This document shows positions 1 to 31,710 of a DNA stretch of 31,710 nt, piece by piece. This stretch comes from a virus. Its lineage: Duplodnaviria; Caudoviricetes. The notes beneath the pieces were generated by a model. That model was not told the DNA's origin, did not search any database, and saw only the letters and a list, made by a program, of their open reading frames with translations. Position numbers and translations under genes: made by a program. Where the stretch lies: positions 1 through 31,710 of IMG/VR virus record IMGVR_UViG_3300024284_000017; one strand, 5' to 3'. The stretch's first letter is position 1, and every line of letters starts with the position of its first letter.

Positions 1-3000
1 CCTCTTGGTTGTTTTTCTTTGCGAACGCGACCGTGTTCTCAGAAAACTTTTTGTCCACTGCCACGTTCAGGTCAATCGAGGTCATCGGTTCGCCATTCGG
101 ACCTTTGGTCTCCAGATTAAACACCCCAACCTTCGCCTCGGGCACCGCATCCAAGACTCCTTGGAACGCCTTCATTTCTTCCGCCACCCTTTCAGGAGTC
201 AACAGGTCGCGCGGAATGTTTTTACTGGCGAGCGTGACGACATGCAACGGCTTTCCAGCAATATCCGCGACGGAGCCGTCCCGGTCGAACGTCTCGCCGA
301 ATTTCCCGCCGCTCTTGACGGCTTCGAGAGCGTCCTTCATCTTTTCCCCGGTGAGAAAAGCCCGGCGCCCCGTGAACTCGTTTGCCTCAAGCTCGCCCGT
401 TCGCGCGACGTTGCCGCGCTCCGCGGGTTGGAACTGGCCGATTTTGACCGAGTGCTCCAAGGCCTGCGCCCGGTCCAAAAATTTTCCGGACTTCGTATTG
501 AATCCGTCAGTCAGGTAGCCGGACGAATACAATCCAGAGGGGTCAGGGTCTGTCAGGTTCGTGCCCGGCGGCAGGTCTTTGACCTCGCCCTTGCGCGCGG
601 CTTCGTAAAAGTTGTCCAAGGCCTCACCGTGCCAGGAGCCCTTGAACACCTGCCCGCCTTTGGTGCGGATGGATGCCGTGACGACGGGGTCTGGGCCTTC
701 GGCCAGGATTGATTTCCATAAATCGGGAGTTAAGGAAATTGTGTAAGCTCCAAACATTCCCAGGCCCGCTTTTTTTACACTGTCCGGGGCTTTAGAGAAT
801 GCGTCGCGGGCGGATTCAACCAGCCCAGCATCAAACTTTCCGACAGGGTCTCCAATAGCGTTCTCCTTGACTTTGGCCTCAAGCCACCCTCCGGGAAGGC
901 TTTTTACGGTCACTTCCGTTCCAAATTTTTTCTTGAGGGCGGTTCGGACGGTGTTGGTTTTCCAAGTTGATTCACCTTCTTCTGGCTTTTCAGGTAAAAA
1001 TCCACCGCGGGACTCAGGCGTGGCAAAAGGCGGCTTACTGTCGGGGCGCGAGCGTCGCCAGCCCGCGGGACCGGCAGCCGAACCCGTGTCGGTCGCAGCT
1101 TCCACAGCTTCGCGGAAGAATTGCGCCTTGGTGGCGTCGGCAGACGCACGGTCGAGCGCATCAAAATTTCCAGCGCGCACCTCGGCCATCGTCGCCTGGG
1201 CGGTCTTCGCTGCGATGTCCTGGGCATCCATCAGCGCGCGGAGGTCTGCCGGATTTTTCAACCCGAGACCCAGCTCGTAAGCCGAACCCGTGAGCGTCCC
1301 GCCGGGGCCGAAAAACTTCTGCCACTCTTCCGGCGTGGCGTTGACCACGTCGTTGATGGTCTCGTTCACCGGCTTCTCGGTCAAAAACCCAGCGCGCGTG
1401 ATGTCGGTCGAGCCGCCGCGGCCCGTAAGTTCAGGACGACGTTCGGCCTGCAAAAGGTCCGTGGCGTTGAGCCGCTCGACGACCGTGTGCAGGTCACCCA
1501 CCGGCATGTTCGCCGCTCGAAAACGGTTGCGCAGCGGGTTGGTCTCCCGCACTTCGACTTCTCCGCGGCCCTTGGTCGCCTTGGCCGGGTAAACCGGGAT
1601 GTCCCCGCCGCCAGCGATGCGTTCGCTCTCCAAGCCTTGGGCAGCGCGAATCTCCTGCGCCTTGATGTTCGCCGGCAAACCTTTTCCAGCGCGCGCGGTG
1701 ACGGGTGGCCCGGTCTCCTTGCCTTGAAGCAGATTGAGCCACTGTTCCTTTTCAGCACCGAGGGGAACGCCCTCGCCTTGCTCAGCCGGAATCGACGCGC
1801 CCAGTTCTTCGGGCGGGCGAACGAGGGTCTCGCCGCCGCCACGGAAGCCGCGGTCCTGGTTATCCCAGTAAGTGTTGAGGTCAGCCAAAAGCTGGTCAGC
1901 GCCGGCAGCCGTGAGCGCGCCGGTCTCGTCCGTTTCCCAGGGAACCTTTTCCCCGGTCTTCTTCGCCCACTGAACCGCGCGGTCCACATTCGACAGAATT
2001 TTGTCCGTGCTGCGCGCGATGAGCTGCGGCTCGCCGGACTTCATGGTCTCCCAGCGCGTGGGCCGCATCTCTTTGGAATGCTTCTCGCGCAGTTCGGGTG
2101 GGAGCCCGCGACCAGCTTCGATTTCGGCCTCGCGCTCGGGCTCGGTCGGCTTGAAAACCTCGGCGGGGGCGCCAGAGTGTTCGACACGCAGGCCAACCTT
2201 TTCGTCCAACGCTTGATTGACCGTGTCAACGACGTCGCGGTTGGGCTTGTCCTCGGCCCACTTCATGGCGACGCCGGTATTGGTGACCTCGGCACGTCGG
2301 GCCGATTTATCTGAGCGAACCGCCGGCTGACCTTCTGCGGGGGCCGGCGCGGGAGGGGGCGCTGCCGGGGCCGCTTCTTGTTTGGCCGGCGGTTCGAAAT
2401 TGAGTTCTCCCTGGGTGCCCTCGACGGGAACCTGGAGCTTGGTTTCTGAGGGCGCCTCCGCTGGCTTCACCTCGACGGGAGCCGCCGGCGCTTCGGGAGC
2501 GGCGGGTTTAACCTCGGGAGCGGTGGCTTGCTGAGCCGCGAGATTGTCGCGCTCGCTGAGGATATCCCCAGACGCCTCGACCAGCCGCTTGCGCAGAGAG
2601 TAGGAAGGCTTGATGTCCAAGCCGGGGGTCTTCCGCCCGGCGGTCATGTCAACACCAAGCGCGTTGCCCAGCGCCAGGGACGCGTCGAGCAGGACTTGCT
2701 TGAACCCGCGCCGCGGAGCAGGAAGCCCCAAAGATTCGAGCGACGTGTTGTAGAGCAGGTTCGCCCAGTTGTCCGCGATGAATTCGCTCTCGACTTCGTC
2801 GGGCGTCATCTTCCGGTTGAGCTGGGACTCGTAGTGGTCTTTGAGCTGCTGAATCTCGTCGCCCGTGTATGCCTCACGCACGGCATCGTGCAAAGCTTTT
2901 CGCGCCTCGGGAGCCATGACGGACTCCAAAATGTGCGAAGCCTCGTGCGGAGCGTCCTCAGCCGACTTGACCAGCGTGACCATCTCGCCACTGCCGGAGT

Positions 3001-4894
3001 CATCCGCCATGAAAATTTTCGAGATGCCGCGAGTCTTCGCTTCCTCGGCAACCGCCGCCGTCTGCTCGGGCGTCAACGGCTGCCCGCCATTCGCGCGCAC
3101 CGTGTCGTTCTCGATGGCCTTTTGATACGTGGCGTCGTCCACCAAGAAAAGCTTGCGCCCGAACGGACGCAGCGTCTCGCGCAGGCTGTTGACCATGTTC
3201 CGCGCGTTCTCAGGCGCCGCGGCAGCCGTCTGCTCGTGGACCGCATTCATCGACGAGAAGTTGTCGTAGCCGGGGGACTCGGTCTTCTCCCAGGTGATTT
3301 GTCCGGGGTCGAAATAACGTTTGGCGCCGGCTTCGGCCACCGCGCCTTTTACTCCGCGCACCGTTCCATGAACAGCGCCGCCCACTGCGCCGACGCCGAG
3401 GATGCCACCTTGTGGCTCGTCAGTGGCGAACGCGAGTGGGGCGGTCGCTGCCGCACCTTCAAGTGCGCCTACCACGGGCGGTTTGACAAACTCCGCGGCA
3501 GTCTTCGCCGCGTTCAAAACTTTGGCACCGGTCGTCTGTTCGAGACCCAGGAGGAGCTGCTTGCCTTCGGACGGGCCAGCGGCAGCGCCGGCTTCGCCGA
3601 TTTCCCGGAGGAGCGTTCCGCCCTTCTCGATGATTTTTCCAGCCGCTTTGGTCGCGCCGGCCACAGCCATCGCTTTGAAAAAGTGTCCAGAGCCCAAGCC
3701 CGCGGCGGTGAACGTCGGCAGATGTGCCGCCTTGCCCAACGCCTGCCCGGTGACTTCGGCGCCGCGACCGACAACTTCTGCGCCCTTCGACGCAGCTTGT
3801 CCAGCCGCGCGGCCCAGATATCCCAGCGCCGCTTGCGCTCCGGCATCGTTGGCCGCGGTGAAAATTACGCGACCGCCCAGCGCGACGCCCTTCAATCCCG
3901 CGCCAGTGGCGACCAGGGTAATGGGGTCGGTAAGGCTGAGTAGCTTGATGTTTTCCGGGTTGAGTTGCACCCCCTCGCTGACGAGGTCTTTGACGCCTTC
4001 GCCGCGCGAGAGACCTTCGACCGTTTCGCGCCAACCGAGGTCTTTGAAAAGCTCGTTCTTGAGTTCATCGTCGGAGATTTTTCGCCAGTCTTTTTTGCCT
4101 CCGAATTCGAAGGCGGGACCAACCAGCTTTCGGGTCCCTTGTCGCACCATGTCCTGGAGCGACCCAACAGCGGTCTCGGTGCCCGCGATGGCTTCAGCGA
4201 TTGCCGCTTCCTTGGCATCCTCGGTCATGTTCTCCCACTGGTCGCGCTTCTCGGGGTCCAACGCCTCGCCACGCATTTTCATCGTGACCGCGTCCACCAG
4301 AGGAGCCACCGCGATGTCGCTAATGTTCTCCAGGCGTTTGGGAATAGACTTAACGATGTCCTTCAGAAGCGGCAAGGTGTCCTTCTTAACAGACGCCACA
4401 GTCTTTTTGAGCGTGACCCCCTCGGCCTGCGCTTCGCGATACGTGTCCAGCGCCTTCTGATACCGCTTCGGGTCGCTGAAGATGTTGTCTTTGTTCGCGA
4501 AGATGAAATCGTGAATCTTGAAGTTCGGGTCTTTGGCCAAGTCCTGCGGCGTGCGCTCATCGAGAGCGTCGGCTTGCCGCTGGCCCTTGAACGGGTCCGC
4601 AACTTCCTGCTCGCCAGAAAACTTGTCGTGCGGGACCTGCTTCTCGGCGGCGAACTTATCCGCCGGCGGTTCCGCGGGCTCGCCTGGGAGCGGAGGAGGC
4701 GCGGGGATTCCTTTCGCCTTGAAAGCGTCCCGCATCTTTTTGCTCTCGGCATACCAATCATCCATCGACATCTTCTGTGGCCCCTTGGCGGGGACCATAG
4801 TCCCGCCTGGGACAGACACAGGTTTGATGTCCGAAGGCTGAAGTGGAATGTCCGTGAACTGCTCGCCCTTGGCGATATCCTCCAGAACAGGCAT
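1..4894 (-). CDS. Very large (>1630 aa, C-terminus outside window) virion/ejection-type modular 'polyvalent' protein with an HExxH metallopeptidase-like motif
   Basis: Manual translation from ATG at 4894 (MPVLEDIAKGEQF...) stays open to position 1, so it has no stop in the window and is missing from the ORF track. Contains Gly/Ala-rich helical segments, HEASH (2933-2947) with downstream EVESEFIAD, a Pro/Ala/Glu linker (~2330-2530) and later modules. It is the last gene of the structural run, where podovirus ejection proteins usually sit. Confidence 0.8.
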   Translation of the reverse strand, partial: MPVLEDIAKGEQFTDIPLQPSDIKPVSVPGGTMVPAKGPQKMSMDDWYAESKKMRDAFKAKGIPAPPPLPGEPAEPPADKFAAEKQVPHDKFSGEQEVADPFKGQRQADALDERTPQDLAKDPNFKIHDFIFANKDNIFSDPKRYQKALDTYREAQAEGVTLKKTVASVKKDTLPLLKDIVKSIPKRLENISDIAVAPLVDAVTMKMRGEALDPEKRDQWENMTEDAKEAAIAEAIAGTETAVGSLQDMVRQGTRKLVGPAFEFGGKKDWRKISDDELKNELFKDLGWRETVEGLSRGEGVKDLVSEGVQLNPENIKLLSLTDPITLVATGAGLKGVALGGRVIFTAANDAGAQAALGYLGRAAGQAASKGAEVVGRGAEVTGQALGKAAHLPTFTAAGLGSGHFFKAMAVAGATKAAGKIIEKGGTLLREIGEAGAAAGPSEGKQLLLGLEQTTGAKVLNAAKTAAEFVKPPVVGALEGAAATAPLAFATDEPQGGILGVGAVGGAVHGTVRGVKGAVAEAGAKRYFDPGQITWEKTESPGYDNFSSMNAVHEQTAAAAPENARNMVNSLRETLRPFGRKLFLVDDATYQKAIENDTVRANGGQPLTPEQTAAVAEEAKTRGISKIFMADDSGSGEMVTLVKSAEDAPHEASHILESVMAPEARKALHDAVREAYTGDEIQQLKDHYESQLNRKMTPDEVESEFIADNWANLLYNTSLESLGLPAPRRGFKQVLLDASLALGNALGVDMTAGRKTPGLDIKPSYSLRKRLVEASGDILSERDNLAAQQATAPEVKPAAPEAPAAPVEVKPAEAPSETKLQVPVEGTQGELNFEPPAKQEAAPAAPPPAPAPAEGQPAVRSDKSARRAEVTNTGVAMKWAEDKPNRDVVDTVNQALDEKVGLRVEHSGAPAEVFKPTEPEREAEIEAGRGLPPELREKHSKEMRPTRWETMKSGEPQLIARSTDKILSNVDRAVQWAKKTGEKVPWETDETGALTAAGADQLLADLNTYWDNQDRGFRGGGETLVRPPEELGASIPAEQGEGVPLGAEKEQWLNLLQGKETGPPVTARAGKGLPANIKAQEIRAAQGLESERIAGGGDIPVYPAKATKGRGEVEVRETNPLRNRFRAANMPVGDLHTVVERLNATDLLQAERRPELTGRGGSTDITRAGFLTEKPVNETINDVVNATPEEWQKFFGPGGTLTGSAYELGLGLKNPADLRALMDAQDIAAKTAQATMAEVRAGNFDALDRASADATKAQFFREAVEAATDTGSAAGPAGWRRSRPDSKPPFATPESRGGFLPEKPEEGESTWKTNTVRTALKKKFGTEVTVKSLPGGWLEAKVKENAIGDPVGKFDAGLVESARDAFSKAPDSVKKAGLGMFGAYTISLTPDLWKSILAEGPDPVVTASIRTKGGQVFKGSWHGEALDNFYEAARKGEVKDLPPGTNLTDPDPSGLYSSGYLTDGFNTKSGKFLDRAQALEHSVKIGQFQPAERGNVARTGELEANEFTGRRAFLTGEKMKDALEAVKSGGKFGETFDRDGSVADIAGKPLHVVTLASKNIPRDLLTPERVAEEMKAFQGVLDAVPEAKVGVFNLETKGPNGEPMTSIDLNVAVDKKFSENTVAFAKKNNQE

Positions 4895-4896
4895 AA

Positions 4897-6207
4897 CTAT
4901 TGAGTGACCGGCGGTTTGTATTTCCGATTGACGAACTTCCGACCGTCAGGTGAAAAGTAGAACTGCGCGTCCTCGGGCGCCTCGTCCGGCGAGTTCACCG
5001 TCGGAATCTGCTGCACCAACTTCTCGCCAGCTCCGGTCGCCGCGCTGGGGGCGGCTCCTGGAGGGCCGGCTTGCGGCGCTGGAGCGGCGGGCGCGGCGCC
5101 CGGTTGAGCTGCCGGCTGCGCGGCGGGTTGCGCCGCAGCAGGGGTAAGTTCAGTCGTGCCGGTCACCGTGGTTCCCGGCTTGGCGCGGTTCGGCAAGTCC
5201 ACAAAGTTTTTCCCCTTGAGGATGTTCATCTCCTCGTCCGAGAAAACTTCATCCAGGTCGTTGGAGAGATTTTGCTTCTCCGCACGCCGCTTGATGAACT
5301 GGTAGTGGTCCCGCGAGTCGTCCGAGATGGCTTGGTTGAACGCCTGAAAAGCTTTCGCCATCTGCCGGCGGTCGTTTTCCGTGAGGATGGCCCCGGCGGG
5401 CAGCTCGTCGTGACTCGGGTTCGAAAAATACTGCTCCCACTTTTTCCGAAGCTGGTCGGCAAAGGGCGACTGCTTGTTCACGAAGTCAATCATCGACGGA
5501 CGAATGACCGCGGACGGATTGGCGACTTTGAGGAACGCGTCAATCAAAACGCCGTCCTCGGCGTTCGACGGAGTCGGGTTCGACAAAACATTCTTGGCGG
5601 TCCGCAGCGCGCCGATGGAAACGTCCAGCCCGCGCTCGTGGTTCTTCTTGTCCTTTTGCGAGACCAGCTCGTCGATGGCCTTGGGCGCGTTGACGTCTTT
5701 GGTCGAGACCGTTCGTGACGCGCTCACGGGCGTCCCCTGCTTGGTGACCATCTGACCCGTGACGGTTTCACGGCCCGACGGTTCGACGGTAGTCGTGGTC
5801 TGCTCGTGTGCGTTCAGCAAAAGTTGTCGGTCCAGGTCGCGTTGTTCCTTGGACTGAATCGCGGTCTGGATGTTCTTGAGCGCGCTGGGCACGTCAAGCG
5901 TTCCGTCCAGGCGCATCGGCAGCTCCATGCCCTCGTGCCCAGCGGTTTCGGAATGCAGCTTGGCGATTGCCTCGGGCGAGCCGCCCTGCTTCACGTTCTC
6001 CAACTCCTGGCGCGCCTTGCGCGCGGCGGTCTCGTGCATGAGCGGGGCGAGCGCGGTGTTGGTCGCTTCCTCGCGCAGCATCTTTCGCGACTGCAAATAG
6101 TGAAGCAGGTCCTCGGAGTCCAACTCGTTGAGCACCGCGCGCGTGGGCTTCTTGCGAAAGTCCGCCTCGTATTTCGCCTTGAGGGCTTTGAAACGTTCGG
6201 TAGGCAT
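4897..6207 (-). CDS. Putative internal virion / DNA-ejection protein
   Basis: 436 aa, charged and helical with a Pro/Ala-rich linker near the C-terminus; lies between the S74-bearing protein and the giant protein. Function inferred from synteny. Confidence 0.55.
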   Translation of the reverse strand: MPTERFKALKAKYEADFRKKPTRAVLNELDSEDLLHYLQSRKMLREEATNTALAPLMHETAARKARQELENVKQGGSPEAIAKLHSETAGHEGMELPMRLDGTLDVPSALKNIQTAIQSKEQRDLDRQLLLNAHEQTTTTVEPSGRETVTGQMVTKQGTPVSASRTVSTKDVNAPKAIDELVSQKDKKNHERGLDVSIGALRTAKNVLSNPTPSNAEDGVLIDAFLKVANPSAVIRPSMIDFVNKQSPFADQLRKKWEQYFSNPSHDELPAGAILTENDRRQMAKAFQAFNQAISDDSRDHYQFIKRRAEKQNLSNDLDEVFSDEEMNILKGKNFVDLPNRAKPGTTVTGTTELTPAAAQPAAQPAAQPGAAPAAPAPQAGPPGAAPSAATGAGEKLVQQIPTVNSPDEAPEDAQFYFSPDGRKFVNRKYKPPVTQ

Positions 6208-6210
6208 AGA

Positions 6211-6558
6211 TTACTCCAGTTGCATCAGCGAACCAAATCCGAGTGAGCCGCCCCCGGTTCCGGGGCTTCCGCCGGACTCGCTGAACTGAAGACCCGACAG
6301 TCCGCCGCTCGGAGTGGTGCTGGCTTGGGGAGCCGTGTCCTGGCCCGGCAGCTTTTCGTCGAGAACAGAACGAGCCGCCGCTTTTCGCGCAGCGTCATCC
6401 TCTTTCTTGTCCGCGTCTGTCTGAGTCTTGGCGGCTGAACTGTGGGCAGCCGGCGCCGATTGAAACTTTTGCAAGTCACCAATGGATTGCACCAGCGCAC
6501 TCAGCGCCGCATTTTTTACGTCCGTATTGACTGGAACCAATGGAATGTCCAACGGCAT
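6211..6558 (-). CDS. Small putative internal virion protein
   Basis: 115 aa with a Gly/Ser-rich C-terminus, tightly packed (1-nt and 3-nt gaps to neighbours). Confidence 0.55.
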   Translation of the reverse strand: MPLDIPLVPVNTDVKNAALSALVQSIGDLQKFQSAPAAHSSAAKTQTDADKKEDDAARKAAARSVLDEKLPGQDTAPQASTTPSGGLSGLQFSESGGSPGTGGGSLGFGSLMQLE

Positions 6559-6559
6559 A

Positions 6560-7813
6560 TTACGCCCTCGCGTGCTTCAGTTGTTTGATTTCCTGAACCA
6601 GCGCCTTCACGCTGGCCAGCGCCACTCCGATTGCATCTACGACCGGGATGGTCGTGGCGTCACCATCACCGGAACCGAAAAGCTTGTCCCAGTCCTGGGC
6701 CATCGGACCGGTATGCCGGCCTTTGGGGACGTCTTTAATGCCGTCCTTGTATTCCCAGTTCGAGACGTTGAGCTTCTCGACCTTCTCCAAGATTTTCTTT
6801 TCATCCACGGGCTCGATGTTTTCTTTGGCGTTCTTGTCGGACAGCATGGACATCGCGCCCATCGACATGGACGACCCGCCACCGCTTTGACCGCCGCCGC
6901 CACCGTAGGCACCCTGGGCTTGACCGCCCCAGTTGCCGGCGGTCTGATTCAGAGCCGTGTCGCGGATGCGCGCAAACTCCAGCGCGCGCCACGCATCGAG
7001 GTTCGCCCTCTGCTGACCCAGCTCGCGCTTCGCTTGCCGCGCGCCGAGGTCCAGGTTCAAAACTTCGCGGCCCGTGAGACCGGTGCCCGTGCCGGCTTCC
7101 GTGGTGTTGGCCAAATTGAAAATCGCAGCCGAACGCGCCAGACCTTCGCGCTCGGACGACTGAATCGTCGGAAAAATGGACGACAGAATCTTCGCACGAG
7201 ATTCCTGCAAACTCTGCGCGGTGTCCGAAAGCTTGGCCGCTTCGAGCGACCGGGACTGCCGGAGTTTTTCGCCTGCGGACCCGAGGACCGTCGAGACGAC
7301 TCCACCGACGGACCGCCCCGTGGGCTTGATTCCCGCCTGGGCAGACTGGCCAACGCCGGCACGAACCAGTTCAGCCTGATACTCGGGCGGCAGCGTCCCG
7401 CCCATCTCCAGCACGTCGTTCGCTCGCGCGATGACGTTCTTCTGAAGGCGGTCCAGCTCCGGGTTCTTGTCGATGTTTTCCTTGAAAAGCTGATTGGCCA
7501 CCCGAGTCGATTCGAGACCCGACACAGGTGTCTGCGACTGGGCCAGGATGTCCTTGCGGGCCTGCTGGCCGGCGGCATACATCTCGGGCTCGTATTGTTT
7601 TTGAAGCGCGACACGGCGGTCGAGGTAACCCTTATCGTATTGCTGCGTGAGCAGAGTGATGCGCGATAAGTCGTAATCGTCGGACAACGCCTTTTTCTGC
7701 GCGATGATGCCGTTTCGCTGCGCGGCATACGCCTCCTTCATCGCCTTCTCGTCAGTGAAACGTTCGGCGATAGCTGCCGCTGACCCAATGATTCCACCTA
7801 CAGATACACCCAT
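6560..7813 (-). CDS. Putative DNA-transfer/ejection protein with C-terminal peptidase S74 (intramolecular chaperone) domain
   Basis: Gly-rich hydrophobic N-terminus and Gln/Ala-rich helices. The C-terminal SDKNAKENI...WEYK...HTGPMAQD...coiled coil matches the S74 autocleavage chaperone pattern. Confidence 0.75.
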   Translation of the reverse strand: MGVSVGGIIGSAAAIAERFTDEKAMKEAYAAQRNGIIAQKKALSDDYDLSRITLLTQQYDKGYLDRRVALQKQYEPEMYAAGQQARKDILAQSQTPVSGLESTRVANQLFKENIDKNPELDRLQKNVIARANDVLEMGGTLPPEYQAELVRAGVGQSAQAGIKPTGRSVGGVVSTVLGSAGEKLRQSRSLEAAKLSDTAQSLQESRAKILSSIFPTIQSSEREGLARSAAIFNLANTTEAGTGTGLTGREVLNLDLGARQAKRELGQQRANLDAWRALEFARIRDTALNQTAGNWGGQAQGAYGGGGGQSGGGSSMSMGAMSMLSDKNAKENIEPVDEKKILEKVEKLNVSNWEYKDGIKDVPKGRHTGPMAQDWDKLFGSGDGDATTIPVVDAIGVALASVKALVQEIKQLKHARA

Positions 7814-7817
7814 AAAT

Positions 7818-8282
7818 TTATAGTCGTTTTCTAAAACCTAGCTCGATTACTTCGTAACCGCGCTTTTCAAATATCCCGCGTCCACCATCTTCATTAACGG
7901 TAAACATATGACCATGCACGATGTTCGTGCAGCCGTGCGCACGGGAATCCCGCTCGGCCTGCTCCAACATCGCTTTTCCGACCCCGTTCCCGCGAGCCAG
8001 CGGGTCCACCCAAAAGAAAACCATCGTCGCAGTCTGCTCGCCGTTGAACGTGTCCTGCATGTAGGTCACGCCCGAGACGCCGACGGTGTAGCCGTCCAGC
8101 ATCGCGACTCGAATCGTCGCCACTCCTCGGTCCAGGAGCGGCGCCCACACCTGCTGAACTGCGGCCATGCTGAACTGTCCCGGATACTTCACGTCAATGA
8201 AGTATCGCGCGAACATCGCGTGCAGGTGTCGCAGTCCGTGTGGGCGGACCTCCACCAAATCTAGTTTTTGACAAGGTGCCAT
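7818..8282 (-). CDS. GNAT-family acetyltransferase
   Basis: Motif A FWVDPLARGNGVGKAML and C-terminal IFEKRGY. Start uncertain (ATG 8282 or TTG 8288). Confidence 0.85.
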   Translation of the reverse strand: MAPCQKLDLVEVRPHGLRHLHAMFARYFIDVKYPGQFSMAAVQQVWAPLLDRGVATIRVAMLDGYTVGVSGVTYMQDTFNGEQTATMVFFWVDPLARGNGVGKAMLEQAERDSRAHGCTNIVHGHMFTVNEDGGRGIFEKRGYEVIELGFRKRL

Positions 8283-9340
8283 AGCCAAACTGTCGGCTGA
8301 ACCGTGTTGTGACCCGTCGCCGCGGTCGTGTAACTGGGCGCATCTTCGATGGTGAACTGTTTGCTCGTCACCAACTGCGTTCCAGTCGAGCCCAAGCTGA
8401 CGCCAGTCTGACTGCCGTTCGGCGCGCTGTGCCCCGTGCGAGCGGTCTGCGAATTCGGCGGCGTCGGGCTCGGAATCCCCGCGTTCAAAATCTCGGTGTC
8501 CGCGTCTTCAACGCGGAACAGAACGATGTTCGAGTTCACGCTATTCAAAAGCGTGGCGTGCCCAATCATGTGCGAGTGTTGCTGAACTTCCAGCGACCCG
8601 AGCACATGGAGTTCTTCGCCGAAAACTTCATTCGCCGCGCGCTGCGTCACGCCCGCGGGGGTGGACACCGTGTTCACCGGCGAGCTGCCCGCGTCTTTCG
8701 CCGCCTGGGCGATGGTGCGACCGCGCCGGCTCTCGTCGTTACCGAAGAGGACCGACCAACCGGGGTTCGCCGCCAGCGCCAACGTCAGATTGTCTGCCGT
8801 CACCGCCTTGACGTCGCCGGGGGTGCCGGAGACCGTGCGCCACGCGCTGCGTTCCCAGTGAATCAGGACGTTGATGTCCGTGTCAAAATACTGCTCCAGG
8901 TCCACGGGATTCGTCGGGCGATTCGCCGTGTTGCCGCTGTTCGGAACGCCGCCGGCGGCGTCCCAGGAATTTCCGTCCCAGCCATACCAGCCCAGGGGCC
9001 GGCTGCCGACCGTTCGGAACCAGATGAGCGGGTCCGCCGTCCCAGGCGTGCCGGGGTCGTTCGGGCCGATGAAAGCGAACTGCGACAACGAGTCGGAGAT
9101 GTCCAGGGGGACGTAATGCCCCACGTTGATGTCGAAGACATACAACTTGGTTCCGTTTTTGAACCACGGACCCGAGTTGCTCGCGGGCTCGACGTCGCCG
9201 ATGACGAAAAAGTTGGTGCCGACTGGGGACTGGATGTCCATCCGTTCGAGGATGGCCGCGAAGTATTCCTGCGGCGTGCCTTCGAAGTCGGGCGGCAACT
9301 GCGTCGCGACGATGACGAGATTAGTCTTTTGCAGTGGCAT
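8261..9340 (-). CDS. Tail protein with collar / short-tail-fibre-like C-terminal domain
   Basis: PGDVKAV...PGW...RGRTI...FGEELHVL...HSH...GHNTVQP...VK resembles the phage tail-collar/T4 gp10-gp12-like signature. Confidence 0.65.
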   Translation of the reverse strand: MPLQKTNLVIVATQLPPDFEGTPQEYFAAILERMDIQSPVGTNFFVIGDVEPASNSGPWFKNGTKLYVFDINVGHYVPLDISDSLSQFAFIGPNDPGTPGTADPLIWFRTVGSRPLGWYGWDGNSWDAAGGVPNSGNTANRPTNPVDLEQYFDTDINVLIHWERSAWRTVSGTPGDVKAVTADNLTLALAANPGWSVLFGNDESRRGRTIAQAAKDAGSSPVNTVSTPAGVTQRAANEVFGEELHVLGSLEVQQHSHMIGHATLLNSVNSNIVLFRVEDADTEILNAGIPSPTPPNSQTARTGHSAPNGSQTGVSLGSTGTQLVTSKQFTIEDAPSYTTAATGHNTVQPTVWLWHLVKN

Positions 9341-9343
9341 AAA

Positions 9344-9739
9344 TTACGGGCGCCGTTCCAAAGCTTGCACCCGCGCGGTCAGCGCGGTGAGCTGCCCTTG
9401 CAGCGCGTTGATTGAATTTTCATTCACGGCGCGAGCCGTCTCCAGAAACGTGATTTTATCGCGCAGTGAAAACACCAGCGACAGTAAAAGTTGAACCGGG
9501 TTCTCCAGATACAACGCCAGCCCATCGCCGTCATTGGCTTCCACCAGCGCATTGAACAACGCGGGGCCGTCCTCGACCGGGGCAAACGTTCCGCCGTTTC
9601 GGCGAGGGAATACTTTCGTGAAGGACTCGACCGCATGGTCAAGGTTCTTCCGGGCTTCGTCAAGCGTAGGACGCGGACGGGGGGCCGGCTGACCGCCGCC
9701 GTTTCCGTTGCCGTTGCCGTTGTTGTTCGGGTTCGCCAT
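9344..9739 (-). CDS. Hypothetical protein with C-terminal coiled coil
   Basis: 131 aa; Asn/Gly-rich N-terminus; heptad tail INALQGQLTALTARVQALE; fills the gap between neighbours exactly. Confidence 0.65.
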   Translation of the reverse strand: MANPNNNGNGNGNGGGQPAPRPRPTLDEARKNLDHAVESFTKVFPRRNGGTFAPVEDGPALFNALVEANDGDGLALYLENPVQLLLSLVFSLRDKITFLETARAVNENSINALQGQLTALTARVQALERRP

Positions 9740-9740
9740 A

Positions 9741-10160
9741 TTATTCGCACGGCGGCACTACGACCGCCAAAATTTCCGAGGGATTCGATTGTCCAAACTC
9801 ACCGAACGCCACGACCTGATAGTAAAAGGTCCCGGCATCCTCGACGTCCTCGGAGAACGTCAAGACATCCACCGACGCCCGGTAGATGAACGGGCCGACC
9901 GCGTCGTCCGACCGCAGCACGTTGTAACCCAGGGCGCCGGTCACAGCGTCCCAAGTCAACGTCACCACTCGCGGACAGTCACTCACACTCGATTGCAAAT
10001 TCGTCGGGCCAGCCGGCGCATTGACCGGGATAAACCCGGACACATCGGTTCCAGAACCGCTGCCGCTCTCCTCGGGACCGAGTTGGCAAATTAGCGGAGA
10101 CCGGTAGTTGATTCGCAACTCCCGGCGCGTAATTGGCCGCAATGCGTCAAACTGCATCAT
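9741..10160 (-). CDS. Fibronectin type III domain virion protein
   Basis: PAGPTNL...VTLTWDAVTGALGYNVLRS...YYQVVAF...GQSNPS is the FN3 pattern; ATGA overlap with the upstream gene. Confidence 0.8.
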   Translation of the reverse strand: MMQFDALRPITRRELRINYRSPLICQLGPEESGSGSGTDVSGFIPVNAPAGPTNLQSSVSDCPRVVTLTWDAVTGALGYNVLRSDDAVGPFIYRASVDVLTFSEDVEDAGTFYYQVVAFGEFGQSNPSEILAVVVPPCE

Positions 10161-12127
10161 AGACCGAGTCCCGTCGAAATCAAAATCGGCAGCGCCTCTT
10201 CCAGTTTTCGCGCAGCCTTGCGTCGCGCGGTCGTGGTGGCGATTCGGTCAGCGTTATCTTGGCTGATGACCGATTCACCATATCCCGTTCCCACTTCCGT
10301 AATCCCCTGCTCCGTCAACGACACCGTCTGGTTGCTCGTGAACAGCGGGATGTTCGAATTCAGTTCTTCGACCGAGTCCGAAGCTGCACCGTCGAATCGC
10401 ACAAAATTCTGTTCGGCTCCTTCGTTTTCCTCGCAGCGGCCAGAAAGTTCTTTGTTCGGACTGACCGACCCCGGCGTGCCCGGCGCGGGTTCCATGTAAA
10501 CGCGAATTCCACGAACAGCACCAGGACCAGAGCCAACAATGAGAAGTTGAAAAGATTCATCCAGGAAGTCCAGCTTGATGCTTTCGACGTCGCACGAGGA
10601 CAAGTCCTCCGACGACGCGAGCAGCCGACCGTCCTGGGTTCGGAGAGCACGCACCTGCTTTTTGAAAGCGAAGATTTTTTGGTCACTGGTGATTTTGTGA
10701 CCAACGCGAAACGAGCCGCGGGGCGATTCGATTCGTTTCGTCATCACGCGTTTGTATCGTCCCCGATGCGGACCGGCCCAGAAGACCCCGAGGTCAACCG
10801 TTCCCGCCAACTCCGACATGTAGATGTCCGCATACAACATTTTCTTGTCCTTGAGCGGGACGTCCGAGCTATACGCTCGCGTCTCGACCCACCAAGTAAT
10901 CGGGCAGCCGTCGTCCAGGCGGTCCGGCGAGAACGCTTCCCACAGCCGGTTCTGCCCGTCGAAATCCACGCTCGCGAAAAAAGCCCGGTTCCGTCCGGCG
11001 AACAGACCGGAAATCCAGTCCGAGGGCCGCGTCCCGGTCCAGAAAGAGTTCCACGTAAACTGCGGGCTATTCTGGTTTCGGTTCATCAGCGTCGCGCCGT
11101 CCATCACCCAGGTGTGAGTGTTGAACTTGTCGCAGTGCGGAACCGACACCATCAGATAGTGCTCGAAGGTTCCCACAGCCACGCCGGCCAAGTCATCACC
11201 CAGGCGCGTTTTGCTGTCCATCATTTCGCTGTCCTGGTCTTCCATGAGCGAAGACCGGCGAGTCAATTCCGCTGCGTTGACGTTCGTGAAGCCGTCCGCG
11301 GAGAACCACCACAGGAGTCCGTGATACAGCGTCAACGCTTTTGCCGAGACGCAGCCGATGTCCGGGAACTGCAAAAACTGAAAGTTCGGGGTGCTCGCCC
11401 ACAGGGTTCGGTCGCGAATCCCAGACTGAATCAAGGTCGTCGTGTCGTCCGTGAAAACGAACAGGGACGCCAGCTCCGCGTTCGCCGTCGGTTCCGCCAG
11501 CGCGGTAATCTCGCCGGGGAGCGTGAACGCCTCGACGGTGGCGAAGTATTGGGGTTCGAGGAAATGCCGCGGGTCGTAGATGTCCGAGGCGAAAAGTTTT
11601 GCGCCCTGGGCGACCCACAGGCGGTCGCCGCTCCACGCCATCGGCCCGCCCAGCTTGATATTCTCGTCGTGTTCGGCGTTGAACCCGTCAAACACCGCCG
11701 GCGCTGTCAGACCGCCGTCCTGGATGATGACCAAATTGATGGGCGGGATGAGCCGGAGCGAGTTGTCGTCGTTGCGGGTCACCGCCTGTTCGGCCTGGAC
11801 GAAGAAAAGCTGGCGAGCGGTCGCAGAGAATTGAATCGCGAGCTGCCGGTAAGTCTTGTAGGGATACTCCGACAGGAACACGCTCCCGTCCACCGCGAAC
11901 AGAATCGACTCGATGCCGACCTTGGGCCGGAAGATGAACGCCCCTTGGAGGTTGCCCGGCGGCATTACGAACTTGCAACGATAGCCGGGACGACACTGCA
12001 CGATTCCACCGCGGTTCACGGTGTTCATGCTGCGGGCATAAAAGCCTGGGGTAAGCTGGTTCGAGTCGGACATGGAATCCATGCCGCCTAGAAACGTCAA
12101 CTCCCCATCCTCGACTCGTGGCGTCAC
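10157..12127 (-). CDS. Tail nozzle / head-closure protein (T7 gp12 / P22 gp10-like position)
   Basis: 656 aa, beta-rich, with RLWVA...ASDI and IGCVS segments; follows the putative adaptor. C-terminal SVISQDNADRIA motif. Confidence 0.65.
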   Translation of the reverse strand: MTPRVEDGELTFLGGMDSMSDSNQLTPGFYARSMNTVNRGGIVQCRPGYRCKFVMPPGNLQGAFIFRPKVGIESILFAVDGSVFLSEYPYKTYRQLAIQFSATARQLFFVQAEQAVTRNDDNSLRLIPPINLVIIQDGGLTAPAVFDGFNAEHDENIKLGGPMAWSGDRLWVAQGAKLFASDIYDPRHFLEPQYFATVEAFTLPGEITALAEPTANAELASLFVFTDDTTTLIQSGIRDRTLWASTPNFQFLQFPDIGCVSAKALTLYHGLLWWFSADGFTNVNAAELTRRSSLMEDQDSEMMDSKTRLGDDLAGVAVGTFEHYLMVSVPHCDKFNTHTWVMDGATLMNRNQNSPQFTWNSFWTGTRPSDWISGLFAGRNRAFFASVDFDGQNRLWEAFSPDRLDDGCPITWWVETRAYSSDVPLKDKKMLYADIYMSELAGTVDLGVFWAGPHRGRYKRVMTKRIESPRGSFRVGHKITSDQKIFAFKKQVRALRTQDGRLLASSEDLSSCDVESIKLDFLDESFQLLIVGSGPGAVRGIRVYMEPAPGTPGSVSPNKELSGRCEENEGAEQNFVRFDGAASDSVEELNSNIPLFTSNQTVSLTEQGITEVGTGYGESVISQDNADRIATTTARRKAARKLEEALPILISTGLGL

Positions 12128-12130
12128 TGA

Positions 12131-12328
12131 TTAAAGACTCCCGACGTATTCGCTGTAGTTGCCCTTGTCATGGCCGTTTTTCAAACGGTCAATCAGGTCG
12201 CGTTCCTCGCACTTGCCGTCGGAGTATTGAAAAATCTCCTGCGGCGCGGGGACGTTCGCGTTCGTCTTGGCGTTTTCGGTCGCGCCATTTGAGGGGGCAG
12301 CCCCTCGGTCTTGTTTCACGTTCTTCAT
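12131..12328 (-). CDS. Small hypothetical protein
   Basis: 65 aa, with 1-nt and 3-nt gaps to neighbours. Confidence 0.55.
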   Translation of the reverse strand: MKNVKQDRGAAPSNGATENAKTNANVPAPQEIFQYSDGKCEERDLIDRLKNGHDKGNYSEYVGSL

Positions 12329-12329
12329 G

Positions 12330-13277
12330 TTAGTCTACGTTCCAGTCATCTTTTTGTGCGATGCTGTTGCGGTCTTCCACTTGCATCGGGAGCGCGTTCG
12401 GACTGGTCAACGCGCCCTCTTGTTCGGTCAAAATTCGTGTGGCGTGCGCCTCGAACTGCATGCCGTTGGCAACGTCCGAGTCGATGTAGAACTTCACGGC
12501 CTTCATCGCGAGCACCAGGGCGAATCGGCTGTGCAGCAGGATTCGCGTATTCGGGCTCGTGACCGTAAACGTTTTCTTGCGATACAAAATCCGAACCCAC
12601 GGACAGCCGCGGTTGATTTTGATGCGCCGATACCGCGGATGGGTTTCCTCCGGGTCGTAAATTCCAATGAGCGTGCCGCTGCTGGACGAGTTGTCGAACG
12701 TCGAGAGACGAATGATTCCGTCGGAGCGTTCCTTGACGATGTTCGTAATGCGGCCAACAATCGGGTCCGTGGAGGCGGGCACCGCGTAGCCAAAAATCGT
12801 GGGCACCAACAGACCGTCGGTCCACACACCGTTTTCCAGCGTCTGGAGCGGCTTGTTTTGGTTGTCAAATCCGAACACGCGAAGCTCGCGGTTGGAATCT
12901 GACGGCTTGTCAACGAAGGCCACGAGCCGCCCAGGGCAAATCAAGTCCTTGTAGGTGACCGCGGGAAGCTCGTCGAACCAAGAATAGTCGCAGCGGGTCT
13001 TGCGGTCGCCCGGCCCATTCAGGTGCCAGGAGAAAAGTTCGTTGTGGCCGAGCGCGGGGCGCCCAGCGAGGTTCACCCCAAAAACGGTTTCGACTTCGTT
13101 CGGGAGCGTGACGCACTTGTTCTGCACGCAGATGTCGAGCGCGCCAACGAGAGGGTCGATGTCGCCCTTATTGGCCAGCAATCGAATCGCGTCAGTGATA
13201 TATCGGAACAGCTTTTCTTCCTTGCAGATTCCGAAAATGTCCCTGGCGTCGTCGAGAACATCTTGAGCTTGGAACAT
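12330..13277 (-). CDS. Putative head-tail adaptor (tail tubular protein A-like)
   Basis: Likely start ATG 13277 (MFQAQDVLDDARDIFG), 1 nt after the upstream TAA; 315 aa; N- and C-terminal helices around a beta core; precedes the nozzle-like gene. Confidence 0.6.
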   Translation of the reverse strand: MFQAQDVLDDARDIFGICKEEKLFRYITDAIRLLANKGDIDPLVGALDICVQNKCVTLPNEVETVFGVNLAGRPALGHNELFSWHLNGPGDRKTRCDYSWFDELPAVTYKDLICPGRLVAFVDKPSDSNRELRVFGFDNQNKPLQTLENGVWTDGLLVPTIFGYAVPASTDPIVGRITNIVKERSDGIIRLSTFDNSSSSGTLIGIYDPEETHPRYRRIKINRGCPWVRILYRKKTFTVTSPNTRILLHSRFALVLAMKAVKFYIDSDVANGMQFEAHATRILTEQEGALTSPNALPMQVEDRNSIAQKDDWNVD

Positions 13278-13278
13278 A

Positions 13279-13569
13279 TTATGTGCCGGACCCCGGCTTG
13301 CCTTTGCCCATCTCCGCTTTGATGCGGTCCAACGCTTCCGCGCCGCTGGCGGAATCGCCAGAAGAATTGACCAACCCGTCGATGAGCCGCCGGCGCCCGT
13401 GAACGGCGCGGTGTTGTTCCACCACGTCGTTGAATTCGTCCGAGTCACCCTTGCCCGCGTCGAGCAGTTCGCGGCCCCGAGCTTCGAGGTCGCCTTTCTG
13501 CTTGTCGAGGTCCTTGATGTGGGACTCGTAGTCCACTCCAACCGCTTTGTCTGAGCCTCCGTATGCCAT
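13279..13569 (-). CDS. Small helical hypothetical protein with scaffold-like C-terminal motif
   Basis: 96 aa; ends SGAEALDRIKAEMGKGKPGSGT. Confidence 0.7.
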   Translation of the reverse strand: MAYGGSDKAVGVDYESHIKDLDKQKGDLEARGRELLDAGKGDSDEFNDVVEQHRAVHGRRRLIDGLVNSSGDSASGAEALDRIKAEMGKGKPGSGT

Positions 13570-13572
13570 AAA

Positions 13573-13893
13573 TTATTCCTTGCCTTCCGCCTCTTTGGCG
13601 TAGCGGTCCAGCGCGTCGGACCCGGACTCTTCCTCGGTTTCGCCCTCTTCCTCGCCCGCCTCAACGGACTCGATGGACTGGATTTCCAGGTCCACCGTGT
13701 AGCGGGCCTTGCCGCTCCGGTCCTTGGACTTGTTCTCGCCGGTCTTGCGGAAAGTCACGGTCAGCTCGCCGGAGTCCGGGAGGTCATAATCCGTCGGCCA
13801 CTCCAGGTGGAGAGAGGGATACATCTTGCTGGGCATGTCGGAGACCGCGGTCGGCCCCTCCATTTTGTAACCCAAATCCATCGGTAGTTTCAT
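13573..13893 (-). CDS. Small acidic hypothetical protein with scaffold-like C-terminal motif
   Basis: ATG 13893 (MKLPMDLG), 106 aa; small beta domain, acidic linker, ends SGSDALDRYAKEAEGKE; directly follows a promoter-like motif. Confidence 0.7.
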   Translation of the reverse strand: MKLPMDLGYKMEGPTAVSDMPSKMYPSLHLEWPTDYDLPDSGELTVTFRKTGENKSKDRSGKARYTVDLEIQSIESVEAGEEEGETEEESGSDALDRYAKEAEGKE

Positions 13894-13899
13894 CGTAGA

Positions 13900-13928
13900 A
13901 GAAGTGTTGATTTCCAGCCGTTTGTCAA
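13900..13928 (-). promoter_or_regulatory. Promoter-like motif TTGACA-N16-CACTTCT (copy 1)
   Basis: TTGACA aacggctggaaatcaa CACTTCT, ending 6 nt before ATG 13893; same motif and spacing at 21370-21398 and 29650-29678. Confidence 0.75.
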
Positions 13929-15244
13929 TAGAGTTTGAAGACGGCGATTCCGCCGACCTCAATGGGAACCGTGGCATGGCTCCACCAAATGTCGATGCTG
14001 TCCAGGGCGCCGTTCGTCTCACTGTGCGTCGCCGACTGAGTGGATGAAGCGCCGTCATACCACCACGAATTGTAGGTTGCCACGTCCGTGCTCGTGACCG
14101 CGGCCAAAAGGGCGCCCCAGTCAATTCCCGCTTCCGGCCCCGCGCCGGTCCCAGAACTTTTCGGCCCCTGGACAAAAAAGCTGTAGGTGTTGGCGGTCGT
14201 CCCCCAACGGTTGCGCGCAATGTCGCATACGTTAATGACCTGCGCAGCAGACCCCGCCGCCGCATACCCCTTCATGGACGACACGCCGCCCATGTCCGTC
14301 CAAGTCGTGAGATTTTTCGTCGAGCCGCCAGCGAAGGAGGCCGCAAAAGTCGCCATGTCGTTTCCGGCGCTGTAGGTATACTGGTTCGTATTCCCTGGAC
14401 GCGTGGTCGCGCCGGCGAAATTCGCGCAGCCCGTGCTGCCTGCGCCGCTCACGATTCCCGAGCAGACGCCAAATGCAAAATCGCCCGTGATGGTCGCCGC
14501 GCCGCTGATGCGGAGCAAAAGACCAATGCGGATGCGTTTCCACTTTTCTCCCCACGCCATCTTGCGTTTGAATTCGCCTGGGCCAACGAGCGAGAGTCGC
14601 TTATCGGACCGACCGTCGAACGCGGTGACCGCAACGATGGTCGCGCCGGACGCCGAGCCCGAGCCGCTCCACCCCGAGCCGCTGGTGAAGTTGGAAATTG
14701 CGCCCGTAGCGTAGTCATCAAAATTATCGAGAGCGAAAGAGTCACTGGTCTGAGACGCGCCCGCGACGCCCGCTGAGCCCGTCGGCCCTGTCGGCCCCGT
14801 GGGACCTGTCGGCCCCGTGGCCCCGCTCGCGCCCGTCGGACCCGTGGGACCCGTCGCGCCGCTCGCGCCCGTGGGACCCGTCGGACCTGTCGGACCTGTC
14901 GGACCTGTCGGACCCGTGACACCATTGGCACCCGCGGACCCCGTGGGTCCCGTCGGCCCCGTTGGCCCGGTCGGACCATTCGCGCCCGTCGGACCCACTG
15001 GCCCGGTCGGACCTGTCGGACCCGTCGGCCCCGTAACACCGTTCGTCCCGTTCGTTCCCGCGGCCCCGGTCGGCCCCGTGGGACCGGTCGGACCTGTCGG
15101 ACCCGTGACTCGGTTCAGGTCATTGACATGAAGCCGATAAAGCTGAATCACGCCGCCCGGATTGAGTTTTCCAATCAGGATATGCCCGTCATCCGCCGTA
15201 GTCAGCGGCGCTGTCTCGTAAAACTCTTCGAGGGCGTAGTTCAT
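13925..15244 (-). CDS. Collagen-like fibre protein with C-terminal beta-sandwich (possibly lectin-like) domain
   Basis: 39 consecutive G-X-Y triplets, then a ~270-aa domain paralogous to that of 15245-16363. Confidence 0.85.
14753..15103 (-). repeat. Collagen G-X-Y coding repeat (39 triplets, 23 of them GPT)
   Basis: Degenerate 9-bp tandem repeats (e.g. gtcggacct on the + strand), counted from the translation. Confidence 0.95.
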
Positions 15245-16363
15245 TTAGTAAACCTTGTGGACGGCCATGCCGCAAATTTCCAGCGGGTGCGCGCCATCCC
15301 ATCGGATATTGAGCGTATCGAAAGCGCCGGTGCTTTCGTCGTCGTTGAAGCTATTGGTGACCGTTCCTGCGCCGGTCACAGTGACAATCGTGTCGTCCTG
15401 CGCCAGCGAACTGTTGTTCGCGCTGTCCAGGATGGTGTGGAAAAGCGACCGCTTGCTCAAAGAGAATTCCGCCTGGGTGGCGTTCGTCGAGCGCATGCCC
15501 CACGAGTATGCCACCGACGTCGCGGAGGTAGCAAACACCGGGCGCGCAACTTCCAAAAAGAACATCGTGCGCAGAGCCTCCGTGGATGCGAATCGGCGAC
15601 CATCCGACCCGGCTCCTCCCCCTTGGTCAACTGGGGCGCCGGCGCCACGCTTCGTAACGAAACGCGTGCCGACACTCTGCGCGAAAAAGTCCACCGTCGT
15701 TCCGTTCGTGAATACCCACGAGTTCACGTTGACCGGGTCAAAATAAAGACCGATGGCGTTTGCAGTCGTCCCGCCGAAAGGGTTCGTGGTGCCGGAGCAC
15801 AATCCAATGAACCCGTTCGCGGTGAAAGTTGATGCGCCGTTGCAGCGAAGAAGCAGCGCAATGCGCAGCCGGTGCCAATCGCTGCCGATGTAAAGCTTGC
15901 GCGCAAATTCGCCCGAGGACAAACTCAAACGCCGTTCCGTGCGACCGTTCGCGATGTTCCGCTGCACGATGGTTCCGCCCGAGACAACGCCGGCGGTGTC
16001 CCAGCCGAATCCGCCGTTCGGCGCGACAATCGCGCCAGGGGCGTATTCCTCGAACAGGTCCATCGACAAACCATCGGGATGCACCCACTCGTCCGAACTA
16101 TCGGCACCCTGCGCGCCCGTCGGGCCAGTTGGACCCTGCCCGCCATTCGCGCCCGTCGGCCCCGTTGGGCCGGTCGCGCCGGGATTGCCATCCAAGCCCG
16201 GCAAACCTTGTGGGCCTGCCGGACCGGTGGCACCCAGTTGGTCAGGTGCAATTTTCTTCGTGATATACGGATGCTCAGAACCCGGCGGCTGCTCCTCGGC
16301 AATGAAAAGCCAACCCTTGGCGACTGCCTGCTCACCGTTTACATATTGGGAAACTTTGCTCAT
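15245..16363 (-). CDS. Collagen-like fibre protein, paralogue of 13925-15244
   Basis: 15 G-X-Y triplets (16100-16234), then DLFEEY...RRLSL..GEFARK...W.R.RI.LLLR...G.CSG...AVHKVY. Confidence 0.85.
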
Positions 16364-16575
16364 TGCTGTTTCAGGTCGTCGATGATGGTCGCTCCGGTGA
16401 CCTCATCCAAAATTGGAAATCCGAATTCGTCCTGGAGAACGTCCTGGGATTCGTTGACGATGATGCGCGCCGGAAGCGTGCGCCCCGGCAAAATTTTCGT
16501 CGAACCACGAGGGAAACACGGATTCGACAAGTCGTTTTCCGGGTCGCGATGAATTGGATGCGTGCAGTCACTCAT
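16360..16575 (-). CDS. Small protein, possible fibre adaptor
   Basis: 71 aa with ATGA overlaps on both sides; acidic [15 protein letters not shown] repeat-like motif. Confidence 0.65.
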
Positions 16576-17726
16576 TGCAGTCGGATATATGCGATGTTCG
16601 AACCGTCTTGGAAGATGGTCTGTGGCGTATCGCCACTGGCCGAGGTTACGTGGACGTCAATGATTTCGTTGTCGCTGGACGTTGTCACCAAAGCCCAGAT
16701 GTGAACGTAGTTCGAATGGTTCGAGCCGCCGGTGTTCCAGATGATGACGTCCGGGTGTTCGCCGCCGGGGACCGGAGTCGCAGTCGTTTGGTTGTTGAGA
16801 TAAAAATCCCACTCAAGGTTGTTTCCGCTTCCGACGTCGTTGAAACAGCGGAACCGCGCGATGACCCAATAGGTCCCCGCGACCGGGAGGTTGACTTCCG
16901 GGTCATCAATTCCGAAAGTGATTTTTTGGTCCGCGTTCGTGACCGTGAAGTCCGTCGCGCCCGTGATGACGACTTGCCCGTTGGCGTTCGTAGTCACCGC
17001 GCCCGTCGGCCCCGTGGGACCCGTGGCGCCAGTCGGCCCTGTGGGACCCTGGATGCCCTGGGCGCCGGTCGGCCCCTGGGTGCCCGGCGTTCCCGGCGGT
17101 CCGGTAATCGTGAGCCCCTGCGGTCCGCACGGAATGACGACCGTTCCAGGAACAGTCACCACGTTTGGGGAGGGGACGGCGGAAATTAGTTGCGCGAAGA
17201 CCGAGTTCGACACTCGACTCGTCACGACGTAATAACCGGAGCCGGGGATGAAAACCGTCTGGCCGACGGTCACAGTGGGCGAAGCCACAATGTTGAAGTT
17301 CACCGTGCCGCCAGAGGAAGGCTGCACGAACGCCGTCAGCAAAATTGTCCAGGGCGTCGGTCCGTTCTCGCCGGCTGCGCCGGTCGCGCCAGTGGGACCT
17401 TCAAGCCCGTTGATACCATCGCGAAACAGCCGAAGGAAATAACACGCGAGCCCCTCGCCGTCCGCACGCGGATTGCCGGGCAGGCCGATGTCGAGATTAC
17501 ATGGCAGAATCCATCGGACCTGTCCGTCAATTTCCGTCTTGGTCACTGAACCGAAGAACGCATCGACGAAATTTTGGAGCGCGCTCGGAAGCGTTTCGCA
17601 GTCCGTCGAGTTTGGCGGACACGAACGACACGGGTTGCACTGCGTCGAACCGCAATCAGCCGGGAAGGTCTGGTTGCAATCCCCGCAATCTCCGTTGCAC
17701 CCTTGGCTACCGCAATCGCACGACAT
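16572..17726 (-). CDS. Cys-rich collagen-like protein with BclA/C1q-like C-terminal domain
   Basis: 10 Cys in the first 43 aa, two G-X-Y segments, and a beta-rich C-terminal domain with VNLPVAGTYWVIA, reminiscent of BclA-CTD/C1q folds. Confidence 0.75.
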   Translation of the reverse strand: MSCDCGSQGCNGDCGDCNQTFPADCGSTQCNPCRSCPPNSTDCETLPSALQNFVDAFFGSVTKTEIDGQVRWILPCNLDIGLPGNPRADGEGLACYFLRLFRDGINGLEGPTGATGAAGENGPTPWTILLTAFVQPSSGGTVNFNIVASPTVTVGQTVFIPGSGYYVVTSRVSNSVFAQLISAVPSPNVVTVPGTVVIPCGPQGLTITGPPGTPGTQGPTGAQGIQGPTGPTGATGPTGPTGAVTTNANGQVVITGATDFTVTNADQKITFGIDDPEVNLPVAGTYWVIARFRCFNDVGSGNNLEWDFYLNNQTTATPVPGGEHPDVIIWNTGGSNHSNYVHIWALVTTSSDNEIIDVHVTSASGDTPQTIFQDGSNIAYIRLQ

Positions 17727-17727
17727 A

Positions 17728-18261
17728 TTATTTCTTGAGGAGTTCAGTCACCTGCCCGCGCAAGTGCCCGTGACGATGGGCCACGAACCACAGCGCCGCG
17801 GCGCCGAGGGTTCCGCCCAGAATCAAAATTTCATTTCCGACGATGAGGGTCGGCAGCACTACGAGTAAAAGGCCGGCCACAGCAATCGCCGCGGACGTGG
17901 TCACGCTACCAACCACCGCTTTCAAATACGGGTTGAACGCGCTGAACACGCCAAATAAAAACACCAGGACGCCCAGCCAGACGATTCCTTTCAGCGAGCT
18001 GAGTTTTGCGGCGACCTCGCGCGCGGTGTCCTTTTGCGCGGCGCCAATTTTCGTGTGGACTTCCTCGGTCGTGACTCCGCTGGAATCCACCACGCGTTTG
18101 TAATCCTGGACGGTGGAGTCCTTCGGATTCTGCGACTGGTGAACTTGAATCACCTTGTGGCCGGCGGCATCCGTCTCGATGGACGAACGACCGGGCTTCA
18201 GTGGCAGGATAGAACATCCGGCCAGAAACACCGTCGCGAGTAGGGTGGCGAGTAGCTTCAT
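17728..18261 (-). CDS. Lipoprotein with C-terminal transmembrane segments (possible spanin-like lysis protein)
   Basis: Signal peptide with lipobox MKLLATLLATVFLAG-C, a ~75-aa hydrophilic segment, then about three hydrophobic helices. Confidence 0.7.
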   Translation of the reverse strand: MKLLATLLATVFLAGCSILPLKPGRSSIETDAAGHKVIQVHQSQNPKDSTVQDYKRVVDSSGVTTEEVHTKIGAAQKDTAREVAAKLSSLKGIVWLGVLVFLFGVFSAFNPYLKAVVGSVTTSAAIAVAGLLLVVLPTLIVGNEILILGGTLGAAALWFVAHRHGHLRGQVTELLKK

Positions 18262-19049
18262 TATGTTCCGATGAGTCCGTGAGTGATGAGGTCGTCAATC
18301 AGCGCCTTGACGTGCTGAGCGAGGACTTCGAGCGTCACCGTGCTGGTGGCAAAAGTCGCGCGAGTCGCCGTGCCCGTGGCCGCGGTCCACCCGGTCTGCC
18401 GAGCGTCCACAACCTTGGTGCCGGCTACCGCGAAGACGGTCCCGTTCTGCGCGCTGATTTGCGCGTTGGAAATCCGAATGGCTTCGAGACTGGTCCCGTT
18501 CAACGTCGGCGAAATCCGCATGTGCGAGGTTCGCGTTGCGTGAGTAGCGTCCGACCACAGCGTCGCGATTCGCGCCTGAAGCTGTCGGTCAGTCGTGGAC
18601 GAGTCTGCACGCAAATCCATAGACACGCCATCATTCGTCGCGCCATTTCCGCCCACCGTCTCGTGGTAAACTTCGAAGGCAACCGGCGAAGTATTCGTGC
18701 TGGCATCCGCAATGTTCGCCTGGAGGAAACCCGTTTGAACAACTGCGTAGTTAGAATCATCGGCTAACCGAACACGCAATAGCGCACCACTGTTTTTAAT
18801 AGCAGGAAAACTAGAAGTGGTCCCGCCAACATTCAACGTGGTGGTCGTTAACGCACCCGACATTGTATCGCCGGCCTTGTTCACGGGCGTGTATCCAAGC
18901 GCGCCGGTCACATCGGCAGAGAGAAGGGTGATGGCGCCGGAGCGGGCGTTGAAAGAGAGGACACCGGAGGACACGCCACCCTGGAGCAGAAGACAAATCT
19001 TCTTCAGCAGCGTATTGTCGGGGTCGTTGAGTCGAGGGGTCGTGTCCAT
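18261..19049 (-). CDS. Fibre protein with P22 gp26 (tail needle)-like C-terminal tip
   Basis: VLSFNARSGAITL and ALGYTPVNKAGDTMSG fibre motifs. The end KVVDARQTGWTAATGTA...KALIDDLITHGLIG resembles the gp26 C-terminus as I recall it. Confidence 0.75.
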   Translation of the reverse strand: MDTTPRLNDPDNTLLKKICLLLQGGVSSGVLSFNARSGAITLLSADVTGALGYTPVNKAGDTMSGALTTTTLNVGGTTSSFPAIKNSGALLRVRLADDSNYAVVQTGFLQANIADASTNTSPVAFEVYHETVGGNGATNDGVSMDLRADSSTTDRQLQARIATLWSDATHATRTSHMRISPTLNGTSLEAIRISNAQISAQNGTVFAVAGTKVVDARQTGWTAATGTATRATFATSTVTLEVLAQHVKALIDDLITHGLIGT

Positions 19050-19052
19050 AGG

Positions 19053-19202
19053 TTACAGATTGCTCAGAAGCAACGCGATTTTGAACAAAAGCTGATGGTC
19101 CGAGTCGCCGGGCTTGGCCTCGCCGCCGAGGGTCTCCAACCACTTCGCGAGAAGTGTATTGTCAGAGTCCCCCCACTTCGGGGTGGTGTCCGGCCAAAAC
19201 AT
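19053..19202 (-). CDS. 49-aa protein built from two D-x-D-x-x-LL-x-K repeats
   Basis: ATG 19202 in TAATG overlap: MFWPDTTPKWGDSDNTLLAKW...GDSDHQLLFKIALLL; similar to the N-terminus of the next gene. Confidence 0.75.
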   Translation of the reverse strand: MFWPDTTPKWGDSDNTLLAKWLETLGGEAKPGDSDHQLLFKIALLLSNL

Positions 19203-19405
19203 TACGTCAGCGGAACGATGTTGCAGTTGGCCAGCACGCGCGTGCGGGCTTCTTCGAGCGGCGTGGACGTGCTCACGCTGGCGCCAACTACGGCAGCCGC
19301 GCGCACCCACAGGTCGATTTCCGCGTCGTATGGATTCGCCACGATTCCGAGCCGGTCGGCCAGGATTTCACCCAGGCGGGCGATGGGGTCGTTGAAACCG
19401 TTCAT
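19202..19405 (-). CDS. Small hypothetical (likely virion) protein
   Basis: 67 aa, abutting both neighbours (TAAATG and TAATG junctions). Confidence 0.65.
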   Translation of the reverse strand: MNGFNDPIARLGEILADRLGIVANPYDAEIDLWVRAAAVVGASVSTSTPLEEARTRVLANCNIVPLT

Positions 19406-19606
19406 TTACTTCTTGTCCTTTTTGTTGTCGCGATGAAGGGCTTGGGCCTTACGGAAAATATACCAAGTGGTCACCGCGGCCACTGAGATTTGTCCGACCA
19501 ACACGAGCGCATTGAGAACTGGCGTCGCCGTGTCGATGAAAATGTTTGCCAGTGGTGAGCCAAACCCGAGAAGGGCCGCTCCAGAAACTTTGAGGTTGTC
19601 GAACAC
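19406..19606 (-). CDS. Small membrane protein, holin-like
   Basis: Probable GTG start 19606, just after the terminator; hydrophobic segments followed by a basic tail RKAQALHRDNKKDKK. Confidence 0.55.
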   Translation of the reverse strand: MFDNLKVSGAALLGFGSPLANIFIDTATPVLNALVLVGQISVAAVTTWYIFRKAQALHRDNKKDKK

Positions 19607-19612
19607 AACGAG

Positions 19613-19646
19613 AAAAGAAAGGGTGTGAGCCCGAAGGCCCACACCC
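19613..19646 (-). terminator. Intrinsic terminator closing the capsid transcription unit
   Basis: GGGTGTGGGCC-TTCG-GGCTCACACCC (11-bp stem, one G-U pair, UUCG loop) followed by TTTCTTTT. Confidence 0.9.
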
Positions 19647-19660
19647 AATTCGAAAACCGC

Positions 19661-19861
19661 TCAGGTAATGGGCGTGTCAATGCCGAGGGCAGTGACCAGC
19701 GCATTATCCCAATCGGACCCGGCGCTCTTGTCCGTGATAGCGGACCCGCCGGCGATGAGAATTTCCTGCAACAGACCCGACACGGAGCGGCCTTCGAGCC
19801 CGGTGAGGCTGAGGTCGTGACCGAGTGCGAGGAGAGCAGCTTGAGCTTCAACGTAAGTCAT
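19661..19861 (-). CDS. Small protein co-transcribed with the major capsid gene (possible decoration protein)
   Basis: 66 aa; the only gene between the MCP and the terminator; A/C-rich unstructured upstream region. Confidence 0.65.
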   Translation of the reverse strand: MTYVEAQAALLALGHDLSLTGLEGRSVSGLLQEILIAGGSAITDKSAGSDWDNALVTALGIDTPIT

Positions 19862-19887
19862 ATTTTTTGGTGAGGTTGAGTGTTGAA

Positions 19888-19915
19888 CTGGCCGGCGGTT
19901 TTACCCGCCGGCCAG
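19888..19915 (-). other. Strong stem-loop downstream of the capsid gene (no U-tract)
   Basis: CTGGCCGGCGG-GTAAAA-CCGCCGGCCAG, perfect 11-bp stem. Confidence 0.8.
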
Positions 19916-19929
19916 ACCCTACAGACCCA
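19908..19929 (+). repeat. Inverted-repeat partner of 27104-27125
   Basis: ccggccagACCCTACAGACCCA (+) versus ccggtctaACCCTACAGACCCA (minus strand of 27104-27125): 14 nt perfect, 19/22 overall. Confidence 0.8.
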
Positions 19930-19931
19930 GC

Positions 19932-21212
19932 TTAGGAGTCGCAGACTCCCAAGGTGGCAAACGAATCGCTTCCAGAGAAGCTCGAACTGTCCGTCACGGT
20001 GCAGTCGGGCAGACCGAGGTCCGCTTGGCAGCGCCGATACAGGATGGGGACGACGTGCTGCGGGCGAATCGGCTGATACGCACGAGTAATCTGATACTTG
20101 TGCCAACCGAAGTCACCGAACTGATTGCAGTCGTTGTCCACGATGTAGTGCCACTCCAGCTCACCCATGTGAAGCTGAGGCGCGAACTTGAAGGTCCCTT
20201 CGCCGACATACTTCTCGGGCACGAGCCGGTTGAAGGTATTGTCGAACATCAAGAACCCGACTTCGTAGTCCGCAGCCAACCACGCGGGATTGACCTTGGC
20301 ATACGCCGTGTTCTTGGTGAGGTTCGGGACGTTCACGACGGGGTCAACCAGGATGAGGTTGCCGTCGCCGTCGAAGCCGGTCGCACGCAGCGGGCGCTGG
20401 TCAACACCAAACGCGATGCCGCGATACGCGGGGGCCTCTTCGAACTGGTAGGCAGAGACACTCTGCTCGCCCAGCTTGTATCCACCGGTCGTCAAACCGA
20501 TGAGGATTTCCTTCACGCCGATTTCGTTGCGGAAACTCTCGATGATGTCGGAGCTGCCGATGAAACGAGCGTGGGGCATCCCTTTGCCTTCGCTGTCGAA
20601 CATCGAAGCGAACAACGCTTCCTTGACGAAGCGCGTGACGTAGTGCAGAGCCTTGAAGCTCAGCGGACCCGTCGGCAACAGTGGGGCGAACTGGACACCG
20701 AGGTCCGTTTCAGTTCCACCGGTGAACAGAGAGTCGAAATCGTAGCCGGCGACGGCGTTGAACTTCGACGCGCTGCGCAGGTAAAGCTGGGCGCGGATGT
20801 CGGCGTTGACGTATTGCGTCACCAGCTTCCGCAGAGAATCCTCGGCAGAGAGATAGCTGGATTTGAAGGCAGCGTAGCCTTTCTTGACGCAGACGCGAGG
20901 ACCACGACCACGCTTGGTTTCCAAGCGAGCGGTGAAGTCGATTGCGTCGGTGAGGTCCTGGATGCCGTTGGTTCCACAGACTTCAGTGTCGCACTGAAAA
21001 GTGGGGAGAGCCAGCGAGTCGCCTGGGGCGGCTTGCATCTGGACGGGGAAGCGGATTTCATCCGACACGCCGGACGGGAACACCCCGCCGCCGATGACGT
21101 TAATGAAAACCGAGTTGGCCGCGAGAGTTTTCGCGACCGTCCCAACGAGCCGGGAAACGTCCTTTTGGGCGATTTCCGAGATTACGTCGGGTGCATTACA
21201 GTCAGCACTCAT
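19932..21212 (-). CDS. Major capsid protein (putative)
   Basis: 426 aa; downstream of portal and scaffold; has its own promoter-like motif, long leader, downstream hairpin and terminator, as expected for a highly expressed MCP. Confidence 0.78.
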   Translation of the reverse strand: MSADCNAPDVISEIAQKDVSRLVGTVAKTLAANSVFINVIGGGVFPSGVSDEIRFPVQMQAAPGDSLALPTFQCDTEVCGTNGIQDLTDAIDFTARLETKRGRGPRVCVKKGYAAFKSSYLSAEDSLRKLVTQYVNADIRAQLYLRSASKFNAVAGYDFDSLFTGGTETDLGVQFAPLLPTGPLSFKALHYVTRFVKEALFASMFDSEGKGMPHARFIGSSDIIESFRNEIGVKEILIGLTTGGYKLGEQSVSAYQFEEAPAYRGIAFGVDQRPLRATGFDGDGNLILVDPVVNVPNLTKNTAYAKVNPAWLAADYEVGFLMFDNTFNRLVPEKYVGEGTFKFAPQLHMGELEWHYIVDNDCNQFGDFGWHKYQITRAYQPIRPQHVVPILYRRCQADLGLPDCTVTDSSSFSGSDSFATLGVCDS

Positions 21213-21365
21213 TTTGAGTAACTTTCGGTTTTGTCCTGGGTTTGCCCCAGAACGGGTTTACGAACGATGCGACGCGTAGGGGCGTCACTGCCCTTCGCTC
21301 CAGAGCCACCGAAGCGCATTAGGCTCGTTCCAGACCGACCTAGTCCGGCTGACTGTTTAAGGTCA
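21213..21365 (-). promoter_or_regulatory. Structured ~150-nt 5' leader of the capsid gene
   Basis: Longest intergenic stretch in the window; four hairpins (21330-21348, 21296-21316, 21269-21288, 21233-21253) and a GAACGA/TCGTTC closing stem. Confidence 0.6.
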
Positions 21366-21369
21366 TTGA

Positions 21370-21398
21370 AGAAGTGTGGCGTTTTTGCGAAATGTCAA
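21370..21398 (-). promoter_or_regulatory. Promoter-like motif TTGACA-N16-CACTTCT (copy 2)
   Basis: TTGACA tttcgcaaaaacgcca CACTTCT upstream of the MCP leader; the fcl stop codon TGA lies inside TTGACA. Confidence 0.8.
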
Positions 21399-22333
21399 CG
21401 CAAAATCGACAACCGCTGAAGATATTGGGCGTAGGTCAGCTTAAGTCCTTCCGGGAAAGGCACTTTGGGTGACCACCCGAGCGACCGGATGACGGAGTTG
21501 TCCAGGAGCTTCCGGGGGACGCCCGTGGGCTTGCTCGAATCGAAGTGCAGCCAGCCCTTGAAGCCGACCACCTGGGCCACCTCCTCAGCGATGGCCTTGA
21601 TTGTCCACTCGTCGCTGCTGCCCGTGTTCACCACCGCGCGCCCGCTGTATTCGTTCATCAGCAGCACGCACGCGCGAGCGAGGTCATCCGCGTAGAGCAA
21701 CTCCCGCTCCGCGGTTCCGTCGCCCCACACATCAAATTCTCGGAGCCCAATTTTCTTCGCTTGGTGCATGCGCGTCAAAAGACCGGGGACGACGTGCGAA
21801 CGCACGCTGTCGAATCGGTCACCGCCGCCGTAGAGATTGCACGGCATGGCCGAGATGAAGTCGTGACCTTTCTCGTCCCGGAGGTATTGGCACAGCCGGA
21901 TGCCGGCCACCTTGGCGATTCCATACGCCTCGGTCGTGGGCTCGAACGGTCCGGTCAAAAGCGCCTCGGGCTTGATAGGCTGGGCCGAGTCCCGCGGATA
22001 GATGCACGAGCTGCCCAAGAACAACAGCTTCTTCGTGCCATACTCCGCGGCGTTGAGGATGATGTTGTTTTGGATGGCGAGGTTCTTCGTGATGAAGTCC
22101 ACCTTGTTCTGGTCGTTCGCCAGGATGCCCCCGACGTGCGCCGCGGCCAGAAAAACATACTCCGGTCGGTGGACGGAGAAAAACCACTTCACGAAGACCG
22201 GGTCCGTGAGGTCGCCCTCCTGCCGAGTAGCCGTGACGATGTTCTGGTAACCTTGCGCGCGAAGCTGGCGATAAAGTGCGTCACCAACAAGCCCACGATG
22301 CCCGGCCACATAGATTTTGGATTCCTTGTTCAT
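21395..22333 (-). CDS. fcl: GDP-L-fucose synthase (GDP-4-keto-6-deoxymannose epimerase/reductase)
   Basis: ATG 22333 (ATGA overlap): KIYVAGHRGLVG, FLAAAHVGGILAN, FLGSSCIYP, YGIAK (YxxxK), MPCNLYG, SHVVP, WGDGT, KPTGVPRKLLD are the Fcl/WcaG signatures. Confidence 0.95.
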   Translation of the reverse strand: MNKESKIYVAGHRGLVGDALYRQLRAQGYQNIVTATRQEGDLTDPVFVKWFFSVHRPEYVFLAAAHVGGILANDQNKVDFITKNLAIQNNIILNAAEYGTKKLLFLGSSCIYPRDSAQPIKPEALLTGPFEPTTEAYGIAKVAGIRLCQYLRDEKGHDFISAMPCNLYGGGDRFDSVRSHVVPGLLTRMHQAKKIGLREFDVWGDGTAERELLYADDLARACVLLMNEYSGRAVVNTGSSDEWTIKAIAEEVAQVVGFKGWLHFDSSKPTGVPRKLLDNSVIRSLGWSPKVPFPEGLKLTYAQYLQRLSILR

Positions 22334-23049
22334 TTGCTCTTTCGTTTGAGGAACTGTCCACGCGCGTATTCGAGCTGCCGACGAATCGACGCGTTCTTCA
22401 CCGAGTGAACGAAGATTTTTCCCTGCCGCCAAACTTGGTCGGTCATCACTTTCAAGCCGTAAGGGTCCGCCGTCCCGCAACTGAACCCGTCCTTGAAAGT
22501 CTTGTGCGGAATTCCGCCGGCCACCGCGACCGCCATCACGAACCAGTCGATGAACGGGGTCTGCGGGTCAATCTTCACCAGCGGCGCGGCCTTAATCATC
22601 CGTTCGACGATTTCGCGCGACCAAAAATACGGGGGCTGGAACGCGAGGCGCGGCCACTTGTATTCCGGCTTGCGCTTGTGCATCATGTCGGACACCTCGT
22701 TGCTCCACAGCACGTCTTCCTTGTAAAGATACTCGGGAAGCTCGGGGGCCAGACAAAAACTGTCGGAGTCGTTCGAGAGGAAATGCGTCGCGTTGAAGTC
22801 GAGCATAATCTCCCAGTGGCGGACCTGCCGCTTGAGGCTGTCCTCACCGGTGTATTGCCGCTTGCCGCCGAAGCGGCAGATGTGCGGACCGAACGATTCA
22901 ATGCGGGAGTCGTCCGGCGTCATCACCACGATGGGCGCCTTGTGATGCTCATACATCGGGCGAAGGTCGTTAATCTGGTGAGCGTCCCCGGCGTAGCCGT
23001 GAACAGTGACGACCAGCTTCTTCACGCTTTGTTGTATTTCGTCGGGCAT
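22330..23049 (-). CDS. Putative GT-A fold glycosyltransferase
   Basis: Hydrophobic strand followed by DSD (HFLSNDSDSF), C-terminal FVHSVK, GGAGG upstream of the ATG; sits inside the sugar-modification cluster. Confidence 0.6.
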   Translation of the reverse strand: MPDEIQQSVKKLVVTVHGYAGDAHQINDLRPMYEHHKAPIVVMTPDDSRIESFGPHICRFGGKRQYTGEDSLKRQVRHWEIMLDFNATHFLSNDSDSFCLAPELPEYLYKEDVLWSNEVSDMMHKRKPEYKWPRLAFQPPYFWSREIVERMIKAAPLVKIDPQTPFIDWFVMAVAVAGGIPHKTFKDGFSCGTADPYGLKVMTDQVWRQGKIFVHSVKNASIRRQLEYARGQFLKRKSK

Positions 23050-23573
23050 GTCTGGGTCCTCCGTTCCAGGGGAAACTCAAAAAGCGCCTCCTGGAGTCTT
23101 GCCACGTCCACGTTCTGCGTCCGTGTCACAAATTGAATCACGCTCGTGACGGTCGCCACCGGGCGCGCCATCAGGTCCTCATACCACACCACCAGCCGCC
23201 ACGGCACCGGGCTATAAATCCACTTCTTCACGAAGTTCGCGTAGAATTCGATGCGATGCTCGCACGTATCCACAACGCGACCGGCCACGCGCTTGTCCAG
23301 GTTCTCCCAGGATTCAATCGCTTCCAGCGGATTTCGAATCTGCACGATATAGTTTCGGTCCGGCAGAATCGGCGTGTCCAGGTTGAAGTCGTGGTTCTTC
23401 TGCCAGTTGGTCGAAGAACCCTCCCCGATGCGCGCGCCGTCCCGATAAATTTCACCGTAGTGAAAGTTTTCCGCGAAGTAAAAACGCAGCACCTCAGTGA
23501 GCGCGTGGTGCCCACACCGCGGGAAGCTGATGCACTCGGTCGGGATGAAGGTGCGCGGAAATTCTTTGCTCAT
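23022..23573 (-). CDS. Sulfotransferase-like protein
   Basis: SFPRCGHH (5'-PSB-like loop), IRNPLEAIES (3'-PB RxPxxxxxS motif), WYEDLMARP; ATG 23573 in ATGA overlap. Confidence 0.75.
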   Translation of the reverse strand: MSKEFPRTFIPTECISFPRCGHHALTEVLRFYFAENFHYGEIYRDGARIGEGSSTNWQKNHDFNLDTPILPDRNYIVQIRNPLEAIESWENLDKRVAGRVVDTCEHRIEFYANFVKKWIYSPVPWRLVVWYEDLMARPVATVTSVIQFVTRTQNVDVARLQEALFEFPLERRTQTCPTKYNKA

Positions 23574-24316
23574 AGCCACCGCTTTCGGACGAGGTTGAAC
23601 ACGTCATCGGTCTTGCAGCCGTGAAGATACACTGCGCCCTCGGCCAGGAGCGATTCGTATTGCTCCTGCGACACCTGCGGGCAGCGCCACCAGGATTTCA
23701 TCTGCTTGCAATCAGCCCAGCCCATCCGCTTGAACTGCGGGGCCAGACACCAGTCCCAGCCGGCGTGCGGATTGCAGCCGCCGATTTTTCGGGTGAACCA
23801 ATGGAGAAAAGGCATGTCGCCCGAGACCAGACAGTTTCCGTTGATGTGCTGGTTCCCCGCGTCTTTCACACCGTTCGGTAGCAGCGGGCCGAACACGCGC
23901 ACCGGCTTGACCTTGTTGGCCAAGTCCCAGGCGTTCGACAGCTCCTCTATCCAGCCCGGACGAAGCGGCGCGCTGTCCGCTTCAAGAAGCGCCACAGCCT
24001 TGTAAGGAGGGATTCGTCGAACCGCAGCGTGACTGTATACGTAGTCGAGTGTGCCGAAAGCGAGGTCGTTGCATCCGGCGGGCCATCCTTTGCCGCGGCG
24101 TCCCCGGCAAATGTTCGTATGCACAGCAAACTTGCGAGAAACGTATTCGATAGTGGAAACATCGTGCGTGCAATCGAATCGCGCGGAAAAAAGCACATCG
24201 GCGTTCTCCGACATGCGCGGCTCCAAGTCCGCCACTAGCCGAGCCAACTTACTCGATTGTGCTCGGTCCTGTTCCCAATAAACAAAGGCAATGAGAAGTT
24301 TGTTAGCGGGATTCAA
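23570..24316 (-). CDS. Putative GT-A fold glycosyltransferase
   Basis: Likely TTG start 24316 preceded by GGAGG; ALLEADSAPL (ExD), HINGN, WDW, C-terminal YLHGCK similar to FVHSVK of 22330-23049. Confidence 0.6.
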   Translation of the reverse strand: MNPANKLLIAFVYWEQDRAQSSKLARLVADLEPRMSENADVLFSARFDCTHDVSTIEYVSRKFAVHTNICRGRRGKGWPAGCNDLAFGTLDYVYSHAAVRRIPPYKAVALLEADSAPLRPGWIEELSNAWDLANKVKPVRVFGPLLPNGVKDAGNQHINGNCLVSGDMPFLHWFTRKIGGCNPHAGWDWCLAPQFKRMGWADCKQMKSWWRCPQVSQEQYESLLAEGAVYLHGCKTDDVFNLVRKRWL

Positions 24317-24713
24317 GGTATTCCTCCGATGATTTTTTCCACACGGGATTTTCCATCTCGTGAAGAACACTGTTGCACCGACGACACAAAAGACCTCGGA
24401 CCTTGCCGGTCGCGTGATTGTGGTCCACAACCAATTTCTTCGGGGCGCCCCCACAAATTTCGCAACGGTTACCGACCCTGGCACACCACTGTTCGTAAGC
24501 TTCCAAGGTTAGCCCGTAAGACCGCAGCAAGTGATTTTTCTTGTCGCGCAGTTTGTAAGCATCCAGATGTCTTTCGCGCTGCTCCTTGCTTTTCCGAGAC
24601 TCATACCCAGGGTCACGAAGCACTCGTTTCGCCCTGGACTTCCTGGACGCAGCACGCGCTCGTTCCTTTCGGATGAAGTCCGAAGTGTTACCGGTTCTTG
24701 TCTGGCTCTCCAT
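24303..24713 (-). CDS. Endonuclease VII-family HNH (free-standing homing endonuclease-like)
   Basis: YGLT...CEICG...LVVDHNHATGKVRGLLCRRCN; overlaps both neighbours; start 24713 or 24737. Confidence 0.9.
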   Translation of the reverse strand: MESQTRTGNTSDFIRKERARAASRKSRAKRVLRDPGYESRKSKEQRERHLDAYKLRDKKNHLLRSYGLTLEAYEQWCARVGNRCEICGGAPKKLVVDHNHATGKVRGLLCRRCNSVLHEMENPVWKKSSEEYLESR

Positions 24714-25488
24714 AACAGTAGCTACCGATGTGGCCACAAAGCAGGCCCATGTCTACGTGCGGCTGGTGACCCGCCTGGGTGGCGCGAATGCAGAATTGAA
24801 CATCCTCGCCCATTCCCAAGCTCGAATGCCGCTTAGACTTCGCCGACGCCGCGCGAAGATATTTCATCGCCTCCTCGGCGTTCGGCCAGTCTTTGACAAC
24901 TTCAAAAGCGTGCCGGAGGTCGTGCTCGCTTGACGTAAACCACTGACCGCCCTTGCCGTCCTTCCCGCGCGCGAGGTGCGGAAACTCCTTCTCGATATCG
25001 AGCAAAACCGAACGGTGAATCAGCATGCACCCGGTCCCGACCCATCGCGTTGGTTTGATGAGGTCGTATGGTCCGCGCTTGGCGTAGCGCAACTCGTCCG
25101 GGTCCGAACCTTCGCCATACATCGCCTTGCCGTGACGCCAGCGACCGAAGTAAAGGCCCCCCACCAAAGTTTTGCCGTGAGATAGAAGCCGGTCGATAGT
25201 GTTGCGTCCGGCAAAACGCTCAGCAAGACTGAAGCGAGTAAACGAATTAAAAAGTTTTGCATTCCCCCAAGGCACGACCATGTCGTCGTCGATTGTCAGC
25301 ATCCATTCCATCTTGGTCTGCAAAAATCCCGCGGCGAGCTTGTTCCGGGAATGCACTACGAATGCATCCCCGAAGTCCAGCATCTCCGCGGTCCGGCCCT
25401 TGCCGTTGTGAATCAGCCCCATGACGCTGAAAGCCATCCGTGGCTCCATCGTCTTATACGAGGGCAGACAAATGCAGACCTGACTCAT
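24688..25488 (-). CDS. Glycosyltransferase, GT2-like
   Basis: SRNKL, WMLTIDDDM (DxD), VGTGCMLIHRSVL, GEDVQFC, CGHIG: the common phage GT2 pattern; TAATG-coupled to the scaffold gene. Confidence 0.88.
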   Translation of the reverse strand: MSQVCICLPSYKTMEPRMAFSVMGLIHNGKGRTAEMLDFGDAFVVHSRNKLAAGFLQTKMEWMLTIDDDMVVPWGNAKLFNSFTRFSLAERFAGRNTIDRLLSHGKTLVGGLYFGRWRHGKAMYGEGSDPDELRYAKRGPYDLIKPTRWVGTGCMLIHRSVLLDIEKEFPHLARGKDGKGGQWFTSSEHDLRHAFEVVKDWPNAEEAMKYLRAASAKSKRHSSLGMGEDVQFCIRATQAGHQPHVDMGLLCGHIGSYCYGEPDKNR

Positions 25489-26786
25489 TAGCCGCGGCGG
25501 GCTTCAACCTCCGCACGGGCTCGGTCGAGCGCGTCCGCAGGTTTCTCGTTCACGTTCGCCGCGCCGCCAGGGGTGATGGTCGTGGTCGCCGTGGTGTCGC
25601 GAAGGCGGTTCGTCGAACCCTTCTTCACTTTTTCCAACAGCGCGTTGGCCGCATCCAGTTCGGCTTTCAACTTCGTGACTTCGGACTTGTGGGCCGAGGT
25701 CGCCGCGGAGTAGTCCGCGCGCAGCTTCATCAACTGGGCCAGACCGACCGCCAGGAAGGCGCGCATCTCGGGACTGTCGTCGTCGATGGCTTCCTTGATG
25801 GCTTCCTTGGTTTCCGTCAAAAGCTTGTTGTGCTCCACGATGGACGCCTTCTCAGCGGCAGTGGACTTGTCCGTCGGCTTCTGCTCCACGAACCAGTCCA
25901 GCTTCGGCAACATGGTGTCGAGAGTGGTCGCGGCTTTTTCGCGAAATTCTTTCTTCGCGGTCTCGCCCGCCTGGGCGCGCTGCGTCAAAAACTCTTCCGA
26001 GTTTTTCTTCGCGGTGGCGATGGCGGTTGACTTCTTCTCCTTGAGGTCTTCGAGCTGCGTCAGCTTCACCTCGATGAACCGGCGAGCCGCGGAAGGCAGC
26101 TTCTCCAGAATCGGGTCCCACTGCACCTTGAAGACGCCGCCCATCGACTTGATTTTTTCGACGGTGTGTTCGGGAACACCGACAGCCAAAAGCTTGCCAT
26201 AGATGGACTCGGCCTGGGTCGTCGATTCCTCGTCGAACTTTTTGAATTCCGGGTCGGCCTCGACGTCAAGCTTGCGTCGGAATTCGCGAAGCTCCTTCAG
26301 CTCGGCCTCGACCTTCGGGTCGAGTCGGCCAGCTTTCTCCGTCAGCTCCTTGATTTGTTTCTCGAACGCGTCCCGCTCCGTCTGGAGCGCGGTCACCTTC
26401 TCGTTCGCGAGCCGCTTGATGTTCTCAAACGCCTCGGCGGATTTGCCCTTCAACTGCGGGGCCTGCACGTCCGAAAAAGCGTCGGTCGCAGCGCCGGACA
26501 CCGGGGGCGTCGCGTCACCGGACACAACAGGAGGCGTGGCGTCACCGGAAGGTCCGGTCGCACCGGTCGCTGCCGGCTGAGTCTTGGGAAGGAATTTTCC
26601 GGTCTTCGGGTCTCGCGGTTCCGCCGCGGGGGCCGCGGGACCGGTCGGACCTTTGTTTCCCTCTATCGGGCCGGCTTCTTCCTGCTGTTTCAGCAGCGCG
26701 TCGAGCGCGCTCGACGTCTCGTCAGAAATGGACGGCAGGTTGCCGCTCAAATCGGCGCCGGTAGAGTTGGGGTTCGGGTTGGGCAT
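25488..26786 (-). CDS. Putative capsid scaffolding protein
   Basis: 432 aa; disordered Pro/Ala/Thr N-terminus with the RDPKTGKF motif, long coiled coils, linker and short C-terminal helix; lies between portal and MCP. Confidence 0.72.
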   Translation of the reverse strand: MPNPNPNSTGADLSGNLPSISDETSSALDALLKQQEEAGPIEGNKGPTGPAAPAAEPRDPKTGKFLPKTQPAATGATGPSGDATPPVVSGDATPPVSGAATDAFSDVQAPQLKGKSAEAFENIKRLANEKVTALQTERDAFEKQIKELTEKAGRLDPKVEAELKELREFRRKLDVEADPEFKKFDEESTTQAESIYGKLLAVGVPEHTVEKIKSMGGVFKVQWDPILEKLPSAARRFIEVKLTQLEDLKEKKSTAIATAKKNSEEFLTQRAQAGETAKKEFREKAATTLDTMLPKLDWFVEQKPTDKSTAAEKASIVEHNKLLTETKEAIKEAIDDDSPEMRAFLAVGLAQLMKLRADYSAATSAHKSEVTKLKAELDAANALLEKVKKGSTNRLRDTTATTTITPGGAANVNEKPADALDRARAEVEARRG

Positions 26787-26789
26787 AGA

Positions 26790-27104
26790 TTAGCTTTGGG
26801 TTTTTTCTTCGGCGGGCGGTTCGTCGTCCTGCCACTTGCTGTTGTCGTCCAAGTCCGGGTAATTGGATTCCGGTTCGGCCTGGGGTGGTCGGGTTGTCTG
26901 CAAATCCAACAACGCCTGGACGGCGCGCTGGTATCCTTCGCGCAAGCAAGACGACACTAAGGTCGAGTGCGGGTTCGCGTCAGAAAATGCCGGCATGGAG
27001 TAGAGCACATGCTGCAACGCGATGGCTCCTGTGGTGCTCGCGAGGAAGTCCTTGAGAATCTTCGCGTCATCGCTGTCCCATTTGTTGGGCTCGTTTGAAA
27101 TCAT
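26790..27104 (-). CDS. Small conserved-type protein between portal and scaffold (Bbp19-like position)
   Basis: 104 aa; FLASTTG..AL...LREGYQRAVQALL pattern; synteny. Confidence 0.6.
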   Translation of the reverse strand: MISNEPNKWDSDDAKILKDFLASTTGAIALQHVLYSMPAFSDANPHSTLVSSCLREGYQRAVQALLDLQTTRPPQAEPESNYPDLDDNSKWQDDEPPAEEKTQS

Positions 27105-27125
27105 GGGTCTGTAGGGTTAGACCGG
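27104..27125 (-). repeat. Inverted-repeat partner of 19908-19929, covering the translation initiation region of 26790-27104
   Basis: ccggtctaACCCTACAGACCC-ATG; the final A of the match is the A of the start codon. Confidence 0.8.
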
Positions 27126-27128
27126 GTG

Positions 27129-29288
27129 CTAAAAGGTCTGTTCGGGGGCAGCGGTGGGTTCGGGTGGCAACTCTTGCGGAGTTACACCCGGAATAGGGTT
27201 GCCAGCTTCGTCGGTCGGACCAGGAGGCGCCCCTGCTTCCAGTTCGGCCTGACGTTGCTGAGCCATTGCGGTTTGCTGGGCCATTTCCGTGAGCTTCGGC
27301 ATCTGCGCCGCGAGCTTTCCGAGAATGTCCGAGAAAGGTTTCATCGCCGCCTTGTCCACTCCAGTCTGGAGTCCAATCTGCTCGTGCGCTTTGGCGTGTT
27401 TCAAAATCGCGGTGAGCGTGGTGATGGCGTGGGGGTCCTGAACCGCTTGCTGAGCGGTTGCCTCCAGGGCGGGCATCAAAATCTGCAAGTGGATGAGGTG
27501 ATTGTCGCGCGGCGACACCGGAACCTCGGTCCCCTGCGGGATGATGAGCGCGGACAGCTCCACCATCTGCGCGCGAGACTGCTCGGCCTGTTCCGTCGGG
27601 TCGTTGTCGGGCAACAGCACCGAGTTTGCAAATTCTTCGTCCACGAGCGCGATGAGTTTGCGCCGTTCCATTTCCTTGGCGTTGTAAAGCGAATTGCCGC
27701 GAGCTTCCTGAGCGATGATGACGACCTGCTGGCGTTTGATTTCGGTGTAGTCCTTTACAGTCTCCGTCGAAGGCATTTCCGAAATCTGTTTCAGCTCCTC
27801 TTTGGACATCACCATGAGAAGACGCTTCTGCATCGCCTTCGCATCGTCCTCGGAGGTGTTCGGGTCGCACGCGCGCCGCTGAATCGTGGTCATCGCCGCA
27901 GAAAACTGCGTGAGGAACCGCGAGATGACGTTGTCCTTGGTCTCTTCCTCGCGCGATGCGAGAAAATCCACCGCGGCCTTGGTCACGCGCTCGCCTTCCA
28001 GCGCGCGAGGCGTCGTGGCGCCCGCCATCTGGTCGAGGAGCCCCGTCAAAAACTGGTCAAGCTGAACGAACGGTTCAACCGCGGCGTCCAGCTTGCGTTC
28101 GAGCACGCTATATCCTTGCGCGATGAGAATCGCGTTGCCGACAACCGACATTCGGAAGCGTTTGAGGACTTTTTCGTCCGCCTGGATGATAACCTTGCCC
28201 GAAAGGTTCAACCGGTCCACAACTTCGTTGCGCGAGCGGTCGATGATGCCGGCGATGGAGTAAAGTTCGCGCCCGATTCCCTTCGAACCATGAACTGTCC
28301 CGTTGCCCTGCTGAAAAGTGAAGAACGCGGCGGCGTCCGCCATCGTTTTGTATTGGTCTTCGCTCGTGAACAGCTCGGTGAACGTCTTTTCCTCGAAAAT
28401 GTAGTGCGAAACCTGTCCGTCAATCTCGGTGGCGAGCAAATGCCACACGACGACCACGCGCGCGCCGCTCTCGTGCGACAATCCGAGGTTCGATTCGCGA
28501 ATCAGGTCCTCGTAAACGCGTTCCCAGGCGGAATACTGCGAGCGTCGGTCCTGCGGCATCGCCGAGTTGATAATCTGGACCGTGTTTTCGAGATTCCAGC
28601 CGCGAGTTTTCGCTGCGTCCTTGTCACTGATGAGTTCAAACAGCTCATGGAGCAGAAAAACTTCCTTGAGGCACACGACCTGCGCTTTTCCGGGGATGGG
28701 TTTCGTCCCGGTGGGCACCGCGGCGAAGTCCTGACGGAAAAATTTCGGGAACCAACTGAATTCGTCGAGCCAAGCCAGGACGGCCCAGCCAAAAAGTGCA
28801 TTTTCCTGAGCGAGGTCGCCCAAAAAATCTCGCCAGCCGGCGCGGTTGCGACACAGCGACGTGATTTCGCGACGGAAAGCCTCGGTTTTGACCGCGGCTC
28901 CTTCAATGTCGTCGGGAAGTTTCGAGTTGGTGAGAAATTTGACGCCCTCGATGGCCTGCACGAACCGCGGCGCGACCTTTTCGACGAGCATCGCGAGCAC
29001 CTTGGTCGAAAAATTTGCTTTCCAAGACAGGCCCTCATTTTCCAGCGCGTCCGTTCGATGCGGTTTTTCGCTGTTGACCTTGGCCTGGATGCGCGCGTTC
29101 TTGATGTTGCGCTCGCGTGAAGCGGCAAGCAACACCATCACAATGTTTCGCGCCTGGACCGCGTCGCGAATGGCCCGGTTTCCAGGCTTCAGATTTTTCG
29201 ACAGGTCGGGCGGCGACACCGCGCCCTTAAAATCGCCCTGGGGCGCCCCCGCGTATGAAGGTTCAGGCAGAGAAGGAGCTAGTGGCAT
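27129..29288 (-). CDS. Putative portal protein
   Basis: 719 aa, helix-rich, Gln/Ala/Pro-rich C-terminal extension with DNHLIHL; first large gene after the terminase. Confidence 0.75.
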   Translation of the reverse strand: MPLAPSLPEPSYAGAPQGDFKGAVSPPDLSKNLKPGNRAIRDAVQARNIVMVLLAASRERNIKNARIQAKVNSEKPHRTDALENEGLSWKANFSTKVLAMLVEKVAPRFVQAIEGVKFLTNSKLPDDIEGAAVKTEAFRREITSLCRNRAGWRDFLGDLAQENALFGWAVLAWLDEFSWFPKFFRQDFAAVPTGTKPIPGKAQVVCLKEVFLLHELFELISDKDAAKTRGWNLENTVQIINSAMPQDRRSQYSAWERVYEDLIRESNLGLSHESGARVVVVWHLLATEIDGQVSHYIFEEKTFTELFTSEDQYKTMADAAAFFTFQQGNGTVHGSKGIGRELYSIAGIIDRSRNEVVDRLNLSGKVIIQADEKVLKRFRMSVVGNAILIAQGYSVLERKLDAAVEPFVQLDQFLTGLLDQMAGATTPRALEGERVTKAAVDFLASREEETKDNVISRFLTQFSAAMTTIQRRACDPNTSEDDAKAMQKRLLMVMSKEELKQISEMPSTETVKDYTEIKRQQVVIIAQEARGNSLYNAKEMERRKLIALVDEEFANSVLLPDNDPTEQAEQSRAQMVELSALIIPQGTEVPVSPRDNHLIHLQILMPALEATAQQAVQDPHAITTLTAILKHAKAHEQIGLQTGVDKAAMKPFSDILGKLAAQMPKLTEMAQQTAMAQQRQAELEAGAPPGPTDEAGNPIPGVTPQELPPEPTAAPEQTF

Positions 29289-29641
29289 GAAAATTTTGCT
29301 TTGTAGGCGTGCGCCTTAGCCAACCATTCCGAATCATCCACCGCGGACAGTCGAATGTTGCAGCGGCAACACACGATGCCACGAACTTTTCCTGTGCAAT
29401 GGTCGTGGTCAACGTAAACTCGTTTCAACGGTTGTTCGCACACCGCGCACTTTCCGTCCTGGGCGATGACCATCGCATCCATCTCCAATTTGCTTATACC
29501 ATACCGTCGTTTCAGGTCCGGGCGGCGGGCAGCATAATGACGGAGCTGTTTTGCCTTGTCCTTGTCAGGATTCTCAGCCCGCCATTTTCGATGGTAGGCT
29601 CGCATGTATTCTCGCTTCGCGACTGAATCGGCGTAAGGCAT
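29279..29641 (-). CDS. Endonuclease VII-family HNH (free-standing homing endonuclease-like)
   Basis: RRYGIS...QDGKCAVC...VDHDHCTGKVRGIVCCRCN; overlaps the portal start by 10 nt. Confidence 0.9.
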   Translation of the reverse strand: MPYADSVAKREYMRAYHRKWRAENPDKDKAKQLRHYAARRPDLKRRYGISKLEMDAMVIAQDGKCAVCEQPLKRVYVDHDHCTGKVRGIVCCRCNIRLSAVDDSEWLAKAHAYKAKFSCH

Positions 29642-29649
29642 TCTTACCT

Positions 29650-29678
29650 AGAAGTGTCGGATTTCAGACGTTTGTCAA
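29650..29678 (-). promoter_or_regulatory. Promoter-like motif TTGACA-N16-CACTTCT (copy 3)
   Basis: TTGACA aacgtctgaaatccga CACTTCT, ending 8 nt before ATG 29641. Confidence 0.75.
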
Positions 29679-29912
29679 GGGCCATCTATGGTCTGGACAA
29701 GACTCTGTGGCGAGCTTGGATTTTGCGTCCACGAAACAGAAGCACAGGCCGCATTGCCGGGTCTTGGGCTTGAAGTGCGGGCACCGGTGGCAAAGGTCCA
29801 CCCGCTTCCCCGCTATCTCGGGACCCACGAACACTTTGGAGCCGGTGGCCGCGGCCACAACCACCCGGCGGACGGCTTTCAGCGCCGTTTTGACCGCTTT
29901 GATTTTTTGCAT
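29664..29912 (-). CDS. Small Cys-rich, probably Zn-binding protein
   Basis: R..LCHRCP...QCGLCFCF..K......CPDHRW; likely ATG 29912. Confidence 0.7.
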   Translation of the reverse strand: MQKIKAVKTALKAVRRVVVAAATGSKVFVGPEIAGKRVDLCHRCPHFKPKTRQCGLCFCFVDAKSKLATESCPDHRWPLTNV

Positions 29913-30181
29913 GACGTGCATCCGGGACCGGGCTGGGGGATGACTCGCTTGGGACGACTTGCGGCAGAAGGACCTCGGCAGTATCCGGGGAAATTTCGGC
30001 AAAGCTGCTCGTCAATCTCCCGCGCGGGGTCGCCCATAGATAACCTATTGATAGAGCGGTAGTTTACAACTTGCGAGACGAGCCGCGCGAAGGATTTTCC
30101 GAGGTGCTTCACGCCGGTGTCGTCAATAAACTCCCAACCGCCTGGGGGAAAGAGACCTCGATTAAAACGGAGGGTGCTCAT
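29879..30181 (-). CDS. Small hypothetical Cys-containing protein
   Basis: 100 aa; PPGGWEF...QLCRNFPGYC...CTSC; ATGA overlap with the terminase stop. Confidence 0.7.
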   Translation of the reverse strand: MSTLRFNRGLFPPGGWEFIDDTGVKHLGKSFARLVSQVVNYRSINRLSMGDPAREIDEQLCRNFPGYCRGPSAASRPKRVIPQPGPGCTSCKKSKRSKRR

Positions 30182-31710
30182 AATTCTAAATCCTCATCGG
30201 GGGTGTCCAGGTCATAAAAACGGTTGGTCCGGTCGCACCCAATATCCCGTGCCTGGGGGTCCCACTCGCTGGACTGATGGTCAACCGGGTCCACCGAGTC
30301 CTCGCCGGCCATGCTCGGGATAAAGCCGCTGCCCTTGCGCGCCGCGTGGACAAGCAGGGTGAACGCATCGGCCAAGTTCGGCGACTTGCCGGCGTGCCGC
30401 GATTTCCAATCCCGTTTCGACTCGACGTGTGACTTTTTCCCGGTCATTCGGAAAAACCGGTCCGTCAGTTCCCCAGTGAGGTCCGCCGTCTCCATGCCCA
30501 GCGCCACGTAGAGGAATCGAAACTCCAGCCACCGCTTGACCGCAAACCAAAGCTCGCTGTTCACACGGTCGTAAAGTTCCTTGGCCGTGTCTTCATCCTC
30601 GGCCATGATGCGGGTCTCGCTGGCGCCCTCGTAAAAGTTGACGCCGTGACACCGCCAGCCGCGGGTCTTCATGTAGTCGAACACGCCCTGCCCGTTGCCC
30701 GTGCGGTCAACCGCGAGATATTCCGGCTTGATGTGCAACTCGCGCGCGAGGCGCAGCACCGCGTCACCGACGGCGGTCGTGTCGCCCTTGGGGATGTGAA
30801 AAATTTTCTGGGCCAAAAGAATGTGCCGCGGCGCCTTGTGCCCGTTGCGGTCGTAGAACCAGATAATCTGCCCGCCGGGAAATTCCAAACTCGGTGGCAT
30901 CTTCACCGCACTCGCGCGGCCAAAAAGCCCGTTGACGAATTCACAGGTGTCGCCGCCCTCCAACGCCAAGTCCACGCCACCGACGGGCGTGGGCGTGTCA
31001 TACCAAATCGGTTCGCACTTCCACGTCGTCGTGAGCCCTGCCGGAATGACCGCGAGCACCATGCCCAGCGGCGGAAAACATCCGCGCACCATCGTCCAGT
31101 AACCGGGCGAGTCGAGCCCGCCGGCGTTGGCGATGATTTGCTGCATGCCTTCGTAGGTCTGCATGCCGGGATACACCTCGCGCTTCTGCTTGATGTTCTC
31201 AGACTGCATCGCGTCCAGGCGAACGACCCACCACTCACGCGTGGACATCCATTCGAAGTGCAGGTCCGGGTCAAAATCCGCCCAGCCGAAAGGCGGCTCG
31301 ACGCGGACGCCGACGTCACCGTTTTGGTCCGACGGGTTGAACGCACCGGCGACTTTCAGTCCCCCGTGTTTCGACGTATTCGAAAGCAAGTTGTCAATAT
31401 CATGCCACAAGCCCTTGGGCAGGTTGCTGATTTCGTCCACGAACACGAACAGCCGCGACGTCTCGCCGAACAGCGGATGAGTCTGCTTGCGGCGGAAGCG
31501 CGCAACACCTTGAAGCCGGCCCGCCGCTTTCTTCCCCTGGGGAATCACCACGCCTGTAATCGAGCCGCGCTTGGACCGCGCGTCGAGTCCGATGAACAAT
31601 TTTCCAATCTCACCCGGCAACGGAATCGCGGACTCACGGTGCAGCGTGACGAGGTGCGAAAAAAGATTCTGCTCCAGGTGGTCTTCGCTCGGACCCAGCA
31701 CGCGGATTGA
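30178..31710 (-). CDS. terL: Terminase large subunit (N-terminus outside window)
   Basis: Walker B-like FVFVDE, coupling-region AFNP, RNase H-like GVDLALEGGD, AVDRTGNGQGVFD, SPNLADAF; frame is open to the window edge. Confidence 0.9.
   Translation of the reverse strand, partial: SIRVLGPSEDHLEQNLFSHLVTLHRESAIPLPGEIGKLFIGLDARSKRGSITGVVIPQGKKAAGRLQGVARFRRKQTHPLFGETSRLFVFVDEISNLPKGLWHDIDNLLSNTSKHGGLKVAGAFNPSDQNGDVGVRVEPPFGWADFDPDLHFEWMSTREWWVVRLDAMQSENIKQKREVYPGMQTYEGMQQIIANAGGLDSPGYWTMVRGCFPPLGMVLAVIPAGLTTTWKCEPIWYDTPTPVGGVDLALEGGDTCEFVNGLFGRASAVKMPPSLEFPGGQIIWFYDRNGHKAPRHILLAQKIFHIPKGDTTAVGDAVLRLARELHIKPEYLAVDRTGNGQGVFDYMKTRGWRCHGVNFYEGASETRIMAEDEDTAKELYDRVNSELWFAVKRWLEFRFLYVALGMETADLTGELTDRFFRMTGKKSHVESKRDWKSRHAGKSPNLADAFTLLVHAARKGSGFIPSMAGEDSVDPVDHQSSEWDPQARDIGCDRTNRFYDLDTPDEDLEL

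Follow-up and report, generated by a model that had tools for sequence, protein, structure and literature searches.

The head-gene region and its inverted repeat

The window, i.e. the whole 31,710-nt stretch of DNA that was analysed, contains an exact 14-bp inverted repeat at 19916-19929 and 27104-27117, with 7,174 nt separating the two arms. The genes concerned, encoding proteins of 426, 104 and 432 aa, are all carried by the - strand. A previous sequence-only reading had noticed the perfect complementarity of these 14 bases, and its description of the locus was borne out: the 426-aa gene (19932-21212) is followed, 2 nt past its stop, by the first arm (site A); the second (site B) covers positions -13 to +1 of the 104-aa gene (26790-27104), and the latter gene stops 3 nt ahead of the 432-aa gene. 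The main features are the following:

19888..19915, - strand: G+C-rich hairpin directly 3' of site A, likely an RNA 3'-end boundary
19916..19929, - strand: site A, identified from sequence, an antisense arm that belongs to the putative capsid 3' UTR and abuts the hairpin
19932..21212, - strand: putative major capsid gene, 426 aa
21370..21398, - strand: promoter-like motif (TTGACA, 17 nt, CACTTCT-type box), some 155 nt upstream of the capsid start
25488..26786, - strand: putative scaffold gene, 432 aa
26790..27104, - strand: small gene, 104 aa, between portal and scaffold
27104..27117, - strand: site B, candidate target at -13 to +1 of the small gene, 12-25 nt past the portal stop
27106..27123, - strand: predicted local 5-bp hairpin whose loop contains the C-rich site B seed
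27129..29288, - strand: putative portal gene, 719 aa
29650..29678, - strand: promoter-like motif before the HNH/portal/small/scaffold run

The gene names used for the head region are putative and come from weak matches. The 426-aa protein has 1,150 homologues, and searches of Pfam, PHROGs, NCBIfam and PDB gave no sequence match. Its label as putative capsid comes from Foldseek rows, the top ones being phage capsids with weak scores (best E 5.4e-3), obtained with a model of pLDDT 55.6; a single-sequence fold reached pLDDT 30.5. The 719-aa protein also found no match in the same four databases, and it is called portal from its size and position only. For the putative scaffold gene, an Atlas lead pointed to PF09306 at 0.90, covering 13% of the gene's cluster. 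The small gene has a Bbp19-like lead only: the Atlas lead was PF25181 at 0.85, the family profile gave E 0.005 against Bbp19 of Bordetella phage BPP-1 among 6 proteins, and hhalign found no match. In BPP-1, the Bbp19 gene lies in the corresponding position. The family had no match among 50,697 GenBank phages, and the one host lead (a short contig in a genome bin, 61%) was not trusted.

Separate promoter-like motifs appear ahead of the portal gene and ahead of the capsid gene. The motif before the capsid gene has the highest score in the window, but this site belonged to the training set; the corresponding motif was present as 49 distinct sites among 78 loci. A promoter-like motif at 100 nt or less from the portal start was found in 6/47 cluster representatives. 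No such site was detected within the final 1.1 kb of the portal gene, and none just upstream of site B. The site before the capsid gene makes a separate capsid mRNA likely, and pairing in trans therefore plausible; to this extent, the sequence-only proposal that abundant capsid mRNA acts on the upstream genes is plausible.

Match length was rejected as evidence. Indeed, a simulation of 150 Markov-3 windows gave on average 4.6 non-palindromic exact inverted repeats of at least 14 bp in each, and the real window has another such repeat in coding DNA (10560/24634); a 14-bp match is thus uninformative on its own. Intergenic DNA amounts to 367 of the 31,710 nt (1.2%), and both arms fall within it. 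The argument that this location speaks against chance stands, with a post-hoc expectation of about 3e-4. The previously proposed extension by 6 pairs, one of them G-U, past a 2x2 loop (19908-19913 with 27120-27125) can be drawn but was unsupported overall: in the co-fold it is absent, the 11-bp hairpin staying formed instead, and it is lost in four relatives (L011, L002, L003, and L009).

Both arms lie next to predicted structures. A hairpin at the capsid gene end was present in 51/53 distinct loci; that of the window has no U-tract, whereas most distant relatives have one. Within the close clade, site A and the hairpin are contiguous, with zero gap, and the site A core is conserved in 13 of 14 distinct 3' ends of close relatives. 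Across the other clusters the start of site A ranges from +1 to +43 from the capsid stop. At the capsid 3' end a candidate seed is followed by a hairpin, a layout that a 3'-UTR-derived small RNA would have, and an Rfam search of the window gave no match. Bases past the hairpin can mask site A in the close clade, with an opening cost of 3.8-8.0 versus 0.4-3.8 kcal/mol in a comparison made without a control. The hairpin at site B was predicted in 9/9 distinct close-clade sequences (-4.4 to -6.3 kcal/mol); RNAalifold returned no consensus structure for it, because its arms were aligned out of register.

Covariation of the two arms and choice of targets

Among 47 clusters of related uncultured phages, the capsid 3' arm and the junction between the portal stop and the small-gene start change sequence together. 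Perfect runs of at least 8 pairs at this junction were found in 16/47 clusters, against 2.3 with swapped partners. After exclusion of the window's clade, own partners scored 7.7-7.9 and swapped partners 6.5-6.6 over 46 clusters (z 6.7-7.5), and none of 200,000 permutations reached the own-partner score. The signal is limited to positions -45 to +55 of the portal stop and +0 to 45 of the capsid stop. As controls, the direct repeat gave z 0.0 and 40 random windows gave z from -2.3 to 2.8. Two-sided changes affect 3 core columns among 11 near-lineage cores, and in the 95% clade both arms are shortened by one matched base. The check that the sequence-only reading had suggested thus gave a positive answer, the complementarity being retained and co-varying in close and distant relatives. 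At the sequence level, it is this covariation, and not the length of the repeat, that provides the decisive support for the complementarity.

The signal is unevenly distributed. No run of 8 pairs was found at either target (junction or scaffold start) in 27/47 clusters; there was little signal in the lineage nearest the root and in cluster 11, and clusters 0-16 gave z 2.2-2.9. Automatic hairpin excision cut real arms in the swapped-partner test (L063 and L066), which only weakens that test. The swapped-partner z was slightly higher for the mRNA strand than for the other (7.3 vs 6.4). At helix ends, G-U and A-C pairs numbered 16 and 24 (expected share 0.42); G-U is not enriched, so wobble does not fix the strand, and these tallies were set aside as uninformative on this point.

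Site B is the only start standing out among the 39 called starts of the window, and the binding energy of the two sites (-19.4 kcal/mol) is the best among 453 sense-strand bins. When whole loci were scanned by energy, site B came first in only 4/45 and among the top 5 in 11/45; an initial co-folding test put the own partner first in 2/16. Unconstrained duplex folding of 60 x 80 nt windows was discarded as too permissive, and the rank of site B among gene junctions (first in 20/51) was left unused, being inflated by C-rich composition.

The place of site B relative to the genes varies. It lies 7-30 nt past the portal stop in most paired clusters and spans -49 to +33 of the AUG across the other clusters. 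The pairing run falls within -21 to +16 of the AUG in 13 of the 16 clusters with a placed start, and some runs (at -49, -34, and +26) are outside the ribosome footprint. Where the small gene is preceded by an inserted ORF (L023, L063, and L301), site B remains at the portal junction.

The scaffold start is a second, weaker target, with runs of 8 or more pairs in 5/47 clusters against 1.0 with swapped partners; the longest pairings were found in L273 (15 pairs), L148 and L073 (11), and L046 (9). In the window itself, the scaffold start is not targeted by site A, this being a feature of some relatives only. Among 26 gene families, enrichment was limited to the small gene (t 4.3) and the scaffold gene (t 2.7), the rest having t of 1.9 or less; portal, capsid, glycosyltransferase, and tail-gene starts showed no enrichment. 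Of the run of small gene, scaffold, and glycosyltransferase proposed as target by the sequence-only reading, the small gene shows the signal, the scaffold gene shows it in some relatives, and the glycosyltransferase does not. Pairing of the 3' arm with a Shine-Dalgarno region of its own cistron was not found (capsid start: t 0.7, z about 0), and no Shine-Dalgarno motif precedes the 23 listed starts. A search by eye for kink-turns in the internal loops found no opposed G-A pairs. In the single BPP-1 genome, the capsid 3' end gave runs of at most 6 pairs with the bbp21-bbp17 starts.

Proposed mechanism and rival explanations

Given arms that are complementary, covary, are confined to these starts, and keep one fixed orientation, we favour, with a probability of roughly 0.55, the reading that the capsid 3' arm, as RNA, pairs with the small-gene start, and in some relatives with that of the scaffold gene, and would thereby block the start of translation. 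Transcription from the promoter-like site at 21398 would yield a short capsid mRNA, which would accumulate late and act in trans on the long portal-to-capsid mRNA; alternatively, the pairing could occur in cis, over 3-9 kb. The G-rich arm would first contact the C-rich loop of the site B hairpin. The arms would then zip up, between portal stop and AUG, into a helix of 11-14 bp with an energy of about -19 kcal/mol. Such a helix would stop both re-initiation after portal and fresh initiation, because Shine-Dalgarno motifs are lacking and the genes are mostly coupled stop-to-start. As capsid mRNA becomes abundant, the output of small protein and scaffold would fall. The sign of the effect is not revealed by the sequence, repression and stabilisation both fitting it. 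If the reading is true, the head operon would contain an RNA-only feedback, working over 3-9 kb or between mRNAs, and the co-evolving arm offers natural compensatory variants and natural losses among relatives.

Possible, though unlikely, is that the RNAs pair and that a small-gene/scaffold mRNA is cleaved out of the portal transcript, its 5' end being protected or set by the helix, or that the helix, stacked on the hairpin, forms a nuclease site. Under protection, capsid mRNA would raise scaffold output, as hly does for prsA2. This draws on the same covariation, and it agrees with the persistence of site B at the portal junction where an ORF is inserted, with the gapless contact between site A and hairpin in the close clade, and with a chaperone-substrate precedent (PMC8722363; see also PMC5737220). 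On the other hand, a target at the scaffold start would require processing to create another 5' end, in most clusters the AUG lies within the helix or next to it, and no promoter-like site immediately precedes site B. It is improbable, in our view, that the capsid mRNA holds the small-gene or scaffold start beside its own stop, where a finishing ribosome frees that start or is handed over to it; if so, this would be a long-range translational coupling, over 7 kb or between mRNAs, metering head assembly, and we know of no described counterpart in phages. The related closed-loop form, in which the helix keeps the small-gene start close to the capsid stop and finishing ribosomes unzip the AUG end and re-initiate, seems quite improbable: in the close clade, 2-3 nt separate the capsid stop from the helix end with the AUG, which is the spacing of the phage's coupled genes, but the geometry varies elsewhere, given the ranges of site A from the stop and of site B from the AUG.

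We give very little credence to the possibility that the arms act as DNA, either as a protein-binding motif in two orientations or as inversion sites. In its favour, the 14-bp identity is exact in the window and the mRNA strand shows no G-U bias; against this, the direct-orientation control had no signal, bulges of 2-8 nt and internal mismatches distinguish the copies, and third copies occur at the scaffold start. Inversion, an alternative raised by the sequence-only reading, is disfavoured also by the bulged and variable pairing and by gene orientation: portal and capsid were on the same strand in 164/164 loci and portal and scaffold in 196/196 (the loci overlap and are not all independent). 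Three joints followed in 4 contig sets showed no strand change, although contigs drop rare variants, and after an inversion the portal promoter would no longer point towards the scaffold and capsid genes. Hardly credible is an origin in composition or shared history, with G-rich arms before terminators meeting C-rich starts by chance and the 14-mer as a lucky case. Start regions and the proline-rich end of the portal gene are indeed C-rich, 4.6 such 14-mers are expected per window, and the pairing is missing from many clusters. Nevertheless, this explanation is already largely refuted: significance persisted in the swapped-partner and dinucleotide-shuffle tests, in which composition is corrected for (Fisher p about 1e-8 without the window's clade), no signal came from 24 of 26 gene families, and two-sided changes are present.

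Relation to known systems

How portal, scaffold, and capsid are kept in proportion and made on schedule in tailed phages has long been asked, and apart from promoters and autoregulation by proteins few answers have been given. In phage P22, autoregulation of the scaffold is protein-mediated and translational. As in P22 (10.1101/2022.12.13.520362), the scaffold supply of a head operon would be controlled post-transcriptionally; unlike the protein-mediated P22 case, the sequence evidence here suggests RNA pairing by the capsid transcript.

In Staphylococcus aureus, a motif in the 3' UTR of icaR mRNA pairs with the Shine-Dalgarno region of its own 5' UTR, which blocks the initiation complex and yields an RNase III substrate (PMC3868564). 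Coherently, in these phages a 3'-UTR element is complementary to a translation start and co-varies with it, and a block of initiation is predicted. Differently from icaR, the targets, of which each genome has one or two, are other genes 3-9 kb upstream without Shine-Dalgarno, and the sequence that pairs is replaced from one phage to another. The hly 3' UTR of Listeria monocytogenes pairs in trans with the 5' end of prsA2, the mRNA of a chaperone, shielding its extreme 5' end from RNase J1 and raising output (PMC8722363). There, a substrate 3' UTR meets a chaperone mRNA, and capsid and scaffold may stand in a like relation; unlike the prsA2 5' end, the phage starts lie inside a polycistronic mRNA, and pairing there may raise or lower output.

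In the Bacillus subtilis hbs mRNA, a 14-bp interaction between 5' and 3' UTR modulates RNase Y cleavage (PMC5737220). The helix proposed here is similarly long-range, of about 14 bp, and joins a 3' UTR to an upstream leader, but that of hbs lies within one short mRNA whereas the phage target is an internal start codon kilobases away. Structure right after a stop codon reduces re-initiation (PMC7518266), and the position of site B shortly past the portal stop in most paired clusters is comparable; that structure is local and fixed, whereas the one in these phages would come from a distant or separate RNA and would thus be switchable. In the literature covered, which takes in few subscription journals, no report of a capsid 3' UTR pairing with portal or scaffold starts, nor any such phage head-operon case, was found; the proposed mode of pairing resembles the known UTR pairings of icaR and of hly with prsA2.

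The two arms and the genes around them

The window is a single contig of 31,710 nt, and all the structural genes of the phage lie on its minus strand. The sequence-only reading had described an exact 14-base complementarity between the 3' end of the capsid gene and the start of a small gene; this is present, as an exact 14-bp inverted repeat whose copies are 7,174 nt apart. The features involved are the following:

19916-19929, minus strand: site A, starting 2 nt past the stop of the 426-aa gene on the mRNA strand and continuing directly into an 11-bp hairpin
19932-21212, minus strand: putative capsid gene, 426 aa
25488-26786, minus strand: putative scaffold gene, 432 aa
26790-27104, minus strand: small gene, 104 aa
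27104-27117, minus strand: site B, positions -13 to +1 of the small gene, 12-25 nt past the stop of the 719-aa gene
27129-29288, minus strand: putative portal gene, 719 aa, labelled from size and position

A search of the window allowing up to three mismatches found only one further copy of the 14-mer, with 3 mismatches, at 545. Site B was the top sense-strand partner of site A (rank 1 of 453 bins), and two antisense bins were better. The proposed extension of the pairing by six pairs into the hairpin can be drawn, but the co-fold retains the hairpin and the extension is not kept in relatives. Site B itself is predicted to fold as a hairpin of 4-5 bp with a C-rich seed in the loop (9/9 sequences of the close clade, the nearest relatives of the window).

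Searches of Pfam, PHROGs, NCBIfam and PDB sequences found no match for the head proteins. Homologues of the 426-aa protein number 1,150; phage capsids are the nearest structures to its model (pLDDT 55.6), at weak similarity (best E 5.4e-3), and the viral structure library gave nothing clear for it. Scaffold for the 432-aa protein is a lead, as is Bbp19-like for the 104-aa protein, which a further check did not confirm. The four sequencing runs holding at least half of the sampled words, besides the possible source, are soil metagenomes.

Conservation and covariation in related loci

Eight scans gave the related loci L001-L314, three of them contributing the best 80 of 128, 176 and 213 hits; L132 was excluded because it probably duplicates the window. 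Both gene ends are held by 159 of the 314 sequences, corresponding to 78 distinct pairs and 47 clusters (80% portal identity). The portal and capsid stops are 3.1-9.3 kb apart in the 78 pairs, and a strong hairpin lies 3' of the capsid stop in nearly all loci (51 of the 53 distinct loci checked).

The core of site A is kept in 13/14 distinct close-clade 3' ends, while the adjoining hairpin varies freely. Where capsid identity is 95%, both arms of the members are one base shorter at matching positions. Among 11 distinct cores of nearer lineages, three columns show two-sided changes, which represent few independent events and include one column forced to pair by anchoring; nine loci had no anchor in this comparison and three more had no partner. 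In distant phages (L016, L041, L046, L066, L074, L195 and L036) the pairing uses an entirely different sequence and often consists of a short helix on each side of a bulge.

Covariation of both sites in relatives, the check suggested by the sequence-only reading, was borne out by a swapped-partner test using one member per cluster with the window's clade removed (n = 46, three random draws): own partners scored 7.7-7.9 versus 6.5-6.6 for swapped ones (z 6.7-7.5), and 0/200,000 permutations reached the own score. Clusters 20-46 show a strong excess (z about 7), clusters 0-16 a weak one (z 2.2-2.9), and 11-12 of the 46 clusters beat dinucleotide shuffles at p ≤ 0.05. Sliding windows confined the signal to -45 to +55 of the portal stop and 0 to 45 nt past the capsid stop, with one unexplained window 400 nt past the capsid stop (z 3.3); the direct-repeat control gave z 0.0 and 40 random windows z -2.3 to 2.8. 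At the portal junction, perfect runs of at least 8 pairs occur in 16/47 clusters versus 2.3 expected, and runs of at least 10 pairs in 4 of the 47 versus 0.3. The long-range complementarity is real, conserved and co-varying.

A side peak 300-370 nt past the portal stop corresponds to the scaffold start (z 3.9-4.4), where perfect runs of at least 8 pairs occur in 5/47 clusters versus 1.0 expected. Locus L273 has 15 perfect pairs at -16 to -2 of this start, L148 and L073 have 11, L046 has 9, and L003, L006 and L286 have 8; in L273 and L148 the scaffold start is the better target of site A, and the window itself has no site A match there. Of the 26 gene families having at least 8 members, two are enriched as targets: the small gene, at t 4.3 with 14/45 in the top 5%, and the scaffold, at t 2.7 with 5/47; in the window only start 27104 stands out among 39 called starts. 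Of the small gene, scaffold and glycosyltransferase run proposed to be blocked, the glycosyltransferase starts are not targets. These results show that the complementarity is under selection, that it is directed at the starts of two assembly genes and that its orientation is fixed.

Site A is apparently lost in L280, L275 and cluster 11 (L075, L079, L245, L247, L252, L260), where the stretch between stop and hairpin is short; L280 and L275 retain a site-B-like sequence in the first small-gene codons. In L295 an inserted hairpin splits site A, which pairs with site B on both flanks (8 + 6 pairs), in the manner of a three-way junction. Five loci (L023, L028, L035, L063 and L301) carry an unrelated ORF inserted at the small-gene start, just past the portal stop. 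They are natural experiments on what site B is pinned to: in L023, L063 and L301 the complement remains at the first start after portal, and the small-gene start is overlapped by the inserted ORF.

Transcription context and neighbouring genes

29678, 21398 and 13928, minus strand: motif TTGACA-17 nt-CACTTCT, three occurrences
24303-24713, minus strand: endonuclease VII-type HNH gene
29279-29641, minus strand: endonuclease VII-type HNH gene, between the portal promoter-like site and portal

The motif is a putative promoter, judging from its -35-like box and position. In the 78 loci, 49 distinct sites with this motif precede the capsid start by about 110-230 nt. In 6/47 cluster representatives the motif lies no more than 100 nt from the portal start, and the last 1.1 kb of the portal gene is always free of it. 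Promoters so placed would give a long portal-to-capsid mRNA with sites A and B, and a short capsid mRNA with site A only. At 29650-29678 and 13900-13928 (minus strand) the motif is separated by just 8 and 6 nt from an ATG (29641 and 13893), a spacing as for leaderless mRNAs; coupling at 0-5 nt is seen for many genes, and the 23 listed starts lack a visible Shine-Dalgarno motif. The spacing and the absent Shine-Dalgarno motifs may help to narrow the host.

Between motif and capsid start (21213-21398, minus strand) lies a candidate structured 5' UTR, a strongly folded leader of about 155 nt (predicted -57 kcal/mol); in 26 relatives it spans 116-185 nt (-35 to -69 kcal/mol) and often opens with a shared GA(A/C)CT motif. 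A sugar-enzyme island separating the scaffold gene from the capsid gene (21395-25488, minus strand) holds an epimerase/GDP-fucose-synthase-like gene (strong Pfam match), a weak sulfotransferase match and probable glycosyltransferases. In 19621-19862 (minus strand) the capsid hairpin, without a U-tract in the window, is followed by a 66-codon gene, after which comes a U-tract terminator-like hairpin (19621-19646). Three putative fibre genes have collagen-like Gly-Pro-Thr repeats (14730-15130, 16100-16230 and 16990-17100).

Possible mechanism and comparison with known systems

The most likely explanation is an RNA-RNA control through which capsid mRNA is coupled to two genes, the small head gene and the scaffold gene. 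The capsid 3' arm would pair as RNA with the assembly-gene start region and, as capsid mRNA accumulates, a helix of about -19 kcal/mol would form within the ribosome footprint, where the paired run falls in 13/16 placed cases. We assign a probability of about 0.55 to this helix hindering re-initiation after portal and fresh initiation at the small gene and scaffold. Against this block stand the lack of an 8-pair run in 27/47 clusters, the first rank of site B in only 4/45 loci, wobble pairs that fail to distinguish the mRNA strand, and possible partial masking of site A by read-through RNA in the close clade.

The same pairing could instead stabilise or process the target RNA, which we regard as unlikely, while a ribosome hand-over from the capsid gene to the small-gene start appears quite improbable. 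We consider it very improbable that the copies act as DNA sites, either protein-binding motifs or the inversion sites earlier suggested; inversion is disfavoured because 164/164 loci are in one orientation and four contig sets hold no strand-changing joint. Chance complementarity is hardly credible. The match length alone is at chance level (simulated windows average 4.6 repeats of this kind, and the window has a second one, within coding DNA), but the intergenic position of both arms, already taken as an argument against chance, is unlikely (about 3e-4, post hoc; intergenic DNA is 1.2% of the window).

Rfam had no match in the window, and the literature search found no phage head-operon case of such pairing. 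A preprint on Bacillus reports that a ribosome-binding site can be closed by short complementary sequences located hundreds of bases from it (PMC12697547), so distance is not prohibitive in principle, kilobases being outside the range covered there. The capsid arm would work like the icaR (PMC3868564), hbs (PMC5737220) and hly-prsA2 (PMC8722363) pairings; it is not an icaR-type member, since its target is neither its own cistron nor a Shine-Dalgarno sequence. Site B lies at the position that a ribosome termination structure would take (PMC7518266).
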